Part shown: in pieces, positions 1 through 64,000 of the stretch | Layout of the letters: each line of letters begins with the position of its first letter | How positions within the stretch are numbered: position 1 is the first letter of the stretch | Assembly: GCA_965555375.1 (NCBI GenBank) | Contig: CBEWDL010000001.1 | Coordinates: 6,180 to 70,179, forward strand | DNA from: an uncultured bacterium | GTDB lineage: Bacteria > Zixibacteria > MSB-5A5 > UBA10806 | Direction of reading: 5' to 3' | Length of the DNA: 64,000 nt | Notes under the pieces: model-generated | What the model saw: the letters and a program-made list of their open reading frames with translations, nothing else | What the model was told of the DNA's origin: nothing | Databases searched by the model: none | Position numbers and translations under genes: made by a program

Positions 1-2
1 AT

Positions 3-707
3 GCATTAAACCATGAGACCATCGCCGAACTCGATCATTGCTTCACCGCTATTGCCGATGATGATAGCGTTCTATGCCTTATCCTGACCGGTGGCGGCGA
101 AAAATCGTTCGTGGCTGGCGCCGATATAAATGAACTGGTCGTTGCCGATCTCGTCTCCGGCCGGGCCAATAGCGATCGGGGACAGGCGTTGCTATTCAAA
201 ATAGAAAATCTGCCGCAGCCGGTTATAGCGGCGGTCAATGGTTTCGCTCTTGGAGGTGGATGCGAAATTGCTCTGGCATGCGATATCAGGCTGGCATCGG
301 AAAAGGCCAAGATCGGGCAGCCGGAGGTGAGCCTCGGCGTCATACCGGGCTACGGCGGCACGCAGCGGCTGTCCCGGCTGGTGGGCCGCGGCAAGGCCAA
401 GCAAATGATACTCACCGGCGACCATATCAACGCCGGTGAGGCGCTCCGGATCGGTCTGGTGGATGAGGTTTACCCTCCTGAAGAACTGATGGCCAAAGCC
501 AGAGAGATGGCCCGGAAGATAGCATCCAAAGGCCCCCTGGCAATCAAGGCCGCCAAGGAGGCGATCAATCTCGGCCTCGATGTCGATCTGAAATCCGGCT
601 GCGAGCATGAGGCGGCGCTGTTCGCGGGGGTTTGCGCCTCCGAGGATAAAACCGAGGGGATGAAAGCATTTCTGGAAAAAAGAAAGGCGGAGTTTAAGGG
701 GAGGTAG
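3..707 (+). CDS. Enoyl-CoA hydratase/isomerase (crotonase) family protein. N-terminus lies upstream of the window; the reading frame is open from base 3
   Basis: Frame continuous from window edge (ALNHETIAELDHCF...). Crotonase fold motifs present: AAVNGFALGGGCEIALACDIRLA and GVIPGYGGTQRL. Confidence 0.8.
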   Translation, partial: ALNHETIAELDHCFTAIADDDSVLCLILTGGGEKSFVAGADINELVVADLVSGRANSDRGQALLFKIENLPQPVIAAVNGFALGGGCEIALACDIRLASEKAKIGQPEVSLGVIPGYGGTQRLSRLVGRGKAKQMILTGDHINAGEALRIGLVDEVYPPEELMAKAREMARKIASKGPLAIKAAKEAINLGLDVDLKSGCEHEAALFAGVCASEDKTEGMKAFLEKRKAEFKGR

Positions 708-770
708 TGAGCCTTTTGCTGCTTCTCTAAGGAGCGCCTGAGATACAAAATAATAACAGAGGGGGAGTTA

Positions 771-1010
771 ATGGAGGAGTATTCAGACGAGAGACAGGAG
801 GTCAACCCGCTGGCCCTGGGGGCGGCATACCTCGATTATTGTGTCAGACAGGGATGGCTGACCAAGACAGGCGAGGGTGAAAAGGCTCAGTACAACTTGA
901 CTCCCGACGGTGAGAAGAAGCTGGCCGATGTTCCTTTCAATTTCGATCTTTCAAAGCTGGCCAAAAAGGGAGAGGAACCGATACGGCGGAGAAGACGTCG
1001 GAGATCGTAA
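771..1010 (+). CDS. Small hypothetical protein (79 aa) with C-terminal poly-Arg tail (RRRRRRRS)
   Basis: ORF with RBS-like GAGGGGGAG upstream. N-terminal part has a winged-helix-like pattern. No family recognised. Confidence 0.4.
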   Translation: MEEYSDERQEVNPLALGAAYLDYCVRQGWLTKTGEGEKAQYNLTPDGEKKLADVPFNFDLSKLAKKGEEPIRRRRRRRS

Positions 1011-1068
1011 GCGCGACCGGTCGAGGACCAGACCTCCGACGGGGAGGGTATGTTTTCGGCATATCAGG

Positions 1069-1096
1069 CGTCGCTGTTATTTTGTCAGCGTTTTTT
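1069..1096 (+). terminator. Candidate rho-independent terminator
   Basis: Short GC stem CGCTG/CAGCG with a 9-nt loop followed by TTTTTT, just after the 771-1010 ORF. Confidence 0.35.
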
Positions 1097-1126
1097 AGAG
1101 CGGAATAGTGTCGATCGAGGGATATT

Positions 1127-1939
1127 ATGAAATGGATCGCCAATTTCTTCAGTGACCTCGGCGGAAGCCTGGTGGGCGGGGATTTCTACGGGAAGGCGAT
1201 TTCCTATTCCGCTTCCCGATGCTGGAGATTTCTGCTGACGTTTCTTTTCATAATATCTTTAATTCACGCCATTCACTATGCGGGGTTCATATCCGGATAC
1301 CATCAAAAGGTTGTCGATCTTTTTGAAGATAACAATTATAGAGTCGTATTCGAGGAAGGTGTTATAACGAATACACCCGCAAATCCCAGATTCATACCAT
1401 TCGAAGGTGACACCATGGTCGTCTGGGAGTGGATACGAGGATGGTCGGATGCTGACAGCCTCAAGGAATTGCATCCCGATATAAATGTATATATCGGGCC
1501 AAGAGGCGTTTTCAGGCATGGAGGCTATTCTCCATACTATAGAGAATATCCTCAGGATTTGACGTTGACCATTGATTCCGATTATCTGATGGGACTGAAG
1601 AAATCTTACGGCTGGGTCGTCTTTCTGTTTTTGTCTCTTATATTGTTTATTGTCTCGATTTTCTGGTCTGCGATCGTAATTTTGATTTTTATTGCGCCGG
1701 TGATGGCGATAAAATTCTCCAGGATCGGTCTCAAATTCAGCGGCATCTGGAAGCTGGGAATGTTTCTGGTGAGTTATCATTTGATTCTTCTTACTATAAT
1801 CACGCTGTATAACGTTAAGATTCCCTATCTCTGGGTATATAATTTTCCTTTATATATTCTCGTAATAGCGCTGCTGGTCAGGATAAAGCCGGAAGATTTG
1901 AGTCCTGAAATAAAAACCGGGAATAGATTTGTCCGATGA
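1127..1939 (+). CDS. Polytopic membrane protein, hypothetical (possibly DUF1189-like)
   Basis: 270 aa. Several hydrophobic segments flank a central hydrophilic domain. Family assignment is from memory only. Confidence 0.55.
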   Translation: MKWIANFFSDLGGSLVGGDFYGKAISYSASRCWRFLLTFLFIISLIHAIHYAGFISGYHQKVVDLFEDNNYRVVFEEGVITNTPANPRFIPFEGDTMVVWEWIRGWSDADSLKELHPDINVYIGPRGVFRHGGYSPYYREYPQDLTLTIDSDYLMGLKKSYGWVVFLFLSLILFIVSIFWSAIVILIFIAPVMAIKFSRIGLKFSGIWKLGMFLVSYHLILLTIITLYNVKIPYLWVYNFPLYILVIALLVRIKPEDLSPEIKTGNRFVR

Positions 1940-2071
1940 TTGGCATCCCCGCGGTTTTTCCAGAGAATCTGGTCCTGTCGATAATAGCGGCGAATATTAA
2001 GGACAAAGATTTTTCCAATGTTCGGGTAGATTTGATTCACTGACAAATCTGAGATAGCGACCGAGGAGAAA

Positions 2072-3346
2072 ATGGGTCTGACAATAGCGCAGAAAATTAT
2101 AGCTGACCATGCCGGGCTTGACAGGGTAGAGCCCGGGGAGATAGTCACTGTTCCGGTTGATATCGCCATGGCCAATGAGCTTTCGGCGGCGCTTTCCATA
2201 AAGGAATTGGGCAAGTGGGGAGTGGATCGCCTGTTCGATCCAGGTAAGGTCAGCCTGATACCAGATCATTTCACACCCGCAAAAGATATAAATGCAGCGG
2301 GCATCACAAAATTAGTCAGAGATTTTGCGAAAAAGCATAATGTTAAATGGTATTTCGAGGTCGGCCGGGCCGGAATTGAGCATGCAGTGCTGCCATTAGA
2401 AGGCGTAATTCTTCCCGGTCAGATTATGATCGGGGGCGATTCGCATACCTGTACTGCCGGGGCCATCAACTGTTTTGCCACCGGCATGGGATCAACCGAT
2501 ATCGCCTGCGCCTGGGCCACTGGCGAGGTCTGGCTGAAGGTGCCGCAATCGGCCAGGCTTACATATTCAGGCAAGCTCAAGCCCCATGTCTATGGTAAGG
2601 ATCTGATTCTTTATACTTTGAAGGATCTGACCACCTCCGGAGCGACATATATGTCCATTGAATATCACGGAGATGTCTTCGATCATTTGCCCATGGCCGA
2701 TAGATTCGCCATGGCCAACATGGCTATCGAAGCTGGAGCCAAAACAGGCATTTTCAATTTCGATAAGAAAACCAGGGAGCTGGTGGAATCGACGCCCAGA
2801 TTCAAATCCGAAAAGCCGGCATACAAGACTTATACTGCAGACGATGACGCTGAATATATGCTTGAGAGAAATTATGATGTATCAGATATCGAACCGCAGG
2901 TAGCCTGTCCGTATTCTCCTGATAACGTCAGGCCGGTATCGGAGGTTGGCGACGTGAAGATCGATCAGGTCGTAATCGGAACCTGCACAAATGGATGGCT
3001 GGAAGATATGATCCGGGCGGCGGAGGTATTCAAGGGGAAAAAGGTTCACCGTGATGTTCGCGTTATCGTGATACCGGGTTCTCAGGCAATCGCCAGGAAA
3101 GCGTTTGAATCAGGCATTCCGCAGATTTTTATCGATGCCGGCTGCGTTTTTTCGACATCGACCTGCGGGCCCTGTATAGGGGGGCATATGGGCGTTCTGG
3201 GCGACAACGAGGTCTGCGTCTCCACGACCAACCGGAATTTCACCGGTAGAATGGGACATATAACATCGAAAGTATACCTGACCAACCCGGCAGTGGCGGC
3301 GGCTTCCGCCATAATGGGGCGAGTAGGTTCACCTGATGAATTATAG
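2072..3346 (+). CDS. leuC: 3-isopropylmalate dehydratase / homoaconitase large subunit, archaeal type (aconitase family)
   Basis: 424 aa. Motifs GGDSHTCTAGA, VIGTCTNG and STSTCGPCIGG (Fe-S ligands). leuD and leuB lie downstream. Confidence 0.9.
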   Translation: MGLTIAQKIIADHAGLDRVEPGEIVTVPVDIAMANELSAALSIKELGKWGVDRLFDPGKVSLIPDHFTPAKDINAAGITKLVRDFAKKHNVKWYFEVGRAGIEHAVLPLEGVILPGQIMIGGDSHTCTAGAINCFATGMGSTDIACAWATGEVWLKVPQSARLTYSGKLKPHVYGKDLILYTLKDLTTSGATYMSIEYHGDVFDHLPMADRFAMANMAIEAGAKTGIFNFDKKTRELVESTPRFKSEKPAYKTYTADDDAEYMLERNYDVSDIEPQVACPYSPDNVRPVSEVGDVKIDQVVIGTCTNGWLEDMIRAAEVFKGKKVHRDVRVIVIPGSQAIARKAFESGIPQIFIDAGCVFSTSTCGPCIGGHMGVLGDNEVCVSTTNRNFTGRMGHITSKVYLTNPAVAAASAIMGRVGSPDEL

Positions 3347-3364
3347 ATATCAGGCTTTATCCGG

Positions 3365-4366
3365 ATGAAAGTGGCTGTAACAGGAGCCGGGGGATACCTG
3401 GGAAGAGCGCTCGTTTATCGACTGCTCGCTTCAGGATTTGAACCGTTCGCTATAGTCAAGAAAGAATCCGATGCCCGGGAGTATGAGGAAAAAGGAGTTA
3501 ATTCGATATGCTGCGACCTTTCGAATGAGAACGACTACGCCGGCCTATTCGATGGCTGCAAGGCCCTGGTGCATTGCGCGGCATTGAGGCGGGATTACGG
3601 ACGGTGGGAGGATTTCAAAAGAACGAATATCGATATTACACGTCTGGTAATGGAATGCGCATTAGATGAGAAGCTCGAAAAGGTCATTCATATCTCCACG
3701 ACATCGGTGTATGGCAACGACCGAAGCCATTACGGGACAGACGAAGAAGCCGATTATGGCGAAAGAGTGGTGGACCATTACACGCGCTCCAAAATCGAGG
3801 CCGACAAGATCGTTTCCAGCTTCATGGAAAACAAGAATTTCCCCGGTGTGATTCTTCGTCCCGGATATATCTGGGGCCCCGGCGACCAAACCATAATCCC
3901 TTTCATTGTGAAGAGATTAAAATCGAGAAGGCTGATGCTGGTGGAAGACGGTGAGAATCTGCTTTCCCTGACTTTCATAGACAACGTGGTGGAAGCGATC
4001 ATGCTGGCGCTGAAGAAGAAAGAAGCAACCGGGCGGATTTTCAACATTACCGATGGTTCCAAGGTGACATTGAGACGGTTTGTTAACGATATAATGTCCG
4101 TGCTGGGAATAGAGCTGAACCTTAAGGCTATACCGTATCCGTTGATATATTCGATGGCATATTTGCTGGAGCGTTATTATGGAGCTATGCGGAGATCGAC
4201 TCCGCCGCCTTATACACGGTTTGCGGCGAGATTTCTAAAGTATAGCGCGATCTTTGATATCTCCCGGGCCATATACGATCTCGGTTACCAGCCAAAGATC
4301 TCATATAAGGCCGGAATGACATTATTGACTCCATATTTGCGGTCGCTTTATTACGGCAGTAAATAA
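3365..4366 (+). CDS. NAD(P)-dependent epimerase/dehydratase (extended SDR) family protein
   Basis: N-terminal Rossmann motif VAVTGAGGYLGRALV. YxxxK present (YTRSK). 333 aa. Sits between leuC and leuD. Confidence 0.8.
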   Translation: MKVAVTGAGGYLGRALVYRLLASGFEPFAIVKKESDAREYEEKGVNSICCDLSNENDYAGLFDGCKALVHCAALRRDYGRWEDFKRTNIDITRLVMECALDEKLEKVIHISTTSVYGNDRSHYGTDEEADYGERVVDHYTRSKIEADKIVSSFMENKNFPGVILRPGYIWGPGDQTIIPFIVKRLKSRRLMLVEDGENLLSLTFIDNVVEAIMLALKKKEATGRIFNITDGSKVTLRRFVNDIMSVLGIELNLKAIPYPLIYSMAYLLERYYGAMRRSTPPPYTRFAARFLKYSAIFDISRAIYDLGYQPKISYKAGMTLLTPYLRSLYYGSK

Positions 4367-4383
4367 CAGGTTGGGGAGGATAG

Positions 4384-4881
4384 ATGAAGCTTTCGGGGAA
4401 GGTTTACAGGATGGAGGATAACATTAATACCGATGTTATTCTGCCGGGTCGATGGTGCCATTTGACCGATGAAGCCGAGCTGGCCAAACACTGTATGGAG
4501 GATTATGACGGCGATTTCCCCAAGAAGGTTAAGCCTGGTGATATCATAGTGGCCGATGAGAATTTTGGCTGCGGGTCATCGCGGGAGGTGGCCCCGCTTT
4601 CGATCAAGGCGGTCGGAATTTCAGCGGTGGTGGCCAGATCCTTCGCCCGGATATTCTACAGAAACAGCATAAATATCGGATTGCCGATATTCGAATCGCC
4701 GGAGTGTGTCGACGCCACCGAGGCGGGTGACGAGCTTCAGATAGACATTTTCGGCGGAAAGATTGTCAATATAACTAAGGGCAAGGAATTCACATTCGCG
4801 CCGTTTCCGCCTTTTATGAAGACCATCATCGAGAAAGGCGGTCTCAAAGGTTGGGTGCTGGAGAAGGTGGGGAAAGTTTAG
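4384..4881 (+). CDS. leuD: 3-isopropylmalate dehydratase small subunit, archaeal type
   Basis: 165 aa. NINTDVILPGRW and GCGSSRE motifs typical of LeuD / aconitase swivel domain. Confidence 0.85.
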   Translation: MKLSGKVYRMEDNINTDVILPGRWCHLTDEAELAKHCMEDYDGDFPKKVKPGDIIVADENFGCGSSREVAPLSIKAVGISAVVARSFARIFYRNSINIGLPIFESPECVDATEAGDELQIDIFGGKIVNITKGKEFTFAPFPPFMKTIIEKGGLKGWVLEKVGKV

Positions 4882-4987
4882 GAGAAGTAGGGCAGGGCTC
4901 TCTTTGTGCTGCCACCCGGGATTTTGGCAGGAGCGGCGGATCCTACCCTGCAAGGAATAGAGTGTAACTAAAATATTCGGTGATCCT

Positions 4988-6106
4988 ATGCTGATTATTG
5001 ACATTAAACTTATCTTGGATGACGAAACCATAGTAGGTGACAAAGCTGTAGTTAAATACTTCAAGAATGGCGAACCGCAAGAGACCTTACATAAACACTT
5101 TCCGGGAGTTCTTTATGTGGAAGAAACCGCCGATTATAATATTACGACAAGAAATATAGATATGATGAAAAAGCTATATTTGCATCATGATATTGAAGGA
5201 AAGAATGAAATCAAAACTGCGTTGTCGAAGACCTTTTCCTATCAGAAAGGTTTTTATCATGAAATCAACTATTTTGCATTTGCAGTATTGCTTGTCATAG
5301 ATAAGAATACAGCATTAGATAAATTAGAAGCTGAATTTGTCTTGGATTCAGCGTATGCGGATACGCTTCATGTTTTGGGATTAATATTGATTTTTAAGCA
5401 TGATCATTTTGAAGCAAAGGACATTAGCAGATTAAAAGCTTTTCTAACAAGAATACAGAAGCAAATAGAGCCTCATGGGGATCCAACACTACCAATTCCA
5501 CATGGGCGCCGTCTGGAAGGAGAGGATAGATCGCGAATATTCGTAACAGGTTCCAATATTCATATAAGATCATTCAAGTATTCTATAATTCCAAATATCA
5601 TTAGAACGATACATGAGATTGAATATGGTCAACTAGGGAAATTTCTTGAAGGGATAAATTATGAGATTAATTCTGACAGAATTGCCCTTATCAGCAGAAT
5701 GGACGAACTTGAATTTCCTGAGGATGCTAAAAAATCCCTAGATGAAATTGATAAAATATATTTCGGCTCTCCAGATAAATTTGAATGTAAGAGTTGTATG
5801 GGTCTTATACGGACCTTTTTTGAGGAAATATTCAGAGAATTGGTACAAGGTTTGAGTAAGATCACGGGCAAACCATATGAATCTGAAAGTGATAGATTCA
5901 GCAATAGAAGAAAATATTTGCTGGGAATCGATTTTATAAATAATGACGAGGCAGAATTTTATCAACGATATTACAATCTCGTATCTAACGAGGGAATTCA
6001 CAGTTTGACGTCTAAACGTGAATATGTTAGAATTAGTCGCAATATGGCTATTGAATTAGGTTTGCTATTGTTAAATAGGTATAATGAGTATAAGAAGAAT
6101 GGTTAG
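4988..6106 (+). CDS. Low-GC ORFan (372 aa), no TM segments. C-terminal ~110 aa resemble a DUF4145-type helical domain. Candidate horizontally acquired defence/Abi-like gene
   Basis: GC visibly lower (~35%) than flanking leuD and leuB (~50-55%). Long uninterrupted ORF between leuD and leuB. No recognisable catalytic motif. Confidence 0.6.
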   Translation: MLIIDIKLILDDETIVGDKAVVKYFKNGEPQETLHKHFPGVLYVEETADYNITTRNIDMMKKLYLHHDIEGKNEIKTALSKTFSYQKGFYHEINYFAFAVLLVIDKNTALDKLEAEFVLDSAYADTLHVLGLILIFKHDHFEAKDISRLKAFLTRIQKQIEPHGDPTLPIPHGRRLEGEDRSRIFVTGSNIHIRSFKYSIIPNIIRTIHEIEYGQLGKFLEGINYEINSDRIALISRMDELEFPEDAKKSLDEIDKIYFGSPDKFECKSCMGLIRTFFEEIFRELVQGLSKITGKPYESESDRFSNRRKYLLGIDFINNDEAEFYQRYYNLVSNEGIHSLTSKREYVRISRNMAIELGLLLLNRYNEYKKNG

Positions 6107-6135
6107 TAGATTATTGCTTATAGAATGGGAGACTC

Positions 6136-7191
6136 ATGTATAAAATCGCGGTGATAGGGGGCGACGGTATCGGCCCCGAGGTAACTAAAGAAGCGTTGAA
6201 GGTGCTGAAAAAGGCCTCGGAGCTTTACGGATTCAGCTATGAGACAAAGGAATTTCCCTTCGGCTCGGAGCATTATCTAAAGACGGGCGAGTTGATGCCC
6301 GATTCGGTTTATTCGGAGTACAGAGATCACGATGCAATACTATTAGGCGCCATCGGCGATCCGCGTGTGGAGGTCGGCCTGGTGGAGCGGGCCGTTATCG
6401 CCGGCATCAGGTTCAATCTCGATCTATATGTAAACCTGCGGCCCATCAGGCTGTATGCGGAATCTTTATGTCCCATAAAAGATAAGAGATGCGAGGATGT
6501 CGATCTGGTGGTGGTGCGCGAGAATACCGAGGATGTCTATACCGGCATAGGCGGCATAATGAAGAAGGGGACTCCGGATGAGGTTGCCATAGCAAATATG
6601 GTCTTCACGCGTAAAGGATGCGAGCGTGCAGTGCGTTACGCCTTCGAGATTGCGAAAGCCCGTAATAAGGATAATAAGGTAACTCTTGTCGATAAGGCCA
6701 ACGCCATCCGCGCCCAGGATATATGGACCCGCACCGTGGAGGAGGTCGGCAGAGAATATCCCGATATAACTCACGATCATGCCTATATCGATGCCGCCTG
6801 CATGTGGATGGTGAAAAACCCGGAATGGTTCGACGTGGTCGTGACCACCAATATATTCGGCGATATCTTTACTGATCTGGGCGCCATGGTTCAGGGCGGC
6901 ATGGGGATCGCCGCCTCCGGGAATATCCATCCCGGGCAGGTCTCCATGTTCGAACCGATCCATGGATCGGCTCCGAAATACAAAGACAAAAACGTCGCCT
7001 GCCCCATAGCGGCTATCATGGCCGCTCAGATGATGCTCGACTTCCTCGGTGAGAAAAAGGCGGCTGCGGCTATCGAGGATGCGGTTACATCGCTCCTGCA
7101 ATCTGGCCGCATCAAATCCCTCGACGCCAGATCCGGGATATCGACATCAGAGATGGGCGATATGGTGGTGGTGGAATTAAAGGGAGAGTAG
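6136..7191 (+). CDS. leuB: 3-isopropylmalate dehydrogenase (isocitrate/isopropylmalate dehydrogenase family; homoisocitrate dehydrogenase not excluded)
   Basis: 351 aa. N-terminal [23 protein letters not shown] upstream. Context with leuC/leuD. Confidence 0.85.
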
Positions 7192-7240
7192 CATCGAATG
7201 TGGCATGCTTTTCCGCAGAATAAGCATGTTTAATTTCGCG

Positions 7241-7264
7241 CTGGCAGGAACCCTTTCCTGCCAG
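7241..7264. repeat. REP-like hairpin, inverted-orientation relative of the REP family near the RAYT gene
   Basis: CTGGCAGGAA-CCCT-TTCCTGCCAG, a 10-bp perfect stem. Core differs from the reverse complement of the REP core (GTCAGGAA-AGGG-TTCCTGAC) by a single stem base pair. Confidence 0.5.
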
Positions 7265-7323
7265 CATAAAGCGTCGGGAAGGGTCTACGACTCCTACGAG
7301 ATTCCCGACGGTGCCGTTAAAAA

Positions 7324-7887
7324 ATGAGCAGGATAAGATTAGAATTTTTCCTTCTGACTTCGTTTTTTATCATAACGCGTTTCTGGGACATAGCGGCAAC
7401 CTATTTCGTAACACCAAACCTGGAAAGGGAAACCAATCCTATAGTCTCGATATTCGGGCAGGGATGGATTGCGGTTATAATCATTCAGGCGCTACTGATG
7501 TCTGTGATAATCACTCTTAACTACTATAGCCTGTTTAAGATAGCAGCCAGCTATCCCTCACAGAGGGGCTGTTCATTTAAGGAATTTATAGCCTGTTATT
7601 ATTTTGGTGAAAAGCAGAACTTGATCAAAATGCTATATAGATTTCCTAAGAATAGAAATGTTTTAATAAGAGCGCTGGGCTATATTTTGCCAAGGGCCCT
7701 GATCGTGATCAGTATTTTCATATCCATGTCTTCGACTCTCTTAATTGTGAATGATGATTACCGTGAATTCTACGCTGTGGTAAAACCGTATTATTATATA
7801 GTTTTGATTGCGATTGTCTTTGTGTTCTGTATACTGTTTTTTAAAAGAGAATATGCACATTACCAGAAATCTCTTATGGATGAATAA
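7324..7887 (+). CDS. Low-GC hypothetical membrane protein (187 aa, about 4 TM segments)
   Basis: GC about 38%. Hydrophobic segments. No family recognised. Confidence 0.5.
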   Translation: MSRIRLEFFLLTSFFIITRFWDIAATYFVTPNLERETNPIVSIFGQGWIAVIIIQALLMSVIITLNYYSLFKIAASYPSQRGCSFKEFIACYYFGEKQNLIKMLYRFPKNRNVLIRALGYILPRALIVISIFISMSSTLLIVNDDYREFYAVVKPYYYIVLIAIVFVFCILFFKREYAHYQKSLMDE

Positions 7888-7936
7888 TATCGTCATTGCT
7901 CGATACCAGATTGATAGCCTGGCATATTATATTGCT

Positions 7937-8000
7937 CCGTCAGGTCGTAGCATCGTGTGAGCTGATGGTTTTTTAGCGGTCATGGCAAGCCATGACTCGC
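7937..8000. repeat. Composite repeat relic: degenerate long-loop REP (CCGTCAGG...CTGATGG) followed by hairpin-2 element GCGGTCATGGCAAGCCATGACTCGC
   Basis: Left arm and internal TCGTAG motif shared with REP copies at 10246 and 46046. Hairpin-2 recurs at 46869 with a compensatory stem change. Confidence 0.4.
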
Positions 8001-8285
8001 GTATGCGAAAAGGCGGGTCACGGCCTGCAGACTATGACTTGGCTTGATTTTTTTAATTGTAGGGACAGACCTTTAGGTGGCGTCATAAGTTACTTTTGAT
8101 GCATTCACCTTTTTGTGTCGGAAGTAACTTCCGACAGCACGGAAAGCATGTCACCTCTAAAGGGCGTATTTCAATACGCCCCTACGGGAATCGTCAGGAG
8201 CACGGGGCTCTGACCTGCGGGCTGGTTGTCGGGGGATAAACCCCCGATCTACTGGTACTACAATAGCCGCAGCCCGCAAAATTGG

Positions 8286-8313
8286 TTGACTTTCGTGACG
8301 AAATGAATAAATT
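8286..8313 (+). promoter_or_regulatory. Candidate sigma70-type promoter for the 8357 gene
   Basis: TTGACT, 16-nt spacer, TAAATT. About 43 nt upstream of the ATG, with RBS AAAGAGGA. Confidence 0.3.
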
Positions 8314-8356
8314 GAGAAATTTGCACGAGGGCGAATACCGCGGATAAAGAGGACTG

Positions 8357-10234
8357 ATGATGAAAGGTTTGAATCCCGACGAAATAAAAGTAATCCTGGC
8401 CACGGATTGCGGTTCCACTACGACCAAGGCTATTCTCATAGAATACCACGACGGCGAATACCGGCTGATAGTTCGCGGTGAGGCGCCCACCACCGTGGAG
8501 GCGCCATTCGAGGACGTCACAATGGGAGCCCTGAATGCTATCGGCGAGGTCGAGGAGCTTTCCGGGCGCAAGATATTGGATGAGAACGATAAGATTATCA
8601 ACCCGAGAGAAGACAAAAACGGGCAGAAGATCGGGACTGACATATATGTATCCACCTCCTCGGCGGGCGGGGGGTTGCAGATGATGGTGGCCGGCGTGGT
8701 GCGCAAGATGACGGCCGAATCGGCGGAGAGGGCGGCGTTGGGGGCCGGCGCCATTGTCATGGATGTTATCGCCTCCAACGATAAGAGGCTTCCCCACCAG
8801 CAGATCGAGAGGATCAGGCATCTCCGTCCCGATATGATTCTGCTTTCGGGAGGTATCGATGGCGGCACTACCACCCATGTGGTGGAATTAGCCGAGCTTA
8901 TCTCGGCGGCCGATCCCAAGCCGCGGCTCGGGACGGGATATAAACTTCCGGTTATCTATGCCGGGAATAAAGATGTCAGAGAACTTGTAAGAGATACGCT
9001 CGGTGATAAAACGGCGCTGGATATAGTGGATAATTTGCGTCCCGTGCTGGAGAGAGAGAATCTCCTTCCGGCCAGAGAGAAGGTTCACGACCTGTTCATG
9101 GAGCATGTCATGGCACAGGCTCCCGGCTATCGTAAGCTGATGGAGTGGACCGACGCTCCCATCATGCCGACTCCGGGGGCGGTCGGAATAATCATCAAGC
9201 GGGTGGCCGATGAGATGAATATAGAAGCGGTGGGGGTCGATATCGGGGGAGCCACCACGGACGTTTTTTCCGTATTCCGGCCCGAGGGCAAGCCTGAAGG
9301 GGTTTTCAACCGCACGGTGTCGGCTAACCTGGGGATGAGCTATTCGGTTTCCAACGTCTTCGCCGAGGCCACCATGCCGAAGGTCATGCGCTGGGTGCCG
9401 TTCGATATGGACGAGCGCGACCTGAGAAATAGAGTCAAGAACAAGATGATCCGTCCCACGACGATTCCCCAATCGATGCAGGAGCTGGTTTTCGAGCAGG
9501 CCATCGCTAAGGAAGCATTAAGGCTGGCCTTCATCCAGCATAAGAATTTCGCTACCGAATTGAAGGGTATCCAGCAGCAGCGAACCATCGCCGATGCTTT
9601 CGATCAGAGCACTGCCGGAGCCACCATTGTGAATATGATGAGCCTTGCTATCCTGATCGGTTCAGGAGGCATACTTTCGCATGCACCCCGCCGGCAGCAG
9701 GCGGCCATGATGATGATCGATGCTTTTCAGCCGGAGGGTGTTACCGAGCTGGCAGTGGATTCCATATTCATGATGCCTCAGTTGGGAGTGCTATCCGAAG
9801 TTCACCCTCAGGCGGCGACGGAGGTGTTCAACAAGGACTGCCTGATTCATCTGGGTTGCTGTGTGGCGCCAGCCGGCGAGGGCCTTAAAAAGGGCCAGGA
9901 GATGATGGAGTATAAGATAGAGCTTCCAGACGGCAATATTGAGGAAGGTAAGATTGTTGACGGGCAGATGAAGCTCATAAAACTGGGCCTGGGGGATGAT
10001 GGCCAGCCGCTGGCGGCCAAGGGGACTCTCAAACCAGCCAGAAACCTCGATCTCGGGAGGGGTAAAGGCAATACGGTCACTACAGAGCTATCTGGCGGTG
10101 TGGTCGGCATAATCCTCGATGGCCGCAGACGGCCCTTCGTTCTCCCTAACGACGCGAAAACGCGTGTCGCCAAGCTCAAGGAGTGGATGCTGGAGCTGGA
10201 TATATACCCCAGAGAGCGGCTGGAGCAGCTTTAG
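8357..10234 (+). CDS. ASKHA-fold ATPase of the glutamate mutase accessory protein GlmL/MutL family, with ~160 aa C-terminal extension
   Basis: 625 aa. N-terminal phosphate-1 motif ILATDCGSTTTKAILIE. Second actin-fold motif VGVDIGGATTDVFSV. No mutase subunits nearby. Confidence 0.55.
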   Translation: MMKGLNPDEIKVILATDCGSTTTKAILIEYHDGEYRLIVRGEAPTTVEAPFEDVTMGALNAIGEVEELSGRKILDENDKIINPREDKNGQKIGTDIYVSTSSAGGGLQMMVAGVVRKMTAESAERAALGAGAIVMDVIASNDKRLPHQQIERIRHLRPDMILLSGGIDGGTTTHVVELAELISAADPKPRLGTGYKLPVIYAGNKDVRELVRDTLGDKTALDIVDNLRPVLERENLLPAREKVHDLFMEHVMAQAPGYRKLMEWTDAPIMPTPGAVGIIIKRVADEMNIEAVGVDIGGATTDVFSVFRPEGKPEGVFNRTVSANLGMSYSVSNVFAEATMPKVMRWVPFDMDERDLRNRVKNKMIRPTTIPQSMQELVFEQAIAKEALRLAFIQHKNFATELKGIQQQRTIADAFDQSTAGATIVNMMSLAILIGSGGILSHAPRRQQAAMMMIDAFQPEGVTELAVDSIFMMPQLGVLSEVHPQAATEVFNKDCLIHLGCCVAPAGEGLKKGQEMMEYKIELPDGNIEEGKIVDGQMKLIKLGLGDDGQPLAAKGTLKPARNLDLGRGKGNTVTTELSGGVVGIILDGRRRPFVLPNDAKTRVAKLKEWMLELDIYPRERLEQL

Positions 10235-10245
10235 AATCTGGTGTG

Positions 10246-10285
10246 TCGTCAGGCCTATGGCTCGTAGAGTCTCCCGACCTGACGA
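10246..10285. repeat. REP-family long-loop variant hairpin
   Basis: TCGTCAGG ... CCTGACGA, 8-bp stem. Loop CCTATGGCTCGTAGAG closely resembles the loop of the REP copy at 46046 (CCTATGGTTCGTATGAG). Confidence 0.45.
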
Positions 10286-10397
10286 TATTTCTATCTATGA
10301 AAAGCTATCGGTTAGGAGCACCTTACCCGCGAGTCAAGGCTTGCCCTGACCGCAGACGGCGATTAGTGTGTGGCCCGATCTTCAATCTTTCAGGATT

Positions 10398-11405
10398 TCA
10401 GCATCCACTGTGCTGGCTGGATACGATCCGTTCATATCCTTCGTCAGTAATGTTAACCAGCGCGGCGCCCCAGTCGAGTATCAGATATTCAAGCTTGCCG
10501 TCTTCATTGAGGTCAAAGGCACAATAGATATCATACCGCCAGGGACCGCGCCAGGGTTCCATAACAGTCCGAAATTCCCAGCCTTTTTCGGATAAATGTG
10601 CTTTGTAGAGTGCAAACCAGGAAGCCTCTCCACCGGTTGCCCCGCTTGCAGCTATGTAAAGAGAATCAGGTTTGTTTTCGGATAGGGGACCGAACGCTCT
10701 GATATTGAAAGGGTGAAGTTCATACGAGCGCGGCTTGTCATCTCTCGGACCCACCTCATGATATGTGCCGTCTTTTGCCAATATTTTTTTAGGCGCCCCC
10801 CTTCGCTGTTCTTCGCTTATGACTTTGTCGTAGGTTTTATAGGTGGCAGTTAATATTTCCTTTACGGAATTTTCCCAGGATAAATATGACGGATCGTCGA
10901 TTTGGTACCGCTGGAAGGGAATTATCGGACCATTGTAGAATCTGCCCTTTCGAAAAACAACCAAGTTCCGCTGGCCGGATGGCACAGGGACGTGCTGTTC
11001 TATAGGCCGAAGGGAACATTCCATGCCCGAACTACAACCTCCTATCCAGTAGCCCACTTCATCGATTATAGCAAGATATCTTCCGGCTGAGTTAAGTACC
11101 ATCACTGTATCACCGATTCTGTCCTTCACGTATCGGGCGATATAATCATCCGGCAATGGAATAAAATGCTCTCTTCCGGTAATATGTAATCGTGGATCGT
11201 CACGCAGCTCGCGACCGTTGATTCTTTCAGTACCGAGATATATCGGATCGGCAAGAATTAGATCTTTATCCACGAATCCTATCGTAATCCCGTTTTCGAA
11301 ATAAGATTTAACTGGCGCGTCGTTTGCGAATGGCTCCTGCCAGCAAGCCAACAACAGAATTAGAATCATGACAATCATCGAAAGTTTTGATCCGAGCAAA
11401 TTCAT
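10398..11405 (-). CDS. Secreted hypothetical protein (signal peptide, 335 aa)
   Basis: N-terminal hydrophobic leader MIVMILILLLAC. Trp/Tyr-rich mature part. No family recognised. Confidence 0.6.
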   Translation of the reverse strand: MNLLGSKLSMIVMILILLLACWQEPFANDAPVKSYFENGITIGFVDKDLILADPIYLGTERINGRELRDDPRLHITGREHFIPLPDDYIARYVKDRIGDTVMVLNSAGRYLAIIDEVGYWIGGCSSGMECSLRPIEQHVPVPSGQRNLVVFRKGRFYNGPIIPFQRYQIDDPSYLSWENSVKEILTATYKTYDKVISEEQRRGAPKKILAKDGTYHEVGPRDDKPRSYELHPFNIRAFGPLSENKPDSLYIAASGATGGEASWFALYKAHLSEKGWEFRTVMEPWRGPWRYDIYCAFDLNEDGKLEYLILDWGAALVNITDEGYERIVSSQHSGC

Positions 11406-11547
11406 AATACACCTCCTTATGAGCCGGGACGGGGCTAACCGAGAAATAATTCAAGTGTCCCTATTTATAATACGTCCAGGGAAGCGGCCAGGCAATATTT
11501 TTCCTGTTGCCAAATAGGTCATTCTTCTTCTAAGATCCTTCCAGCGA

Positions 11548-11940
11548 TTGGAGGCAATATTTTTGAACCCCGAAGATCTCATATCTCTCTCCCGCCAGAT
11601 CCAGAAGGCGTTTGACACCAAAGACATAGACGCTATCCTACAGCATTACCATGACGATATCGTCCTCATAAGCCCGTCGTTTCCGGAACCCGTTTGCGGC
11701 ATAGAAGATTTGAGAAAGGCGGCTGCTAATCATTTCAAGAATCCCCAGAGGACGACTACAACCTTAAAAGGTATAAGGGCTTATCCTGTCGGGGACAACG
11801 TCTGCCTGGTTTTCTGCAAGATCGAGGGCTACCAGTCTATATATTATTCGAGATACGATTTCAAAGGGTGGCTTTCGAGAGTCTTTATCGAAACCGATGA
11901 TGGCCCGAAGATGATAAGCGAGCATCTTTCCCTTTGTTGA
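11548..11940 (+). CDS. NTF2-like / SnoaL-like (DUF4440-type) small protein. TTG start inferred
   Basis: 130 aa. Conserved pattern ...DAILQHYHDDIVLISP... typical of the NTF2-like fold. Start codon uncertain. Confidence 0.5.
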   Translation: MEAIFLNPEDLISLSRQIQKAFDTKDIDAILQHYHDDIVLISPSFPEPVCGIEDLRKAAANHFKNPQRTTTTLKGIRAYPVGDNVCLVFCKIEGYQSIYYSRYDFKGWLSRVFIETDDGPKMISEHLSLC

Positions 11941-12180
11941 ATAGGAATACACCTGCTGATCCTACGTTGACGGATTTTGCGGGCCTTAACCGCCCATCTG
12001 CATTTGGAATTGATTCAACGTTTTTTCCGGCTGAAATCGCCGCCGATTAGATACCTGATACCTATATTCCCTGTAATTAATGGCGGGAACTCCCACTTAT
12101 TTAATGGGTTTACATTAATGATCGATTAGGCTATATTATGCCCCAAAACGGGCTTTGCTGAAAAATTAAGGAGGCAGGAA

Positions 12181-12489
12181 TTGTTCAACGGCGTGCTATT
12201 AATGGGGGCGCCCTCCGGCGGCGGGGGTGGCGGAGGCGGTTTATCCCTGCTTTTGATGTTCGGTCTGATTTTCGCCGTGATGTATTTTTTCATGATCAGG
12301 CCGCAACAGAGAAGGGAAAAAGAGCGCCAGAGGATAATCTCGGAACTCAAGAAAGGCGACCGGGTCGTCACCAGCTCCGGGATTTTTGGAACGGTATGGG
12401 GCATAAAGGATAACGTTGTCGTTTTGAAAGTCGATAACGATGTGAAAATGGAGTTTTTAAAAAGCGCAATTTCGGCCAAGGTCGAATAA
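12181..12489 (+). CDS. yajC: Preprotein translocase subunit YajC
   Basis: TM segment LLMFGLIFAVMYFFMIRPQQRRE followed by KGDRVVTSSGIFGTV. TTG start 7 nt after AAGGAGG. Gly8 tract near N-terminus. Confidence 0.8.
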   Translation: MFNGVLLMGAPSGGGGGGGGLSLLLMFGLIFAVMYFFMIRPQQRREKERQRIISELKKGDRVVTSSGIFGTVWGIKDNVVVLKVDNDVKMEFLKSAISAKVE

Positions 12490-12511
12490 TTTATGGCGGG
12501 AGCTTAAGAGC

Positions 12512-13030
12512 TTGTCTATTCTGCCCATTAAAGTTTACGGTGAAGAGGTCCTGAGGGAAAAATCCCGGGTCATTGAGAATGTCGATGGCCAGATGGTGGA
12601 TTTTTTGGAAGGTATGAACCGGACCATGCTATACGCTAAGGGTCTGGGATTGGCGGGCAATCAGGTGGGCCGCGCCATCAGGGCTTTCTCCATCGATCTT
12701 TCGCATTTTGATGTTCTGGCCGAGCCTAAGATATTCGTCAACCCGGAAGTCATGAAAATCGGGAGTAACGCAATTACCGGCGAGGAAGGCTGCCTGTCGT
12801 TTCCCGGTCTTTTTCAAATGATTGAAAGGCCGGATAAGGTCACCATCAGGAGCATCGACTTCAACGGCAAGGAATATTTTTTCGAGGCTGATGGGATGGT
12901 GGCCAGAGTAATCTTACATGAGATAGACCATCTCGACGGCACCTTATTCATAGACAAACTCAGCCCCGCACAAAGAAGACTCATAAAAGGAAAGCTGAAC
13001 AAAATCAAGGCCGGCGAAAAGGTTGGATGA
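12512..13030 (+). CDS. def: Peptide deformylase
   Basis: Motifs GLAGNQVG, EGCLSFPG and HEIDHLDG. TTG start. Confidence 0.9.
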   Translation: MSILPIKVYGEEVLREKSRVIENVDGQMVDFLEGMNRTMLYAKGLGLAGNQVGRAIRAFSIDLSHFDVLAEPKIFVNPEVMKIGSNAITGEEGCLSFPGLFQMIERPDKVTIRSIDFNGKEYFFEADGMVARVILHEIDHLDGTLFIDKLSPAQRRLIKGKLNKIKAGEKVG

Positions 13031-13980
13031 GGCTTTTATTTTTTGGGACGCCTGATTTTGCATCGCAATGCCTCCGGAAAATCCTATCGTCGAAACACAG
13101 CGTGGCAACGGTGGTGACCGCGCCGGATCGGCCGATGGGGCGGGGGAGGAAGCTGGCGCAGACGGCGGTAAAAGTGCTGGCAGGTTCGCACGGGCTGGAG
13201 ATTCTGCAGCCGGAGAGGCTGAAAGATCCATCATTCCTCCAAAGACTTGCGGACCTTAAGGCGGATATATTCTGCGTGGTAGCATTCAGGATTTTGCCGG
13301 AAGAAGTATTCAGTATGCCGCCCGAGGGATGCATCAACCTTCATGCCTCGCTTCTGCCGAAATACCGGGGCGCGGCGCCGATCAACTGGGCTTTGATCAA
13401 CGGAGAAAGCGAAACGGGCCTGACCACATTTTTTATCCGTCGCCAGGTCGACACCGGGGAGATAATCCTGCAGGAGAAGCTTGATATCGGGCCGGATGAA
13501 ACCTTCGGCAGTCTGCACGATAGGATGGCCGAAATGGGGGGGAAATTGCTTATCCGGACCCTGGATTTGATAGAGTCGGGCAATGTCGTTCCCTTAAAGC
13601 AGGATGATAGTCAGGCGTCATCGGCCCCGAAGATCTATCCTGAGTTGGGCAAAGTAAACTGGAGCAACTCGGCACGTGAGATTCACAATCTGGTTCGAGG
13701 ATTATCGCCGCGACCGGCGGCGTTTTCGTATCTGGATCAAAAAAGAATTACTTTGCTGTTGACGGAATTGGTAACGGATGAACCGGTCGGTCAAAAGCCG
13801 GGATCGGTTATAGTGTCAGATCCGAAAAAAGGAATAGTGGTCGCTTGCGGGGAGGGTTCTTTAAAGCTCCTGCAATTGAAACCCGAGTCGGGGAGGGCTA
13901 TGACGGGAGCCGAATTCGTCCGCGGGTACCGGTTGACAGCCGGTGCCTGCTTTGGAGGTCATGTTGAAAGCAAAGGGTAG
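13027..13980 (+). CDS. fmt: Methionyl-tRNA formyltransferase
   Basis: N-terminal MRLLFFGTPDFA. 317 aa. Immediately downstream of def, overlapping by 4 nt. Confidence 0.9.
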   Translation: MRLLFFGTPDFASQCLRKILSSKHSVATVVTAPDRPMGRGRKLAQTAVKVLAGSHGLEILQPERLKDPSFLQRLADLKADIFCVVAFRILPEEVFSMPPEGCINLHASLLPKYRGAAPINWALINGESETGLTTFFIRRQVDTGEIILQEKLDIGPDETFGSLHDRMAEMGGKLLIRTLDLIESGNVVPLKQDDSQASSAPKIYPELGKVNWSNSAREIHNLVRGLSPRPAAFSYLDQKRITLLLTELVTDEPVGQKPGSVIVSDPKKGIVVACGEGSLKLLQLKPESGRAMTGAEFVRGYRLTAGACFGGHVESKG

Positions 13981-15526
13981 TTCCCAGATATATGTAAATG
14001 TCACCGATTACGAGACCCGGATAGCGGTCGTTGAGGATGGTAAGCTGGTCGAACTGATAACCGAAAGGCCGGAAAGCGAACGAATCGTAGGGGATATATA
14101 TAAGGGCAAAGTGACGGCGGTCCTTCCGGGCATCCAGGCGGCATTTGTAAATATCGGCCTCGAGAAAGCGGGTTTTCTGCACTTTTCGGATACTTCAGAT
14201 TTCAGAGGAACCCAGAATCTTCTTTTCGATATGGATTATATCGATGAAGACACTCTTGATGCCCCATTGGTTTCCAGGCGAAAAAGATCGTCCGGCATAA
14301 CAGATCTCATAAAGAAGGGACAGGAGATTCTGGTCCAGGTTATAAGGGAACCGATAGGCAACAAGGGGCCGCGACTGACCACTGTCATATCTCTGCCAGG
14401 AAGATACATCGTCATGGTTCCGGGAGGGAACCACATCGGTATTTCCAGGAAAATCTCAGATTTAGCGGAGAAGAAAAAGCTACGCAAAATCGTTTCCGAT
14501 CTAAAGCCGGCAAATTTCGGAATAATTGTCAGGACGGTCGCCGAGGGCAAAGGTCAAAAGGGGTTCAAGGCCGATATGACCATGCTTACGAAGCTCTGGA
14601 ATAACATGAAAAAGCAGGTAGAAAAATCGACTGCCCCGGCGCTCGTTCACAGGGATCTGGATGTTACCGGCGGTATTATCAGAGATCTTCTCACCCGGGA
14701 TATGGATCGGGTTGTGATAGACAACAAAAAAGAATTTTCCAAGATAATGAAGTATCTCAAAGCGCTCGATCCCAAGCTGCGATCTATTGTGGAGCTTTAT
14801 AAGGATCCCGAACCGATTTTCGACAAGATGGAAATCGAATCCGAGATAGAAAAGATGCTTGAACGGCGGGTCTGGATCAAAGGCGGGGCCAATATCGTGA
14901 TTGATCAGACGGAGGCTCTGGTAACCATCGATGTCAATACCGGTAGGTATAGTAGCAAGGCCAGGGGCGAGGACGCCATTTACAGGACGAATCTGGAAGC
15001 GGCCCGCGTCATTGCCCGCCAGATGAGACTTCGGGATATTGGCGGCATTATAATCGTTGATTTTATTGATATGGAAGATAAAGAACGCCGCAGACGGGTC
15101 TATGAAGAATTCAGAAACTCCCTGGCACGAGACCGCTCAGAGAATCATATATCGTCGATCTCCGATCTGGGCCTGGTGGAAATGACCCGTAAGCGGATAA
15201 GGCCATCGTTCATGCATGCGACATCTGAGCCCTGCCCGGTATGCGATGGCATCGGGCGGGTTCTTTCCCGAGAATCCGTGGCGGTAAAAATCGAGCGCTG
15301 GTTCAAACGGGCCCGCACATCATCATCGTTGAAACATTATCAACTGATAGCCGCCCCGCAGGTCGGAGACATTCTACTCAATGGCAGGCCGAACCGGCTC
15401 CGGCTCCTCGAGAAAAACTCAAAGCTTAAAATAGATCTGATAATAGACACCTCTCTTCACCCGGACGAGTTCAAGGTAATCGATGCCTCATCCGATATCG
15501 AAGTTACCGAAAAATATAAAGCCTGA
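13961..15526 (+). CDS. rng: Ribonuclease G (RNase E/G family). Start taken at second in-frame ATG (MLKAKGS); the ORF track opens at 13943
   Basis: S1-like N-terminus IYVNVTDYETRIAVVEDGKLVEL. About 520 aa, too short for RNase E. Confidence 0.85.
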   Translation: MLKAKGSSQIYVNVTDYETRIAVVEDGKLVELITERPESERIVGDIYKGKVTAVLPGIQAAFVNIGLEKAGFLHFSDTSDFRGTQNLLFDMDYIDEDTLDAPLVSRRKRSSGITDLIKKGQEILVQVIREPIGNKGPRLTTVISLPGRYIVMVPGGNHIGISRKISDLAEKKKLRKIVSDLKPANFGIIVRTVAEGKGQKGFKADMTMLTKLWNNMKKQVEKSTAPALVHRDLDVTGGIIRDLLTRDMDRVVIDNKKEFSKIMKYLKALDPKLRSIVELYKDPEPIFDKMEIESEIEKMLERRVWIKGGANIVIDQTEALVTIDVNTGRYSSKARGEDAIYRTNLEAARVIARQMRLRDIGGIIIVDFIDMEDKERRRRVYEEFRNSLARDRSENHISSISDLGLVEMTRKRIRPSFMHATSEPCPVCDGIGRVLSRESVAVKIERWFKRARTSSSLKHYQLIAAPQVGDILLNGRPNRLRLLEKNSKLKIDLIIDTSLHPDEFKVIDASSDIEVTEKYKA

Positions 15527-15533
15527 AAAGTTA

Positions 15534-16670
15534 TTGGCATTCTCAGTATATCTTCTCGCCGTCGCTGCTCCTATCTCGATCGTGCTGGCCCAGATAGCCG
15601 CGGGCCTGGTGATTTTAAGCGGGATCGCCTGCACGGCCTCTCGTTCTGAGAGAATCAGGCTGCCTGTATGGGGATCAATATTGTTGCCATCTTTTCTGGT
15701 ATTGGTGCTTTTGTCCTCCTTCTTTTCTTATGATCTTGTATCAGCCGTTCCTCAGCTTAAAAAAAGCTGGGTTATGATCTGCTTTTTCCCGATGGTGGCG
15801 TTTTCGTCGGCCTTCTCCTTGAAGAGGCTTGTCGATCTTTTAATCCTGGGCACGGGAGTAACATCGCTTCTAGGTTTGTTTCGTTATATAACAGGCGCGG
15901 TCGAGCGGGCCGCTCCTTTTTCAGGTGGATATACAACCATGGCGTTGTTTGAGGCGGCCATGATACCTCTTGCTTTAGCTTTTTTTGCGGAGGGAAAATC
16001 ATCAAAAAGATGGTTCTATTTATCGGCAGGAGTGGTTATGGCTGCGGGTTTGTTTTTTTCGGGTACCAGGGCCGGATGGTTTTCTGCGGCGGTGGGTGTT
16101 TTGATTGTCGGGTCTTATCTGAATAAGAAACGAACCGCTATCGGGCTGCTCATAGCGGTCGCACTTCTGGCCGCGATCCCGCATAGCCGTGGTTTGATTG
16201 TTGAGCGTTTCAAGGCGGATAAGAAAGGTGGGGTAACAAGCGGGCGCGCCTCCCTGTATGTGGCTTCATTGGAACCGATATCACATTTACCATTCTGGGG
16301 ATACGGCCCGGGGAGTTTCAAAAAGCTTGCACCTGAGAGCTTGTTGGAAGAGATAGGCGATACAGGAATTCAGAGCTGGCATTCAACGCCACTGGAGATA
16401 TTGATAGAATCCGGGCCGCTGGCGCTGATTCTGTTCCTGGGCCTGGCGTCGGGGCCGATTCTAATATGCTGGCGGAGTCGTGCGAGAGCGCCCGGCGATG
16501 GAACATTCTGGATGGCGATATTATCTTCACTCGTGGCCCTGTATCTGGCCGGGCTGACAACCAATCTCTTGAGAGATTTTATGCTTTTATCCCTTTTAAC
16601 GATAATCTGGTCAGTATCGGTCAGTGACCTGAGAAAACCTCCCCAATCGGGGAAGAAATTTGAACTTTGA
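15534..16670 (+). CDS. O-antigen ligase (Wzy_C/RfaL) family membrane protein. TTG start just after the rng stop; the ORF is open from 15483
   Basis: About 10 predicted TM segments with a large periplasmic loop region. Family call moderately uncertain. Confidence 0.5.
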   Translation: MAFSVYLLAVAAPISIVLAQIAAGLVILSGIACTASRSERIRLPVWGSILLPSFLVLVLLSSFFSYDLVSAVPQLKKSWVMICFFPMVAFSSAFSLKRLVDLLILGTGVTSLLGLFRYITGAVERAAPFSGGYTTMALFEAAMIPLALAFFAEGKSSKRWFYLSAGVVMAAGLFFSGTRAGWFSAAVGVLIVGSYLNKKRTAIGLLIAVALLAAIPHSRGLIVERFKADKKGGVTSGRASLYVASLEPISHLPFWGYGPGSFKKLAPESLLEEIGDTGIQSWHSTPLEILIESGPLALILFLGLASGPILICWRSRARAPGDGTFWMAILSSLVALYLAGLTTNLLRDFMLLSLLTIIWSVSVSDLRKPPQSGKKFEL

Positions 16671-16712
16671 TTGTCTTGCAAACATTAACAAAAGATACGC
16701 GATAGGTGTTTT

Positions 16713-17258
16713 ATGACTTTCCAGAAGAACCTTATTGACGAAGGTATAATCCAGGTAGCGGCCATGATGGAGATCGCCGCCCGGACGGCTCCCAAGTCGA
16801 AAGGCGAGGATTTTATCGAGATTATGACGATTGCGGGCCGGAAGGTAAAAGAACTTGCAGATGCTATGATCAAATTCGGGAAGGAGAAAAATAAAAGCAA
16901 TTTCGACCGGGATGCCGCTAACGTGGCGGCCTCCAGGGCGGTGGTCATTATCGGGCTGAATAACAGCACATCTTTAGGCCTCAACTGCGGCGCCTGCGGC
17001 TATCATGATTGCGACGCCTTTAACAGGGCCAAGCAGGTGGATGTTGAATTTTTGGGGCCGTTATGCAGCTACCGCCTTATCGATCTGGGCCTGGCAGTCG
17101 GCTCGGCGGTCAAGACGGCGCAGATATTCAATGTCGACAACCGAATTATGTACCGGATCGGGGTCGCCGCCCGGTGGATGGGTCTGGTGGATTGGGATTA
17201 TCTTCTGGGGATTCCCCTTTCGGCGACGGGGAAAAACATATATTTTGATCGCGGGTAA
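16713..17258 (+). CDS. DUF2148-type ferredoxin-like protein
   Basis: 181 aa. Cys cluster CGACGYHDC. Length and motif match DUF2148. Confidence 0.5.
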   Translation: MTFQKNLIDEGIIQVAAMMEIAARTAPKSKGEDFIEIMTIAGRKVKELADAMIKFGKEKNKSNFDRDAANVAASRAVVIIGLNNSTSLGLNCGACGYHDCDAFNRAKQVDVEFLGPLCSYRLIDLGLAVGSAVKTAQIFNVDNRIMYRIGVAARWMGLVDWDYLLGIPLSATGKNIYFDRG

Positions 17259-17372
17259 GTGAAACAAAACAATATTCGAGGTGTTAAATTACATGATTCT
17301 GGATATGGTGCTTGACTGGACTGGAGATAGAGGATTATTATATTAAAAATTTTTAGATAATTGGGAGGTGTG

Positions 17373-17684
17373 ATGCGAGCGATTATTGAAACCGGCGGGA
17401 CCCAGGTCCCTGTTGAAGTTAATGCTAACTGCAAGATACCCGGAGTGAACTTAAAGGTCGGGGAGGAAATCAATTTTGAAAAAGTATTGTTGATCTCCAC
17501 GGATGGGGAACCAACTGTCGGCAAGCCATATATCGAGGGCGCCTCTGTCAGGGGCGAGGTCGTGGCTCATGGCAGGTTCGACAAGGTTACCGTATTCAAA
17601 TTTAAAAGGCGCCGCAAATATCGTCGCAAGACCGGACATAAACAGGCCTTCACCGAGATTCTGGTCAAAGAAATAAGCCAATGA
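17373..17684 (+). CDS. rplU: 50S ribosomal protein L21
   Basis: MRAIIETGGTQVPV... matches the L21 N-terminus. Basic C-terminus. RBS GGGAGG upstream. Confidence 0.85.
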   Translation: MRAIIETGGTQVPVEVNANCKIPGVNLKVGEEINFEKVLLISTDGEPTVGKPYIEGASVRGEVVAHGRFDKVTVFKFKRRRKYRRKTGHKQAFTEILVKEISQ

Positions 17685-20005
17685 TGAGATATGTCTTTGC
17701 CATAGCGGCCGTCTTGTCTTTGGCCGCATCGGTCCGGGCGCAGCCTGATGCCGTGTTGAGGTCCGATGATTCCGGCAGCGGGATATGGCAAAGGACTATA
17801 TTGTCTGTCGATGTCGAGGGGATTCACAGCGCCGATACATTTCTGGTGCTAAATTCGTCCGCCCTGGTGCCCGGCGATATTATCACCCCCGGTCTGGTGC
17901 AGGATGCCATAAAAGGAGTATACGGGCTGGGGTTATTTTCCGAGGTAGAGATCGATGCCGAGCCTGCGGAAGCCGGCGTGAAACTAACGATAAAAGTCAG
18001 AGAATATCCCAAACTCCGCGATCTTGAGTTCTCCGGTAACAGGAAGATCAAAACCAAAAAATTTAAAGAAAGAATCACCCTTTTCGAGGGACGACTCGTC
18101 TCTCCCAAAGAGACAAAGAACAATATTGAACGAATTAAATCCATGTATGCCGAAAAGGGGTATCTTCTGGTCAATATTCAAACCGAGCAAAGTGACGTGG
18201 AAGACCAGGAAGCACTTGTCGATCTGGAATTCACGATAAGCGAAGGAGAAAAGGTTAGAGTCGGCAGGATAACTTTTTCGGGCAACCAGATATTTACCGA
18301 TAAGAAGCTCCGGGGAAAAATGTCCACCAAGCAAAGGGGATTTCTGAGGTCCGGCAGTTTTGATAAGGAAAAGTATCTGGAGGATAAAGATAAGATTGTC
18401 GAATTCTATAAAAAGGAAGGGTATATCGATGCTATCATTCTGGCTGATTCAATATTGTATTCCGATGATAAGACCCGGATGTTTATCGATATCGAGCTGA
18501 GAGAAGGCGAAAGATATTATTTCGGAAATCTTACCTGGGAAGGCAATACGCTATTTACAGATGGAGATTTCCGCAAAAAGGTGAAATTCAAAGAGGGGCA
18601 GGTTTATAATCAGGAGAAATATGACGAGACTCTGTTTAAATTCCATGAAATGTATCAGGACCAGGGTTACTGGTATGCACAATTTGACGAGGAAAACAAT
18701 ACTCGCGGAGACACTCTTGATTTCCACTGGAGTATTACCGAGAACAATCCGGTCCATATCCGGCTGATAAATATTGTCGGGAATACGAAAACTCATGAGA
18801 AGGTCATCAGGCGCGAGCTTCTGATCAAGCCTAAAACCATATTCAAAAGATCCGTATTGGGGCGATCTCTACGCGAGGTCATGATTCTAAACTTTTTCGC
18901 TGATGTCACGCCGGACTGGGATATCCTCCCCAATGGCGATATAGATTTGAAAATCAAGGTTGAGGAGAAACCTACCGGTCAATTTTCGGTGGGCGCCGGC
19001 TATTCCGCGGTTGATAAGGTGGTTGGCACTATCGGACTTGGCGTTCCCAACCTTTTCGGAACCGGTCAGACCGCCACATTGAATCTGGATCTCGGCAAGA
19101 ACAGAAGCACGTTCAATATCAGCTATCTGGAGCCATGGCTGCTGGATACTCCTACATCCTTATCCGGCGATTTTTATCTGCAGGAACGCCGCTGGTATGA
19201 TTGGTTTACCGAGCGCAGATTTGGCGGCAGCGTCAGAGTCGGAAGAAGACTCCGCTGGCCGGATAATTATTTCCGCATCTTCACCGGATATCGTCTTGAA
19301 CTGGTTGAATATATCGATATCTCCAGCTCTTATAAAGACAAGAATCAGGATAATCCGTACGCCGTCGACAAACAGGATTGGCCTCTGACCACCTCTTCGG
19401 CAAGCCTAACTATACTAAGGGATTCCCGTGACCTTGCGCAGTTCCCCACCAGTGGGTCGGTGGTTTCGTGGAGAGGCGAGCTTGCCGGAACAATTCTGGG
19501 AGGGGATTGGAATTATTTCAAGCAGACCTATGCGGCGGAATACTACAGGACTTTATTCTGGAAAGTGGTGGCGATGGTCAGGGCCAAATACGGCGAAATA
19601 GACGGAATATACCATAGGGAGAATGACATTCCCTATAGCGAAAGGTTTGCGCCGGGCGGAGTTGACCCGGATGGGACCATCAGGGGATACGATGACGGTC
19701 GTGTTGGGCCTTATGACGAGAACGGAGCATTCTTACGCGGCAGGTTTGAGTTGATTTACAATTTTGAATTGACGGTAGCGCTTGCCGAGCAGCAATTTTA
19801 CATTTTGCTTTTCGCCGACGCCGGCAATGCTTATCGGACGCTGGAAGATATTCGGCTCTTCAAGAGATATTTCAGGTCGGTCGGCCCGGGGTTCAGGATC
19901 GTTATTCCCTATGTTGGCATAATGGGATTTGATTTCGGGTATGCTTTCGACGGTTTGCAGAAAGGTCAATGGAGCACCCACTTCCAGATAGGCAGGGGAT
20001 TTTGA
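17681..20005 (+). CDS. bamA: Outer membrane protein assembly factor BamA (Omp85)
   Basis: 774 aa. Signal peptide. Repeated POTRA-like segments, then a C-terminal beta-barrel ending ...QIGRGF. Confidence 0.9.
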   Translation: MMRYVFAIAAVLSLAASVRAQPDAVLRSDDSGSGIWQRTILSVDVEGIHSADTFLVLNSSALVPGDIITPGLVQDAIKGVYGLGLFSEVEIDAEPAEAGVKLTIKVREYPKLRDLEFSGNRKIKTKKFKERITLFEGRLVSPKETKNNIERIKSMYAEKGYLLVNIQTEQSDVEDQEALVDLEFTISEGEKVRVGRITFSGNQIFTDKKLRGKMSTKQRGFLRSGSFDKEKYLEDKDKIVEFYKKEGYIDAIILADSILYSDDKTRMFIDIELREGERYYFGNLTWEGNTLFTDGDFRKKVKFKEGQVYNQEKYDETLFKFHEMYQDQGYWYAQFDEENNTRGDTLDFHWSITENNPVHIRLINIVGNTKTHEKVIRRELLIKPKTIFKRSVLGRSLREVMILNFFADVTPDWDILPNGDIDLKIKVEEKPTGQFSVGAGYSAVDKVVGTIGLGVPNLFGTGQTATLNLDLGKNRSTFNISYLEPWLLDTPTSLSGDFYLQERRWYDWFTERRFGGSVRVGRRLRWPDNYFRIFTGYRLELVEYIDISSSYKDKNQDNPYAVDKQDWPLTTSSASLTILRDSRDLAQFPTSGSVVSWRGELAGTILGGDWNYFKQTYAAEYYRTLFWKVVAMVRAKYGEIDGIYHRENDIPYSERFAPGGVDPDGTIRGYDDGRVGPYDENGAFLRGRFELIYNFELTVALAEQQFYILLFADAGNAYRTLEDIRLFKRYFRSVGPGFRIVIPYVGIMGFDFGYAFDGLQKGQWSTHFQIGRGF

Positions 20006-20051
20006 TGATTAAGCATTTGGGAAATTCATGTATAATCTTAGGAGAACAATT

Positions 20052-20570
20052 ATGAAATGGCTTGTCTTCGCTACAGGGATTTTGGCTTTCGGCGCCCTGC
20101 AAGCGAACGCTCAGGGGGGCAGGATCGGCTATGTCAATTCGCAGCGCATTTTCGCCGAGTCTCCTGAATTTCAGGATGCCCAAGCCAGGTTCGATAAAGA
20201 GGTTGAGGACTGGAATAATCGTGCCGCCGCCTTAAACGATGTGACAGACAGCCTTAAGCTGGAGAAAGAGAGAAATTCCCTGATCTGGTCAGCATCGAAA
20301 CGCAAAGAGGTGGAGGACCTTCTAACGGCCAAACAGGATTCCCTGCAGCAGTATCTGGACGAGACTTTCGGGCCTAACGGCAAAGCCGAGAGGAGAATGG
20401 CGGAGCTTTCCAGGCCGATCGAGGAGAGAATTATCGGAATAATCAGAAGGATCGCCATCGAGAAAGATTTCGATATTGTGCTGGATGTCGCCGCAGTCAG
20501 CATTGCATTTGCCAAGGAAAGCCTGGATTTGACCGACGATGTGCTGGCCGAGATCGCCAAAGAGAGATAG
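20052..20570 (+). CDS. skp: Periplasmic chaperone Skp (OmpH)
   Basis: Signal peptide. Coiled-coil-rich, about 170 aa. Positioned between bamA and lpxD. Confidence 0.75.
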   Translation: MKWLVFATGILAFGALQANAQGGRIGYVNSQRIFAESPEFQDAQARFDKEVEDWNNRAAALNDVTDSLKLEKERNSLIWSASKRKEVEDLLTAKQDSLQQYLDETFGPNGKAERRMAELSRPIEERIIGIIRRIAIEKDFDIVLDVAAVSIAFAKESLDLTDDVLAEIAKER

Positions 20571-21590
20571 ATGTCGTTCAGATTGGGCCAGATAGCCTCT
20601 GAGATAAAAGCAGAGCTTAAGGGCGATCCCGATCTGCAGATAGAGGGCCTGGCGACCATAGAAGCCGCAGAACCGGACGATTTGTCATATATCGCCTCCC
20701 GAAAATTCGAGAAGCTTATTGAAAAAACCCGGGCCTCGGCCCTGATCGTTTATCCCGGACTGCAGAGCGCAAAACATTCCCTTTTGATAGTGAAAAATCC
20801 GTATCTGGGGTTCGCCATGGCGATGCGCATGTTTTATAAGGCGTTTTCCGCTGTGGCCCCCGGTATTGAAAAAACGGCGGTTATTTCGGGTGATGTTAGG
20901 ATATCCGAAGATTGCTATATCGGGCATAATGCGGTGATTTCGAAAGGAGTTAGTATCGGCAATGGGGTTGAAATCCATGCCGGCGCTTTTATTGGTGAAG
21001 GTGCCGCCGTTGGAGACAACTGCCGAATATTTCAAAATGTCACCATTCGCGAACGGGTGATTATCGGCGCTAATGTTGTAGTTTACCCCAACGTTGTGAT
21101 CGGCTCCGATGGGTTCGGCTATTGTTGGGATGGATCGAGCCATATAAAGATTCCACAGGCTGGCACGGTTGTCATCGAGGATGACGTCGAAATCGGGGCT
21201 GGCACGACGATTGACAGGGCAACGCTCGGCGAAACCGTAATAGGCAAGGGGACCATTATAGATAACCTGGTTCAGATCGCTCACAACTGCAAGATCGGGC
21301 CCTATTCGGTTATCTGCGCTCAGGTCGGATTGGCGGGGTCCACTGAACTGGGCAGGAAGGTAACGCTCGCCGGGCAGGTTGGCCTCGCCGGTCACCTCAA
21401 AATAGGCGATGCAGCAATCATCGAGGCTCAGTCGGGAGTCCCGGCCGATGTTCCAGCGGGAGCAGTTCAATTCGGAACGCCCTCCAGAGACGTTTATCTG
21501 GCTCATAAGATAGAGGCGATCCTGAACCGTTTGCCGGATTATGTCAAGCGGATCAAGAAACTGGAATCGTATTTCGATAAAGATAAATGA
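20571..21590 (+). CDS. lpxD: UDP-3-O-(3-hydroxyacyl)glucosamine N-acyltransferase
   Basis: 339 aa. Left-handed beta-helix hexapeptide repeats (IGxxVxIG...). Canonical bamA-skp-lpxD synteny. Confidence 0.85.
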
Positions 21591-21669
21591 TTTTCCCGGG
21601 CCGGGAACCCTGTGATTACAGGTCTCGTTTCATATCCCGAACCGATTGATTTATTTGAAAGGAGAGAAG

Positions 21670-21999
21670 ATGTCGAAGATAATTGAATTGAATGAATCGA
21701 ATTTCGAACAGGAAGTTAAGAATTCTGACGTTCCCGTCATGATCGATTTCTGGGCCGCCTGGTGCGGACCGTGCCGCATGATTGCACCTTTCGTTAAGGA
21801 GGCCTCTGATGTTTACGATGGCAAGCTGAAGGTCGCCAAGCTGGACGTGGATAATAATCAGAAAATAGCATCCGAATATGCTATCATGTCGATTCCTGCC
21901 GTGATGTTTTTCAAAGGCGGCGAGGTTGTCGACCAGGTGGTGGGTGCAGTACCCAAGAAAATGTTATTCGATAAAATAGATAAAGTGCTGGCCTCTTGA
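21670..21999 (+). CDS. trxA: Thioredoxin
   Basis: WAAWCGPCRMIAP active site. 109 aa from the RBS-preceded ATG. Confidence 0.9.
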   Translation: MSKIIELNESNFEQEVKNSDVPVMIDFWAAWCGPCRMIAPFVKEASDVYDGKLKVAKLDVDNNQKIASEYAIMSIPAVMFFKGGEVVDQVVGAVPKKMLFDKIDKVLAS

Positions 22000-22223
22000 T
22001 GGGTGCTTATCAGAGTACCGAGACGACCAAAAAGATTCTTCACGATTACCATGCCGTAGCAGTAATGGCGGAAAAGTCAGAAGAAATAACCGATAAAAGC
22101 GATAGTATTGAGATTCTCACTACCGGTAATATATGTCCCAATTGCCGCTTCTCCAGGTTGACCAGGGAAGGATCACAGGTATTCTGTCCTATCTGCGGCT
22201 ATGGCATGAGGAAATGCTCGTGA
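21996..22223 (+). CDS. Small zinc-ribbon protein
   Basis: 75 aa. CPNCRFSRL...CPICGY four-Cys ribbon. ATGATG overlap with the trxA stop. Confidence 0.4.
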   Translation: MMGAYQSTETTKKILHDYHAVAVMAEKSEEITDKSDSIEILTTGNICPNCRFSRLTREGSQVFCPICGYGMRKCS

Positions 22224-22347
22224 TAGCCTCTAATCGATCCGGTCGGATCTTTTATTTCTCATTACCTGCTCTTATTCTAAACGCTTGATCGCAACTTACC
22301 GATAATATATATTGCCTGTAGATTGACCGTTTTTCGGGCGGCCGAAA

Positions 22348-22824
22348 ATGAAGATTAGAGAACCTTACAAAAAAATACCGAAGGTCGTGGAGGCAACGCT
22401 TCAATGGAACGGCCGCCTGGGATTTGCCTGCCGTTCGGGTTCAGGCCACAATAATATTATCTCCGACGCCTCCGAAATTCATGGCGGCGATAATGACGGC
22501 CCTCGCCCGATGGAGTTTTTGCTTTTTTCGCTTTCGAGTTGTACCGGCATGGATGTAGCTACTTTCCTGAAGAAACGCAAAAGGGATCTTCAGGATTTGA
22601 AAATCTCCGCTCATGGTCGCAGATCACCGTCGCATCCCCACGTGTTTGAAAACATAACGCTGGAATATACGCTGACAGGATCTGATCTAACCGACGACGA
22701 TATTCGCTGGGCCATAGATTTGTCGCTTCAAAAATACTGTTCGGTAGCCGGTATGCTTGGAAAGGTTTGCAAGATCAATTGTCGTTGGAAAATTATTAAG
22801 AAGCGACGCGGGGAGCAAAGTTGA
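22348..22824 (+). CDS. OsmC/Ohr family protein
   Basis: 158 aa. Two conserved Cys at the expected OsmC positions (...LSSCTG... and ...KYCSVAG...). Confidence 0.6.
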   Translation: MKIREPYKKIPKVVEATLQWNGRLGFACRSGSGHNNIISDASEIHGGDNDGPRPMEFLLFSLSSCTGMDVATFLKKRKRDLQDLKISAHGRRSPSHPHVFENITLEYTLTGSDLTDDDIRWAIDLSLQKYCSVAGMLGKVCKINCRWKIIKKRRGEQS

Positions 22825-23654
22825 ATTATCACAGGCCTTTTTCGCATGGCCTCGGGCGGCAGAGTGGCGTTTTTCCCCCCGTGATCAAATGGCTTTTGAT
22901 CATCAATGTTGCCGCGTTTCTGGGTCCTAGAGTCTTATATTTCAACCTCGATGTTTTGTATAGGACTTTCGGTCTGGTTCCGGCCTATGTTTTCGGTAAG
23001 TTCTATGTGTGGCAGCCAGTTACCTATATGTTCCTGCACGGAGGGACCTGGCATATTCTAATGAATATGTTCATTCTCTGGATGTTCGGCTCCGAACTTG
23101 AGAGAACATGGGGATCGAAGGAATTTTTGAAATTCTATTTTGCCGCAGGCATTGGCGCCGGCATAATCAATTTTGTTTTTGGCGTGTTCAATCCTGCTAC
23201 TAATCTTACCCCGATAATCGGGGCATCCGGGGCGATCTACGGGATCCTTGTAGCCTACGCCATGCTGTTTCCGGAGAGATATGTATATATTTATTTCCTG
23301 ATACCGGTAAAGGTAAAATATCTTGTGATCTTCTTGGTGGCCATAGAGTTTCTGTCCACTTATAGAGCTGACGGGATTGCGCATTTCGCTCATCTCGGCG
23401 GGGCCCTGGTGGGGTTTTTATACCTGAAATTCGATTGGAGATGGAAGCTCAAGAAATGGTCTCCGGGCGAGGTTATCAGGCGTGTGAAAATCGCACAGTC
23501 GGCTAAGAAGCTTCAGGAGGAGATGAGAATGATGGAGGAAGTTGATGCCATCCTCGATAAGATAAATCAGGTCGGTTACGAAAACCTTACCAGGCGAGAG
23601 AAGAAGATATTGGAAAAGGCCTCGGATAAATTATCGGAGCATGGCCATAAGTAA
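22821..23654 (+). CDS. Rhomboid family intramembrane serine protease
   Basis: GASGAIYGIL (catalytic Ser) and downstream AHLGG (catalytic His). 6 TM segments plus a soluble C-terminal tail. Confidence 0.8.
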   Translation: MNYHRPFSHGLGRQSGVFPPVIKWLLIINVAAFLGPRVLYFNLDVLYRTFGLVPAYVFGKFYVWQPVTYMFLHGGTWHILMNMFILWMFGSELERTWGSKEFLKFYFAAGIGAGIINFVFGVFNPATNLTPIIGASGAIYGILVAYAMLFPERYVYIYFLIPVKVKYLVIFLVAIEFLSTYRADGIAHFAHLGGALVGFLYLKFDWRWKLKKWSPGEVIRRVKIAQSAKKLQEEMRMMEEVDAILDKINQVGYENLTRREKKILEKASDKLSEHGHK

Positions 23655-23742
23655 AGCTTAAGTAGGCTTATAATAACGCCGATTATTATTCTGAGTCAAG
23701 AATCTAAGGCCAGACAGGTTGAGCCCGACAGGAGATAAGATG

Positions 23743-24789
23743 AAAAAAGTCATAGTGGCCGATGCGTCTCCTACGATAAAAAGCGTTGCAGATTCCCTTT
23801 TGCGTCAGCATGGATACGATGTAGTCTGCACCTCCGACGGTCTTCAGGCATGGGAGGTTGTCCAGGCTGAGCGTCCGGATTTGGTGTTAGCAGGGCTCAA
23901 TCTATCGGGAATATCAGGCCTTGAGTTGTGCCGCCAGATGTCAGGAGATCGGTTAGCCGGCGGAATCCCGGTCGTGCTCATGATCGGTGCGAAGGACGAT
24001 TTTACTGAAGAACAATCGATTTCATCCGGCGCACGCGGCCGTCTGAAGAAACCATTTTCTCCCCGGGATCTACTGGAGATAATAACGAAACTTATCGGGA
24101 CGGGCGATGGGCAGCCGTCCGGGCAGCCTGACGCTCGGGAAGGGACTCCTCGGACTTCATATAAGGCCGATGTTATTTCAACGCCCCGTCATCTTGATGA
24201 AGAACCGGAGCAGGTCTACAACCTCGATTGGACCGACCTTAAAGATATGAACGGCGAAAAGTCTGATACGCCTGTGAAAGTGACCAGCTTCGATGCTTCC
24301 GAACAGGATCAGGATCTTATGATAGAAAAAGACCAGTTCAATCTCATCCACGAGCAGGCCGAGGATGAGATTACAGAAGTCCCATCAAAGCTTGAAGAGG
24401 ATGAGGATTATAACTGGTTCATCGGGGAGATGAAAAGGGAAATAGAAGGCCCGGAACCCAAAGATAAATCAAAAGCATCGGGCGCGCCGAAAAAAGTATC
24501 GTCGATCCACATAAAACCGTCCTCCCCCGATGTCTTAAAATATGATGATCTGAGACCATCCGGATCGGATCAAGAGGTCCGACACGCCGGTAAGCCTGCT
24601 GTTGGCCAGGAATTTAAGCCAGAGAATGCTATAAAAGCAGAGCAACCCCGCGCCAGATTCTCCGGCGCTGAAATCGATGAGATTGCCGAGAGAGTTGCCT
24701 CGAAGCTGGCTGCACATATCGCCGCACAAATAGATAAAAAGACGATATTCGAGGCCATCAAATCGGTGTTGGAGTCTCCGGATTCTTAG
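23743..24789 (+). CDS. CheY-like response regulator receiver domain protein with ~230 aa acidic low-complexity C-terminal extension
   Basis: Receiver motifs VIVADAS..., D at the expected phosphoacceptor position (LVLAGLNL) and ...GA(K)D. The tail is rich in E, D, K, P. ORF track starts at 23719; the RBS-preceded ATG is at 23743. Confidence 0.7.
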   Translation, partial: KKVIVADASPTIKSVADSLLRQHGYDVVCTSDGLQAWEVVQAERPDLVLAGLNLSGISGLELCRQMSGDRLAGGIPVVLMIGAKDDFTEEQSISSGARGRLKKPFSPRDLLEIITKLIGTGDGQPSGQPDAREGTPRTSYKADVISTPRHLDEEPEQVYNLDWTDLKDMNGEKSDTPVKVTSFDASEQDQDLMIEKDQFNLIHEQAEDEITEVPSKLEEDEDYNWFIGEMKREIEGPEPKDKSKASGAPKKVSSIHIKPSSPDVLKYDDLRPSGSDQEVRHAGKPAVGQEFKPENAIKAEQPRARFSGAEIDEIAERVASKLAAHIAAQIDKKTIFEAIKSVLESPDS

Positions 24790-25271
24790 GACCCTGGTGC
24801 GGACTTCGATTTGCAAAGTCCATTGAGTTTCAAAGCCTATCATCTATCTATGGGACAGCGCGGCTGTTTTTTATCGGGGCAATTTCAATGAATAGGCAAC
24901 CCCCGGAACAGTTTTTTGGTTTATACGTGAAAATAATCGGTGGTAAGTGGCATTTGAGGCCACCGAGGAATTAATTCGGCGGGACGGAATTTAAGGAGAG
25001 ATTATTTGCGGACAAGAGTAGAGTCTCATAAACGTGGAGTGGACAGTCGAAAAAGAGAAAGACCGGGAATCGTAAATCAGACTAAGACAGCGCCAGCAGG
25101 AGCGGCCGGTTCTCCAGAGCTTTCGCCAAAATTAACAAAAAGACTCATCGGGATCTGTAATGATTCAAGTTCAGGATATCGGATTCAGAGTATCGCGAAT
25201 AATAAGCCTGCGGTTGGGCACGGTGCCAATATTGAAAGGCCGATTATCATAATGAAAGGGGTTGTCGCCTG

Positions 25272-27212
25272 ATGTTTCATTGGACGAAATCGGTTCTATC
25301 GAGCGGCTTGCTGAGGGGTATGCTTGCCGGGATTATCCTGCTGTTGCCTTTCGGAGGCGTTCATCCCGGTCTGAGGGCGGAGGGGGAATCAAAGCCGGAT
25401 GTGGTTGTGGCTGAAGAACCTGTGACGGTTGGGGCGTTCGTTTCACGTCTTGACGTCTCCCCTGGAGAGACGTTCCAGTTGCTTTTGAGACTGACAATAG
25501 ATGATGACTGGCATGTCAACTCGAATGCACCATTGGAGGATTACCTGATACCGACTGCGGTCAGCCTGGACGACGATTCCAATTTCATGGTGGAGGAGAT
25601 TTCATATCCAGCCGGGAAGGGGATGACCTTTGCCTTCAGCCCCGATGAGCCGCTTTCGGTATATGGTGATATCGTCTGGATTAAAATGCTACTCGCCTCG
25701 GCTGAGGATGCGCAGATCGGGACTATTCCCCTTCAGGTATCGGTTACAACGCAGCCCTGTAATGACAGGATGTGTCTGGCACCAGCGACACAAACTTTGT
25801 CTCTTATGATGAAGATCGAGCCTGCAGCGGCGGGCGGCGAGATTCGCCACGCCTCGCTTTTCGAGGCGCAAGGGTTTGGCGATCTGGCTGCGTTGTCAGA
25901 GATAGCGACCAAAGAGCTTAGCGGCCCGGGCGGTTTGGCGGACACTGAAGCAAATGGGTTCTGGACGATGTTGAAAGATTTCGATGCCACCGCTTTCGTG
26001 AGCCGCTACGGATATATACTGGCCTTTATCGCCATGTATATTCTCGGATTGGGTTTGACACTGACGCCCTGTGTTTATCCGATTATTCCCATCACTATAG
26101 GATTTTTTGGCGCTCAATCCGGAGGGCGATGGACGAGGCAATTGCTGGCCGCCAGCGTCTTCGGTGTGGGCATAGCTATTAGCTATGCCACGGTGGGAAC
26201 CGTAGCAGCATTCTCAGGGTCGCTGATGGGCGCCGCTTTGCAGAGCACATGGGTTTTGTTAGCTCTGGCCACGCTCTGCATGATTATGGGGTTGAATGCT
26301 TTCGGCGCCTTCGAGCTTCGCCTCCCAGGATGGTTTATGAATCTGGCCGGAGGGAGCTCTCGCAAAGGGATCGTCGGCGCAGCAGTAATGGGTCTTACAA
26401 TGGGAATTGCCTCAGCGCCATGCCTGGCGGCTTTCATCATAAGCCTTCTGGCCTTTGTGGGTCAAAAGGGCGATCCGATTTTAGGATTTTCCATGTTCCT
26501 CATGCTGGGTCTTGGTCTGGCCACGCCGTTTGTGGCTCTGGGAACCTTCTCCGGTATGGTCCACAAGATCCCCAGATCCGGGGGCTGGTTGGTTTATGCC
26601 AAGAAGGTGATGGGTTCTTTGCTCTTTGCCGCGACGCTGTATTTCCTGCATACTATCATTCCCGGTTCGATTTTTAATTCGATTGTTCTGGTCAGCCTGG
26701 TTGCTGCGGCCCTTTATTTCGGCTTTTTCGAAAAGACTCCTGTTAAAACCATCATGTTCCGTACGATCCGGCTTGCTCTGGGAGCGATATTGCTCGGCGT
26801 CTCCCTGTGGTGGGGGATGCCGGCCGGGGAAATAACGCAGGGTTCACGAATTAGTTGGCAACCATACTCCGAAGCCGCCTTAGACCAGGCAAAAGGATCA
26901 GGTCGTCCGGTGGTCATTGACTTCTTTGCCGACTGGTGTATACCGTGTAAGAAGCTGGACAGGTTCTCATTTTCCGACCGGCAGGTGATAGAGCTCAGCA
27001 AGGACTTTGTAATGCTTAAGGCCGACATGACACGGGGAAGTTCGCCGGAGGTGAAATCGCTTTTGAAGCAATATAGCATCAGAGGCGCACCCACTATCGT
27101 ATTCATCGGGCCGGATGGCCGCGAGCAGGAAGATCTTCGTATGGTCCAGTTCGAGCCCGCCAACGAGGTTTTGTCGAGGCTTAAAAAGCTCTCCTCGCTA
27201 CAAAAAGGGTAA
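25272..27212 (+). CDS. dsbD: Thiol:disulfide interchange protein DsbD (N-terminal DsbD-alpha domain, transmembrane CcdA core, C-terminal thioredoxin)
   Basis: 646 aa. TM core with conserved Cys pair (LTPCVYPIIP). C-terminal WCIPCK thioredoxin motif. Confidence 0.8.
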   Translation: MFHWTKSVLSSGLLRGMLAGIILLLPFGGVHPGLRAEGESKPDVVVAEEPVTVGAFVSRLDVSPGETFQLLLRLTIDDDWHVNSNAPLEDYLIPTAVSLDDDSNFMVEEISYPAGKGMTFAFSPDEPLSVYGDIVWIKMLLASAEDAQIGTIPLQVSVTTQPCNDRMCLAPATQTLSLMMKIEPAAAGGEIRHASLFEAQGFGDLAALSEIATKELSGPGGLADTEANGFWTMLKDFDATAFVSRYGYILAFIAMYILGLGLTLTPCVYPIIPITIGFFGAQSGGRWTRQLLAASVFGVGIAISYATVGTVAAFSGSLMGAALQSTWVLLALATLCMIMGLNAFGAFELRLPGWFMNLAGGSSRKGIVGAAVMGLTMGIASAPCLAAFIISLLAFVGQKGDPILGFSMFLMLGLGLATPFVALGTFSGMVHKIPRSGGWLVYAKKVMGSLLFAATLYFLHTIIPGSIFNSIVLVSLVAAALYFGFFEKTPVKTIMFRTIRLALGAILLGVSLWWGMPAGEITQGSRISWQPYSEAALDQAKGSGRPVVIDFFADWCIPCKKLDRFSFSDRQVIELSKDFVMLKADMTRGSSPEVKSLLKQYSIRGAPTIVFIGPDGREQEDLRMVQFEPANEVLSRLKKLSSLQKG

Positions 27213-27589
27213 TAATCTGCGTGGGCCGGAAAGCGGATTCAGGCACAACATGATACTGCGACGCTATCATGGAAATGAGAAGCCGAAATCATATCATGGA
27301 CGAAATACATCCATCAATACATTAAATTCTAACGGTTCTCCAGCATTTTGTTTCACCTTCTGTTAAGAAAAGGTGGCGGATAAGCAAAATCCCACATACG
27401 GTTTGATAAATCAGCGCCTGGCATTTCATATAACGCAAAGACCTTGAGCGTGTGAATCCTAACGCCTTGATCGTGAAATGCTGAATAACAATAAACTGAG
27501 CCTTAATTTCTAACCGAAAATCCCTGTTTTCTTTAAAGCCAATAAGGAATTATCCCGAACATCACCGCCGAGGAACCATTCGGAAATAG

Positions 27590-27928
27590 TTGTGGTTTCA
27601 AAAGGAGGCGCTTCGGAAAGCATATGAGGTTAGAATGGCGATGTGGGCCGTCGGCGACTCCAAGATTCAGAGGCTCGAGAAGGGAGCCGTTATTCACCCG
27701 GGTATTCTTTTTGGCACGGCATTGATGATGACCAATAGTCAGACGGAATCCGAGGATCTTATGCAGGAGACTTACCTGCGGTCCTATGGATTCTGCGACC
27801 GTTTCCAGCAAGATACCAACTGCAAATCCTGGCTCTTTAAAGCCCGGCGGAAGCTTCGAAATGAACTCTGGGACTGGGCGATGGCCAACGGCTATGCCCT
27901 GGAGGGAGATGCAAATGAATCAGCGTGA
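27590..27928 (+). CDS. ECF sigma-70 region-2-only fragment (possible pseudogene or naturally truncated sigma). A plausible ATG start is at 27635
   Basis: [16 protein letters not shown]...[10 protein letters not shown] matches sigma70_r2. No region 4 HTH is encoded in any frame before the downstream anti-sigma gene. Confidence 0.45.
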
Positions 27929-28718
27929 ATGTTTTGTTGATGAAGAAGAATTGAATCTCTACCTCGATGGCGAACTGGATGAATCGAGAAAATCGGTTCT
28001 GGATAATCACCGATTTTCATGCCGGGAATGTGCCGCCAGGTACGGGATCGCCTTGAAATTGAAAGACCTGGTAAAGGATTCTTGCAAAGAAGATATGGCT
28101 CCCACCTGGCTAAAGGATAAGATTATCATGAGCATAACCCGCGAATCCCGGGAAAGAACCGGGGGTTTCTGGGAATATATGAGGAATTTGATCGGAACGC
28201 GTCCAATGATACCGGTTGGCGCCGCCGGATTTCTGATAGTCGTATTCATGCTTGCGCTATTTACCGTTTCAGGGCCCAGAGGGAACATGCCTCTCGTAAC
28301 CGAGATGGTGCACGAACATTGTGAGTATCTCCAGGAGCCTGAAAATCTCGGCATAGTAAGCAACGATCCGTCGGAAATCGCCCAATGGGTTTCAGCCAAT
28401 GCCGGATTGCCGGTTGCGTTGCCCTCCGATCCGGCCATGCCGCCTCCCGGGGGAGCTTATGTGCTTGGGGAAAACGGCGAGACCATTGGTTGTGTTTTCT
28501 TTGATCTCCAGGAAAAGAGAGTATCGCTATTCATGACAAAGGACCACGGCGAAAAGCTCTTCGGTCCCAATAAGATGAAGGTCGAAAATATCTCTATATA
28601 TTGCGGAAGCTGTACCGGCACAAATTATGTTCTCTGGCAGGCCGACGACCTTATATGCGTGCTGGTGGGAGATCTCTCAGAAGGATCCCTGGTCGACATG
28701 GCCCGGCATTTTATCTAA
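27915..28718 (+). CDS. Zinc-finger (zf-HC2-type) anti-sigma factor, membrane-anchored
   Basis: N-terminus [10 protein letters not shown]...[13 protein letters not shown]. Central TM segment. RBS GGAGGGAG 6 nt upstream of the ATG at 27915. ORF track opens earlier at 27786. Confidence 0.65.
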
Positions 28719-29051
28719 GCATATGGAGGGGCGTCTCCTGATTCCTGATTTCCAGTGAAAGCCTCCTTGATCGAAGCGGCGCGCAAAAATGCCGGCGGCA
28801 GCTTTGAATTTCCTTGCGATCCCTTCATGAAATTTTATCTTTAGCACGAAAAATTGATTATCGGGGGGTATTGAAGATCTATTGGCGAATTCGGAGGCAT
28901 TGTATTCGCATGGACGGAAATTCAAGGCGATTTTTTGCGGATCGAGATATTGGTTACAGATATCATGCGATTTTCTGAGCACTGAAATATCGATAGTGAT
29001 AGAGGATGACCCATTGATAATAGAAGCAACAGATTTAAAATAGATAGAATA

Positions 29052-29804
29052 ATGCCGATTACCTCAATGCAGCATTCTATGATGAACGGAAACGCTATAT
29101 GCATATTTGCCAAATATCCCGAACCTGGTAAGGTCAAGACCGGGCTGGAGGAGTGTCTGGATCAAAAGCAGGTGGCATTTTTGGTTCGCGCTTTTCTTCT
29201 GGATACGATTTCAGCATCGTTAAGAGTGCCCTGTTCGGATCTATACATTGCTCACTGGCCTCCGGATTCTCGTGGAGATTTCGAGGATATCCTTTGTCTG
29301 TTCGAAAACGAGGAGAAGGACATAGTGATTGCCGAAAAGGCGTCAAATGTGAACTTGATTCCCCAATCGGGCGAGGACTTCGGGGAACGGCTAATCAATT
29401 CGTCGAAGATATTATTCGAGGGGGGAGCGGAACGGGTTATTTTCGTCGGATCACACAGCCCTATATTGCAGGCTTTAATTCTGCATGCTACTTTTGAACT
29501 TTTGAAGAAGAATCAGGCGGTAGTGGGGCCGACATTCAGCGGCCGCTATTATCTCATTGGATCGGACAGCCATTATCCGGCGTTATTCGACGGTATAGAC
29601 TGGGGCATGCAGACCGTATATAAAGAGACGGTGGAGCGTCTTAACCAGAGCGGGCTCAGCTGGCAGGAATTGGAGATATCATACGATGTGGACAGTCCCG
29701 AGGAACTTGAGCAGCTCTATTTCGATATCGATAATCTTCGCCTTGCCGGCGAGAACGATATCGCATATCATACCGAAAAATGCCTCGCAAATCTAAGAAA
29801 ATAG
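29052..29804 (+). CDS. DUF2064 (TIGR04282-like glycosyltransferase-related) protein. A likely start is at 29082
   Basis: NAICIFAKYPEPGKVKTGL is characteristic of DUF2064. Confidence 0.6.
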   Translation: MPITSMQHSMMNGNAICIFAKYPEPGKVKTGLEECLDQKQVAFLVRAFLLDTISASLRVPCSDLYIAHWPPDSRGDFEDILCLFENEEKDIVIAEKASNVNLIPQSGEDFGERLINSSKILFEGGAERVIFVGSHSPILQALILHATFELLKKNQAVVGPTFSGRYYLIGSDSHYPALFDGIDWGMQTVYKETVERLNQSGLSWQELEISYDVDSPEELEQLYFDIDNLRLAGENDIAYHTEKCLANLRK

Positions 29805-30928
29805 AACAAAGCCCGGTCGTCACCCCCATTTTCCAGAGTTCCACGTTCACGTTTCCCGATACGGCCTCGCTTATCGATTACCAGAAGGGAAAGCGAAAGG
29901 GATATATCTATACCCGCTACAGCAATCCCACCATAGAGGCTGTCGAAAATCAAATAGCGCAACTTGAAGGCGCTGAAAGTTCGCTCTTATTTTCGTCGGG
30001 AATGGCGGCCATTAGCAGTGCCTGTCTGACATTACTCGAAGCGGGCGATGAGATCATATCGTCGTATCCAATCTATGGCGGTACCGCCAGGCTGTTCGAT
30101 CAACTTCTTAAAAAGCTTAATATAAAGGTTGTTTTTTTTCCGGCTGACGATATCAGCAGGCTGTCCCGGTCTATTACGCGAAAGACGAAATTGATCTATC
30201 TTGAGTCGCCGACCAATCCGAATCTGAAGATTATCGATCTGGAGAGCGCCAGTCGGATTGCCAACCGCCGAAAGAAATTTTCCATAATTGATTCAACATT
30301 CGCCACTCCCGTAAACCAGAAGCCGCTTGATTTTGGTATCGATGCGGTGATTCATTCGGCGACCAAGTATCTGGGAGGACATTCTGATATAGTGGGCGGT
30401 GTTATTTCGGGTTCTGGACGTTTTATGGCCGGGGTCCGGGAGACGCGTAAGTATCTCGGGGGGTGCGCCGATCCGCATCAGGCTTTTCTTCTGGAGCGAG
30501 GACTGAAGACGCTCGAGATTCGCATAGAGAAACACAATCGCAACGCCGCGTCGGTTGCGAAGTTCTTAGAATCCGTGTCGGGTTTGAAGCGAGTGATATA
30601 TCCAGGATCGTCTTCTCATCCCCAGCATGAATTGGCCGCCAGGCAAATGAGCGGTTTTGGAGGCATGGTTAGTTTCGACCTGGGTTCGAAAAGAAGAGCT
30701 ATCCGGTTCGTTGATTCGCTAAAAGTCATAAAGAACGCATCGAGTCTTGGGGGCACGGAGTCATTAGTCTCTATCCCGATCTGGTCATCGCATTTCGGCT
30801 TCAAACAAGAGATTCTCTCTCGATCGGGAGTGACCCCGGGCCTCGTTCGCCTGTCCGTAGGCCTGGAGCCTGAGAATATCCTGATGAAAGACATAAGCCG
30901 GGCTTTAAGGGTTGCTTTTCGCAAGTAA
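29780..30928 (+). CDS. Cys/Met-metabolism PLP-dependent enzyme (cystathionine gamma-synthase / beta-lyase / methionine gamma-lyase family)
   Basis: SATKYLGGHSD (PLP-Lys region). YTRYSNPT N-terminal motif. 382 aa. Confidence 0.8.
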   Translation: MPRKSKKIEQSPVVTPIFQSSTFTFPDTASLIDYQKGKRKGYIYTRYSNPTIEAVENQIAQLEGAESSLLFSSGMAAISSACLTLLEAGDEIISSYPIYGGTARLFDQLLKKLNIKVVFFPADDISRLSRSITRKTKLIYLESPTNPNLKIIDLESASRIANRRKKFSIIDSTFATPVNQKPLDFGIDAVIHSATKYLGGHSDIVGGVISGSGRFMAGVRETRKYLGGCADPHQAFLLERGLKTLEIRIEKHNRNAASVAKFLESVSGLKRVIYPGSSSHPQHELAARQMSGFGGMVSFDLGSKRRAIRFVDSLKVIKNASSLGGTESLVSIPIWSSHFGFKQEILSRSGVTPGLVRLSVGLEPENILMKDISRALRVAFRK

Positions 30929-31143
30929 GCCCAAGCGCGGCAGTCATATTCCCCCTGTTAAAACGAAGATATGAGGTGCCGATATATAGTGGGGATGATG
31001 TAAAGTAACCATCGTCCCGGGTTATTATATAGTATTCGATCCGAGAGTGTTGTTTGGCGCATGGATTGCGCTTAAGATCCTGATGTGCTTGATGTTAACA
31101 CTGAAACTGCGGTGGCATTGCTTGTCGGAGGCGATTCTTCGAA

Positions 31144-32832
31144 ATGATTAAGGCTGTTCTTAAAGCTGCGGCAATCGAGAAGATTTCGATAGCCAACTAC
31201 GAAATCCTGGAGCTCATAGGCACGGGCGGTATGGCTAATATATATAAGGCTATCCAGCTTTCTCTGGACAGGCCGGTGGCGTTGAAGATAATGCATCAGC
31301 ACCTCTCTATGAATGAGGGGTTCGTGGCCAGGTTCGAGAAGGAAGCCAAGCAGGCCGCTCAACTCCATCATGAAAACATCGTCTCAATAATAGATTACGG
31401 GCAGGGAAACGATGACTACTATATCGCAATGGAATACGTCGATGGCACAAATTTAAAGCAGATAATGGAAAAACAGAAGCGTCTTCCGCTTGAAATCTGC
31501 CTTCTTGTATGTCATCAGGTTGCCGAGGGCCTGAAATTCGCTCACGGTCACAATATTGTCCATCGAGATATAAAGCCGGCGAATATCATCCTCTCAAATG
31601 ACGGCCGGGTTATGATTACCGATTTCGGTATCGCCAAGGGCGGAGACGATCTCACGATTACCGCTACCGGGCAGATGATCGGTTCACCGGCGTATATGTC
31701 TCCGGAGCAGGCGGCGGGCCGGCAGGTAGATCACAGGTCGGATATATTCAGTCTGGGAATCATATTATACGAGATAATCGCCGGCGAGAAGCCCTTCAAG
31801 GGAGATACGTATCAGAGTATGGTGGCTTCCATCATGTCCCATCAGGCAGAACCGCTGCAGAATCTTCGGGTGGATGTTAACTCTGAAATCGAAACGCTCG
31901 TCGAGAAGGCCATAGTCAAAGATTCGCCATCCCGATATCAAAGCGCTGAGGAGTTTGCCGATGCGATCTACGCCCAGCTCGAACGTTTCAAGCTGCCGCC
32001 GATTAAAAAACTGATATCCAGTTTTTTGAAGGACCCTATCAAGATCACCGAGAAATTGAGGACAGAGAAGATATCGAATCATATGGACTCGGCTCTATAC
32101 TATCTTACCCTGGGGGAAGGGCGCCTGAAAGACGCCCGGAAGGAGTTTAAGGAGGTTTTGCGATACGATAAGAATAACAAGTCGGCAAAGGAATATCTTG
32201 CCAGGCTTGCGGATCGCACAACTCTGCCCGAATCCAGGGTCAAAAGCAGAAAAAATCGTCTAAGAATCAAGGCCAAGCATGCGGCTGCGGGGATTACAGC
32301 TATCGCTATTCTGCTGATCGCGATCTTGATTATTTCGCGAGGCGGCGGGCCCGGCCCAAATGACGACCATAAACTGGCGGCCAAAAGTCAGACGCAAAAC
32401 GGTCTGGATGTAAATGTTGCGGAGAGGGAAGCATCCGATGACATCAGGCGACGGCCAAGGGGCGATAGCGGCGATAACGTAGAATCGGAATCCTCGGTTA
32501 GTTCGAGCGTAGATGGGATAGATAAACCTGTTAAGCCAACCGCCGGTGAAACAAAGAAAAAACCGGTGGCGCGATCCGGGAAAGGCGCCTATAATTACCC
32601 CAACCAGAATCTGGAGGAATACGGTCTGTTGACGGCAAAAACGAATATCCCGGCGGAGATCTATGTCGATCTTGAGAAATACGGCGCCACCAACGGTCCT
32701 TCAATCAAGCTCGCTTTAGGCCGGCACTTTATCGAGATTAGAGCCGATGGCTATCGGAGAATGACTCGCCGGATCTTCAGCGAAAAAGGAAAAACGGTGG
32801 ATCTTCGCATCGATCTGTTGCCTGAGCGATGA
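31144..32832 (+). CDS. Hanks-type Ser/Thr protein kinase with C-terminal TM segment and PEGA-like domain
   Basis: GTGGMANIYKA (G-loop), HRDIKPANIIL, DFGIAK, SPEQ. TM helix about residue 385. C-terminal beta-rich domain. Confidence 0.9.
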   Translation: MIKAVLKAAAIEKISIANYEILELIGTGGMANIYKAIQLSLDRPVALKIMHQHLSMNEGFVARFEKEAKQAAQLHHENIVSIIDYGQGNDDYYIAMEYVDGTNLKQIMEKQKRLPLEICLLVCHQVAEGLKFAHGHNIVHRDIKPANIILSNDGRVMITDFGIAKGGDDLTITATGQMIGSPAYMSPEQAAGRQVDHRSDIFSLGIILYEIIAGEKPFKGDTYQSMVASIMSHQAEPLQNLRVDVNSEIETLVEKAIVKDSPSRYQSAEEFADAIYAQLERFKLPPIKKLISSFLKDPIKITEKLRTEKISNHMDSALYYLTLGEGRLKDARKEFKEVLRYDKNNKSAKEYLARLADRTTLPESRVKSRKNRLRIKAKHAAAGITAIAILLIAILIISRGGGPGPNDDHKLAAKSQTQNGLDVNVAEREASDDIRRRPRGDSGDNVESESSVSSSVDGIDKPVKPTAGETKKKPVARSGKGAYNYPNQNLEEYGLLTAKTNIPAEIYVDLEKYGATNGPSIKLALGRHFIEIRADGYRRMTRRIFSEKGKTVDLRIDLLPER

Positions 32833-33620
32833 GATTGCGATTGTTGGCCTTCCCAGCCCCAAAACCATATTTGGTTTCCATTTTCCTGATTTTTTACACC
32901 ATAGCTGCTCGGGCGGAAGATTATTCCACCAGGGACGTCGAGCTTTATACTGCGGACGGCTACAGAATTACCGGGATTCACTATTTCATGCCCGACCAGA
33001 ATGGCCCCGCATTGCTCTTATTGCATACGATTGGCGGAGACCATGCCGATTGGGAGAGTTTCCTGCCGATTCTAAGAAAGGCGGGATTAAAATCGATATT
33101 GGCTATCGATCTGCGTGGCCACGGGGGTTCCAATAGAAGGCAACCCGGAAAGGCAGAATCAGACTCTGGAACTAATATCTACTGGAGAGAATTCTCGGAG
33201 GATGACTTCAAAGACATCGTAAAGGATCTCGATGCTGCCTGGGATTTTCTAAGGGAAAACCCATCGACCGATACAACTCGCATGGGCGTGATGGGCGCTT
33301 CCATAGGGGCCAATTATGCCGCAATCTTCGCTTCCGACCATCCCGATGTGAAATCGCTTGCCCTGCTTTCGCCAGGTGTTGTCTACCGCGGTGTGGAGTG
33401 CCTGAAGGCGGTTGAAAGATACGGAGCGAGGCCGGTTCTTTTTGCGGCGTCCAAGGAGAATGATTACTCCGCCAATTCGTGTAAAAAGCTGAAGGAAATC
33501 TCTGCGGGAACGCCGGCTCATCTGGAGGTCTTGAAGGGGTCTCCACATGGTACTCATCTCATTGAGGGCAATCCCGGTTTCAAGCATTTCCTGTCGGACT
33601 GGTTCAGATCCACGCTTTAA
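32829..33620 (+). CDS. Secreted alpha/beta hydrolase (dienelactone-hydrolase-like)
   Basis: Signal peptide. Nucleophile elbow GASIGANYAA. ATGA overlap with the kinase stop. Confidence 0.6.
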   Translation: MRLRLLAFPAPKPYLVSIFLIFYTIAARAEDYSTRDVELYTADGYRITGIHYFMPDQNGPALLLLHTIGGDHADWESFLPILRKAGLKSILAIDLRGHGGSNRRQPGKAESDSGTNIYWREFSEDDFKDIVKDLDAAWDFLRENPSTDTTRMGVMGASIGANYAAIFASDHPDVKSLALLSPGVVYRGVECLKAVERYGARPVLFAASKENDYSANSCKKLKEISAGTPAHLEVLKGSPHGTHLIEGNPGFKHFLSDWFRSTL

Positions 33621-33634
33621 GGGAAATCCTATCT

Positions 33635-34534
33635 ATGAAAATGCCGGAATCGTTCCGGAACCAGCTTCTCCCCGATCTATTGCTTCTTCTGGTAACGCTT
33701 ATCTGGGGATTGAGCTTCACAATATTGAAGAATATCCTCGGTGATGAGGTATCGCCGATTTTGTTTGTTTTTGGTCGATTTTTTATCGCCACGATTATCA
33801 TTTTTCCGTTTTGCAGGGCGAATCTTTCGAGGCTGGATAGACGGGGCTTCGCGGGCGGCGTCCTTCTGGGCGTGCTGCTATTCGCAGGCTTCAGCGCGCA
33901 AAGCATCGGCATAGAATTCACCACGGCATCGAAATCAGCGTTTTTAACAGGGCTTTCTGCGGTTTTCGTGCCGGTCTTTTTAATAGTCCACAAGGGGAAA
34001 TTACCTCCGATGATAAATGGATTGGCGATATTGTTCGCCATGGCAGGTATGTATCTTTTAACCGGGCCTGCCGGAGGGGAGTTCAACCGGGGCGATTTTT
34101 TAACGCTTTTATGCGCCGTCGCATTCGGAGCGCAGATTTATGTTATGGGAGTCATAGCCCCGGGAAGAGATTTTTTGTCTCTGACTTTCGTGGAACTTTC
34201 GACGACCGCGCTTCTGGCAGCCCTGTTCCTGCCTCTGGAAACGGTTAAATTTCAACTTACCGCGGGATCGGTTATAGCAGTAATATTTATGGGTCTATTC
34301 GCAACAGCGGGAGCGCTTTCGATCCAGACCTGGGCACAGCGGAGAACATCGGCGGTAAAAACAGGCCTTATTCTCACGGCTGAGCCGGTATTTGCTTATA
34401 TGTTTGCCTCGACCCTATTGGGGGAGTATCTAAATCCGGTTCAGAAACTTGGCGGGGTCATAATTATTATAGCGGTTATCACGGCGGAGGTTTTGCCGCT
34501 TCTGGTTGCTCGAAGAAAATACAGCGGGCCTTGA
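33635..34534 (+). CDS. EamA/DMT family transporter
   Basis: About 10 TM segments. Two-repeat EamA architecture. 299 aa. Confidence 0.7.
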   Translation: MKMPESFRNQLLPDLLLLLVTLIWGLSFTILKNILGDEVSPILFVFGRFFIATIIIFPFCRANLSRLDRRGFAGGVLLGVLLFAGFSAQSIGIEFTTASKSAFLTGLSAVFVPVFLIVHKGKLPPMINGLAILFAMAGMYLLTGPAGGEFNRGDFLTLLCAVAFGAQIYVMGVIAPGRDFLSLTFVELSTTALLAALFLPLETVKFQLTAGSVIAVIFMGLFATAGALSIQTWAQRRTSAVKTGLILTAEPVFAYMFASTLLGEYLNPVQKLGGVIIIIAVITAEVLPLLVARRKYSGP

Positions 34535-34685
34535 TGTTTATTTGACTTTTCTTATGCGTGTCGATCGGCAGATAGCACTTATTTTTTACATTATAGCTTA
34601 GTGCCATAGACGTTTTTGAACCGATCAGATATTAGACTCGAATATTCTTTATTAATGGGCATCCTAGCCGAGGACGGCTCATTCT

Positions 34686-34715
34686 ATTGACAAAGTATAA
34701 AAGCTCCGGTATTTT
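34686..34715 (+). promoter_or_regulatory. Candidate sigma70 promoter upstream of the deacetylase gene
   Basis: TTGACA, 18-nt spacer, TATTTT. About 40 nt upstream of the 34757 start. Confidence 0.35.
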
Positions 34716-34756
34716 CTAAAACCAGTTGTCGAAATGAGGCTCCAGCAAAAAGGGCG

Positions 34757-35704
34757 GTGGTGAGAATCGATACAGATAAGATAGGGATAGTGACCGACCC
34801 GGCATTCCTCCTCCATGACACGGGACCGGGGCACCCGGAATCGCCGGATAGGCTGAAAGCAGTAGAAGAAGCGATAAACGAAATATCGGACGATATAGTC
34901 AGGATCAAAGCACGGGAAGCAAGCCGTGAGGAGTTGCTTCTGGTGCACAGATTGGAATATGTCGAAAGGATTTTGAGCCTCAATCCCGGGGGGCTTATTA
35001 TGCTCGATGCCGACACCTCATTTTCCCCCCACACGAAACAGGCTGCTCTGAAAGCTGTCGGGGGAGTGCTGGAAGCGGTGGACAGGGTTATCAGTGGTGA
35101 TTTCAGCAAGGCATTCTGCTCGGTCCGTCCACCGGGGCATCATGCGGATACCGGCAGAGCCATGGGATTTTGCGTTTTCAATAATATTGCCATGGGGGCG
35201 GCGTATGCCCTCACCAAAAGGGATATACAGAGGGTGGCCATCATCGACTGGGACCTGCATCACGGCAACGGCACTCAGGATATATTTTACGACCGGGATG
35301 ATGTTCTATATATCTCCCTGCACCAGTATCCCTATTATCCTGGGTCCGGTTCGGCTGACGAAAGAGGCATCGGGAGGGGCGCCGGATATACGATCAATGT
35401 CCCGATGGCGGCGGGATCGACTGACCGTGATTATCGCGAAGCATTCACGGCGATCATCATACCGGCCCTGATGGGGTTTCGGCCACAGATGCTTTTTATA
35501 TCCGCCGGATTCGACGCTCACCGCGATGACCCGCTGGGTGGCATGAATTTATCATCGGAGTTTTTTGGTGAGATGACGGCTATGTTGAAAAAGGTGGCGG
35601 ATCAATTCTGTGATGGCAGGATGATCTCTGTTCTCGAGGGAGGGTATAGCCTTTCCGCCTTAAAAGAATCGGCGCTTTTTCATTTGAGGGGATTTTGCAA
35701 ATGA
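34757..35704 (+). CDS. Histone deacetylase-like / acetoin utilisation AcuC family deacetylase
   Basis: HPESPDRL N-terminal motif. GHHA. DWDLHHGNGTQ. 315 aa. Confidence 0.8.
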   Translation: MVRIDTDKIGIVTDPAFLLHDTGPGHPESPDRLKAVEEAINEISDDIVRIKAREASREELLLVHRLEYVERILSLNPGGLIMLDADTSFSPHTKQAALKAVGGVLEAVDRVISGDFSKAFCSVRPPGHHADTGRAMGFCVFNNIAMGAAYALTKRDIQRVAIIDWDLHHGNGTQDIFYDRDDVLYISLHQYPYYPGSGSADERGIGRGAGYTINVPMAAGSTDRDYREAFTAIIIPALMGFRPQMLFISAGFDAHRDDPLGGMNLSSEFFGEMTAMLKKVADQFCDGRMISVLEGGYSLSALKESALFHLRGFCK

Positions 35705-36468
35705 TCAGATATGTGCGTGTGGAGCATCGGGATGACGTGCTCTGGGGGAGGCTGGACGAGGATCACGTAACAGTGTTTGATTGCGCACCATGGGATACTC
35801 CGGAGGGAACCGGCAGGAAAATACCGTTTGACGAGTGTAAACTTCTAGCGCCGGCGGCACCGTCGAAGATAGTGCTTGTAGGACTCAATTATCTTGAGCA
35901 TATAAAAGAATCGCAATCAGCAAGCGCCGTTCCCAAGGAACCGATTATTTTTCTGAAGCCACCCACCGCAATAATAGGACCATCCGATGAGATACCATAT
36001 CCCGAGGGGCTGGATAGGGTCGATTATGAAGCAGAGTTGGCGGTTGTTATCGGAGAAAAGATCCATGGGGTGGATGAAGAAAAGGCTCGTTCTGCGATAT
36101 TCGGCTATACCTGTCTTAACGATGTAACAGCACGGCATCTTCAAAGAAAAGACGTGCAGTGGACGAGAGCCAAAGGATTTGATGGTTTCGCGCCGATCGG
36201 CCCCTGGATCGTGGCCGATATAGATCCCTTAGATTTGAAAATCGAAACATATCTCAATGACGAGCTGCGGCAGTCATCGAGAACCTCATACCAGATATGG
36301 AATATATATAGCCTGGTTAGTTTTATATCCAATGTCATGACGCTTATGCCGGGCGATGTCGTTTCCACCGGAACACCCCAGGGGATAGGACCTGTGGAAC
36401 CGGGCGATATTGTCAAAATTACAATCGAGAAGATAGGCACGCTGGAGAACAGGGTGGCCCGAATATGA
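35695..36468 (+). CDS. Fumarylacetoacetate hydrolase (FAH) family protein
   Basis: 257 aa. VGLNYLEH...EAELAVVIG...ARHLQ pattern typical of FAH-domain hydratases/decarboxylases. Confidence 0.8.
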   Translation: MQMIRYVRVEHRDDVLWGRLDEDHVTVFDCAPWDTPEGTGRKIPFDECKLLAPAAPSKIVLVGLNYLEHIKESQSASAVPKEPIIFLKPPTAIIGPSDEIPYPEGLDRVDYEAELAVVIGEKIHGVDEEKARSAIFGYTCLNDVTARHLQRKDVQWTRAKGFDGFAPIGPWIVADIDPLDLKIETYLNDELRQSSRTSYQIWNIYSLVSFISNVMTLMPGDVVSTGTPQGIGPVEPGDIVKITIEKIGTLENRVARI

Positions 36469-38282
36469 TCTCATCCGTGATTTTGATGCTATCTGTAGCC
36501 GGTTTTGCGGTCGGTTCTTCTTCCGAATTGCCGGCAGCCTATCGGATAGAAGCCAGACTCGATACGGCAAGCCACATCATTTACGGGACGCAACAAATCC
36601 TGTTCAAAAACCCAACATCGCAGCCGCTGAGCCGGCTATGTTTTCATCTGTATCCCAACGCTTTCAAAGATACATCGACTGTTTTCTGCCAGGAGAGTGA
36701 GGAAGTAAGATCCGATGTGGCATCGGGCAATATATCGAGGCTGGAAGTATCGGATTTGAGATTGGATGGAAGGGATCTTGATCCGGGCAGGATCGATGTC
36801 AAGGGTACGTTGATGTATATAGACCTCTTAGAGGATCTTCTGCCAGGTGATAGGGTGGAGATCTCACTGCAATTTGAGCTTTTAGTCCCAAAGGTAAAGG
36901 TGAGATTCGGTTACGATTCCGACGGAGATTATCTTCTGTCTCACTGGTATCCTATCCTGTGCGGTTATCAGAAAAATCGCTTAATAGACTGGGAGTATCA
37001 TGCCAACAGCGAATTTTTCTCGAATTTCGCATCCTACAGTGTCGTATTGGAGTTGCCATCGGATTTCGCCGTAGGATCCACCGGCAACCTGAGATTGGTT
37101 GATAAAAACGATAAGGTTGCTGTATGGCATGCGGAGGACGAACCGGTCATCGATTTCGCTTTCGCCTGCGGCCCGGGTTTTGAGATATTGGAATCCGATA
37201 CCCTCGGCATCAAGATTCATTATCTTTTGAAAACTAAGAATGTAGAATTGTATAATAGAATAGACAAGATTACCAAATATTCTCTGGGGTATTGCTCTGA
37301 GAGGTTTTTTAAGTATCCCTATCGAAATTTCACGGTCGTGGATTTCGGGCCGGGCGCCGGGGGATTGGAATTGCCGGGTCTGATATCGATCGCTGTTCCA
37401 GAATCGAGATCCATGCGTGCCTCGGTTTATCTCGATAACACCATTGCGCACGAGACGGCTCATCAGTGGTTTTATGCCACGATTGCCACAAACGAATTCG
37501 AGGAACCCTGGCTGGATGAAGGATTGACATCATATATCACGTCTAAAATCGCTCGCTCATTCGGGGACGGGAGGGGTTTTATTGAGCTGTCCGGATATGA
37601 TGTTTCTCTGGATGAATTATCCAGAACATTTGCACTTGTTGGAAAGGCGCCTTATCCGATAAATCTGAAAAGCTGGGAGTATCCCGGCCTTATGAATTAT
37701 ACTTCCGCGGTTTACACAAGGGCGCTGTTAGTCTTACAGACTCTGGAAGGTATCATCGGTGATTCTTTATTTGCCCTGGCTCTTAGGGATTTTGCGGAGG
37801 ATTATCGTTTTGGCCATCCCGACGGCGAAGATTTCATATCCTCGATCTCATCATCCGCCGGCCTGAATCTGAACGATTTCTTCCTGCAATTTATAAACGG
37901 GACTGCCAGAGTCGATTACGGGGTAACATCGTTGAGGTACGATGAGGTGCCTAGTGAGTCTGAAGATGCTGTTGCAAAGTATAAAATTACTATCGATGTT
38001 CGGAGGAGACTCGATGGGATCATTCCTCAGAAAATCACGGTTGGACTGTGTGACGGCGCCAGAATCGATACCACCTGGGACGGCCGTTCCGGCATGGCAA
38101 GCTTTGAGTTTGTGGCGAATTCCGAACCCCGGTATGCATGTATAGATGAGGATAATGTCTTTCCGCTTGACGAAAACAGAACCAATGATAGAATCTATTC
38201 GGAATCCCACTCCATGCGGCTGATCTCTTTCGAGTGGGATGCTGTTTTTGTTTTAGAATTCATATTATCGTTATTCCTATGA
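36465..38282 (+). CDS. M1 family zinc aminopeptidase
   Basis: HETAHQWFY (HExxH) followed by WLDEGLTSY (third Zn ligand Glu). 605 aa. N-terminal signal/TM. Confidence 0.85.
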   Translation: MISSVILMLSVAGFAVGSSSELPAAYRIEARLDTASHIIYGTQQILFKNPTSQPLSRLCFHLYPNAFKDTSTVFCQESEEVRSDVASGNISRLEVSDLRLDGRDLDPGRIDVKGTLMYIDLLEDLLPGDRVEISLQFELLVPKVKVRFGYDSDGDYLLSHWYPILCGYQKNRLIDWEYHANSEFFSNFASYSVVLELPSDFAVGSTGNLRLVDKNDKVAVWHAEDEPVIDFAFACGPGFEILESDTLGIKIHYLLKTKNVELYNRIDKITKYSLGYCSERFFKYPYRNFTVVDFGPGAGGLELPGLISIAVPESRSMRASVYLDNTIAHETAHQWFYATIATNEFEEPWLDEGLTSYITSKIARSFGDGRGFIELSGYDVSLDELSRTFALVGKAPYPINLKSWEYPGLMNYTSAVYTRALLVLQTLEGIIGDSLFALALRDFAEDYRFGHPDGEDFISSISSSAGLNLNDFFLQFINGTARVDYGVTSLRYDEVPSESEDAVAKYKITIDVRRRLDGIIPQKITVGLCDGARIDTTWDGRSGMASFEFVANSEPRYACIDEDNVFPLDENRTNDRIYSESHSMRLISFEWDAVFVLEFILSLFL

Positions 38283-39100
38283 AAAAGATTTTGAAGAGCA
38301 AAATTATTGTCGCATCCTTGCTTTTTGTCCTTCTCGATATAATAGGCGGGCTTCTGATCATGGCTCCTCTTCTGGTGTTTTTACGAATTCATTTGGAATA
38401 TACCGGCTCAGCTTTCAAGCTATGGCCGGTGATCTCTCCGGAGGTTTTGTCCGATATTTTGATCAACGATTACCAAGCACTGGTCATGTTCTTCATAGCG
38501 GCGGCAGTGATATATATAGCCTATTTCCCATTGAAGGTCTTCGTTACAGCCGGGATTTACAAAATTATTATTTCCGAGAAGGAAAGCGGCGAGGAAATTG
38601 ATTCAGCACGCACGTTTTTCATAAGATCGGCTGAGATCTGGATCGGATTTGTCAAAGCCGACATTTTTGGAATTCTGGTATATATTGTGGCCTTGTTTCT
38701 CGGGATTGTATTTGGAGGAATTCTGGGACGATTGGGTTTGTTCTGGCGGGCTGTGACGATCCTGTTGTTTTTTCTTCTGGGTTCGACTTATATCCAGATC
38801 TTAAAAATTGCGGTTGCCGGTAATAAAGATACATCGCTGCGCTCTATCATCCGCTGTACGCGGAGTCGCATCGCCGGGTCTTTTCTGCGGCTGGCGCTTG
38901 GTAACGTGGCCGTGGTTTTGATCGGCTTTCTTATTGTGCTGGGTCTCTGGTCTCTGCTGTTATGGACCCGCAGTTATGACTGGAATATCGTTACCGCATC
39001 GCTTTCGGTGATCTTGCAGCAGGGGATGATATTCTTCATCTGCCTGGCGCAGGTTCTTCGGATAAACTTCAACCATTCTGTCATAAGGAAAGGTGAATGA
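38279..39100 (+). CDS. Hypothetical polytopic membrane protein
   Basis: About 6-7 TM segments. ATGA overlap with the peptidase stop. No family recognised. Confidence 0.5.
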   Translation: MKKILKSKIIVASLLFVLLDIIGGLLIMAPLLVFLRIHLEYTGSAFKLWPVISPEVLSDILINDYQALVMFFIAAAVIYIAYFPLKVFVTAGIYKIIISEKESGEEIDSARTFFIRSAEIWIGFVKADIFGILVYIVALFLGIVFGGILGRLGLFWRAVTILLFFLLGSTYIQILKIAVAGNKDTSLRSIIRCTRSRIAGSFLRLALGNVAVVLIGFLIVLGLWSLLLWTRSYDWNIVTASLSVILQQGMIFFICLAQVLRINFNHSVIRKGE

Positions 39101-39824
39101 CATGCTCTGGGAGGAGATGAACTGGACGGAGTTTGAGAAACTCGTCCCTGACAAATATGATACCGCCATCCTGCCCGTGGGGACTGTCGAAGCCCACGGA
39201 GTATCACCTCTGGGCACCGATAATTTGATTCCCCTGGAGATCTGTCGCCGCATAAGTGAGGATCTGAAAGCCATTATAGCTCCGCCTGTTAATTACGGTA
39301 TAACGAGTTCTCTTCTCGGTTACCCGGGCTCGCTTACCGTATCAGCGGAGACATTTGAGAAATATACAAGCGAGCTATTGATTTCGATAGCCGACTGCAA
39401 GTTCGAGAAAATCGTCGTTATAAATGGTCACGGTGGGCAGATTGAACAGTTGGGGAGGGCGGCCCGCGCAGCGTGGCAGGCGAAAAGAGTTAATATCGCT
39501 GTGGTGCACTGGTGGGTTTGCTGTGATGATATCGTCGAAAAGGTCTATAATCGGGCGGGGGGACACGCTGCAACGGATGAAAACGCGGCGGTGCAGGCTT
39601 TCCGGCCGGATCTCATAAAGAAGGACCTGTATTCAGATGATATGGTCTACAACCATCCGAAAGGATTCACTATATTTCCCAATCCTGGAACCATCATCGC
39701 GTTTAAGGAGGGGGCTGGTTACCTTGATTTTGATCAGGGAAAGGCAGAGGAGTATTTCAACGCCGCCGTGGAGCGCGTAAGAGGACATATCCTGGAGATA
39801 TTCAGACGCTGGGATCGGCTATAA
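39093..39824 (+). CDS. Creatininase-family amidohydrolase
   Basis: AILPVGTVEAHG and ...INGHGGQ motifs typical of creatininase-fold metal ligands. 243 aa. Confidence 0.6.
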   Translation: MNDMLWEEMNWTEFEKLVPDKYDTAILPVGTVEAHGVSPLGTDNLIPLEICRRISEDLKAIIAPPVNYGITSSLLGYPGSLTVSAETFEKYTSELLISIADCKFEKIVVINGHGGQIEQLGRAARAAWQAKRVNIAVVHWWVCCDDIVEKVYNRAGGHAATDENAAVQAFRPDLIKKDLYSDDMVYNHPKGFTIFPNPGTIIAFKEGAGYLDFDQGKAEEYFNAAVERVRGHILEIFRRWDRL

Positions 39825-39862
39825 ATTGTGCGGTCATAGCGGACGGGGCACAATAATTGTGC
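39824..39862. promoter_or_regulatory. Candidate operator: 15-bp perfect palindrome GCACAATAATTGTGC plus upstream half-site AATTGTGC
   Basis: Perfect dyad at 39848-39862 with an extra half-site copy at 39824-39831. Lies about 170 bp upstream of the strong promoter of the outer-membrane operon. Confidence 0.35.
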
Positions 39863-40001
39863 ACCGGGTATAACCGCTTCAAGTCTGTGGTATTATTCAA
39901 GTCTATATGCTCTTATCTCTTGCGAGTCAAGCCGCCGATGGCATGCGGTTTGCTTTTATCATATTCCGATAGTTCATTGACAACTGAATCGAGCAAAACA
40001 G

Positions 40002-40030
40002 TTGACAGCCAGAGGGTATTGTCTTACAAT
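40002..40030 (+). promoter_or_regulatory. Near-consensus sigma70 promoter, probably producing a leaderless mRNA
   Basis: TTGACA, 17-nt spacer, TACAAT. Only 6 nt separate the -10 from the ATG at 40037. Confidence 0.45.
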
Positions 40031-40036
40031 CGACGC

Positions 40037-40831
40037 ATGATCTGGAAGGGCGTTTTATCGCTGATGATCGTTCTGACTATACCGGTCGCTGCCCAGTATA
40101 GCACCTCGGATGATTCCCTTTATGCCAATGTGATCGTGCCGCGCGCCGAACTACGCTGGACCATCGACACACCTACAGCCGGCATGCTTCCGCGAGGGAC
40201 TTTCAATTTTGACATGCGGACTTTTCCCACCGGCGGTGTTCAGTCTTCACTCGAAATAGGTCTGGCGGACCGATTTTCCGTGGGCCTCGGATACGGGGCG
40301 TCGAAGGTGCTGACCGATGTCGATCCCGACTGGAATCCAAAGCTTGAATTCCTGCTTAGATATCGTTTGCATGAGGAGGGCGAGGGTATTCCAGCCATAG
40401 CGGTTGGTTATAGTTCTCTCGGATATGGCGCCTACGACTCTGACAAGAACCGATATACGGTTAAATCGCCGGGGTTCTATGTTGCGTTTTCCAAGAACTT
40501 CAAGCTATACGAGAATCCCGCCTCGTTCCACTGGGGGGCAAACTACAGTTTCGAGAACGAAAAGGACAACGATCCCAACGTATTTATGGGGTTTCACGCC
40601 GATACCGGGCCTGGCATGGTCTTTCTGGCCGAATACGATTTCGCCATAAACGATAACAAGCGGGATGATATCTATGGGTTAGGAAGAGGCTTTTTCAATC
40701 TCGGTCTGGCCTGGTATATAACCGATGAGCTGTCGCTGGAGCTCGATCTGAAGAATCTCCTCAGAAACCGCGATGATGCCGAGGCTATCGATCGTGAGGT
40801 GAGGCTGGTTTATGTGGAGTACTTCTATTAA
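40037..40831 (+). CDS. Outer-membrane beta-barrel protein, hypothetical (signal peptide, C-terminal aromatic residue)
   Basis: Signal peptide MIWKGVLSLMIVLTIPVAAQ. Alternating amphipathic strands. Ends ...VEYFY. The ORF track's upstream extension lacks a signal peptide. Confidence 0.5.
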   Translation: MIWKGVLSLMIVLTIPVAAQYSTSDDSLYANVIVPRAELRWTIDTPTAGMLPRGTFNFDMRTFPTGGVQSSLEIGLADRFSVGLGYGASKVLTDVDPDWNPKLEFLLRYRLHEEGEGIPAIAVGYSSLGYGAYDSDKNRYTVKSPGFYVAFSKNFKLYENPASFHWGANYSFENEKDNDPNVFMGFHADTGPGMVFLAEYDFAINDNKRDDIYGLGRGFFNLGLAWYITDELSLELDLKNLLRNRDDAEAIDREVRLVYVEYFY

Positions 40832-40844
40832 TTCGGGAGCGGTT

Positions 40845-41333
40845 ATGAAAAGGATCGTAATTGCCGCCCTGATGGCGGTATTTTTTTCGGTGGTTTTTTC
40901 AGGATGTTATACCCAGCTAAAAGGCCCGGGGCCGGAGACGGGCGAGCGAATATATCGTGACTATACCTACTATGACGATTACTATTGGTACGGGGACTAT
41001 TATTACAGTCCCTATTACTACCGATCGGGATGGCTCAGTCCGTATTTCTATGGTTATCCGTACTATAGCTATGGATTTTTCTATTCTCCATGGTGGTATG
41101 ATCCCGGGTATTATTATGGCGATGGGGATCGTATTCGTTCGGATAAGTCAATAAGATATCGCCGCAAAGATACGGGCACGTCGCCGGGAGGTTTTACATC
41201 GCCGCCCCTGATACCGGGAGGAAGCGGCGGGACAGTCTCCCAGCCTGTTCGCACGAAAACATCCACGGCTGGCAGCGGGCAGGCTGACAAGCAGACCCGT
41301 TCAGCAGGTAAATCCACTCGACTCAGAAGATAG
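40845..41333 (+). CDS. Tyr/Gly aromatic-rich low-complexity lipoprotein (YxYGxY-type repeats) with Ser/Gly/Thr-rich basic tail
   Basis: Signal peptide plus lipobox (FSGC). About 30 Tyr in about 70 residues, e.g. YYWYGDYYYSPYYYRSGWLSPYFYGYPYYSYGFFYSPWWYDPGYYYG. Confidence 0.6.
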   Translation: MKRIVIAALMAVFFSVVFSGCYTQLKGPGPETGERIYRDYTYYDDYYWYGDYYYSPYYYRSGWLSPYFYGYPYYSYGFFYSPWWYDPGYYYGDGDRIRSDKSIRYRRKDTGTSPGGFTSPPLIPGGSGGTVSQPVRTKTSTAGSGQADKQTRSAGKSTRLRR

Positions 41334-41343
41334 GGAGGATGCG

Positions 41344-42636
41344 ATGCTAATCAGAAAATCCGGTTATTCACGCATGTTTCAGATAGCTCTGGCTTTCGCA
41401 ATTATGGTTACCTCAACTGCCTCCGCGCAATTTTTGTACGATCCGCTTGTGGTTTACGAATCGTTCACGGAGAATGGCGTTTTGCCCGGCGCCCGGGCGG
41501 CGGCCATGGGTGGGGCACAAATCGCCGCCGGCACCGACGGTTCGGCGTTATGGTACAACCCGGCCTTGCTAACGAGGATCAGGCACAACGAGATCTCAGG
41601 CACTTTAACGCATCAGATATTCTCCAATGAAACCTCACTGCTGGGCGGAGTCAGGCAGGAAGCAGAGGTTAGCAACACCAGGCTGGGAAGCCTCTGGGGA
41701 ATATTTCCCGTGCCGACTTACCGGGGCGGCCTGACTCTTGGAATCTCAGTAAACAGGATTAGAAGCTTCGATAGGGTATTCAGGTATGCATCGAGCAATA
41801 ACTGGTTGAGTGATCCCACAGGCAACGATGGCTGGGGTGGCGGAGAGGATGAAAACGGCAGCCTCTGGGCCTGGTCTTTCGGAGGGGCGGTCGAGATTTC
41901 GCCCAAAGCATCCATAGGATTGTCTCTCGATATCTATGACGGCGACGATAGCTGGACTTTCTTCTTCGATTCGACATCTGTTTCGGATAATTACAGGTAT
42001 AGCTATCAACACACGATCATGGATGACTATACGGGGATTTCGGGGAAGGTCGGTATTACCTATGTGGTCAATAATCATCTCAATCTTTCAGGAGTAATCG
42101 GCTTTCCGACCTCCATAACGATCGATCAGACCAGCGATGTTCTGGAGTTCGACAACCAGGGGTTTGACGAGGCCGATTACAGCTCGGCGTCGTACAGATA
42201 TACTCTGCCTTTCAGGTTCGAAGCCGGCGGAGCGCTCAGATATGAGGATTTGACTCTGGCCGGTGATATCGGCTATACCGATTACACTCAGCTTGAATAT
42301 CGCTCGGGCCTGTTCGACCTGGCCGGGCTTAACCAGACGGTGAAGAGATATTATGACGATGTTTTCACATATCACGTGGGGGCCGAATATTTTGTTCGCT
42401 CCGCCGGTATCCGCTTGAGGGCCGGTTACTACCAGGACCCGATACCCTTCACCGGTTATCCTATCGAGACCGAGCCTCATTTCTTTACATTTGGAGCCGG
42501 TTTCATTGTCGACCGCTCGGTTAATATCGATCTGGCGTATCTGATGGGATCGTGGGAGCGGGATGATCCGTCCATCGGCAGTTCGGAAAAGTATAGCGCT
42601 CAGAGGTTTATGGTAACGGTATCGTATCGGTTGTAG
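41344..42636 (+). CDS. FadL / PorV-like outer-membrane beta-barrel protein
   Basis: Signal peptide. N-terminal GARAAAMGGAQIAAGTDGSALWYNPALL motif typical of the FadL/OmpP1/PorV superfamily. Ends ...SYRL. Confidence 0.55.
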   Translation: MLIRKSGYSRMFQIALAFAIMVTSTASAQFLYDPLVVYESFTENGVLPGARAAAMGGAQIAAGTDGSALWYNPALLTRIRHNEISGTLTHQIFSNETSLLGGVRQEAEVSNTRLGSLWGIFPVPTYRGGLTLGISVNRIRSFDRVFRYASSNNWLSDPTGNDGWGGGEDENGSLWAWSFGGAVEISPKASIGLSLDIYDGDDSWTFFFDSTSVSDNYRYSYQHTIMDDYTGISGKVGITYVVNNHLNLSGVIGFPTSITIDQTSDVLEFDNQGFDEADYSSASYRYTLPFRFEAGGALRYEDLTLAGDIGYTDYTQLEYRSGLFDLAGLNQTVKRYYDDVFTYHVGAEYFVRSAGIRLRAGYYQDPIPFTGYPIETEPHFFTFGAGFIVDRSVNIDLAYLMGSWERDDPSIGSSEKYSAQRFMVTVSYRL

Positions 42637-42654
42637 GTGGGGAAGGGAATTGCT

Positions 42655-42690
42655 CCGCCGCCGCGCCAGCGCCTGCGGCGGCTTTTTTTT
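42655..42690 (+). terminator. Rho-independent terminator
   Basis: GCCGCCGC, 10-nt loop, GCGGCGGC, then TTTTTTTT, immediately after the 41344-42636 gene. Confidence 0.7.
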
Positions 42691-42702
42691 GAATCAAACT
42701 GA

Positions 42703-43239
42703 TTATCTTGCCGGATTTCCGAGTTGCGTTCTATATGTTTGTCTTACCTCCCTTAAAAATTCAACAGCTAGCTGCTGGGAATAATCGGGGTATGTCCAGG
42801 GGTGGGTAACAAATTCTCCCTTTATAAATCTCATTGTAACCTCGGCCCAGATATTATCCCGAAGATATATCCTGTGTGAGAAGTTTTTAGTCGAGGCCAG
42901 CACCAGTTTCGATTCCTCGAGATAACCGGGATCGAGATTAACCATCCTCCTGCCGTTTTGTGAAAATGCTTTCTCAATCGAGATTGTTGCATTCTTGATA
43001 TCAGCCAGTCTACCCGGTTGTATCAGCTCCTCGAATGAATAAAACTGCTTGGTGAGATTATCTCCCATCTCGTCTTTATAATAATCGGTGAAGTTGAAGG
43101 CGAACGGTCTGGATTTCAAATCGATCAAACCGAAACGGGATATTAATTCATTATCCAGCCGATCAAGGTCGGCGGCGCCCTGATATAAGACGCCGCAGAT
43201 GAGCTTTACCGGTTTGATTTCAGGTTTTGCTCCGGGCAT
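42703..43239 (-). CDS. DUF4416-like hypothetical protein
   Basis: 178 aa soluble protein. Family assignment from memory of length and composition only. Confidence 0.45.
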   Translation of the reverse strand: MPGAKPEIKPVKLICGVLYQGAADLDRLDNELISRFGLIDLKSRPFAFNFTDYYKDEMGDNLTKQFYSFEELIQPGRLADIKNATISIEKAFSQNGRRMVNLDPGYLEESKLVLASTKNFSHRIYLRDNIWAEVTMRFIKGEFVTHPWTYPDYSQQLAVEFLREVRQTYRTQLGNPAR

Positions 43240-43930
43240 TAGCGCAGGCCTTCACGCAGAGTCCGCATATATGCACGTTGTAATCATTTTCTCTTGCGAA
43301 CTTCTTAACCTGTTCGTAGCATTTATCGAAATCAAAATTGTTTTCGCCTATGGCCTCCGCCGGGCAGGCAATTATGCAGGCGCGGCAGTCGCCGCAATCA
43401 CCGGATACGGGAGAGTCGGTTTTAAGCGGAATATCGGTTAAGATAGTAGCGAGCCTGACTCCGGCGCCGTAGTCGGGATGTATCAAAAGATTGTTCCGGC
43501 CCAGAAAACCCAGACCGGCCTCTATGGCCACGTGGCGATGAGATATATGAGAATTCTGTTTCTTCCAGTCGATCACGAATGAGGCGGCAATTGGAATGGC
43601 GTTGTATCCTCTTCGCTGAATGAATCCCGTGGTTAGCGCGGTGATGTAATCTAAAAGTGAGTTTACCTGTCGGTAATGGGTTTTATAAATCTGGTTTGGC
43701 CGGTTGACGATAGCGTTCAACACGGATCGCATCAGCCTGATCCCGATGCTTATGGCAAATGGCAGTCTCGAAGCCTCGTCGCTCAATTCGGGATCGATAT
43801 GATCTTTGATCTTAGCGGTTTGGGCCACGCCGAAAAGGTCAGCTCCCCGGTCGGATACGTAACTTCTCAATAGCTCATAGTTTTCATCTTTCATGGCTTG
43901 CAAATTAACAGTCCAATGGATTCCTGTCAA
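43220..43930 (-). CDS. QueG-like (epoxyqueuosine reductase family) 4Fe-4S protein, short form lacking the C-terminal HEAT region
   Basis: AGLGFLGRNNLLIHPDYGAGVRLATILTDIPL resembles the QueG DUF1730 core. CGDCRACIIACP and ICGLCVKAC ferredoxin motifs. Confidence 0.5.
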   Translation of the reverse strand: MTGIHWTVNLQAMKDENYELLRSYVSDRGADLFGVAQTAKIKDHIDPELSDEASRLPFAISIGIRLMRSVLNAIVNRPNQIYKTHYRQVNSLLDYITALTTGFIQRRGYNAIPIAASFVIDWKKQNSHISHRHVAIEAGLGFLGRNNLLIHPDYGAGVRLATILTDIPLKTDSPVSGDCGDCRACIIACPAEAIGENNFDFDKCYEQVKKFARENDYNVHICGLCVKACANARSKT

Positions 43931-44010
43931 TTGGGAACCTATAAATCGTTGACACCCTGCGCATTTTGATTTAACTTCGAGTCCGCAATAATGGCGTAGA
44001 TGGAGGATCG

Positions 44011-45666
44011 ATGAACCTGAGTAATATAAAAGCCCCTCGCGGTAAAACCATCTCCTGCAAAAGCTGGCAGCAGGAGGGAGCTATGAGGATGCTTTTAAAC
44101 AACCTCGACTCGGAGGTTGCTGAAAGACCGGAGGAGCTGGTTGTTTACGGCGGTACGGGCAAGGCGGCCAGAAACAGGGAATGTCTGGAGGCGATTTTAG
44201 AATCGTTGAAATCTCTTGAGAACGACGAAACGCTTCTGGTTCAATCCGGCAAACCGGTTGGGATTTTCAAAACGCATGAGTATTCCCCCAGGGTTCTGAT
44301 AGCCAATTCGAACCTGGTTCCCAACTGGGCTACCTGGGAGGTCTTCAGAGAGCTTGATAAACTCGGGCTGATCATGTACGGCCAGATGACTGCGGGGTCG
44401 TGGATTTATATCGGGACGCAGGGGATACTGCAGGGAACATACGAGACTTTCGCCGCCGCTGGCCAGAAACATTTTAAAAGCGATCTGTCCGGCAAGTTCA
44501 TTTTAACCGGCGGCATGGGGGGTATGGGAGGTGCCCAGCCTCTGGCAGCGACCATGAACGGGGGAGCCATTCTGGTGGTGGAGGTCGATGAAGCTCGCAT
44601 TGACCGCAGGATAGCCACCGGCTATTGCGATAAAAAGACCACATCCCTGGATGAAGCATTGAAATGGATCGACGATGCCGTGAAATCCAGGTCGCCGCTG
44701 TCGGTGGGGTTGGTCGGCAATTGCGCCGATATCGTCCCGCAGCTGGTGAAAAGAGACGTGGTCCCGGATATCGTCACCGATCAGACATCGGCGCACGATG
44801 AGCTGAACGGCTATGTGCCGCACGGAATTCCGTATGAGGAAGTCTTAAAATTAAGAAAATCGAATCCCGATAAATATGTTAAGATGTCTTTCGATTCTAT
44901 GGCTGTTCACACGCAGGCGATTCTGGATCTGCAGAAGAAAGGTTCGATCTGTTTCGATTACGGCAACAATCTTCGCGGGCAGGCGCAGAAGGCCGGAGTC
45001 AAGAACGCCTTCGATTATCCGGGGTTCGTGCCGGCTTATATCCGTCCGCTGTTCTGCGAGGGCAAAGGGCCGTTCAGGTGGGCCGCTCTCTCCGGCGATC
45101 CGAACGATATCGCGGTGACCGACGCCGCTGTATTGCGTTTATTCCCTGAAAATGAACGTCTGACACGCTGGATAAAACTGGCCTCGGAAAAAGTCAGGTT
45201 CCAGGGGCTTCCGGCCCGGATATGCTGGTTGGGGTATGGCGAACGGGACAAGCTTGGATTGGAGTTCAATAAACTCGTTCGTGAGGGCAAGATCTCGGCG
45301 CCTATTGTGATCGGGCGGGATCATCTCGATTGCGGCTCGGTAGCCTCGCCCAACCGCGAGACGGAGGCCATGAAGGACGGCTCCGACGCTATCGCCGACT
45401 GGCCGCTACTGAATGCCATGCTTAATACGGCTTCGGGGGCGTCATGGGTATCGATTCATCATGGCGGCGGGGTCGGCATGGGCCTGGCAATCCACGCCGG
45501 ACAGGTGCTGGTCTGCGACGGCACAGAGGGGATGGATATCCGCATCGAGCGGGTTTTGACAAACGATCCCGGTGTCGGCATAGCTCGCCATGCAGACGCC
45601 GGCTATGAGGAGGCTATCAAAGTAGCCGACATAAAGGGCGTGAAGATACCGATGAGGGGGAAATAG
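44011..45666 (+). CDS. hutU: Urocanate hydratase
   Basis: 551 aa. [57 protein letters not shown]. Confidence 0.95.
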
Positions 45667-45677
45667 ACGGCTCCGGC

Positions 45678-45701
45678 CTGTCAGGAAAGGGTTCCTGACA
45701 G
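45678..45701. repeat. REP element (palindromic hairpin) downstream of hutU
   Basis: CTGTCAGGAA-AGGG-TTCCTGACAG followed by GCGCG. Confidence 0.6.
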
Positions 45702-45721
45702 CGCGAGTAATATCTAATGTC

Positions 45722-46030
45722 ATGAGCAGGACTGGAAAAAACCACTACCTGATAATATATCGTCCTCCGAGAGCGAGCTTTGCGGAGGATGCCACGCCGA
45801 AGGAGACCGCCGTAATCGAACGGCATTTCGAGTATCTGAAGAATAAGCTGGCAGACGGTTCCCTTATCATGGCCGGGCGAACCGAGAATAGGAGTTTCGG
45901 CATCGCCGTCATTCAAGCCGACAGCGAGGGGATGGCGAGAGAGATAATGGCCAACGACCCGGCGGTGAAGGAGGGGGTATTCACCGGCGAGCTTCTGCCC
46001 TTCAGGCTGGCGCTGGGGGGCGGGGAGTGA
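45722..46030 (+). CDS. YciI-like protein
   Basis: 102 aa. YLIIYRP...LIMAGRTEN...GIAVIQADSEGMAREIMANDP pattern of the YciI/Dabb fold. Confidence 0.6.
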   Translation: MSRTGKNHYLIIYRPPRASFAEDATPKETAVIERHFEYLKNKLADGSLIMAGRTENRSFGIAVIQADSEGMAREIMANDPAVKEGVFTGELLPFRLALGGGE

Positions 46031-46045
46031 CTGTAAGGCTAAGAA

Positions 46046-46092
46046 CCGTCAGGAAAGGCCTATGGTTCGTATGAGGTTCCTGACGGCGCGGG
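46046..46092. repeat. REP element, long-loop variant
   Basis: CCGTCAGGAA ... TTCCTGACGG with a 21-nt loop, followed by CGCGGG. Confidence 0.6.
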
Positions 46093-46124
46093 ACGGGAAA
46101 GTTCCGGTATGAGGATGTGAATGT

Positions 46125-46158
46125 GCCGTCAGGAAAGGATTCCTGACGGCGCGGGGGG
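46125..46158. repeat. REP element
   Basis: GCCGTCAGGAA-AGGA-TTCCTGACGGC followed by GCGGGGGG. Confidence 0.6.
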
Positions 46159-46216
46159 ATGATCAAGGATAATCCAGGCAAACCATGAGTCCAGGAGAAA
46201 GATAGACCAACGGGGC

Positions 46217-46242
46217 GGGGTCAGGAACCCCTTCCTGACCCC
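46217..46242. repeat. REP element, inverted orientation / variant
   Basis: GGGGTCAGGAA-CCCC-TTCCTGACCCC. The loop is the complement of the other copies. Confidence 0.55.
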
Positions 46243-46244
46243 TC

Positions 46245-46844
46245 ATGGGAAAAAGTATGAGAGGCAGAAAACGAAATAATTTTGAAAGACACGGCGATCT
46301 ATTCTTCGTCACTTCAACAGTTGTAGGATTTGCCAGAATCTTTGAATTGAAGTATATGTGCGATATAATGATTGAAAACCTGAATTATTATCAGAATAGG
46401 GGTGATTTCACCATCATCGCTTATGTCATAATGCCGGATCATTTTCATCTTATCATAAAAACCGACAAGGGCTTATCAATATCACAATGTATCGGAAATC
46501 TCAAGCGAATCACTTCAAGAAAGATAACTTCGGAATTAGAGAAACAAGGGAATAAAAAGCTATTATCATCCCTTAGCAAAAACGCCTTGTTGGAACCGTC
46601 GTCGGATAGCAGAGTATGGAAATATCGGTTTGACTCTTTCGTCATTACAAATGAGGATACCTTACGCCGGAAGATTCAATATATTCATAATAATCCGGTA
46701 ACGTCCGGCCTGGTTTCGGAACCGACGGAATGGCGATATACAAGCGCCCGAAATTATGCGGGGCTGGATGATGTCTTGATTCCGGTTGATGTCGAATGGA
46801 GATGTTTGGATTACGGCTTTGTGCCGTCAGGAAAGGGTTCCTGA
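46245..46844 (+). CDS. REP-associated tyrosine transposase (RAYT; IS200/IS605 TnpA-like HuH Y1 transposase)
   Basis: HuH motif IMPDHFHLII. Catalytic Tyr region KIQYIHNNPVTSGLV. 199 aa. The stop codon lies inside the downstream REP. Confidence 0.7.
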   Translation: MGKSMRGRKRNNFERHGDLFFVTSTVVGFARIFELKYMCDIMIENLNYYQNRGDFTIIAYVIMPDHFHLIIKTDKGLSISQCIGNLKRITSRKITSELEKQGNKKLLSSLSKNALLEPSSDSRVWKYRFDSFVITNEDTLRRKIQYIHNNPVTSGLVSEPTEWRYTSARNYAGLDDVLIPVDVEWRCLDYGFVPSGKGS

Positions 46845-46855
46845 CGGCGCGGGGG
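46823..46855. repeat. REP element overlapping the RAYT stop codon
   Basis: GCCGTCAGGAA-AGGG-TTCCTGACGGC followed by GCGGGGG. The TGA stop of the transposase is within the right arm. Confidence 0.6.
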
Positions 46856-46868
46856 AGTGCACAAATTG

Positions 46869-46893
46869 GCGGTTACGGCAAGCCGTGACTCGC
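46869..46893. repeat. Hairpin-2 element (second copy)
   Basis: GCGGTTACGGCAAGCCGTGACTCGC versus GCGGTCATGGCAAGCCATGACTCGC at 7977. Stem T-A to C-G compensatory change. Confidence 0.4.
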
Positions 46894-47069
46894 AGGCTAA
46901 GGGTCTTGGTCCTGAGGGGAATCTGGTGAATAAACCAGATAACGGGATTGCTGTAGTTCAGATAAAATATGACGAGAATGGTGATTTTTTGGAAAAGAGA
47001 TATTATGACGCTGATATGGTGCTTTCCGTAGTATCCTATGAAGATAGCAGTGATGCAAGGTAGGTCTAT

Positions 47070-48338
47070 ATGCAAACTCTCACAGCCTCTTTAATAATCA
47101 AGAACGCCTCGCAGCTGGTCACCATGCACGATCCGAAGAAAATCGGGCCGAAGGGTGGCAAGGATATGGGGCAGCTCAACATAATCAAGAACGGGGCGGT
47201 GGCGATCTACGGCTCGCGGATAGTAGCCGTGGGTGAAACAAAGAGCATACTCAAAAAGGTTAGAATTACCAGGAGAACGAAAATATTCGACGCCGAAAAG
47301 CGGGTGGTCACACCCGGCCTGATCGATCCGCACACGCATCCGGTCTTCGCCGGGCAGAGATCGGCGGAGTTCGAGATGCGGATCGCCGGGAAATCGTATA
47401 TGGAGATCGCCAAAGCCGGCGGCGGAATCAATTCGACAGTGAAATCGGTCAGGAAAGCATCGAAAAATAAACTCAAGGAAAACGGACGGAAGATTCTCGA
47501 TAAGATGCTCTCTTATGGAACCACTACAATCGAGGCCAAATCTGGCTACGGCCTGACCACCAGAGACGAGATTAAGCAATTGCAAGCGATAAAGGAGTTA
47601 AGCCAGGAGCATGAAGTGGATCTGGTCCCGACTTTTCTGGGAGCACATGAGATCCCTCCGGAGTATAAGAAGAATCCGGATGCCTATGTCAACCTGGTTT
47701 GCACGGAGATGATCCCGAAGGTGGTTTCGAAAAATCTGGCGGTTTTCTGCGATGTGTTCTGCGAAAGAGGCGTTTTCACCACCAAACAGACCAGGGTAAT
47801 TTTGCAAACTGCCCAGGCGTTCGGATTGAGGGCCAAGCTTCATGCCGATGAACTTCACAATACCGGCGGCGCGGAGTTGGCGGCGGAGTTCGGGGCGGCA
47901 TCGGCCGATCATCTCGTCTGCGTCAACGATGAGGGGATTCACCTGATGCAGAAAGCGGGGGTGGTGCCGGTTCTCCTGCCGGGCACAACTTTCTATCTGG
48001 GGCTGGACAAGGACGCGCCGGCCGGAAAGATGATCGATAAAGGGCTCCCCGTAGCCCTGGCGACAGACTGCAATCCGGGATCGTCGATGACCGAATCGAT
48101 GCAGATGATCATGACCCTGGCCTGTCTCAAATACGGGATGTCTCCGGCGGAAGTCCTGACGGCATCGACGTTGAATGCCGCCTATGCCATCGGCAAGGAG
48201 AGCGAAACGGGTTCCCTGGCGCCCGGTAAATGGGCCGATCTGGTTATATGGGACGCCGAGGATTATCGTGAGATTCCATATCATTTCGGCGGCAATATGG
48301 TCGATAGCGTATTCAAGCGAGGGGAGAAAGTCCGGTGA
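47070..48338 (+). CDS. hutI: Imidazolonepropionase
   Basis: 422 aa. IDPHTHPVFAG metal-binding motif. Amidohydrolase fold. Pairs with hutU. Confidence 0.9.
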   Translation: MQTLTASLIIKNASQLVTMHDPKKIGPKGGKDMGQLNIIKNGAVAIYGSRIVAVGETKSILKKVRITRRTKIFDAEKRVVTPGLIDPHTHPVFAGQRSAEFEMRIAGKSYMEIAKAGGGINSTVKSVRKASKNKLKENGRKILDKMLSYGTTTIEAKSGYGLTTRDEIKQLQAIKELSQEHEVDLVPTFLGAHEIPPEYKKNPDAYVNLVCTEMIPKVVSKNLAVFCDVFCERGVFTTKQTRVILQTAQAFGLRAKLHADELHNTGGAELAAEFGAASADHLVCVNDEGIHLMQKAGVVPVLLPGTTFYLGLDKDAPAGKMIDKGLPVALATDCNPGSSMTESMQMIMTLACLKYGMSPAEVLTASTLNAAYAIGKESETGSLAPGKWADLVIWDAEDYREIPYHFGGNMVDSVFKRGEKVR

Positions 48339-48829
48339 GAATCAAGCTCGTATCGCTGGCAGCCGCCATGACGTTGCTCTTCGCTATCTCATGCGGAGTA
48401 TATACGTTCTCACCGTCGGCTCTCAGCGGCATTAAGTCTCTGGCCATACCGCTTTTTGAGAATCAGACACCTGAAAGCGGCTTGCGCGAGGATTTGACGG
48501 ATCGGTTATCCCAGGCCTTCGTCGATGATAACACTCTGAGAGTGGTGCCGGAAGGCCGCGCCGATGCTGTTTTACGCGGATCAGTTATTTCTTACAGCCG
48601 CGAGGCCTATACCTACAGCGAGGCCGAGGTGGTCAGCGAATATATAGTCCGCATCGGGATCAATGTTGAATTTGCTGAAAAAAAGAGCGGGGAAATCATC
48701 TGGGAAGAGAGAAATATGTCGAACTGGGGCACCTATGATTCGGCCACTCAGTTCGAGGACGACGGCAAAGAAATGGCCATCGGCAAGCTTGTCGAGGACA
48801 TATTAAATAAGACCGTAAAGGGATGGTAA
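48335..48829 (+). CDS. LptE-like lipoprotein (LPS assembly), tentative
   Basis: Signal peptide plus lipobox (AISCG). About 165 aa. LRGSVISYSRE pattern resembling the LptE family. Confidence 0.4.
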   Translation: MRIKLVSLAAAMTLLFAISCGVYTFSPSALSGIKSLAIPLFENQTPESGLREDLTDRLSQAFVDDNTLRVVPEGRADAVLRGSVISYSREAYTYSEAEVVSEYIVRIGINVEFAEKKSGEIIWEERNMSNWGTYDSATQFEDDGKEMAIGKLVEDILNKTVKGW

Positions 48830-48859
48830 TCAAAAAGGCCTTTTGGGAAGAGGTTTTAA

Positions 48860-49867
48860 ATGAAAATTAGAAGCATATTAATCATCGTGATTGTGTCATT
48901 GATGGCACAGGCGCTATTGGTGCAGAACGTTTCGGCCATAAATTCAAAAGCCGGGACGTCGGCCTATACTTTTCTGAAGATTGGAACGGGCGCCAAATCT
49001 CAAGCTCTGGGAGGAGCCTTTGTCGGGTTAGCTGACGATGAGACCGCCCTTTACTATAATCCGGCCGGGCTGACGGCCGATGGAGAAAGTTACCAGTTAT
49101 ACGATGACTTATTGGATACTCCTAAACGGAAACAGGTCGAAAACCGGTTCACCGCATCCTATATAAACTACCTTCTCGATTTTCAATACGGTTTTGTCGG
49201 TTATGTCAGGAACCTGGATGACAGAACATCGGCGGGGCTGTCAATCGCCTATCAAAACTATGGCACTTTCAACCGACTCGATGCCACGGGAGATAAGATC
49301 GGTACCTTCGGCGCCTCCGATATGGCGATTGGCCTTACGTATTCGAAGCGGATCAGGTCGGATCTGTCCCTGGGCGGAACAGGCAAATTCATTTATGAGA
49401 AGATCGATATCTATTCGTCAAACGGCCTGGCCGTGGATGTCGGTCTTATGTATCTGGTCACCGCCGATGGTTCTACCAGGATCGGTTTTGCCCTGACGAA
49501 TTTCGGCGCTCAGCTTTCGGGTCTTACCGAAACTCATAAGGACCCTATGCCGACCAAAGTCGCCATAGGTCTTTCGCATAGACTTCGAGGTCTACCCACG
49601 GTTTTCACCACGGAGATCGGCAAACCGTTCGATAACGAGTTCTATCTATCATTGGGGACCGAGATTGTTTCGCTCAGTCCGTTCTTTTTGAGAATCGGCT
49701 GGACCAGCGCCGGCAGGGACTACAAGACCGGCTCCGACGGGGATAATATGGCGGGTTTTGCCGGCGGGTTCGGTTACAACTATAAGGAATATACAATAGA
49801 TTACTCGTATTCATCCTATGCTGATCTCGGTTCTGTGCACCGGGTCTCATTGGGAGCGGGGTTTTAG
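48860..49867 (+). CDS. PorV/FadL-like outer-membrane beta-barrel protein
   Basis: Signal peptide. GTSAYTFLKIGTGAKSQALGGAFVGLADDETALYYNPAGL N-terminal motif characteristic of PorV/UPF0164/FadL-type barrels. Confidence 0.5.
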   Translation: MKIRSILIIVIVSLMAQALLVQNVSAINSKAGTSAYTFLKIGTGAKSQALGGAFVGLADDETALYYNPAGLTADGESYQLYDDLLDTPKRKQVENRFTASYINYLLDFQYGFVGYVRNLDDRTSAGLSIAYQNYGTFNRLDATGDKIGTFGASDMAIGLTYSKRIRSDLSLGGTGKFIYEKIDIYSSNGLAVDVGLMYLVTADGSTRIGFALTNFGAQLSGLTETHKDPMPTKVAIGLSHRLRGLPTVFTTEIGKPFDNEFYLSLGTEIVSLSPFFLRIGWTSAGRDYKTGSDGDNMAGFAGGFGYNYKEYTIDYSYSSYADLGSVHRVSLGAGF

Positions 49868-49870
49868 AAT

Positions 49871-50605
49871 TTGCTGGAGGTTCTCAAGGTTATACAAGGT
49901 CTTTTCCTTCGGGCCTCCGTGAGGCCCGTTTTTGCGGTGCTTCTTATTTTTGTCGCTTCGTCCAAAGGCGAAGAGAACACATCCGGTGTTGCCTCAGTAA
50001 CTTATCTGGAAGGAGTTGCCCGCGTGCGGAAACCAGGTTCTGAGGGGTGGCTGAAGGTTGAGGAGTCAGCTATCATATCAGCCGGCGACAGTGTGAAGAC
50101 GCTGGCTAATTCTCGCGCTGAAGTCAGATTAACAGACAATAATACTGTGAGGATTGGTTCATCAACCACTATAGGAATCGCAGACTCCGCTGAGATTACT
50201 CTTGAATCCGGAGAGATCTGGATGGTGGTCGGACAAGTCGACCGGATTCTGAGTATGAAGATAAAATCACCAGTGACGATAGCTGAAATCAGGGAAGCTG
50301 CCGCCCGGTTCTCGGTTGGCCAGGATGGCTCGACGGAAATAAAAGTATATGATGGTCAGATTGACTTAAAGATATTGCCTGTGACGGTGGACCCGGAATC
50401 CGCAGCATCCGATTCGGCATCTTATGAGGCGGCCGACACGCTCGACGCCGTTACCGGTGAAAAAGAGGTTTTGCTGGAGGCGGATCGTAAAATAATCGTT
50501 ACCTCGGGCGGGGAAATTGTCTTTCAAGGGGCCTTCGATATCGATGATTTGGACGAAGACAATGACTGGGTCAGATGGAATATGGCCCGGGATGGGGGAA
50601 AATAA
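49871..50605 (+). CDS. FecR-domain protein, tentative. TTG start
   Basis: N-terminal TM or signal segment, then a beta-rich region with a FecR-like pattern (VRLTDNNTVRIGSST...EIWMVVGQ). Confidence 0.45.
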   Translation: MLEVLKVIQGLFLRASVRPVFAVLLIFVASSKGEENTSGVASVTYLEGVARVRKPGSEGWLKVEESAIISAGDSVKTLANSRAEVRLTDNNTVRIGSSTTIGIADSAEITLESGEIWMVVGQVDRILSMKIKSPVTIAEIREAAARFSVGQDGSTEIKVYDGQIDLKILPVTVDPESAASDSASYEAADTLDAVTGEKEVLLEADRKIIVTSGGEIVFQGAFDIDDLDEDNDWVRWNMARDGGK

Positions 50606-50672
50606 AACATCGCTTGCTCGAAGAGATTTGACAGCAGAGCATAGATATTCGTCTCTTATAAATAATTATTTC

Positions 50673-51986
50673 TTAATTCGGGGATCCGGCCAGCTTTTCA
50701 ACTTTCAATTTCTTTACGCGATGACCCTTCTTTTCCAGTATTGTAATCTTTAAGCCGGCGATATTTATTGTTTCGTTCAATTCCGGTATACGATCGATTT
50801 TGTCTATCAGCATGCCGGCGATTGACTCGAATTCGCCTTCGGGAGGCTTTGTCCCGAATCTCTCGCAGACCAGATCAGCGTCAACTGAGCCCCTGACTAT
50901 GGCGGTCCCGTCCGGCTGCATAATGATAGCCTCATCTTCGGTGTCGTATTCGTCCTGGATCTCGCCGACGATTTCCTCCAGGATGTCCTCGAGCGTTATG
51001 ATACCTGCGGTGCCGCCGAAATCGTCGAGCACGATAGCCATATGATTTCTCTCCCGCTGCATATCTTTAAGTATCTCCGAGATCTTTTTAGAATCCGGTA
51101 TGAAAAAAGGTTCGCGCATAATGTCCCGCAAAATAATGAGCCCGCCGGTTCTGAAAATATTGAGAAGGTCGAGAACGTTTAGAATACCCCTGATGTTGTC
51201 GAGGTTTTCCTCGTAGACGGGCAAGCGCGAGAAGGGCTCCATGGTTGCCACTTTGAGGATATTCTCCGGTTTCTCATCGATCTCCACGGCCACCATCTCC
51301 GTTCGCGGAGTCATGGCGTTACGGGCGACTATATCCGAAAACTCAAATACAGAATGGATCATCTTGTGTTCATCAGGTTCGAATACACCATGCTTGAGGC
51401 CCTCTGTTAATATTATTTTGACCTCCTCCTCGGTGACGATGTGATCCCTTCTAATTTCCGGTGAGATCCCGATGGCCTTTAAACATAAATTGGTTGACCA
51501 TGTCAGCAAATTTATGAATATGCTCAGCAGCTTGAGGGACCACCATGTTGCGGGGCCGACCCAGAGCGCAATTCTTTCTGAAAAGCGGATGGCCAGGGCT
51601 TTGGGAACAAGCTCGGCCAGAACGAGAAAAGTATACGAAATCACAATAACAACCAGAGTGATCGAGATCGATTCTGCGGCCTGATTTATGGCTACGATGG
51701 GAACGGATTCGATCAACGGCTTGATGACCAGGATTGCGGTGGCGCCGCCCAGTGCGCTTGCCGCCGAGGCTGTGACCGTCATGCCGATCTGAACGATAGC
51801 GAAGAAGCTGTCCGGATTATTCTTGAGCTTTTCCACGAATACGGCCCTTGAATCGCCGGACTCTGCTAATTCCTTTATGCGGCTTTTGCGAAGCGCGATA
51901 ATCGCAATTTCCGAGGCGGAAAAGAATCCTGATACGAAGACCAAAACCAGGATTATTACTATTTCGAGCCAGAATTTCAGGTCCAT
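50673..51986 (-). CDS. HlyC/CorC (CNNM) family transporter: DUF21 TM domain, CBS pair, CorC_HlyC C-terminus
   Basis: 437 aa. N-terminal SGFFSASEIAIIAL. Tandem CBS. C-terminal transporter-associated domain. Confidence 0.85.
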   Translation of the reverse strand: MDLKFWLEIVIILVLVFVSGFFSASEIAIIALRKSRIKELAESGDSRAVFVEKLKNNPDSFFAIVQIGMTVTASAASALGGATAILVIKPLIESVPIVAINQAAESISITLVVIVISYTFLVLAELVPKALAIRFSERIALWVGPATWWSLKLLSIFINLLTWSTNLCLKAIGISPEIRRDHIVTEEEVKIILTEGLKHGVFEPDEHKMIHSVFEFSDIVARNAMTPRTEMVAVEIDEKPENILKVATMEPFSRLPVYEENLDNIRGILNVLDLLNIFRTGGLIILRDIMREPFFIPDSKKISEILKDMQRERNHMAIVLDDFGGTAGIITLEDILEEIVGEIQDEYDTEDEAIIMQPDGTAIVRGSVDADLVCERFGTKPPEGEFESIAGMLIDKIDRIPELNETINIAGLKITILEKKGHRVKKLKVEKLAGSPN

Positions 51987-51999
51987 CTAATGGTTCTGC

Positions 52000-52848
52000 T
52001 TACAGCCCATCTCTGGCGTAGTTTTCCAGGCGAGCTATCCTCTCCTCGACGGGAGGATGGGTCGAAAAAAGAGCCGTTATATCTCTCTTATTAAGAGGGT
52101 TGACGATAAAAAGATGCGCAGATGCCGGATTCGCCTTAAGAGGAATTATCCTGCTTCTATCATGGAGCTTTTTAAGCGCCGATGCCAGTGCGAGAGGTTT
52201 ATGGGAGATCTCCGCCGAGGCCCTGTCGGCCATGTATTCCCTCTGGCGAGAGATAGCCATCTGAACCATAGCTGCCGCGATGGGAGCCAGGATGCCCACC
52301 AGGAGCAGAATAACGATATTGCCTCCACCCTCATCGTCATCGCCGCGGCCGAAAAAGGGCATCCAGCGTGCCATGAAAGCGATATACGAGATGGCTCCGG
52401 CGATGGTGGCGGCTATGGCTCCGACGAGAGTATCCCTGTTTCTGACGTGGCCCAGCTCATGCGCCATGACGGCCGCCAGCTCGTCGTCATTAAGCAGTTT
52501 CAGAATACCCTCCGTAGCGGCCACGGCGGCATGCTCAGGGTTTCTGCCGGTAGCGAAGGCGTTGGGACTCTCCGTTGGAATTATATAGACCCTCGGCATC
52601 GGCAGGCCGGCCATCTGGCAGGCGGACCTGACGATACCGAAGAGCCGGGGGTTATCGCCTTCTTTGATTTCTTTTGCCCTGCAAGCAGCCAGAACGATCT
52701 TATCAGAGAACCAATAGGCCCCCATATTCATGATGAGCGCCATAATGAAAGCAAACGTGACCCCATTCCGACCGCCGATCAAATAGCCGATGAGAATCAA
52801 TAGCAGAGTCAAAACGACGAACAATAGAGCGGTTTTAAAAGTGTTCAT
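52000..52848 (-). CDS. htpX: Zinc metalloprotease HtpX (M48 family)
   Basis: HELGHVRNRD HExxH motif. 4 TM segments. 282 aa. Confidence 0.85.
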   Translation of the reverse strand: MNTFKTALLFVVLTLLLILIGYLIGGRNGVTFAFIMALIMNMGAYWFSDKIVLAACRAKEIKEGDNPRLFGIVRSACQMAGLPMPRVYIIPTESPNAFATGRNPEHAAVAATEGILKLLNDDELAAVMAHELGHVRNRDTLVGAIAATIAGAISYIAFMARWMPFFGRGDDDEGGGNIVILLLVGILAPIAAAMVQMAISRQREYMADRASAEISHKPLALASALKKLHDRSRIIPLKANPASAHLFIVNPLNKRDITALFSTHPPVEERIARLENYARDGL

Positions 52849-53040
52849 TTGATCCTCCCGGTGACATAAGATACAACTCCCGATCCAGTGGCGTCAAGTC
52901 AAACCGTCGCAGCATAAACTCCAGTGCCCCGAAAGCCGTCTTCCCAGACGCATTCTTATACCGCGAATAGACGGCATCTGTTTCATGCCTGCCGCTTTGA
53001 GCTTTTTCCTTTTGCTTTCCCGGCAAATGAGTTAAAGATA

Positions 53041-54018
53041 TTAGCTGAAAAATGAGTAGAATATAAAGGAGAAATATCCCAGTAGAAAAAATAGTCCTAT
53101 TGGCCGACAGATCCTGATATTCTCTTTTAAGACGGGAAATACCGCTATAGTAAACAGAAGCATAATCGGCATATTGATATATACATCCTTCTTCTCTACG
53201 GGTATGGGTAGAATAAGCGCCGCCACACCGAGTATAAGAAGCGTATTGAAAGTATTGCTCCCCAGAACCATGCCCAGATTAATCATTCCTTCCTTTTTTA
53301 TAGATGCAACAACCGAAACGACGAGTTCAGGCATTGAAGTACCGAGCGCTACTATTGAAAGGCCAATGACCATCTGGCTCACGCCAAATGATGCCGCTAT
53401 AGATACAGCGCTTTTGACCAATAGATGTGAGCCAACCAGGAGCACCGTTAAGCCGATTAGAGAAAAAAGCAGGTTATATAATGGTCTTTTCTCTTTGGTC
53501 TTCCGGCTTATGATGCCTTCGATCTCTTTTTCCGCCTCCTCTATTTCTTTTTCGAATTTGCTGAGCATCCTTTTGCGCACGGTTATGATATTGTAAGAAA
53601 TGAAAACAACAAATAAGGCAATCAATATAAAGCCGTCAAACCGGCCAATGGAGCCATCGAGGCTAAAGATGAACAAAAATAACGAAGCAATAACCAGATA
53701 CGGAAATTCTCTTCTCACAGCTCTCTCTTCCGGTTTGGGCGGGAAGAATAATATTACCAGGCCCAATATCAAACCTATGTTGGCGATATTGCTGCCGATA
53801 ACATTCCCCAATGCGATGGCGCTATTTTTCTCAAGCGAGGCAACGGTACTTACCAGGAGCTCCGGGGCGGATGTCCCGAAAGCAACAATGGTCGAACCGA
53901 TAATAAGCGGTGAAATACCGATACTTTTTGCCAACCATGAACTATGAGAAACCAACCGTTCCGCTCCCCAGTACAGCAAAGCGATACTGACGATGAATAA
54001 GAGGATATCAATAATCAT
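53041..54018 (-). CDS. Ca2+/cation antiporter (CaCA / YrbG family)
   Basis: Two alpha-repeat motifs GTSAPEL and GTSMPEL. 325 aa. 10 TM segments. Confidence 0.8.
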   Translation of the reverse strand: MIIDILLFIVSIALLYWGAERLVSHSSWLAKSIGISPLIIGSTIVAFGTSAPELLVSTVASLEKNSAIALGNVIGSNIANIGLILGLVILFFPPKPEERAVRREFPYLVIASLFLFIFSLDGSIGRFDGFILIALFVVFISYNIITVRKRMLSKFEKEIEEAEKEIEGIISRKTKEKRPLYNLLFSLIGLTVLLVGSHLLVKSAVSIAASFGVSQMVIGLSIVALGTSMPELVVSVVASIKKEGMINLGMVLGSNTFNTLLILGVAALILPIPVEKKDVYINMPIMLLFTIAVFPVLKENIRICRPIGLFFLLGYFSFIFYSFFS

Positions 54019-54140
54019 TCCAGAAGCCCGGTAATCTCGATAGTGTTGCCATATTCGATCTTGATGCTGGCAGTGTCAAAACGGCTTGATTTCCAGGGAT
54101 TGGCTGTGGCGGTGGTTGTAAAAATCAAAGGCCATCCAGA

Positions 54141-55046
54141 TCAACCGCGGATTATTTTGGAGACTATGTCGGATCGGGAAAGGACGCCGACCAGTTTATC
54201 GCCTTTGACAACCATGACGCGGTCGGCATCTTTGAATAACATCAGGGCCGCAGCCTCGACAACCTGCGCTCTCTCCGAGATGGTGGCGATATCCCGGTTC
54301 ATGACATCCTTAACGCGAACCTGATCTTCCTGTCTTAAGAGATCCTCAAACGGCTCCAGTTCCGGCAGGTGGGCCAGGTTAGCTATAAAACTCTCATAAT
54401 CAGGCAATGCGAATTCCAGAAGCTCCTTCTCGGAGATCTCACCGGTGATTTTTCCGCTGGCATCGACGACCGGAAGACCATCCACCTTATGCTTGAACAT
54501 GATGTTGGCGACGTTTTTCAGGGAATCATCCGGAGATACAGTGGGAGTTTTCTCCGACATAATATCGGCGACAATTAAGGCTTTCTGGACCCTTATGCCG
54601 GCGTTCTCGATGACGCTGATAAGTTCTTTAGATGAACTAACCGCAGCGATCTTATCGATGATCTCCGACCGGCGGGCGAAGTTGGCGAGGCCGGATAAGG
54701 TCTGGAGATAAAGCTTGGAAATATTTCTGGGGGTCAACAGAAGGCAGATGGCCCTTAATGAAATCCCATCAGGGGCATCGGTATCTATTCCCTCCTTTAT
54801 GATTCCCAGGACAATATGTAGATCATCCACGGCATCGGTGCGTGCGTGGGGGAAGGCGAAACCTCGCCCGAAGGAGGTGGAACCGTATCCTTCCCTCTCC
54901 ATAACGGCCATCAATATCTGATTTTTGTTCCTGTCGGGATATTTGCTGCAGAAGAGATTGGCCAGGTGTTCAACGGCCTCGTCTTTAGTTTTGACCCTCA
55001 TATCCACATCGACTAAATCACTATGGAAGAATCGAGCCAGATTCAT
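54141..55046 (-). CDS. PTS EIIA(Ntr/fructose)-type domain fused to a CBS pair
   Basis: FAFPHAR phospho-His motif in the N-terminal domain. Two CBS repeats C-terminal. Confidence 0.65.
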   Translation of the reverse strand: MNLARFFHSDLVDVDMRVKTKDEAVEHLANLFCSKYPDRNKNQILMAVMEREGYGSTSFGRGFAFPHARTDAVDDLHIVLGIIKEGIDTDAPDGISLRAICLLLTPRNISKLYLQTLSGLANFARRSEIIDKIAAVSSSKELISVIENAGIRVQKALIVADIMSEKTPTVSPDDSLKNVANIMFKHKVDGLPVVDASGKITGEISEKELLEFALPDYESFIANLAHLPELEPFEDLLRQEDQVRVKDVMNRDIATISERAQVVEAAALMLFKDADRVMVVKGDKLVGVLSRSDIVSKIIRG

Positions 55047-55071
55047 TCTTTAACTCCCTGTTCCCTTCCGT

Positions 55072-55740
55072 TTAAGATTTCACCTGTGTTGCTGCCCCGG
55101 GCGGTCTGGATTCAATCCTCTCCATAACTCGAATTTCCCGTGGCGCCGAGATGCTGCCCGAAACAAAAAATTTAATTCCATCTTCCACCGAAATGTCGAG
55201 AATTTTCGCCTCCCCCGCAGGGAAAAGTATGGCCATCCCGGAAAAAGGTGTTGGGGTTGAAGGTATAAAAATGCTCCAGAATTCTTTCTCGCCGTCGGCA
55301 AGATGAATCTTAAGACGATTGGCCAAAAAACCCAGGGCATAAGCTCCCTTGCGAGGATATTCGACCATCACAACATTCTCGAATGTTTTCTTGCCCGGGA
55401 CCGCTATTCCCTCTATGAGCTGTTTCGATGCCGAGTAAAGAATCCTGAAAAATGGAATCTTTAAAAGAAATTTCTCCCATAGTCGGTATATCTTCTGACC
55501 GAAGACGTTGGTCGTCAATATTCCGGTGAGCATGATTAGCATCAGAGTAACCACCAAGCCTATAAAAGGGAATCCATAATCCTGGCCGAGAATTCTCACG
55601 ATATAAGGCTTTATAAAATTGTCTATGGATTCTACGCCGAATTTTAGTATAGCCAGGGTAACAAACAAGGGCACGATAATGAGGACTCCCGATAGAAACC
55701 TGGTTTTTATCGTTATCTTGAATTCGTCTTTGAAACTCAT
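55072..55740 (-). CDS. DUF502 family membrane protein
   Basis: Two N-terminal TM segments with GVLIIVPLFVTLAIL, then a soluble domain. The ORF track start at 55776 is extended; MSFKDEF is the likely start. Confidence 0.55.
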   Translation of the reverse strand: MSFKDEFKITIKTRFLSGVLIIVPLFVTLAILKFGVESIDNFIKPYIVRILGQDYGFPFIGLVVTLMLIMLTGILTTNVFGQKIYRLWEKFLLKIPFFRILYSASKQLIEGIAVPGKKTFENVVMVEYPRKGAYALGFLANRLKIHLADGEKEFWSIFIPSTPTPFSGMAILFPAGEAKILDISVEDGIKFFVSGSISAPREIRVMERIESRPPGAATQVKS

Positions 55741-55914
55741 TAGATTTAATATTCGGGTGAACCCGACCGGTGTCAAGCGAAAAGGATTTCACCGGCCGTA
55801 GCCGTACCCTTTGATAATTTATATTCCCATTGATATTTTCGGCTGGCAATCTGTTTATATAAGCTCAAATCCCGGTGTTATTTCAGGCCGGGGCAATTGT
55901 GCGACTCTATTCAT

Positions 55915-57342
55915 TCATAGCTGGGGGAAAAAGACACGGGCCGCCTGGCTGGCCCACTCATAGAAGGTCGACGGCAGCACGCAGATCAAAATGACCATAG
56001 CTCCCGAGATTGCTATCCCCAGCCCGAGAGTTGGCCCGAAAGGTATCCTCGATTCGTCCTCGTGCCTGTGGAAAAACATCTTGCGGACCACGTTCATGTA
56101 GTAGAATAACGATACCACCGACATCAAAAGGGCGATGACAACCAGCCAGTAGATATGCTCCTTTATAGCGGCGGCGAAAAGCCAGTATTTGCCGAGAAAA
56201 CCTGCCGTCGGAGGAATGCCGACCAGAGACAACATAAATATAGTCATCATAGCCGAGGCCAGGGGATTTCTCCTAATCATGCCGGCGTAGTCGTCAATTT
56301 GATCTGATCCGGTCATGTTGGAAAAACCGATGGCCACCATGAAAGCGCCGATGTTGGCGAACAGGTAGGCCATCAAAAAGATCATCATCCCGATAATAGA
56401 ATGCCCGTTACCCGCGGCGAGGGCAACCAGCACATAGCCGACCTGAGCGATCGAAGAATATGCCAGCATCCTCTTGATATTGGATTGCAGAAGAGCCACG
56501 AAATTCCCGATCACCATGGCCAGCACTGCTACGATTTCCAGCAACAAGACCCAATCGGTCTTGGCAATGATGAGAGGGCTGAAGAAAATCCTGACGAAAG
56601 CCGCCAGTCCGGCTGCTTTTGAGGCCACCGAAAGAAAAGCCGTAATGGGTGTGGGAGCTCCTTCATATACATCAGGGGCCCACATATGAAACGGTGCCGC
56701 GGCCAGCTTGAATCCGAATCCCGCAATAAACAAAACGATGGCCAATCCAAGCCCCAGGCTGAGGCCTTCGCCGGTCAAATCCCAGCTTTTGATATCGGCC
56801 AGCATGGTGGTGCCGGTGAGGCCGTACAGGAGGCTCAAGCCGAAAAGCAGAATGCCCGAGGAGGCCCCTCCGATTATGAGATATTTCAGCCCGGCCTCCG
56901 TTGATTTCAGATCTCTCTTCAAAAAGGCGGCCAGCACGTAAAGAGGAATGGTGGCAAGCTCTAATGATACATACAGCGTGATAAGCTCGCCGGCCCCTGC
57001 CAGGAACATCATACCGACAGTGGCCAGAAGGATGAGACCGTAAAACTCACCTTTATGTTTGATTCTTATTTCCACATAATCTATGGACGCAATAATCGTC
57101 AGCATTGCCGAGAGAAGGAATATTTCGTTAAACAGTCTGCCATAATCATCGGATAAATAGGTGCCGAAGAAACCCTGTCCGTTATCGGCGAACACCGCCA
57201 GGACTGCGGTTATAGCCAGTCCCAGAATGGAGAGATAGCCGAGGCCTCTGCGGCTGCCGTCCTTTTTGAAAAAATCAATGGCTATGATGAGCACCGCCCA
57301 GCACGTCAGAAAGATCTGTGGAATGATTAACGAAATATTCAT
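55915..57342 (-). CDS. nuoN: NADH-quinone oxidoreductase subunit N
   Basis: 475 aa. About 14 TM segments. Antiporter-like motifs. Position after nuoM. Confidence 0.85.
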   Translation of the reverse strand: MNISLIIPQIFLTCWAVLIIAIDFFKKDGSRRGLGYLSILGLAITAVLAVFADNGQGFFGTYLSDDYGRLFNEIFLLSAMLTIIASIDYVEIRIKHKGEFYGLILLATVGMMFLAGAGELITLYVSLELATIPLYVLAAFLKRDLKSTEAGLKYLIIGGASSGILLFGLSLLYGLTGTTMLADIKSWDLTGEGLSLGLGLAIVLFIAGFGFKLAAAPFHMWAPDVYEGAPTPITAFLSVASKAAGLAAFVRIFFSPLIIAKTDWVLLLEIVAVLAMVIGNFVALLQSNIKRMLAYSSIAQVGYVLVALAAGNGHSIIGMMIFLMAYLFANIGAFMVAIGFSNMTGSDQIDDYAGMIRRNPLASAMMTIFMLSLVGIPPTAGFLGKYWLFAAAIKEHIYWLVVIALLMSVVSLFYYMNVVRKMFFHRHEDESRIPFGPTLGLGIAISGAMVILICVLPSTFYEWASQAARVFFPQL

Positions 57343-58871
57343 GATCCAAGTATCAGTTTAACGAGGTTATCGACTGTATCTTTTATGAAAACATTCAAAA
57401 CCTTAGGATAGACTCCTATCAAAAGGGTAAGAACGGCCAGAGGGAAGACCGTGAAGATTTCCCGACCGTTGATCTCTGTTAAACCTTCCCATCTGGTGTT
57501 GAACTGCCCCAGGAATATCCTCTGGATCATCCTGAGAATATACCCGGCGGTAAGAACTACTCCCAGTATGGCCAGGATGACTATCCATTTAGAGACGAAA
57601 ATTGACTGGAATGAGCCGATGAAGACCATGAATTCGGAAATAAAGCCGCTCATCCCCGGAAGTCCCAGCGAGGCCATACCGAACAGCACGAAGATGCCCG
57701 TATAGACGGGCAGTTTGACTCCCAATCCGCCGAATGCGGCAATCTCTCTGGTGTGGGCCCTGTCGTAGATAACCCCCACCAGAAGAAACAAGGCCCCGGT
57801 TATCACACCGTGGGAAAACATCTGGAACAGACAGCCTGATATCCCGACTGTTGTTATAGCTGCCATACCGAGCAGGCAAAAACCCATGTGCGAAACAGAG
57901 GAGTAGGCCACCAGTTTTTTGAGATCTTTCTGCGCCATGGAGACCAGGGCGCCGTAGATGATGCCGATCAGCCCGAGAATCGCTAACGGAATTGCGTAGG
58001 CGATAGTCGCTTCGGGGAACATGGGGAAAGAGACCCTCAGAATGCCGTAGATGCCCATTTTCAACAATATCCCGGCCAGGATGACCGATACGGCGGTCGG
58101 GGCCTCCACATGGGCGTCGGGTAACCACGTGTGGAATGGCCAGACCGGGACTTTGATGGCAAAGGCTATAAAGAAGGCGGCGAAAACCCACATCTGGAAC
58201 AGGTGAGAGTAGATCGAGTTCTGCCGTATAAGCGCCAGCATGTCAAGAGATCCGACAGTGAAATACAGGGCCAGAATGCCGACCAGCATAAAGACCGAGC
58301 CGAAGAGTGTATAAAGGAAGAACTTGATCGCCGCGTATTCCCGTCGAGGGCCGCCCCAGACGCCGATTAAGAAATACATCGGCACCAGCATAATTTCCCA
58401 GAAGATGTAGAATAAGAAGAAGTCGAGGGCGCAGAAGACGCCGATCATACCGGTCTCGAGCAGTAGAAACCAGGCGAAATATTCTTTTACTCTGTCTTTG
58501 ATGCCGAACGAGGCGATAATGGAAACGAAGGACAACAGTCCCGTTAAAAAGAGCATCGGCACCGAAAGACCGTCGGCGCCCATTATATACTGAACATTGA
58601 CCTGCGGGAACCAGGCCACCGGTCTGGCGAAATCGAAAACGAATCCCTGAGTCTCGCTATAAATATTGAAAAGCATCCCCGTGCCCATGGCCTCAAAGTA
58701 AAACCAGACCAAGTAGATGGAGAGTACGAAAGGAACGAAGGAGAAAAAGGCGGCGGTCCATCGTATCGCCCCCACCGATTCCTTCTTCAAAAGGAGAATC
58801 GCCACGATCCCGATTAAGGGGATGAAGGTCATATATGTTAATATTGGAAATGGTAATGTAATCGGTTCCAA
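57339..58871 (-). CDS. nuoM: NADH-quinone oxidoreductase subunit M
   Basis: 510 aa. Conserved WLPDAHVEAPT motif. Confidence 0.9.
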   Translation of the reverse strand: MEPITLPFPILTYMTFIPLIGIVAILLLKKESVGAIRWTAAFFSFVPFVLSIYLVWFYFEAMGTGMLFNIYSETQGFVFDFARPVAWFPQVNVQYIMGADGLSVPMLFLTGLLSFVSIIASFGIKDRVKEYFAWFLLLETGMIGVFCALDFFLFYIFWEIMLVPMYFLIGVWGGPRREYAAIKFFLYTLFGSVFMLVGILALYFTVGSLDMLALIRQNSIYSHLFQMWVFAAFFIAFAIKVPVWPFHTWLPDAHVEAPTAVSVILAGILLKMGIYGILRVSFPMFPEATIAYAIPLAILGLIGIIYGALVSMAQKDLKKLVAYSSVSHMGFCLLGMAAITTVGISGCLFQMFSHGVITGALFLLVGVIYDRAHTREIAAFGGLGVKLPVYTGIFVLFGMASLGLPGMSGFISEFMVFIGSFQSIFVSKWIVILAILGVVLTAGYILRMIQRIFLGQFNTRWEGLTEINGREIFTVFPLAVLTLLIGVYPKVLNVFIKDTVDNLVKLILGS

Positions 58872-58888
58872 CTAATCCTCCTTTATCG

Positions 58889-61057
58889 TCAAATTAGCTT
58901 TATAAATAAGAAGACCACGGCGCCGAAAAACACCACCAGCGCATAGGTCTGCAATTGCCCGGTTTGTATCTTTCTGAGAGTCCTGCCGAAAAACATCGAG
59001 ACATGACCTGTGCCGTTGACGGCGCCATCGACTACATACGTATCGAATCGCTCATGTGCCCATGAGAAAAACAACGTCAGCTTTGCCGTGCCGTTGACGA
59101 TGCCATCTATTATAAGGAGATCAAATTTGAATAGAAAATCGGCCAACTTATATGTCGGATTAATTATGACAGCCATGTACAGCTCATCGAAATACCACTT
59201 GTTAAACAGGAGTGTATAGATCGGCTTGAACCTCTGTGCCATTTTCACCGGGGAGATTGCTCCTCTGTAATACATAAGATATGCCAGGCCGATACCGGAT
59301 AAGGCCACAACCAGCGAAATAAGCATAAGTAAAATGCTGGGTTCCACGTGGTGGACCGCGCCATAATAGACGAAGGAGGAATACCCTTTATGAAGCCAGG
59401 GGATACCGACCCAGCCGGCGCAAACCGACAGCACGGCAAGTATCATCAATGGAATCGTCATGTTTCTGGGGGATTCGTGGGCATGGTCATAGGCGTGCTG
59501 ATCTCGCGGCTTACCAGTAAATGTCATAAAATACAGCCTGAACATGTAGAAGGCAGTCATGCCTGCCACGAGGATTCCAATCAAGAGGAAGATATAATGT
59601 CCTCCGGCGAAGGCTGTGGCGAAAATCTCATCCTTCGACCAGAAGCCGGATAAAGGAAAGATCCCCGATATGGATAAGCTGGCGATAAGGAACGTTATGG
59701 ATGTTATCTTCAATTTTTTGTGCAGTCCACCCATAAACTGGATGTCGTTGGTGTGGACGGCGTGGATAACCGAACCGGCGGCTAAAAAGAGGAGGGCTTT
59801 GAAACAGGCATGGGTCATAAGGTGGAAGGTCCCCGCCGCGAAACCCGCCAACCCCAGGGCCATGATCATATAACCCAGCTGTGAGACGGTGGAATAGGCG
59901 AGAACACGTTTTATATCATTTTGAACTAAACCTATGGACGCCGCCAGAAACGCCGTGAAAGCTCCCACCGATGCTACCACATACATCATGGTCTCCGATA
60001 TCATAATAATTCCCATCAGGCGGGCGGTCAGGTAAACACCGGCGGCCACCATGGTGGCGGCATGGATCAGGGCGGAGACCGGTGTCGGGCCTTCCATGGC
60101 GTCGGGCAACCACACATGGAAGGGAAACTGCGCCGATTTCCCCGCGGCACCGCAGAACATCAGGATACCGGCAATAGCCACCAGCGGCAGCATATTCGAC
60201 GCTATCTGGCCGTTGGCGATCATATAATCGATTTCGGGTAGGGATGCTGAACCGACGGCGAAGATGAGTATCACCAATCCGAGGAGAAATCCCAGATCGC
60301 CGATCTTGGTGGTTACAAAGGCCTTCTTGCCGGCATCGGAGGCGGATTTCTTCTCGAACCAGAAGCCTATCAATAAATAGGATGTCAACCCCACCAGCTC
60401 CCAGAAAACGAACATCAATACATACGTGCCGGCTATCACCAGGCCGAGCATGGAGAAGGTAAACAGCGAAAGATAGGCGAAATATCTGGCGAATCGGGGG
60501 TCACCGTGCATATAGCCGAGAGAGTAAATTTGCACCAGAGATGCTATAATGGTGACCACCATCAGCATGACCGCCGCCAGCGGATCTATATATATCCCCA
60601 CGGGAATGACGAAGGCGCCTTTCTTGCCATGCCTCTGAGGCTCCTGGAATTTGAGATGGTGCCCGGATTCGCCGTGTTTCCCGTTATCCTCTGGATATAT
60701 GGAATCTACCGATTCCGAATATTCCGCTTCCGGCTCCAGAAGAGATTCAACTTCATCAGCCTCCGCAACGGTTGTTTCATGGATCTCTGTTGCGTCGCCA
60801 TGCTCATTCTGGCCGAGGGTTATAGCTTCAGCCCCGGACATGCCGCCATCGCCAAGGACAACCCATTCGATCCAATATTCCCTGGGCGTGGGATCTTTCA
60901 AAACCTCGATCAGGACGACAACAGATAGGACAAACGATGCCAGAACCATCCCGATGGAAAAATAGCTGGAGACCTTATTGCTTTTGTTCAGGAAGAATAC
61001 GATCAGGATGAATGCCAGCAGGGGAAGCGCCGCTATGATCCAGCTATAAGGCAACAT
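58889..61057 (-). CDS. nuoL: NADH-quinone oxidoreductase subunit L, with an ~80-90 aa acidic/His-containing insertion after the first two TM helices
   Basis: 722 aa. WLPDAMEGPTPVSALIHAATMV motif. C-terminal long amphipathic helix region. Insertion MSGAEAITLGQNEHGDATEIHETTVAEADEVE...GHHLKFQEPQRHGKKG. Confidence 0.9.
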   Translation of the reverse strand: MLPYSWIIAALPLLAFILIVFFLNKSNKVSSYFSIGMVLASFVLSVVVLIEVLKDPTPREYWIEWVVLGDGGMSGAEAITLGQNEHGDATEIHETTVAEADEVESLLEPEAEYSESVDSIYPEDNGKHGESGHHLKFQEPQRHGKKGAFVIPVGIYIDPLAAVMLMVVTIIASLVQIYSLGYMHGDPRFARYFAYLSLFTFSMLGLVIAGTYVLMFVFWELVGLTSYLLIGFWFEKKSASDAGKKAFVTTKIGDLGFLLGLVILIFAVGSASLPEIDYMIANGQIASNMLPLVAIAGILMFCGAAGKSAQFPFHVWLPDAMEGPTPVSALIHAATMVAAGVYLTARLMGIIMISETMMYVVASVGAFTAFLAASIGLVQNDIKRVLAYSTVSQLGYMIMALGLAGFAAGTFHLMTHACFKALLFLAAGSVIHAVHTNDIQFMGGLHKKLKITSITFLIASLSISGIFPLSGFWSKDEIFATAFAGGHYIFLLIGILVAGMTAFYMFRLYFMTFTGKPRDQHAYDHAHESPRNMTIPLMILAVLSVCAGWVGIPWLHKGYSSFVYYGAVHHVEPSILLMLISLVVALSGIGLAYLMYYRGAISPVKMAQRFKPIYTLLFNKWYFDELYMAVIINPTYKLADFLFKFDLLIIDGIVNGTAKLTLFFSWAHERFDTYVVDGAVNGTGHVSMFFGRTLRKIQTGQLQTYALVVFFGAVVFLFIKLI

Positions 61058-61779
61058 CAGTTGCTACCCCCGGTCTCATTCTGATTCCTGGCCGCCTGAA
61101 TATTATCCGTTTCGACAGGCGGCTTCCCGTTCTCTGTTTTCACCATCTTGGATATTTCCTTGAAAGCTCCGGCTATGGGAGCCGCCATGGGGTTACCGGA
61201 GACAAGAGTGGGTATGCTGGCAATTAAGTTCATTGTTATTCTGTCTCTCATATTATCCCGGTTCAGACCTGTCAGGCCCATGCTGTAAGAGAAAGATGTC
61301 AAAGCGATAAAGAATACAGCGATGACGATAACCCCGATCCTGCGGAAGTTGCCAGGATGTGCGCCGGCCAACGCTCGCCAGGTGACCACGAAAGGAAATA
61401 CCGATATCATAATGGCGCTGGCGAGGCCGAAAATTATCCCCCGCCACAGGACCACCATGAAATTAATGTTCTTGAACATCCCCAGAACTTCGGGCGAGTC
61501 GACGAGAGAATACGAGATAAATCCAAACCCGAAAAAGACGGCCAGTATGAATCCCAGAGCCCAGCCGGATTTCAGAGAAGCCCTGGCTTTGAGCGATGAG
61601 GACTTTTTGTAATACAGGAGAAAACCCGCGGTAGAAAGAAGGAATATCAGATAGTACAGATCGATGGGCACCTTGAACAGGTTTACGAATAAGAGTGGGA
61701 GACCGAAAAGGAGCATGCATAAATCAAAGATCCATACAAGATGTTTCCAGCTTCGGGTATTTAAGTTGACCGATATCAT
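61057..61779 (-). CDS. Hypothetical polytopic membrane protein inserted between nuoK and nuoL
   Basis: 240 aa. About 6 TM segments. Stop overlaps the nuoL start by 1 nt. No family recognised. Confidence 0.5.
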   Translation of the reverse strand: MISVNLNTRSWKHLVWIFDLCMLLFGLPLLFVNLFKVPIDLYYLIFLLSTAGFLLYYKKSSSLKARASLKSGWALGFILAVFFGFGFISYSLVDSPEVLGMFKNINFMVVLWRGIIFGLASAIMISVFPFVVTWRALAGAHPGNFRRIGVIVIAVFFIALTSFSYSMGLTGLNRDNMRDRITMNLIASIPTLVSGNPMAAPIAGAFKEISKMVKTENGKPPVETDNIQAARNQNETGGSN

Positions 61780-61783
61780 AATC

Positions 61784-62092
61784 TTACCATTTCATGAAGT
61801 TGATTTTGTCCACCTCGATGCCGCGGAAATTCCTGTATAACAATATGACAATAGCCAGGCCCACGGAGGCCTCTGCGGCGGCGATCGTTATTATGAATAT
61901 CGCAAAGATTTGACCTGTGATCGCCTCCGGTGTCAAAAATCTCGAGAATGCCACAAAATTTATATTGACCGCATTAAACATAAGCTCGATGGACATCAAA
62001 ACGCCCACAGCGTTGCGACGCGTCAACAGGCCGAATATCCCGATGCAGAACATTGCGGATGAGAGTATCAGATAATGTGTCAATCCAGGCAT
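61784..62092 (-). CDS. nuoK: NADH-quinone oxidoreductase subunit K
   Basis: MPGLTHYLILSSAMFCIGIFGLLTRRNAVGVLMSIELMFNAV. 3 TM segments. Start taken just after the nuoJ stop. Confidence 0.85.
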   Translation of the reverse strand: MPGLTHYLILSSAMFCIGIFGLLTRRNAVGVLMSIELMFNAVNINFVAFSRFLTPEAITGQIFAIFIITIAAAEASVGLAIVILLYRNFRGIEVDKINFMKW

Positions 62093-62093
62093 T

Positions 62094-62948
62094 CTAACTA
62101 TCCTTCCTGGCAATAACTATGGCGCCCATAAGGGCTGCCAGCAAAAGAACCGAAACCACCTCGAACGGCAATACGAATTTCGACATCAACAGCCGCCCGA
62201 TAGTCTCAGTGTTACTGTTGGAAAGCTTTATGGTGATTTTCTGCTCATCATTATTATGGCTTGATAAAATCCAGATCGCATTGGATATTGCATCGTAGCT
62301 GACCTTCTCGCTCCAGATTTTTAGATAGATGCTCTGCTCGTCTGAAAAGACGGTTTGCTGGGTGGAGAAAGCCGGGCTGGCCGAGAGTATGTATCCGTTG
62401 CCCCCAGCCGGTTCCGGCGCCGGTTCTGCGAACTGGGTCTGCCCCAACTCATCGTTTATAATGTTAATGCGCCCCACGGCGCCAAAACTTTCTCCCAGCG
62501 TATCTCTGATATTGGCAGTCCAATGCCACTGCATGCCGTCTGTGAGCAAATCTGAAGCCTCGATGGACGCTGTCCATGATCCCGTATTCCCGGGAGCGGG
62601 AGGGGTATCACCGAAGGTTCTGACCATGGCTATTACGGCCAGGACAAAGAAAAGGCCGGCTATGATGAACGCAGGAATTACCAGTTCGTTTACCTGCCGG
62701 ATCGATCTTGATTGTATCTGATAAGTTAACATGATGGCGAACAGGATAAGTATTGTAACTGCTCCGACATAGATGAGCACCTGGACCGCGGCGAGGAATT
62801 CCGCTTTTAACATCAAATATATTCCCGCCACGAAGAAGAAGGTTAAGACGAGAAACAGCGCGGAATGGAATACGTTACGAAGAGTGACAACCAGGATGGC
62901 ACAAACGAGGATCACTCCGGCAAGAAGATAGAATAGGAACAGGCTCAA
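62094..62948 (-). CDS. nuoJ: NADH-quinone oxidoreductase subunit J, with ~130 aa hydrophilic insertion
   Basis: AVQVLIYVGAVTILILFAIM signature. C-terminal ...VVSVLLLAALMGAIVIARKD. 284 aa, versus about 170-200 typical. Confidence 0.8.
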   Translation of the reverse strand: MSLFLFYLLAGVILVCAILVVTLRNVFHSALFLVLTFFFVAGIYLMLKAEFLAAVQVLIYVGAVTILILFAIMLTYQIQSRSIRQVNELVIPAFIIAGLFFVLAVIAMVRTFGDTPPAPGNTGSWTASIEASDLLTDGMQWHWTANIRDTLGESFGAVGRINIINDELGQTQFAEPAPEPAGGNGYILSASPAFSTQQTVFSDEQSIYLKIWSEKVSYDAISNAIWILSSHNNDEQKITIKLSNSNTETIGRLLMSKFVLPFEVVSVLLLAALMGAIVIARKDS

Positions 62949-63526
62949 GAGACTCCCTCCTCCTCATCCCGGGGCGTATCCCGGTCGGGATTTAACGGTT
63001 TGGCTTCCAGGGTCGACTCGGCAGTATCCGTTGATGATTCGGCTGGCTTTGCTTCGCGTTTTTTCTTTTTCTTTGGCTCGTATTTGACGTCGCGGCCTAT
63101 TTCCTGGAGCCTGTCCTTATCGTAAATCAGCTCCTGCTTGTTAAAAACGGAGAACTCGTATTTGCCGGTGAGCTTGATACTGTCAAAATTGCAGACCTCC
63201 TCGCAGATCCCGCAAAAACAGCAGATCGTATTGTCTATTTTGAATTCGCCGGGATATCTCTTCTTGGTTTCCGGATCTTTTACCTGTTCTACATATATGG
63301 CGTTGACAGGGCACTGTTTCATGCACACCAGACAGGCGTTACAATTGAGTTCGCCGGTCTCCGGATCGGATAACAGGACGACCACGCCTCGCGAGCGTTC
63401 CGGCATGATCCAGCGCTCATCCGGGTATTGAAGAGTAACGGATTTTTTGGGAAGATATTTGCCGGTCGTTTTCAGGCCAACCAGCAAGTTCCAGAATCCT
63501 TTGACAGTGTCTTTGATCGCGCTCAT
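62945..63526 (-). CDS. nuoI: NADH-quinone oxidoreductase subunit I (2x[4Fe-4S]) with Lys/Glu-rich C-terminal tail
   Basis: CNACLVCMKQCP and CCFCGICEEVC ferredoxin motifs. About 45 aa charged tail (EPKKKKKREAKPAESS...). Confidence 0.85.
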   Translation of the reverse strand: MSAIKDTVKGFWNLLVGLKTTGKYLPKKSVTLQYPDERWIMPERSRGVVVLLSDPETGELNCNACLVCMKQCPVNAIYVEQVKDPETKKRYPGEFKIDNTICCFCGICEEVCNFDSIKLTGKYEFSVFNKQELIYDKDRLQEIGRDVKYEPKKKKKREAKPAESSTDTAESTLEAKPLNPDRDTPRDEEEGVS

Positions 63527-63527
63527 A

Positions 63528-64000
63528 TTATTTAAAGAGATAAACTCCCAATCCGGTTAAAATGAGATTGGCAAACGCCAGGGGCAGCAAAAACTTCCAG
63601 GCAAAACTCATGAGTTGATCGACGCGCAGCCGGGGATAAGTCCACCTGAACCACATCAGCACGAAGACCAAAAACAGAGTTTTGCCGAAAAACCAGATCC
63701 AGCTCGGTATGAAAGATAATCCCGGCAGAGGCGGCTGCCACCCGCCCAAAAAGAGCGTGGTAGCCACGGCAGAGACGGTAAACATATTCACAAATTCCGC
63801 CAGGAAAAACATGGCGAATTTCATTCCCGAGTATTCGACATTGAATCCGGCCACCAATTCCTGCTCGGCCTCCGGCAGATCGAATGGCGTTCTATTGACT
63901 TCCGCTACGGAGGCTACGAAATAGATCCCGAATCCCAGAATCTGCGGAAGCCAGAACCATCGCCAGAAATACGGGCCCTGCGCCTCGACAATGTCCACCA
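63528..64000 (-). CDS. nuoH: NADH-quinone oxidoreductase subunit H. Only the C-terminal part is in the window; the N-terminus lies beyond position 64000
   Basis: [39 protein letters not shown] conserved NuoH segment. Confidence 0.85.

Follow-up and report, generated by a model that had tools for sequence, protein, structure and literature searches.

The question raised by this locus is whether a 25-nt hairpin that recurs beside REP-type hairpins, here called H2 or REP2 (GCGGTYANGGCAAGCCNTGACTCGC), belongs to a composite repeat built around the local transposase or to a repeat system of its own. In the window (the whole 64-kb stretch of DNA that was analyzed), short DNA hairpins of a mobile type (REP elements) are represented by two families, REP1 (GCCGTCAGGAAAGGGTTCCTGACGGCGCG) and H2. 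REP1 is the hairpin of the REP-associated tyrosine transposase (RAYT) encoded in the window, and H2 is probably a second REP family, separate from the REP1 system and not an accessory module of it. As an element, H2 is a fresh example of a kind that is already known, the REP that goes with another transposase clade, which is present in several phyla. All 11 elements (8 REP1 and 3 H2) are intergenic, and intergenic DNA makes up 8% of the window. A scan for tRNA and tmRNA genes found none. The features discussed below are as follows.

7237-7265, minus strand: REP1, inverted (CGCGCTGGCAGGAACCCTTTCCTGCCAGC), 46 nt past the stop of the isopropylmalate dehydrogenase gene
7937-7968, plus strand: REP1-type hairpin, degenerate and long-looped (CCGTCAGG...CTGATGG), TCGTAG within the loop and TTTTTTA 3′ of the hairpin
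7976-8000, plus strand: H2/REP2 copy 1 (GCGGTCATGGCAAGCCATGACTCGC), 42.9 bits; the minimum-energy fold is the bulged hairpin
8162-8185, minus strand: GTAG-tagged hairpin (GTAGGGGCGTATTGAAATACGCCC) of another REP type, one often met in Zixibacteria loci
10246-10285, plus strand: REP1 variant with a long loop, lying between two convergent genes; stem arms TCGTCAGG and CCTGACGA, with CCTATGGCTCGTA in the loop
10329-10353, minus strand: H2/REP2 copy 3 (GCGGTCAGGGCAAGCCTTGACTCGC on the minus strand), 40.4 bits
45678-45706, plus strand: REP1 (CTGTCAGGAAAGGGTTCCTGACAGCGCGA), with the urocanase and YCII-domain genes on either side
46046-46086, plus strand: REP1 long-loop variant, loop holding a 17-nt insert (CCTATGGTTCGTATGAG)
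46125-46150, plus strand: REP1
46217-46242, minus strand: REP1, inverted (GGGGTCAGGAACCCCTTCCTGACCCC), 2 nt upstream of the first ATG in the RAYT1 open reading frame
46245-46844, plus strand: RAYT1, REP-associated tyrosine transposase gene (199 amino acids, HUH and YIHNNP motifs), cognate of REP1
46823-46848, plus strand: REP1, direct orientation, overlapping the last codons and stop codon of RAYT1; conserved in orthologous loci
46869-46893, plus strand: H2/REP2 copy 2 (GCGGTTACGGCAAGCCGTGACTCGC), 39.7 bits, 20 nt past a REP1

REP1 is the cognate hairpin of RAYT1

The RAYT1 product scored 110.6 bits against NF047646 (cut-off, 80), matched PF01797, and found its best match among solved structures (PDB) in TnpArep (4er8); residues H61, H63, and Y143 are invariant in the alignment. 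The gene is flanked by an inverted REP1 at 46217-46242 and a direct one at 46823-46848. The same arrangement was recovered at all six distinct loci checked that encode RAYT1 orthologues (L165 to L170; 56 to 88% protein identity), where a REP1 hairpin lies directly upstream of the start codon, as at 46217-46242, and the gene has been kept inside the hut operon in at least three relatives. REP1 and RAYT1 together thus display the features of a REP/RAYT system, namely, a HUH/Tyr transposase, inverted flanks, and dispersed extragenic hairpins.

Five of the eight REP1 copies surround the RAYT gene, and the other three (7237-7265, 7937-7968, and 10246-10285) lie 36 to 39 kb away, each in intergenic DNA, which bears out the claim of an earlier note on this DNA that REP-like hairpins occur far from the RAYT gene. 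The first of them, which that note had rightly placed downstream of leuB and in inverted orientation, is 86 to 93% complementary to the REP1 copies at 45678 and 46816. Its stem had been given as 10 bp (7241-7264) and is in fact 11 bp (7240-7265), with a CCCT loop and a CGC tail before the stem at 7237-7239 (DNA fold of 7237-7265, −13.6 kcal/mol; z, −5.2). The single base-pair difference claimed for this hairpin holds against the variant at 45678, but the reverse complement of the core at 46824 differs from it by two compensatory base pairs. The two long-loop copies (10246-10285 and 46046-46086) do share a loop motif, as had been noticed: CCTATGGYTCGTA is identical in both and sits inside the REP1 loop in each. 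The motif CCTATGGNTCGTA had 0 matches among 158 fetched loci, so the long-loop insert appears private to the genome of the window; relatives carry other inserts in their REP1 loops (e.g., L167). The REP super-families of Di Nocera 2013 are defined by a GTAG or CGTC terminal tag (PMC3733652), and REP1 was rejected as a CGTC-tag member, the CGTC being paired inside its stem.

H2 is a structured repeat with covarying stem pairs

A covariance model detected three H2 copies in the window at 40 to 43 bits (E value, about 1e-9) and nothing above 17 bits in the rest of it, where chance would yield zero matches. The earlier note had described two copies, of which the one at 46869-46893 stands, while the first begins one base earlier than given (7976, not 7977); the third, at 10329-10353 on the minus strand, had been missed.

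The REP2 hairpin of 25 nt stands on a lower stem of 3 bp (GCG/CGC), above which a single base (T, A, or G) bulges out on the 3′ side; an upper stem of 8 bp (GTCAnnnn/nnnnTGAC) follows and is closed by a 2-nt tip, AA. Conservation covers the feet, the position of the bulge, and the tip, and the inner stem pairs are free to change as long as they remain paired. Between the two copies first described, the stem differs by a T-A to C-G compensatory change and a C-G to T-G wobble, exactly as reported, and in the third copy the pair in question is G-T. When a pattern with three unconstrained stem pairs was searched, 52 of 81 matches were fully Watson-Crick compared with an expected 1.6%. In the H2 alignment (A3), double substitutions were seen at 7 of the 11 stem pairs, and 98.5% of cells pair (24 to 48% with the partners slid), a percentage that is inflated because the alignment was selected for at least 6 pairs, the pattern test being the unbiased one. 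The selection on structure proposed from two copies is thereby sustained on a larger sample. Chance similarity of the copies is rejected by the same pairing result, by the expectation of zero matches in the window, and by the 66 pairing copies found in 11 genomes.

The element starts with GCGGTCA and ends with GACTCGC and has neither a GTAG nor a CGTC terminal tag. Rfam, where the earlier note had advised looking for the 25-nt element, returned no family for it; there was no gathering-level match in the whole window and only chance-level hits across 7200-8400 (E ≥ 0.97). No terminator-like call fell on H2, which has no T-tract, or on canonical REP1, and the degenerate hairpin at 7937-7968 is the only one with TTTTTT 3′ of it.

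H2 recurs in other genomes without strand bias

A scan of genome contigs recovered 66 hairpin-type H2 copies, all of them in 11 multicopy genomes that are labeled Zixibacteria, Marinimicrobia, Ignavibacteria, Terriglobia, or unclassified, along with 12 single nonpairing chance matches in 12 unrelated high-GC genomes. The related metagenome-assembled genome (MAG) CAWFQL01 alone holds at least 19 strict matches plus variants. High copy numbers of REPs, more than 100, are typical of host genomes. Bulge variants (T, A, and G) and apex/bulge hybrids coexist within one genome, which argues for one family despite the difference in the bulge. The 19 fixed bases of H2 recur in genomes labeled as different phyla, including a Terriglobia MAG of 65% GC. 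Many of the Terriglobia copies lie at contig ends. Viral contigs gave 0 matches and thus no hint that phages carry the element.

Mapping the copies relative to genes, a check suggested by the earlier note, revealed no strand bias among 51 classifiable copies (contig-edge and in-ORF copies left out); 13 were sense and 23 antisense in tandem intergenic regions, and the others lay in divergent and convergent regions. Inverted H2 doublets are present in related genomes (L013, L033, L039, and L035).

Relatives of H2 flank a second RAYT clade

H2 belongs to a hairpin family, GCGGTCA...TGAC[A/T/G]CGC, found around a second RAYT clade (RAYT2), and RAYT1, RAYT2, and RAYT3 all pass the NCBIfam model NF047646, "REP-associated tyrosine transposase." REP2 hairpins in inverted orientation flank RAYT2 at 10 of 10 loci outside the window, including a Zixibacteria relative that is syntenic with it. 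In this relative (L030), a MAG whose MutL-family protein is 85% identical to that of the window, the RAYT2 gene has an inverted GCGTGTCAAAGCTTGCTTTGACCGC right before its ATG and a direct GCGGTCGAAGTAAACTTCGACACGC right after its stop; its 5′ flanking REP2 occupies the site of H2 copy 3 in the window. Flanks at the other nine loci of the clade (L077 to L083, L157, and L158; 47 to 56% identity) are arranged in the same way. Short, unlabeled metagenome contigs (P0015 and P0020) supplied two RAYT2 genes with REP2 flanks. The covariance model gave no strong match in 73 loci encoding more distant RAYTs. Since relatives of H2 flank the second RAYT clade in inverted orientation at 10 of 10 loci and the RAYT clade of the window is flanked by REP1 at all six distinct loci checked, H2 is therefore probably a second REP family.

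No RAYT2-type gene lies within the 64-kb window. The copies seen to flank RAYT2 have an A or G bulge and other apices, and none is the exact T-bulge subtype of the window (GGCAAGCC). That subtype was seen in a flanking position in one case, on both sides of a different, divergent RAYT-like gene (L035). This gene was considered as the true partner of T-bulge H2 and was not confirmed as such; orthologues at 63 to 73% identity keep only similar feet, with other apices, and those at 54 to 56% are without H2. Genes of the L035 type all hold an internal GTAG palindrome, which suggests a different cognate repeat.

REP1 and H2 form heterogeneous clusters

Each H2 copy in the window lies within 50 nt of a REP1 hairpin, which has a chance probability of about 0.002. 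The spacing of 15 to 20 nt downstream of a REP-type hairpin given by the earlier note is roughly right, the actual gaps being 7, 20, and 43 nt, with the third H2 oppositely oriented. The spacers are unrelated in sequence and length, and 2 of the 3 pairs are head-to-tail and not alternating. An REP1-H2 pair also occurs in relative L046. The intergenic region of one pair in the window further holds the GTAG-tagged hairpin of another family (8162-8185); another hairpin, at 8116-8136, had no copies in the fetched loci.

Given the unrelated spacers and the mostly head-to-tail pairs, these sites are heterogeneous REP clusters and not true BIMEs, in which alternation would be regular and linker motifs conserved. 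The composite BIME-like system that had been proposed thus survives only as the co-localization of two hairpin types; conserved linkers and alternation are absent, and the hairpins are separate families with different RAYT clades. Inverted REP doublets (REPINs) are thought to be the mobile unit. No H2 partner lies near any H2 copy in the window, and the inverted homotypic doublet with a short spacer that defines a REPIN is thus absent here.

Alternative explanations

We consider it most likely, from the comparison of loci, that a RAYT whose gene lies outside the window mobilized H2 in the form of single-stranded DNA. The earlier note implied instead that H2 is a submodule of REP1, and H2 might then be mobilized in trans by RAYT1 or be a relic without an active enzyme. 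The close association of the two hairpins speaks for this, as a REP1-type hairpin is found within 45 nt of every H2 copy in the window (P of about 0.002), one H2 follows at a distance of 20 nt the REP1 that closes the RAYT1 gene, and the pair recurs in L046. The two also have the stem base GTCAGG/CCTGAC in common, so REP1 copies score 13 to 14 bits with the H2 model. Yet RAYT1 orthologues are flanked by REP1 only, a separate RAYT clade is specifically flanked by REP2, and H2 is present in genomes and loci without REP1. Nor is H2 part of a conserved unit, since the spacers show no relation to one another and, at the site orthologous to 46869-46893, the REP2 of the closest relative (L165) is decayed and different. 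Mobilization by RAYT1 is accordingly unlikely.

Strong stem covariation could equally be the mark of a structured RNA that is cotranscribed with the gene upstream and under selection as RNA, for instance one that stabilizes a 3′-UTR, serves as a processing site, or binds a protein. All three copies in the window are sense and downstream of a gene end, and G-T pairs, tolerable in RNA, occur at two stem positions. Beyond the window this agreement is lost, as the 51 classifiable copies are unbiased in orientation, and genomes differ in their mismatches, some having G-T on one strand and others C-A (CTAAC in Marinimicrobia), so no single strand is favored. The lack of an Rfam match, T-tract, or terminator call on H2 and the inverted relatives around transposase genes also weigh against an RNA, which we regard as quite improbable. 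A double-stranded palindromic operator, bound by a dimeric protein conserved in these phyla, would account for the intergenic location and the near-invariant outer half-sites (GGTCA/TGAC). An operator would not need the eight inner positions to stay complementary while they change, however, and the bulge is asymmetric and conserved, the position relative to promoters or gene starts is inconsistent, and copies cluster as inverted doublets and flank RAYT genes. We therefore hold an operator to be highly implausible.

Proposed mechanism and significance

The preferred explanation is a Zixibacteria-like genome with several REP families, each matched to its own clade of RAYT (HUH/Y1 tyrosine transposase). 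On the model of TnpA-REP of Escherichia coli (PMC3333891 and PMC3479197), H2 would be acted on by an enzyme of the RAYT2 type, whose gene would lie beyond the 64-kb window or have since been lost; this enzyme would bind and cut the hairpin in single-stranded DNA and copy it to new intergenic sites. Copies that no longer fold would no longer be propagated, which would leave compensatory changes in those that remain. What the enzyme reads may be the base and the tip of the folded single-stranded hairpin, and constant feet, bulge, and tip with a free but paired inner stem are the pattern expected in that case. New elements might land preferentially beside existing hairpins and so produce the mixed REP1/REP2/GTAG clusters. 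The catalysis, the assignment of a RAYT to the T-bulge subtype, and the target preference are what we would infer under this model.

If the phylum labels are right, one RAYT-REP pair may have crossed phyla repeatedly or stayed recognizable since before the lineages split, with the 3′ tail of REP1 perhaps serving as a landing site for another family; we put this forward tentatively and consider it doubtful. Recurrence of the hairpin in several phyla, if true, would offer a direct test of horizontal RAYT-REP transfer. The constant feet, bulge, and tip combined with a drifting inner stem supply natural variation for learning which features of its substrate a RAYT recognizes. In genome annotation, these hairpins are best treated as repeats and masked, so that no small RNAs or terminators are predicted from them, and they also break short-read assemblies.

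Comparison with known systems

To our knowledge, almost all work on REP/RAYT systems has been done in Proteobacteria. The architecture is now seen in Zixibacteria, an uncultured phylum, where at least three or four RAYT clades each have a hairpin of their own, and a literature search found no paper naming Zixibacteria together with REPs. Like the described REPtrons (Nunvar 2010, PMC2817692; Ton-Hoang 2012, PMC3333891; Messing 2012, PMC3479197), the system here has short GC-rich imperfect palindromes confined to intergenic DNA and clustered, a single Y1/HUH RAYT gene between two inverted copies, and a RAYT that passes NF047646 and whose nearest solved relative is E. coli TnpArep (4er8). It differs in the host phylum and, as regards H2, in the 2-nt tip, the conserved single-base bulge, and a cognate RAYT that is not in the window; most described REPs moreover have a GTAG or CGTC tag (PMC3733652), and H2 has neither. 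E. coli BIMEs likewise gather more than one REP type in one intergenic region, but here the orientation is irregular, the linkers are unconserved, and REP1 and H2 come from different RAYT clades instead of being Y/Z variants of one family. The multifamily REPIN/RAYT systems of Pseudomonas fluorescens SBW25 (Bertels and Rainey 2011, PMC3116915; Bertels 2017, PMC5581495) are alike in having several RAYT paralogues per lineage, each with its own hairpin family, in their single-copy and syntenic RAYTs, and in the inverted doublets, which H2 forms in related genomes; they are unlike the window, where H2 copies are singlets beside hairpins of another family and not homotypic REPINs. REPIN families have been described as lineage-specific and vertically inherited, whereas the 19 fixed bases of H2 recur across phylum labels, and either cross-phylum transfer or ancient retention, if true, would depart from the lineage-specific, strictly vertical picture of REPINs and their RAYTs.

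Distribution of the two hairpin families

The window carries REP1 (core, GCCGTCAGGAAAGGGTTCCTGACGGCGCG), the hairpin family of the REP-associated tyrosine transposase RAYT1 (46245-46844, +), and H2, a 25-nt hairpin that we assign to a second family, REP2. All of these elements are in intergenic DNA (8% of the window), with one REP1 copy (46823-46848) overlapping the final codons of RAYT1.

45678, 46125 and 46823: REP1, direct copies
46046-46086: REP1, long-loop copy
46217-46242: REP1, inverted copy
7237-7265: REP1-type, inverted copy, remote from the RAYT1 cluster
7937-7968: REP1-type, degenerate copy, remote from the RAYT1 cluster
10246-10285: REP1-type, long-loop copy, remote from the RAYT1 cluster
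7976-8000: H2
46869-46893: H2
10329-10353, minus strand: H2

The hairpin sequences described in the earlier note were all found in the window, and the loop motif it had seen in both long-loop copies (10246-10285 and 46046-46086) was borne out as the common string CCTATGGYTCGTA. The inverted copy at 7237, described there as one stem pair away from the REP core (at 7241-7264), differs by one compensatory pair from the 45678 variant but by two from the 46824 core. Both reported copies of the 25-nt element exist, and a third (10329-10353, minus strand) had been overlooked. A covariance model of the H2 family recovers exactly these three in the window (40 to 43 bits); REP1 hairpins score weakly (13 to 14 bits) because both families have the stem base GTCAGG/CCTGAC. 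The gaps from REP1 to H2 are 7, 20, and 43 nt, so that the previously proposed spacing of 15 to 20 nt is only approximate; the probability that chance would place every one of the three at most 50 nt from a REP1 hairpin is ∼0.002.

Structural conservation of H2

In H2, a single bulged base on the 3′ side separates a lower stem of 3 bp from an upper stem of 8 bp, which is capped by a 2-nt tip; this is exactly the DNA fold of the copy at 7976-8000. A pattern scan with GCGGTNNNGGCAAGCCNNNACTCGC, leaving three stem pairs unconstrained, over 185,579 species-representative genomes returned 76 loci, and the matches fall cleanly into pairing and nonpairing groups. The 66 pairing copies are confined to 11 genomes, each multicopy and labelled Zixibacteria, Marinimicrobia, Ignavibacteria, Terriglobia (one MAG), or unclassified (three MAGs). 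The 12 nonpairing matches are solitary, in 12 unrelated and mostly high-GC genomes, as expected at chance level. With the window's three copies included, all three free pairs are Watson-Crick in 52 of 81 matches (1.6% expected), in the versions CAG/CTG, CGC/GCG, CAC/GTG, CAT/ATG, and TAC/GTA. The earlier note's reading of a compensatory change as selection on structure is thereby upheld, and further copies exist in other genomes. Chance similarity is ruled out, since zero matches are expected in the window and pairing far exceeds 1.6%.

In a looser search, the fetched loci yielded a continuum of related hairpins, GCGGTCA-(stem)-AA-(stem)-TGAC[T/A/G]CGC, with numerous apices. Among 30 distinct sequences, double substitutions occur at 7 of 11 pairs and 98.5% of cells are paired (24 to 48% with slid partners as a control), although this alignment was chosen for pairing and the free-pair test is the unbiased one.

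A probable second RAYT-REP pair

The MutL-family protein of the window (8357-10234) is 85% identical to its counterpart in the Zixibacteria MAG MFD05942.bin.1.318 (locus L030), which identifies the source of the window as a related Zixibacterium. Downstream of the L030 gene, a 183-aa RAYT, named RAYT2, is encoded. RAYT2 is 29% identical to RAYT1, scores 101.6 bits on the NCBIfam RAYT model NF047646 (cutoff, 80), and has intact HUH and YIHGNP motifs. An inverted GCGTGTCAAAGCTTGCTTTGACCGC immediately precedes its ATG, and a direct GCGGTCGAAGTAAACTTCGACACGC immediately follows its stop codon. Past the orthologous MutL-family gene, the two genomes differ by presence or absence of the transposase gene; no RAYT2 gene was found within the 64-kb window. 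The window interval (10235-10397) holds a long-loop REP1 hairpin and a solo minus-strand H2, versus RAYT2 with two REP2 flanks at L030:1845-2520, and this H2 (10329-10353) has the same orientation and equivalent place as a flanking hairpin of L030.

Nine further metagenomic RAYT2-clade genes (L077-L083, L157, and L158; 47 to 56% identical), several of which JGI annotates as "REP element-mobilizing transposase RayT," share these inverted flanks without exception, typically ttGCGGTCACAATAAATTGTGACACGCaa. The hairpin appears to be clade specific, as the H2-family model found no strong match among 73 loci encoding more distant RAYTs. As a control, RAYT1 orthologues (56 to 88% identity), mostly at the same hut-operon position, are flanked by REP1 in 6/6 distinct loci checked, window counted. 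Collectively, REP2 flanks in the RAYT2 clade and REP1 flanks at RAYT1 argue that H2 is the REP of a second RAYT-REP pair and not an accessory of REP1. The bulge is A or G in RAYT2-flanking copies and T in the window copies; we provisionally treat both as one family because bulge variants, apex variants, and hybrids are found together in one genome.

Alternative explanations for H2

Mobilization of H2 by RAYT1, which its proximity to REP1 might imply, is not favored. At the RAYT1 3′ end, the window matches L165, its closest relative, without a difference across 57 nt at the REP1 copy. The following 12 nt are unrelated, and the REP2-type element that L165 has there is distinct and decayed (18.8 bits; window 46848-46893 versus L165:10589-10635). 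This suggests independent arrival or turnover (repeated insertion or replacement) of REP2 at the REP1 tail rather than a fixed composite unit.

A function at the RNA level is unlikely, because tandem intergenic copies show no strand bias (13 sense versus 23 antisense, with others in convergent and divergent regions), the strand that bears G-T mismatches differs among genomes, the Rfam search that had been suggested matched no family, and a terminator signature is absent. A double-stranded operator, in turn, would not need its inner stem to stay complementary.

Other RAYT genes and neighboring repeats

RAYT1 lies within a histidine utilization operon (urocanase, an optional YCII gene, RAYT1, and an imidazolonepropionase-like amidohydrolase) in the window (44011-48338) and in relatives (L165, L167, and L168) with identities as low as 67%, a retained position that indicates long vertical inheritance at one site. 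A third RAYT (L065:5173-5637, minus strand; 103.4 bits on NF047646) has inverted flanking hairpins of a third type, GTCGGGTGCGGAGACCCGAC, which are also dispersed in its Zixibacteria MAG (L018, L040, and L046).

The divergent RAYT-like gene at L035, which scores below the cutoff (62.6 bits), has T-bulge H2 copies on both sides, and its orthologues have similar feet only, or no such hairpin. An internal GTAG palindrome is present in this gene and all orthologues examined, which suggests a different partner repeat. The conserved peptide RRGLINQTPT is encoded by this perfect GTAG-tagged palindrome, GTAGGGGTTTGATTAATCAAACCCCTAC, within the open reading frame (L035:1639-1666; L159-L164), and marks a large RAYT-like family (4,634 matches at E < 1e-15). 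A REP-like hairpin in frame within its own probable transposase gene may be autoregulatory. Hairpins of the GTAGGGGTTTGATTAATCAAACCCCTAC type are dispersed in Zixibacteria loci, with one copy in the window at 8162-8185 (minus strand). That copy belongs to a mixed intergenic cluster (7888-8357), together with a REP1-like hairpin, H2, and a perfect 10-bp hairpin:

8116-8136: TGTCGGAAGT-A-ACTTCCGACA, with no further copies in the window or fetched loci

In the Terriglobia MAG JBKKAI01 (L001, L002, L005, L011, L012, L020-L029, L037, L041, L044, L053, L057, and L074), a ∼150-nt composite repeat comprises three hairpins, each with a GCAAGC/GCTTGC apex, and H2 is the central one. Most copies are at contig ends; the assembly is therefore broken by this repeat. 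In Marinimicrobia (L007, L010, L015, L048, and L056), H2 adjoins a further repeat (CCCCTCCTT..AAGGAGGGGA, then GGGGTGGTT) that is probably a family of its own.

Comparison with known systems

The earlier note had likened the arrangement to a BIME composite repeat, but strictly it does not qualify as a BIME, since REP1 and H2 have neither alternating orientation nor a conserved linker. Neither the GTAG nor the CGTC tag of the two large REP superfamilies (PMC3733652) is present in H2. The system instead matches the REP/RAYT architecture as defined by Nunvar et al. (PMC2817692) and the multifamily situation in Pseudomonas (PMC3116915, PMC5581495). The literature searched made no mention of REPs in Zixibacteria. 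The REP1/H2 system is a further case of an already known kind; its one unusual aspect is the recurrence of a single hairpin frame across genomes whose labels span several phyla.

Follow-up and report, generated by a model that had tools for sequence, protein, structure and literature searches.

A probable BIME-like cluster of partly decayed REP units in an intergenic spacer of an uncultivated Zixibacteria genome

Introduction

In a DNA segment from the uncultivated phylum Zixibacteria, a long noncoding spacer separates a small gene of low GC content (ORF187) from a gene coding for a GlmL-like protein. The question raised by this locus is what the spacer is and how it came to be there. A preliminary description, made from the sequence alone, proposed a structured leader or riboswitch-like RNA, an sRNA, or the scar of a mobile element that had delivered neighbouring ORFans. 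The window, as used below, is the whole 64-kb stretch of DNA that was analyzed. The main features of the locus are the following:

7324-7887, plus strand: ORF187, 187 aa
7888-8356: noncoding spacer between ORF187 and the GlmL-like gene, 469 nt (described at first as about 470 nt)
7888-7970, plus strand: conserved 83-nt block 3' of ORF187, containing about 30 contiguous invariant nt and a stem that resembles hp1
7971-8277: hairpin-rich core of the spacer (the repeat block)
8286-8313, plus strand: promoter-like TTGACT-16-TAAATT (9/12 matches) for the GlmL-like gene, located 3' of the repeat block; this is the weak promoter already recognized in the preliminary description
8357-10234: GlmL-like gene

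Results

ORF187 belongs to a conserved protein family

The GC content of ORF187 is 37.1%, against 53-56% for leuB and the GlmL-like gene, and the AlphaFold2 model of its product consists of four long helices (pLDDT 81), in agreement with the initial view of a low-GC (about 38%) gene for a protein with four transmembrane segments. The gene is no ORFan, as had been supposed: 31 homologues were found, 60-90% identical and nearly all 183-197 aa long, and in four relatives (L001, L005, L006 and L007) the gene comes after leuB. The low GC content was kept in every relative (34-38.5%). Most homologues are unnamed metagenome proteins; the single named match and the neighbouring genes indicate Zixibacteria, and the family appears to be confined to Zixibacteria-type contigs. 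An alignment of 28 sequences showed a mean column identity of 75% and the invariant motif R.WD..T...P.LE.ETNP.

Searches of Pfam and NCBIfam assigned ORF187 to no family, and a fold search against the PDB with Foldseek gave no significant match. Members of DUF5658 are small membrane proteins in which an N-terminal helix is followed by an E.NP-type motif. ORF187 has a motif of the same type, but it is longer and has four helices. This model was touched by only two of the 28 members of the ORF187 family, with an E value of 0.036 that does not pass the Pfam threshold, and the ORF187 of the window itself gave no match at E<=10. As judged from the model, ORF187 is a conserved, predicted four-helix membrane protein with no assigned function.

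A second low-GC ORF of the window, at 4988-6106 (372 aa), is a true insertion relative to the relatives. This ORF showed no relation to the low-GC ORF of 226 aa in L161, nor was a link found between it and the repeat block.

The spacer folds equally well on both strands

The minimum free energy of the spacer was -173.7 kcal/mol, compared with -141.3 +/- 5.8 kcal/mol for shuffled sequences (z -5.6; 0/100 shuffles), which bears out its description as highly structured. The minus strand showed an equal fold excess (z -5.2), and this equality points to palindromes in the DNA. Perfect hairpins with a stem of at least 8 bp were found 14 times in the window, versus 6.6 times in shuffles of the whole window; four of the 14 lie in 7240-8181 and four more around 45678-46848.

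The strong fold of the plus strand would be expected of an independently transcribed structured sRNA, or of an RNA derived from the 3'-UTR of ORF187, with functional RNA hairpins, although the minus strand folds as well. No Rfam family matched at gathering thresholds anywhere in the window, spacer included, and in a permissive scan (7100-8500, E<=10) the best E values were 1.1-9.2, all with scores far below gathering. The scan of 7888-8356 for intrinsic terminators found none, no hairpin there preceding a T-run, and no promoter-plus-terminator pair bracketing the block was found.

The core of the spacer is a mosaic of hairpin units

The repeat block was resolved into the following parts:

7976-8001, plus strand: H_A ("hairpin-2"), GCGGTCATGGCAAGCCATGACTCGCG, a bulged 11-bp hairpin GCG-GTCATGGC-AA-GCCATGAC-T-CGC
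8013-8076: left part of the block; its terminus GCGGGTCACGGC resembles an arm of H_A
8077-8102, plus strand: REP-B, GTGGC followed by GCGTCATAAGT-T-ACTTTTGATGC; left half of an inverted doublet
8116-8140, minus strand: REP-C, GTGCT followed by GTCGGAAGTTACTTCCGAC; forms the right half of the doublet, in the opposite orientation to REP-B
8162-8185, minus strand: REP-D, GTAG followed by GGGCGTAT-TGAA-ATACGCCC; on the plus strand, hairpin GGGCGTATTTCAATACGCCC at 8162-8181
8193-8218, minus strand: REP-E, GCAG followed by GTCAG-AGC...GCTCCTGAC
8229-8252, minus strand: REP-F, GTAG-A followed by TCGGGGG-TTTAT-CCCCCGA; hairpin GGGGGATAAACCCCC at 8231-8245
8253-8277: right tail of the block, present in the window only

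The block is thus a mosaic of at least six short imperfect palindromes, in the order H_A(+), B(+), C(-), D(-), E(-), F(-), separated by linkers of 7-75 nt; all the units are extragenic and lie within 7888-8356. As single-stranded DNA the six units, each 24-26 nt long, folded with -3.7 to -9.3 kcal/mol, and z was -3.4 or lower in five of the six. REP-E of the window, which lost one stem base and its GTAG, folded weakly (z -1.7).

Several of these structures had been noticed before. The hairpin GGGCGTATTTCAATACGCCC and the long-range pairing of GCGGGCTG (8217-8224) with CAGCCCGC (8270-8277), which encloses GGGGGATAAACCCCC, are all present. So is the inverted pair formed by AAGTTACTT (at 8087) with AAGTAACTT (at 8122); what had been given as a palindrome of 13 bp is the 21-nt TGTCGGAAGTAACTTCCGACA at 8116-8136. 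Hairpin-2, taken for a relic, is intact, its 8-bp stem being perfect; the units that have decayed are REP-B and REP-E.

Three copies of H_A occur in the window (7976, plus; 10328, minus; 46869, plus), against 0.02 expected by chance. The second copy (10328-10353, minus strand) lies between the convergent GlmL-like gene and gene 10398-11405. The copies differ by compensatory changes or by G-T changes on the H_A strand, and all three are sense-oriented, 25-95 nt 3' of a stop codon. Both properties could be quoted in favour of a transcribed RNA; however, one-sided G-T pairs are equally expected for single-stranded DNA hairpins recognized by a Y1 transposase. The related loci, 730 kb in total, contain no copy of H_A. 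Even L007 and L161, which carry 8010-8252, lack it, so that H_A at 7976-8001 is an addition specific to the lineage of the window.

REP-B to REP-F occur once each in the window. A one-sided flank, CTAC, follows REP-D and REP-F, and in relatives also REP-E: the REP-E tetranucleotide is GTAG in L007, L161, L095, L105 and L120 and GCAG in the window. The REP-E copies terminate in CTGACCTAC or CCGACCTAC in L095, L105 and L120, and in CTGC in L108, as in the window; L120 carries the compensatory change GTCGGG/CCCGAC. Non-orthologous copies of REP-D in L104 and L120 kept the end ...CGCCCCTAC, with a compensatory stem change in L120, and L096 has CTGC. Sites that combine GTAG with a hairpin stem of at least 6 bp numbered four in the window and 8.4 in shuffles, so GTAG-REPs are not abundant in these 64 kb; with a stem of at least 7 bp there were two, both inside the block.

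Presence and absence of the block among relatives

In the closest relative, L006 (93% nucleotide identity), 7971-8277 is missing and both flanks are kept; the same is true of L005. The segment 7888-7970, by contrast with the missing block, is 84-92% identical in L005, L006 and L007. It folds with -6.3 kcal/mol (z -3.5), and its hp1-like stem is formed by CCGTCAG (7937-7943) and CTGATGG (7962-7968). It is ancestral spacer and lies outside the inserted block. L007 and L161 contain 8010-8252 with 94.7% identity. Their similarity to the window stops exactly at the GTAG of REP-F (8252), and in L161 a 1.8-kb segment with two genes, both on the minus strand, follows before GlmL.

In nucleotide identity L006, which lacks the block, is nearer to the window than L007, which has it; the history of the block would therefore require loss, a recombination event or repeated insertion. 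The block is dispensable, since the closest relative does without it, and this is a further point against a functional sRNA, as are the stems of REP-B and REP-E, which in the window are broken relative to the consensus and to L161.

These alignments also bear on the proposal that the block is a cis-regulatory leader or riboswitch of the GlmL-like gene, which its upstream position on the same strand and its high degree of structure had made attractive. L006 and L005 retain the 80 nt upstream of GlmL, including the TTGACT...TAAATT motif, and lack the block. The hexamers and their spacing are conserved in L005, L006 and L161, with variable sequence in between. This motif lies downstream of the block, which therefore would not be part of a GlmL leader, and in L161 the two minus-strand genes intervene. 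When the spacer was compared by BLAST with about 80 GlmL loci of other genomes, no similarity was detected upstream of GlmL, which also argues against a leader, as does the empty Rfam result. We give this proposal hardly any credence; as far as the alignments tell, the block probably does not regulate GlmL.

Another explanation is that 8013-8277, about 265 nt, is a single MITE or decayed IS end, bounded by terminal inverted repeats and a target-site duplication, that was inserted once as a unit. At its ends, GCGGGTCACGGC and GCCGCAGCCCGC (8266-8277) form a 9/12 inverted match, read by eye; AAAAG (8008-8012) and AAAAT (8278-8282) stand on either side of the block, whereas the empty site of L006 (...CTGCAAAAGTGGTTGAC...) has a lone AAAAG; and the distribution of the block among relatives is that of an indel. 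Against this, an inverted match of 9/12 and an A-run of 4 nt carry little weight, and the reading of termini and duplication is based on one copy, because L007 and L161 lack the right terminus. No second full-length copy was found in 1.26 Mb of fetched loci. Among 79 stretches sharing the central 19-mer, the full-length matches were those of L007 and L161, both at the orthologous site, and internal hairpins were found independently at other loci. The left part, about 65 nt at 8013-8076, matched no repeat family and was found only in these two orthologous copies. A single insertion of this kind is quite unlikely, and 8013-8277 was rejected as one MITE, as only its internal modules recur.

The REP-B/REP-C family across Zixibacteria contigs

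Zixibacteria contigs carry further copies of REP-B, REP-C, REP-D, REP-E and hp1 at non-orthologous loci. The 19-mer core of REP-C was found in 79 metagenome stretches, with at least six copies on one 93-kb contig; the search required an exact match, so the invariance of the 19-mer is partly built in and the sample is biased. Copies on other contigs sit between ordinary genes. No transposase was found adjoining the repeats on the AT-rich Zixibacteria contigs, where metK and other ordinary genes are the neighbours. In 67 of 85 copies REP-C is flanked by ANCAC on one side, that is, by 5' GTGNT on the REP strand. In viral contig L167, T8 comes after the 19-mer, an arrangement that resembles an ordinary terminator.

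REP-B relatives comprise 24 copies at 20 loci; the window copy has three mismatches to the consensus GGCGTCAGAAGTTACTTCTGACGC, one of which unpairs the stem. A recognizable REP-B lies within 48 nt of 16 of the 86 core copies, and in the remainder the partner is truncated or replaced; about 55 of the 86 come from an AT-rich Zixibacteria lineage with the left partner truncated or replaced. REP-B/REP-C doublets with a spacer of 13-15 nt (13 nt in the window) occur at 16 unrelated loci. Each half of the doublet is a near-perfect palindrome around GAAGTWACTTC, and the arms 8071-8095 and 8122-8146 are 76% complementary, which would allow one long hairpin.

An alignment of the family, as the preliminary description had suggested for the region, showed covariation of the B/C stems: five of ten pairs changed on both sides, pairing was 95.9%, and 0/500 shuffles equalled this, which points to selection for pairing. 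G-T pairs were found on one strand only.

The modular parts that would make up an sRNA are thus repeats that are also present at unrelated loci. Together with the equal folding of the strands and the stem-breaking mutations, this makes an sRNA, or an RNA processed from the ORF187 transcript, very unlikely.

A RAYT gene flanked by related hairpins

A single gene for a REP-associated tyrosine transposase (RAYT) is present in the window, about 38 kb from the repeat block:

46245-46844, plus strand: RAYT, 199 aa, with HUH motif PDHFHLI and Tyr motif YIHNNPV
45678-46894: cluster of REP hairpins around the RAYT gene
45678-45708, 46126-46156 and 46824-46854: hp1 hairpins, GTGCC+GTCAGGAA-AGGR-TTCCTGAC+GGCGCGGGG
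46217-46242: hp1 copy with an inverted loop
46869-46894, plus strand: third copy of H_A, 25 nt 3' of the RAYT stop codon
7240-7265, minus strand: hp1-type hairpin between the leuB stop codon and ORF187, GCTGGCAGGAA-loop-TTCCTGCCAGC, perfect 11-bp stem

The ORF was located by tblastn with an approximate E. coli YafM query, and its assignment is based on profile scores: 110.6 bits on NCBIfam NF047646 REP_Tyr_transpos (equivalog cut-off 80), 45.3 bits on Pfam Y1_Tnp (cut-off 23) and 33 bits on the IS200 model, under the cut-off of 55.

hp1 hairpins lie on both sides of the RAYT gene and in both orientations; as single-stranded DNA, hp1 of this cluster folded with -15.2 kcal/mol (z -6.9). The window contains five hairpins of the hp1 type. 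The one at 7240-7265 (-14 kcal/mol, z -6.4) has the same type of stem as those flanking the RAYT and is conserved, with a variable loop, in L001, L005, L006, L007 and L161; in L161 a different upstream gene is joined exactly at its 5' edge. hp1 and H_A, the immediate neighbours of the RAYT gene in the window, carry no GTAG, so this enzyme is only a candidate as the cognate RAYT of REP-D, REP-E and REP-F. The RAYTs of L121 and L141 have GTAG hairpins alongside.

Comparison with known systems

The RAYT of E. coli needs a 5' GTAG to bind and cleave REP single-stranded DNA (PMC3479197); the features of the E. coli system compared here were taken from that paper and from PMC3116915/PMC3337134. The block resembles the REP/BIME repeats of E. 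coli and Pseudomonas in its imperfect palindromes of 20-35 nt, which are extragenic, clustered and of mixed orientation, in the GTAG at the 5' foot of three units, in compensatory changes that maintain the stems, and in a presence that varies between close relatives. As in these organisms, the genome segment that holds the repeats also has a single RAYT gene of the Y1/HUH type, with hairpins of the same kind of stem on either side. The host phylum is a different one, however, and the hairpins show no sequence relationship to the Y and Z REPs of enterobacteria. REP-B and REP-C carry GTGNY where E. coli has GTAG, the hairpins directly flanking the RAYT carry 5' GTGCC, and the three GTAG units are in tandem and in one orientation instead of strictly alternating.

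IS200/IS605 elements share the enzyme superfamily and an imperfect hairpin with a 5' guide tetranucleotide that is read as single-stranded DNA. Here, no transposase or TnpB is found between the hairpins, and the Y1 protein of the window falls under the IS200 cut-off and over that for RAYTs.

REPINs, reportedly defined by Bertels and Rainey in 2011, are REP doublets that form hairpins. REP-B and REP-C are likewise one type of REP, inverted at a short distance, in a doublet that recurs at unrelated loci; most core copies, however, have a truncated or replaced left partner.

Discussion

The spacer core at 7971-8277 is probably a partly decayed, BIME-like cluster of REP units in a recombination-prone spacer. 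REP units would have accumulated in a permissive gap between the 3' end of ORF187 and the promoter of the GlmL-like gene. The Y1/HUH RAYT of 46245-46844 is, by its profile scores and the hairpins around it, the likely mobilizing enzyme: it would have seeded and rearranged the units by acting on hairpins extruded in single-stranded DNA. By now the units may be drifting, with stem-breaking changes in REP-B and REP-E, and the block may mark recombination junctions. In enterobacteria, REPs act as protective or insulating structures at mRNA 3' ends. If transcription of ORF187 enters the block, its stem-loops would serve in the same manner; we infer such an RNA-level effect, like mobilization by this particular RAYT, from the arrangement of the locus.

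The suggestion of a mobile-element scar was therefore right as far as the mobile-repeat nature of the DNA is concerned, of the REP/BIME type. The block did not deliver ORF187, since ORF187 follows leuB also in relatives without the block.

The REP-B/REP-C doublet invites a further, more speculative reading. Zixibacteria lineages that differ in GC content, and whose shared proteins in the fetched loci have only 43-50% identity, have kept its palindromes, centred on GGAAGTWACTTCC, together with the GTG flank on one side; the doublet may therefore have a role beyond that of a selfish repeat. One possibility is a site co-opted by the host throughout the phylum, for binding of a dimeric DNA-binding protein or as a RAYT-dependent element for genome structuring or mRNA ends, with the hairpins as joints at which cargo is swapped. 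REP hairpins do recur at the gene-order breakpoints 7240 and 8252. We consider this reading unlikely; if true, the breakpoint hairpins would be joints for swapping low-GC cargo genes in Zixibacteria.

REP/BIME repeats are an ordinary kind of element, met here in a little-studied phylum. Their identification explains the length and structure of the spacer and removes one candidate riboswitch or sRNA and one candidate ORFan. It flags instead a conserved family of 187-aa membrane proteins with persistently atypical GC content and no assigned function. The REP consensus sequences can be used for masking or as strain markers in the analysis of MAGs. Contig breaks and changes of gene order in related MAGs coincide with these hairpins, which bears on assembly quality and on the movement of small low-GC genes. 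For the Zixibacteria, the locus documents a REP/RAYT system with the 5' GTAG rule of the E. coli type.

Palindromes in the spacer downstream of ORF187

A plus-strand ORF of 187 aa (ORF187, 7324-7887) is followed by 469 nt of non-coding DNA (the spacer, 7888-8356), both as in the preliminary description. The motifs quoted there were all found in place or at most one base off; a 13-bp palindrome was indeed present, its actual length being 21 nt (8116-8136). The spacer proved highly structured, as proposed: the minimum free energy of the plus strand was -173.7 kcal/mol, against -141.3 +/- 5.8 kcal/mol for dinucleotide shuffles (z -5.6). The minus strand folded nearly as well (z -5.2), and near-equal folding of both strands is expected of DNA palindromes rather than of a strand-specific RNA. 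The window contains 14 hairpins with perfect stems of 8 bp or more, versus 6.6 in shuffles, clustered at two sites, 7240-8181 and 45678-46848.

The hairpin-rich middle of the spacer (the block, 7971-8277) holds hairpin H_A (7976-8001) and five units of the repetitive extragenic palindrome (REP) type.

REP units of the block, each read on its own strand
8077-8102, plus strand: REP-B, GTGGC followed by GCGTCATAAGT-T-ACTTTTGATGC
8116-8140, minus strand: REP-C, GTGCT followed by GTCGGAAGTTACTTCCGAC
8162-8185, minus strand: REP-D, GTAG followed by GGGCGTATTGAAATACGCCC
8193-8218, minus strand: REP-E, GCAG (GTAG in the related loci L007 and L161) followed by GTCAG...CTGAC
8229-8252, minus strand: REP-F, GTAG-A followed by TCGGGGGTTTATCCCCCGA

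REP-B and REP-C belong to one type in opposite orientations, which explains the inverted pair AAGTTACTT / AAGTAACTT noticed earlier. The window copy of REP-B differs from the consensus at three positions, one change unpairing the stem, and REP-E has lost one stem base and the GTAG when compared with L161. The stem of H_A is perfect, and the hairpin is missing from both L007 and L161. It occurs three times in the window versus 0.02 expected, the copies differing by compensatory or G-T changes; no copy was found in 730 kb of related loci.

The block among relatives

BLAST and alignment to relatives (L005, L006, L007 and L161) divided the spacer in three. The first 83 nt (7888-7970) were kept at 84-92% in L005, L006 and L007, and the last 79 nt (8278-8356) at 84-87% in L006 and L005 (the L005 contig ends after the first 37 nt); L161 matched the window from 8279 on at 88%, and L007 stops before that point. 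The intervening 7971-8277 was missing in L005 and in L006, the closest relative (93% nucleotide identity across leuB and ORF187, with GlmL downstream), where the empty site reads CTGACGG-TTGTGATGGATCTGC-AAAAGTGGTTGAC. L007 and its near-twin L161 (approximately 90% nucleotide identity in the flanks) carry 8010-8252, 94.7% identical to the window; the first hairpin (7971-8009) is missing from both. Position 8252 is followed in L161 by a 1.8-kb segment with two minus-strand genes, after which the sequence continues with the GlmL promoter region from 8279. The block can safely be called a presence/absence polymorphism among relatives.

The first 83 nt, 3' of the ORF187 stop, are conserved at the level of coding sequence in three relatives. 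A stretch of about 30 nt (GGCATATTATATTG.TCC.TCAGGTCGT) is invariant; also present are a stem (7937-7943 with 7962-7968) like that of hp1, the hairpin type found at 7240-7265, and a perfect TATAAT on the minus strand.

A structured leader or riboswitch for the GlmL-like gene (8357-10234) had also been proposed. A promoter-like motif, TTGACT-16-TAAATT (8286-8313), lies downstream of the block, and its hexamers and spacing are kept in L005, L006 and L161, the sequence between them varying. Rfam gave no match in a local scan of the spacer region or in the whole window. The leader hypothesis was discarded because the promoter-like motif is kept and lies downstream of the block, and because no Rfam match was obtained.

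Nucleotide identity gave the tree ((window, L006), L007), L005, L001. The block and a 46-nt insert are common to the window and L007, and L006 and L005 have neither. The insert (7193-7238) directly follows the leuB stop, contains a hairpin CATGCTT...AAGCATG and is also absent from L001. Its distribution conflicts with the identity tree, which hints at recombination in the region. The block may have been lost in L006, exchanged between lineages by recombination, or gained repeatedly at this specific site.

Gene-order junctions between L161 and the window coincide exactly with hairpin edges; either true recombination or assembly joins at the repeats could account for them. In the L161 region 1-855, a different low-GC ORF of 226 aa takes the place of leuB upstream, joined on at the 5' edge of hairpin 7240-7265. 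The two minus-strand genes (L161 1844-3642; 160 and 392 aa) form an insertion directly behind the CTAC of REP-F, and the 160-aa ORF, CMD/AhpD-like by eye, reads through REP-F with its last 12 codons. Another low-GC ORF (4988-6106, 372 aa, GC 34%), with no family in Pfam or NCBIfam, lies between leuD and leuB in the window only, the leuD-leuB gap being 66-115 nt in L001, L005 and L007; a possible GTG+hairpin unit (4906-4930) is at its left edge.

Recurrence of the units in metagenomes

Public metagenome contigs were scanned for the exact central 19-mer GTCGGAAGTAACTTCCGAC, which was found in 79 stretches; some long contigs hold several copies. The recurring item is the short unit and not the 265-nt block, for which only the orthologous L007 and L161 showed full-length similarity. 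The REP-B/REP-C doublet, with a 13-15-nt spacer, was also present at 16 unrelated loci, and other loci hold REP-D-like and REP-E-like units. CTAC was on the same side in three of four non-orthologous REP-E-like copies and in the two best REP-D-like copies (L104 and L120); compensatory stem changes were seen in L120. Only exact copies of the 19-mer were sought, so an invariant REP-C core is uninformative; flanks and copy number are informative, and a one-sided flank ANCAC (5' GTGNT on the REP strand) accompanied 67 of 85 cores. In the REP-B/C stem (17 distinct sequences), both partners changed in 5 of 10 pairs, and pairing was kept in 95.9% of cells; none of 500 shuffles reached the observed covariation, and slid controls were 36-61% paired.

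The AT-rich contigs with most REP-C copies encode a MetK 82-86% identical to that of named Zixibacteria MAGs, so these contigs are also Zixibacteria and the REP-C family is phylum-wide, not cross-phylum. In the Ga0114922 contigs (L089-L166, AT-rich Zixibacteria), the REP-C core is embedded in a longer repeat of about 150 nt (...CCCGCATTATTCACAAATCTTAACATGTGCT...core...AGCACAAAAACACTCTGTATTTTTAATGG...), whose left half has three variants: a deletion, GAGAAGTTCGTCTTCTG and a nested hairpin, GGCATCCGCCATAGGCGGAT. The single 19-mer copy on a viral contig (L167, 11505-11523) is followed by T8; it resembles an ordinary intrinsic terminator and is probably unrelated.

A RAYT gene with related hairpins

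A six-frame motif and tblastn screen picked out an ORF (46245-46844) scoring 110.6 bits against NCBIfam NF047646, REP-associated tyrosine transposase (RAYT; cut-off 80), 45.3 bits against Pfam Y1_Tnp (cut-off 23) and 33 bits against the IS200 equivalog, under its cut-off of 55. On both sides lie hp1 hairpins, GTGCC + GTCAGGAA-AGGR-TTCCTGAC + GGCGCGGGG; the flanks also hold one inverted-loop hp1 copy and, 25 nt downstream, the third H_A copy. The hp1 stem foot (GTCAG...CTGAC) and 5' GTGCC are similar to REP-B, REP-C and REP-E. The hp1-type hairpin between leuB and ORF187 (7240-7265) is kept in all relatives examined.

Around the gene (45678-46894) lie four or more hp1 hairpins and an H_A copy, with a loop-expanded hp1 copy at about 46045-46098. 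The gene itself is low in GC (40%) and lies between ORFs of 551 and 422 aa, hutU- and hutI-like by eye, with a 102-aa ORF between the hutU-like ORF and RAYT.

RAYTs of two other Zixibacteria contigs (L121 and L141) are flanked by GTAG hairpins, and the L121 GlmL is 83% identical to that of the window. In L121 (94-1266) RAYT adjoins the GlmL-like gene, flanked by inverted GTAGCCGGGGTC...GACCCCGG hairpins, and a REP-B/REP-C doublet lies approximately 550 nt away. Downstream of GlmL the window has a lone H_A copy (10328-10353).

ORF187 is a conserved gene

The label ORFan did not hold for ORF187: a search of a large protein collection gave 31 homologues that are 60-90% identical and almost all 183-197 aa long, one of them a hypothetical Zixibacteria MAG protein; the closest matches of the GlmL-like neighbour are likewise from Zixibacteria MAGs. 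When aligned, the family averages 75% column identity, and the N-terminal motif R.WD..T...P.LE.ETNP is invariant. The AlphaFold2 model has four long helices (pLDDT 81) and no Foldseek match in the PDB. No Pfam or NCBIfam family matched ORF187, and DUF5658 was touched by only 2 of 28 family members (E=0.036).

ORF187 follows leuB in L001, L005, L006 and L007, as in the window; in L002-L004 the homologue has another gene context. Its GC is 37% (GC3 44%) in the window and 34-38.5% (GC3 39-48%) in all relatives measured (L001, L002, L005-L007), the genes beside it having 51-55% (GC3 61-71%). Because the relatives share it, the low GC is a stable property of the gene and not a sign of recent import; ORF187 is vertically conserved, and its compositional anomaly is long-lived.

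Discussion

The core of the spacer consists of REP-type palindromes in a modular cluster that is dispensable, and the window encodes a RAYT with related hairpins on its flanks. REPs are stem-loops that group into clusters (BIMEs), and RAYTs occur at a single locus with BIME flanks; in E. coli, RAYT binding and cleavage require a 5' GTAG at the hairpin foot (PMC3479197). Inverted REP doublets are known as REPINs (PMC3337134, PMC3116915), and RAYTs are known from about 24% of species, in many bacterial classes (PMC5581495). This literature supports reading the block and the RAYT as a REP/RAYT system. Judged by anatomy and associated enzyme, the two are a REP/BIME-RAYT system. The 64 kb of genome show its other defining features; many copies across the whole genome and a biochemical match between this RAYT and these hairpins would be expected. 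The labels MITE, riboswitch, terminator and ORFan each miss a defining feature.

The REP units would have been deposited and shuffled by the RAYT, with single-stranded DNA hairpins as its substrate. The block as it stands in the window may be decaying, as suggested by the REP-B mismatches and the REP-E losses, and H_A may be a later, lineage-specific addition. In enterobacteria, REP stem-loops act as 3'-end or insulating structures. If read-through from ORF187 transcribes the block, its stem-loops would likewise be 3'-end or insulating structures.

Follow-up and report, generated by a model that had tools for sequence, protein, structure and literature searches.

A Zixibacteria operon coding for two outer-membrane barrels and a tyrosine-rich lipoprotein, with a possible role in lipoprotein export and anchoring

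What two outer-membrane barrels might do with an extremely aromatic lipoprotein encoded between them is the question raised by a locus in a Zixibacteria genome, which lies in a 64-kb stretch of DNA analysed as a whole (the window). Three co-directional open reading frames on the plus strand, g1 (40037-40831; 264 aa, an outer-membrane beta-barrel with 12 predicted strands), g2 (40845-41333; a lipoprotein of 162 aa, and not 163 aa as first stated) and g3 (41344-42636; 430 aa, a FadL-family barrel), are separated by gaps of 13 nt and 10 nt, respectively. GGAG-type ribosome-binding sites precede g2 and g3, none precedes g1, and the g2-g3 pair is usually translationally coupled. The downstream neighbour (42703-43239) runs opposite to the operon, and the gene upstream belongs to the creatininase family. 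The region is tentatively read here as a self-contained outer-membrane operon in which the barrels g1 and g3 would export and anchor the unfolded lipoprotein g2, which we hold to be quite possible though somewhat short of probable.

With respect to its distribution, the compact operon at 40037-42636 named in the preliminary description, with its two barrels and one lipoprotein, is borne out as a conserved unit. The trio is found in 24 of the 80 genome loci retrieved via g1, spans several deep g1 clades and stands between flanks that differ from locus to locus, a single locus having the changed order g1-g3-g2. It is seen in Zixibacteria, Ignavibacteria-like and Gemmatimonadota genomes, and the same module is present across several phyla of the FCB (Fibrobacterota-Chlorobiota-Bacteroidota) superphylum. 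In turn, a search from three distant lipoproteins returned g3 directly downstream in all three cases and g1 upstream in two. This linkage of the trio across varied contexts does not extend to one Zixibacteria sublineage, in which g1 and g3 are kept and the lipoprotein gene is absent. At four loci, g1 is accompanied by the lipoprotein gene but not by g3, and 38 others (Latescibacterota, Gemmatimonadota, Marinimicrobia, Calditrichia) have g1 with neither g2 nor g3 nearby; g1 therefore has a role that is independent of g2.

The tyrosine-rich lipoprotein

The lipobox of g2 (VFSG-C21) is followed by a conserved YTQL, and CYT stands at this place in 153 of 161 family sequences. The aromatic richness of the mature N-terminal region, put at about 40% beforehand, amounts to 44% Tyr/Trp/Phe over residues 21-93 and to 54% in the core (residues 38-93, with 23 Y, 4 W and 3 F among 56). 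However, the 'YxYGxY repeats' by which this region had been characterised are too regular a description, as there is a single exact YxYGxY match, accompanied by four Y-x-[YWF]-G motifs, and a tandem repeat was looked for in the g2 DNA and not found. The aromatic region (aa 37-91, nt 40953-41117) is better seen as a block of biased composition around the conserved core YPYYSYGFFYSPWWYDPGYYY than as a repeat array; PWW forms a conserved core within the Tyr/Trp-rich block, and YPYYSYGFFYSPWWYD is a strongly conserved core motif. The Ser/Gly/Thr-rich basic tail was recognised correctly: in residues 94-162, Ser, Gly, Thr and Pro make up 35 of 69 positions, and the net charge is +11. Here, a Ser/Gly/Thr/Pro spacer sits between two basic motifs, KSIRYRR (aa 101-107, nt 41145-41165) and KSTRLRR at the C-terminus (nt 41310-41330). 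The duplication of this basic motif reaches significance (p ≤ 0.05) in 42 of the 160 family members, where about 8 would be expected, and an invariant Lys/Arg cluster closes the tail.

The gene is under purifying selection, with dN/dS values against the two closest relatives of 0.13-0.18 for the whole gene, 0.08-0.12 for the aromatic half and 0.22-0.27 for the tail. In agreement with the earlier remark that the lipoprotein resembles no named family, g2 matched no Pfam or NCBIfam model and, judged by these profiles, is a lipoprotein of an undescribed family, which comprises 151 representative clusters. Its AlphaFold2 (AF2) model has no fold (pLDDT 46.6), and g2 is predicted to be intrinsically disordered.

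A redox role at the outer membrane, in electron transfer or haem handling, with g2 of the window as a derived haem-less variant, seems very improbable. The motif C-x-x-C-H is present in 77 of 161 family representatives, of which 76 have a His-Pro 3-6 residues past Cys-Tyr-Thr as the expected second axial ligand; these members occur within the same trio, and Tyr/Trp-rich chains are able to relay electrons. However, g2 of the window and the entire Zixibacteria subfamily lack both motifs and yet have kept the operon, and haem is therefore not essential to the function of the module. In addition, some family members have C-x-x-C without the His, and a 12-stranded barrel is too narrow for haem.

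The two barrels and what they might handle

The first barrel, g1, has a signal peptide ending in PVAAQ and the C-terminal end EYFY. Its AF2 model (pLDDT 85.5) consists of 12 strands, and FapF accounts for 17 of the top 19 Foldseek matches, so that the modelled fold is nearest to that of this amyloid-subunit transporter. A HMMER search against PDB sequences, in contrast, gave no detectable sequence similarity to FapF. By hhalign, g1 aligns with residues 39-160 of E. coli YjbH (probability 93%, E 3e-7) and with residues 39-162 of GfcD (88%, E 3e-6), and 32 of 37 family members match the first 100 positions of the Pfam YjbH model, g1 itself scoring 20.6 bits, under the cut-off of 24 bits. Therefore, g1 is remotely related to the FapF-class barrel that forms the N-terminal part of YjbH and GfcD, but stands alone.

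This relationship bears on the proposal of a functional amyloid like Fap or curli, where g1 would secrete g2, and g2 would polymerise into surface fibres or a matrix. FapF of Pseudomonas is a 12-stranded barrel of a size similar to g1 and passes unfolded polypeptides, and g2 is extremely aromatic, predicted to be unfolded on its own and highly conserved in YPYYSYGFFYSPWWYD. However, the AF2 model of g1 shows neither the coiled-coil trimerisation domain of FapF nor a clear plug helix, and no fapABCDE or csg homologues adjoin the locus. The presumed cargo is moreover lipid-anchored rather than released, lacks the imperfect Gln/Asn-rich repeats of FapC and CsgA just as it lacks a tandem repeat, gives no beta-solenoid in AF2, and has its aromatic runs often broken by Pro, Gly and Asp. 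The surface fibre suggested in the preliminary description is thus unsupported, and we consider an amyloid quite improbable.

The second barrel, g3, with a signal peptide ending in TASAQ, scores 39.3 bits against Pfam Toluene_X (cut-off 29.7), 56.7 bits against NCBIfam BamG (cut-off 250) and 61.4 bits against NCBIfam PorV_fam (cut-off 90). The BamG model is matched by all 22 g3 family members, and among solved structures the family profile agrees best with BamG of B. thetaiotaomicron (E 6.5e-11), followed by TodX, TbuX and CymD; the NPA hatch motif is invariant in the family. From these profile comparisons, g3 is placed in the FadL family, with BamG as its closest characterised relative, so that the earlier label 'FadL/PorV-like' holds for the superfamily but not for PorV as the closest relative. 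Like g3, PorV and PorQ of the type IX secretion system are FadL-superfamily barrels, which bind cargo at the cell surface, and g3 gives partial matches to their models; however, its score stays under the family cut-off, g2 lacks a type IX C-terminal sorting domain, and no other por genes are near g3.

If g3 were a true BamG, the operon would code for accessory beta-barrel assembly machinery, with g2 in the role of BamH, or in that of the tyrosine-rich loop EL3 of BamA but as a protein of its own. In the BAM complex of Bacteroidota, BamG grips the surface lipoprotein BamH by its conserved, lipidated N-terminus, which is held between the BamG strands, BamG2 and BamH2 share a putative operon, and bamG adjoins its lipoprotein partner bamH in non-Bacteroidia FCB phyla (Ignavibacterium, Gemmatimonas, Fibrobacter and Caldithrix; PMC12578637, PMC12611786). 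Here, too, a FadL-family barrel gene adjoins a lipoprotein gene, and the N-terminus of g2 is near-invariant straight after the lipidated cysteine; the BamA of Bacteroidota contains a loop that is disordered and rich in Tyr, Gly and Asn, and in the Zixibacteria clade the N-terminus of g3 is extended by a conserved stretch of about 8 residues in comparison with FadL. However, this extension is missing from the other trio lineages, the BamG score lies far under its cut-off, and Ignavibacteria orthologues of g3 are annotated in the database as OmpP1/FadL transporters and not as BamG. Likewise, the disordered g2 bears no similarity to the folded BamH and is dispensable in one sublineage, the operon has a third partner in g1, and control by a sigma-54 activator (see below) suggests conditional expression of g3, whereas BamG is essential. 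Such a role is thus deemed unlikely.

Whether g2 reaches the surface at all also has to be asked. Surface lipoproteins of Bacteroidota are marked by acidic residues behind the lipid-anchor cysteine (PMC12578637), and since g2 has none there (C-Y-T-Q-L-K) it could face the periplasm. Then g3 might be an ordinary FadL-type uptake channel for hydrophobic substrates, g1 a small-solute pore and g2 a periplasmic accessory or cell-wall tether, the basic C-terminus, in the tether variant, linking the outer membrane to the cell wall like Braun's lipoprotein. The score of g3 above the FadL/TodX cut-off of Pfam, the retained NPA hatch and the rank of TodX, TbuX and CymD among its relatives favour uptake, and the long, disordered g2 tail with its terminal Lys/Arg cluster favours a tether. 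However, catabolic genes for hydrophobic substrates are not consistently linked, the flanks varying by lineage, and it would be left unexplained why the aromatic block is conserved, why the basic motif is duplicated and why g2 and g3 are so tightly coupled in translation. We regard this reading, in either variant for g2, as improbable.

Promoters and terminators

Upstream of g1, several non-coding elements are all kept in relatives while the surrounding intergenic sequence has diverged. The reported palindrome and its extra half-site are real and conserved: the 15-bp palindrome GCACAATAATTGTGC (GCACAA-N3-TTGTGC, 39848-39862) occurs in 15 of 89 loci, exactly once in each and always on the 5' side of g1, a distant lineage (L065/L069/L086) being among them, and the half-site AATTGTGC (39824-39831), which shares bases with the stop codon of the creatininase-family gene before the operon, is kept in all 8 other sequences of a 9-sequence alignment of close relatives. 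About 85 nt downstream of the palindrome lies a conserved sigma-54-type -24/-12 element, TGGCATGCGGTTTGCT (TGGCAT-N5-TTGCT, with GG-N10-GC spacing; 39939-39954, plus strand), the sole match in the 64-kb window (0.04 expected). In the same alignment GGCAY and TTGCT are invariant and the 5 nt between them vary; the element is found 5' of g1 in 23 of 23 Zixibacteria-clade loci (L001-L003, L009-L023) and, outside this clade, only in L065, L069 and L086 among the loci scanned. Because of its distance from this conserved element, the palindrome is a probable upstream activator site, to which a sigma-54 enhancer-binding protein would bind; neither rpoN nor an activator gene was found within 5 kb at any locus.

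A sigma-70-type promoter follows on the plus strand (40002-40030; -35 TTGACA at 40002-40007, -10 TACAAT at 40025-40030, spacer 17 nt) and agrees with 11 of 12 consensus positions, in line with the near-consensus promoter noted before; in the same alignment its -35 is invariant and its -10 nearly so. Between both promoters lies the box TTCATTGACAACTGAATCGAG (39973-39993, plus strand), nearly invariant in close relatives, with related boxes (TTCTTTGAYAAC) in L009 and L022; a possible hairpin of the box with the -35 region showed no covariation on inspection of the alignment. The ATG of g1 starts 6 nt past the -10, with the same spacing in 8 of 9 close relatives. The leaderless arrangement is confined to the sublineage to which the window belongs; more distant relatives have a short leader with a ribosome-binding site. 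Tandem sigma-70/sigma-54 promoters with an upstream activator site are known, e.g., from glnAp1/glnAp2 of E. coli; the present arrangement resembles them in its GG-N10-GC element about 85 nt past an inverted repeat and in the sigma-70 promoter for the same gene, and differs in the order of the promoters, with sigma-54 first and sigma-70 nearer to the gene, and in a message that would be leaderless.

Within the signal-peptide codons of g2, a terminator-like hairpin (CCGCC/GGCGG with T7; 40864-40887, plus strand) might be an attenuator after g1. Of 14 loci from the Zixibacteria clade, 12 have such a hairpin in this position, the stem existing in three different sequences, and the background rate is 0.021 such sites per kb. 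The strong intrinsic terminator ascribed to the operon end is indeed there (42657-42690, plus strand) and conserved, with a 9-bp stem (42657-42682) of which 8 pairs are G-C, followed by T8. Taken at the level of sequence, the sigma-54 promoter would be driven from the palindrome by an activator encoded elsewhere, the sigma-70 promoter would give a leaderless g1 message, and the partial terminator just inside g2 would raise the level of g1 above that of g2 and g3.

A two-barrel route for an unfolded lipoprotein

GfcD consists of an N-terminal 12-stranded FapF-family barrel and a C-terminal, laterally open barrel, and simulations have led to the proposal that it exports a lipid-anchored polysaccharide (PMC11494523, PMC8346858). 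The E. coli operons gfcABCD and yjbEFGH resemble the present one in that a 12-stranded barrel and a second, laterally open barrel are accompanied by a lipoprotein, GfcB or YjbF, and by a very small, disordered protein rich in Thr, Ser and Gly, GfcA or YjbE. However, both barrels are fused there and separate here; the peptidoglycan-binding middle domain, a GfcC/YjbG or Wza-type partner and polysaccharide genes are all lacking from the g1-g3 operon; g3 is of the FadL/BamG type and has no similarity to the C-terminal barrel of GfcD (8% probability); and the lipid-anchored low-complexity polymer would be a protein.

We infer that the lipoprotein is handled jointly by both barrels. Several observations count against such a model: g2 lacks the acidic signal for surface export, g1 often stands alone and the lipoprotein is missing in one sublineage, g3 is far under the BamG and PorV cut-offs, g1 has no FapF coiled coil, and the function of GfcD is itself a simulation-based hypothesis. 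In the export and anchoring model, the unfolded aromatic and basic chain of g2 would cross the outer membrane through the FapF-class pore of g1, and g3 would take over its N-terminus, which is acylated and conserved as Cys-Tyr-Thr, in the way BamG holds that of BamH, possibly by way of a lateral wall opening as in known members of the FadL/BamG class. Passage through g1 and capture of the lipidated N-terminus by g3 would therefore leave g2 exposed on the cell surface and held there by its anchor. The operon might thus correspond to GfcD with its two barrels divided between separate proteins and with a protein as cargo, and the displayed Tyr-rich basic chain may serve in adhesion, matrix formation or protection of the envelope.

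Linkage of the three genes across phyla

In the window, the three genes are tightly packed on the plus strand between positions 40037 and 42636, with gaps of 13 nt and then 10 nt between them. The first, g1 (40037-40831), codes for a predicted 12-stranded barrel of 264 aa with a cleavable signal peptide and the C-terminus ...EYFY; the second, g2 (40845-41333), for a Tyr-rich lipoprotein of 162 aa, one residue shorter than previously counted, with the lipobox VFSG-C21; and the third, g3 (41344-42636), for a FadL-family barrel of 430 aa with a signal peptide. Their flanks consist of metabolic genes without relation to the outer membrane, with genes for a histone-deacetylase-like protein, an FAA hydrolase, an M1 peptidase, a membrane protein and a creatininase on the 5' side, and for a DUF4416 protein, a 4Fe-4S protein and urocanase on the 3' side. 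Named database matches assign the organism to the candidate phylum Zixibacteria.

The trio is found in identical gene order throughout the Zixibacteria clade, and also on Ignavibacteriales-like contigs with wholly different flanks (cysS on the 5' side, penicillin amidase on the 3' side). A scan of the genomes of 185,579 species with a g1 motif matched 366 stretches, from which 80 loci were kept. The full trio is present in 24 of these 80 loci, one of them, from Gemmatimonadota, being ordered g1-g3-g2. Two loci have g1 and the lipoprotein gene at a contig end, four have both genes without g3, and two have g1 and g3 with a 167-bp gap and no lipoprotein gene, while g1 stands alone in 38 (Latescibacterota, Gemmatimonadota, Marinimicrobia, Calditrichia and some Zixibacteria) and ten were too short to judge. 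In a tree of g1, several deep clades hold trio-bearing loci, and four or more phyla, candidate or recognised, contain the module. Starting in reverse from three distant lipoproteins, g3 was found immediately 3', abutting or overlapping the stop codon, in every case, and g1 upstream in two; one of the loci reached in this way carries two lipoprotein paralogues in tandem. Together with the locus counts this makes g2-g3 the tightest link, with g1 as a frequent third partner that also occurs on its own. The conserved neighbourhood on which the preliminary description had staked its outer-membrane operon was thus kept, and its genes do not vary freely, although g2 has been lost in one sublineage. 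What the three genes encode, to which families the products are related, how the genes are linked and which non-coding elements are conserved around them are matters of observation, and we infer that the g1, g2 and g3 proteins act together.

Several loci depart from the common arrangement. In a Zixibacteria sublineage, a non-coding gap of 167 bp replaces g2 (numbered loci L022:5858-6025 and L023:1343-1514), with g1, g3 and the sigma-54 element described below being kept. Two tandem lipoprotein paralogues, one long-tailed (380 aa) and one short (164 aa), lie between g1 and g3 in L090 (2852-4495). In L092 (1-3816, minus strand), a lipoprotein-g3 pair without g1 is divergent from genes for an ECF sigma factor, an anti-sigma factor and an HtrA-type protease, a neighbourhood that hints at a connection to envelope stress. 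As for the flanks, the gene for a 273-aa multi-pass membrane protein without Pfam match (window 38279-39100), located between the M1 peptidase and creatininase genes, keeps its position throughout the Zixibacteria loci. In the Zixibacteria clade, the creatininase-family gene (window 39093-39824) precedes the trio in the same orientation; in L091 (5907-6638) such a gene is located downstream of the module on the opposite strand. A penicillin-amidase gene is located downstream of the module in the Ignavibacteria-like loci L004 and L005 as well as in L056 and L071. The arrangements in which these two families recur beside the module are unrelated, and nothing evident connects them to it in function.

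The lipoprotein family

The g2 protein begins as expected of a bacterial lipoprotein (MKR...VVFSG-C21), with S19-G20-C21 being invariant in 15 sequences. Tyr, Trp and Phe make up 44% of residues 21-93 and 54% of the core (38-93), followed by a Ser/Gly/Thr/Pro-rich tail (94-162) with a net charge of +11. The 'YxYGxY repeats' first attributed to g2 were too strong a term, as no tandem repeat could be found in its DNA; what it contains is an aromatic block with a conserved core. A word-seeded search yielded 14 family clusters (identity 34-91%), and a profile search against 1.84 billion representatives gave 151 matches at E<=1e-3, mostly of 150-230 aa and full-length; in the Ignavibacteriales-like trios the lipoprotein reaches 320-360 aa by a longer Ser/Gly/Arg tail. 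Tyr-Thr directly follows the lipobox Cys in 153 of 161 family sequences, and among the members inspected an aromatic core, YYY-x-x-P-W-W-x-D, and an Arg/Lys cluster at the terminus are found repeatedly, so that the matches are more than low-complexity look-alikes. Relative to the two closest relatives, dN/dS of g2 is 0.13-0.18 overall, and lower in the aromatic half (0.08-0.12) than in the tail (0.22-0.27). Scans of g2 and ten distant relatives against Pfam and NCBIfam returned nothing meaningful. Judged by its sequence, g2 is a genuine gene, and its family is undescribed and has no database model.

An AlphaFold2 (AF2) model computed from the 15-sequence family alignment is disordered past the signal peptide (pLDDT 46.6), which made a fold search impossible. 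Against PDB sequences, the g2 profile and the aromatic block gave chance matches only (flightin, E 0.14), and no match to a Tyr-rich BamA loop. In addition, a short basic motif occurs twice in the family, 5-25 residues past the aromatic block (in the window 41145-41165; KSIRYRR, residues 101-107) and at the extreme C-terminus (in the window 41310-41330; KSTRLRR, residues 156-162). The motif varies by lineage (e.g., RNNDGGR, RRHLWxR, GKITRR, RRRGL), with both copies within one protein being alike. Among 160 members, this resemblance reaches p<=0.05 in 42, where about 8 would be expected, and p<=0.01 in 20. By this comparison the two copies have evolved in concert, which suggests two equivalent binding events. 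With more than 50% aromatic residues over 55 positions, twin basic motifs and no database model, the family is unusual by itself.

A C-x-x-C-H motif lies between lipobox and aromatic block in 77 of the 161 family members, and 76 of these 77 also have a His-Pro 3-6 residues past Cys-Tyr-Thr. As this is the pattern expected of a covalently bound, bis-His haem, half of the family probably carries a haem site, and its sequences suggest that these members are tiny single-haem c-type cytochrome lipoproteins. Examples among the family representatives P0118-P0264 are encoded at L091:4001-4630 and L092:4001-4573. A haem or redox role of the system would accord with this half of the family. The g2 protein of the window, however, has no C-x-x-C-H and, as its sole Cys, that of the lipobox, and its subfamily appears from the alignment to have lost both C-x-x-C-H and His-Pro.

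Upstream region and intragenic hairpin

The regulatory features first described for the operon were all found again, namely the sigma-70 promoter TTGACA-17-TACAAT (40002-40030), a palindrome (39848-39862) with an additional half-site (39824-31), and a terminator (42657-42690). An alignment with nine relatives, in which g1 identity goes down to about 62%, reveals invariant islands amid diverged upstream DNA, in the order half-site, GCACAA-N3-TTGTGC, GGCAY-N5-TTGCT, TTCATTGAYAAC, TTGACA and TACAAT. Among them is a sigma-54-type -24/-12 element, TGGCATGCGGTTTGCT (39939-39954), with GG-N10-GC spacing and sigma-54 flanking bases. Its invariant and its consensus positions coincide exactly, with variation in the five bases that separate them, and it is the sole match in the window (0.04 expected). 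By sequence, it has what is looked for in a sigma-54 promoter: TGGCAY-N5-TTGCW, the GG-N10-GC spacing, conservation, and an inverted repeat upstream.

Palindrome and -24/-12 element occur together upstream of g1 in most loci of the Zixibacteria clade. An exact palindrome match is absent from five of them (L015, L020-L023), of which at least L015 and L022 have a degenerate site. The two elements are also present, at different spacing, in a distant lineage with 36-40% identical g1 (L065, L069, L086), and neither was found in the loci outside this lineage and the Zixibacteria clade. Since its centre lies about 85 nt upstream of the GG of the sigma-54 element, i.e., at the classical distance, the palindrome is a candidate site for an enhancer-binding protein. 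Neither such a protein (GAFTGA motif) nor an RpoN box or rpoN gene could be detected over the whole window or up to 5 kb away in any locus. In the interval between palindrome and sigma-54 element there is also a direct repeat, TTCAAGTCT (39878-39886 and 39896-39904, 18 nt apart), which is partially conserved in relatives and could be the site of a bending protein or of a second regulator.

The distance from the -10 hexamer to the ATG of g1 is exactly 6 nt in eight of nine close relatives, with no ribosome-binding site (GGAG), which fits the leaderless g1 message predicted earlier, in the sublineage of the window. Leaders of about 10-45 nt precede g1 in L009, L022, L069 and L086, those of L009, L069 and L086 showing a site of GGAGG type. 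Rfam returned for 39700-42800 only a chance OmrA-B match at the terminator (20.9 bits, threshold 40), so that the conserved leader does not correspond to any known RNA. The box at 39978-39986 could form a hairpin with the -35 region, but this was discarded as an RNA element, as the alignment holds no compensatory changes.

Another hairpin, G+C-rich, terminator-like and followed by T7, lies within the signal-peptide codons of g2 (40864-40887). Scored sequence by sequence, it keeps this position in 12 out of 14 loci of the Zixibacteria clade (beyond the window in L001, L003, L009-L013, L016, L017, L019 and L020), with three stem sequences (CCGCC/GGCGG, CCGCGAT/ATCGCGG and CCGTG/CACGG) and differing encoded residues, the background of such sites being 0.021 per kb over all DNA examined. 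RNAalifold on the ungapped alignment gave little, because the stems lie in different registers. The hairpin is predicted to act as a partial terminator or attenuator, so that transcripts of g1 may exceed those of g2-g3. The upstream region thus offers a compact, phylogenetically footprinted case of predicted tandem sigma-54/sigma-70 control with a predicted leaderless start in an uncultured phylum.

The two barrels and their possible joint role

With respect to g1, AF2 gives a confident 12-stranded barrel from a 37-sequence alignment (pLDDT 85.5), for which Foldseek lists FapF, the amyloid-subunit transporter of Pseudomonas, in 17 of the 19 top places (E 5e-7); the g1 profile has no match among PDB sequences. 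Homology to the N-terminal 12-stranded barrel of the E. coli two-barrel outer-membrane proteins YjbH and GfcD is indicated by this model together with profile comparisons: hhalign aligns g1 with residues 39-160 of YjbH (93% probability, E 3e-7) and 39-162 of GfcD (88%, E 3e-6). To Pfam YjbH (PF06082), g1 scores 20.6 bits at profile positions 11-109 of 658 (E 2.3e-4), below the cut-off of 24, and 32 of 37 g1 relatives match the first 100 positions. The N-terminal region of YjbH/GfcD is itself a canonical 12-stranded barrel of the FapF family, while their C-terminal barrel is 13-stranded with a laterally open gate, for which simulations have led to the proposal that it exports lipid-anchored polysaccharide (PMC8346858, PMC11494523). 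The g1 protein is a single 264-aa barrel beside g2 and g3, lacking the second barrel, the periplasmic middle domain and the yjbEFG/gfcABC neighbours, and it has a conserved acidic loop, EYDFAxNDN. As a relative of that C-terminal barrel, g3 was rejected (8% probability).

The fold of g1 could point to a Fap-like amyloid, with g2 as the secreted subunit, and Fap had been named as a possible analogue before. Against this, g1 has in place of the N-terminal coiled coil and plug helix of FapF about 25 low-confidence residues before strand 1, there are no fap genes beside it, and g2 lacks amyloid-subunit repeats. Membership in type IX secretion, curli or group-4-capsule systems was likewise rejected on the criteria for each.

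The g3 protein exceeds the gathering cut-off of Pfam Toluene_X (PF03349; 39.3 vs 29.7 bits), its relatives are annotated alike, and the NPA hatch motif (N72-P73-A74) is invariant in 22 family members; from family membership, we infer a FadL-type 14-stranded barrel with a lateral wall opening. Ordinary FadL-type uptake, with g2 as a periplasmic tether, would fit this assignment and the proximity of TodX, CymD and TbuX to the g3-family profile. Ahead of these, however, the best solved relative is BamG of B. thetaiotaomicron (E 6.5e-11), PorV being marginal. All 22 g3 relatives match the NCBIfam model of BamG (NF053685; best E 3.9e-27), g3 itself at 56.7 bits over its full length and below the equivalog cut-off of 250 bits. 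To the PorV/PorQ model (NF033709), g3 scores 61.4 bits against a cut-off of 90, and neither Pfam nor NCBIfam detects a type IX sorting domain in g2.

BamG, a FadL-like subunit of the Bacteroidota BAM complex, clamps the surface lipoprotein BamH by its conserved, lipidated N-terminus; BamG2 and BamH2 are encoded in a putative operon, and bamG and bamH are neighbours in Ignavibacterium, Gemmatimonas, Fibrobacter, Caldithrix and Salinibacter (PMC12578637, PMC12611786). An accessory role of the trio in BAM would be in line with the relation of g3 to BamG and its position next to a lipoprotein gene. This adjacency is, however, all that g2 shares with BamH, since g2 is predicted to be disordered and not detectably related to any family. 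A homology search bearing on whether g3 is the sole BamG-like gene of the genome returned only proteins of metagenome-assembled genomes named FadL/OmpP1, with no entry from a cultured Ignavibacterium. In two such genomes g3 is broken into three overlapping ORFs (L021:6437-7395 and L086:6406-7656), which reflects either assembly indels or real pseudogenes.

The model that we tentatively favour assumes that the disordered g2 chain would be threaded through g1, that its lipid and invariant Cys-Tyr-Thr N-terminus would be handled by g3, and that an aromatic, basic chain would thereby become anchored at the surface. It draws on three precedents, in that FapF-class barrels pass unfolded polypeptide, BamG holds an acylated N-terminus, and GfcD joins two barrels. 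In GfcD, a FapF-class and a laterally gated barrel are combined in one protein that supposedly exports a lipid-anchored polymer, whereas here the polymer would be g2. However, g2 lacks a Bacteroidota-type acidic export signal, g1 is frequently solitary, and either partner may be absent. Less likely than not is a dedicated two-barrel translocon that would flip a single intrinsically disordered lipoprotein to the surface, as a split version of GfcD with protein cargo. Here, the unfolded chain would be threaded through the FapF-class pore, and its acyl chains would leave the BamG/FadL-class barrel laterally for the outer leaflet, with the cargo family including an ancestral single-haem form (Cys-Tyr-Thr...His-Pro...C-x-x-C-H) and a haem-less hyper-aromatic form, such as that of the window.

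The component folds and the idea of pairing a barrel with a lipoprotein are already known. The combination of two barrel classes as separate proteins, the g2 cargo family with its probable haem-bearing and haem-less sub-types, and the regulatory architecture of the trio are new, and in the literature searched on Tyr-rich lipoproteins with FadL and on Zixibacteria with sigma-54 no such system was found. The findings bear on the route by which lipoproteins are delivered to the surface in Bacteroidota and related bacteria, on what FadL-like barrels other than fatty-acid transporters (BamG, PorV) do, and on the role of the very widespread YjbH/GfcD barrels. The operon sets one barrel of each class beside a single, simple cargo that is lipid-anchored and predicted to be unfolded. 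If the favoured model holds, it would provide a minimal, genetically separable test of the lateral release of lipid anchors and of polypeptide threading through 12-stranded barrels, and a dedicated translocon, if true, would offer a simple model for the surface exposure of lipoproteins in the FCB superphylum.
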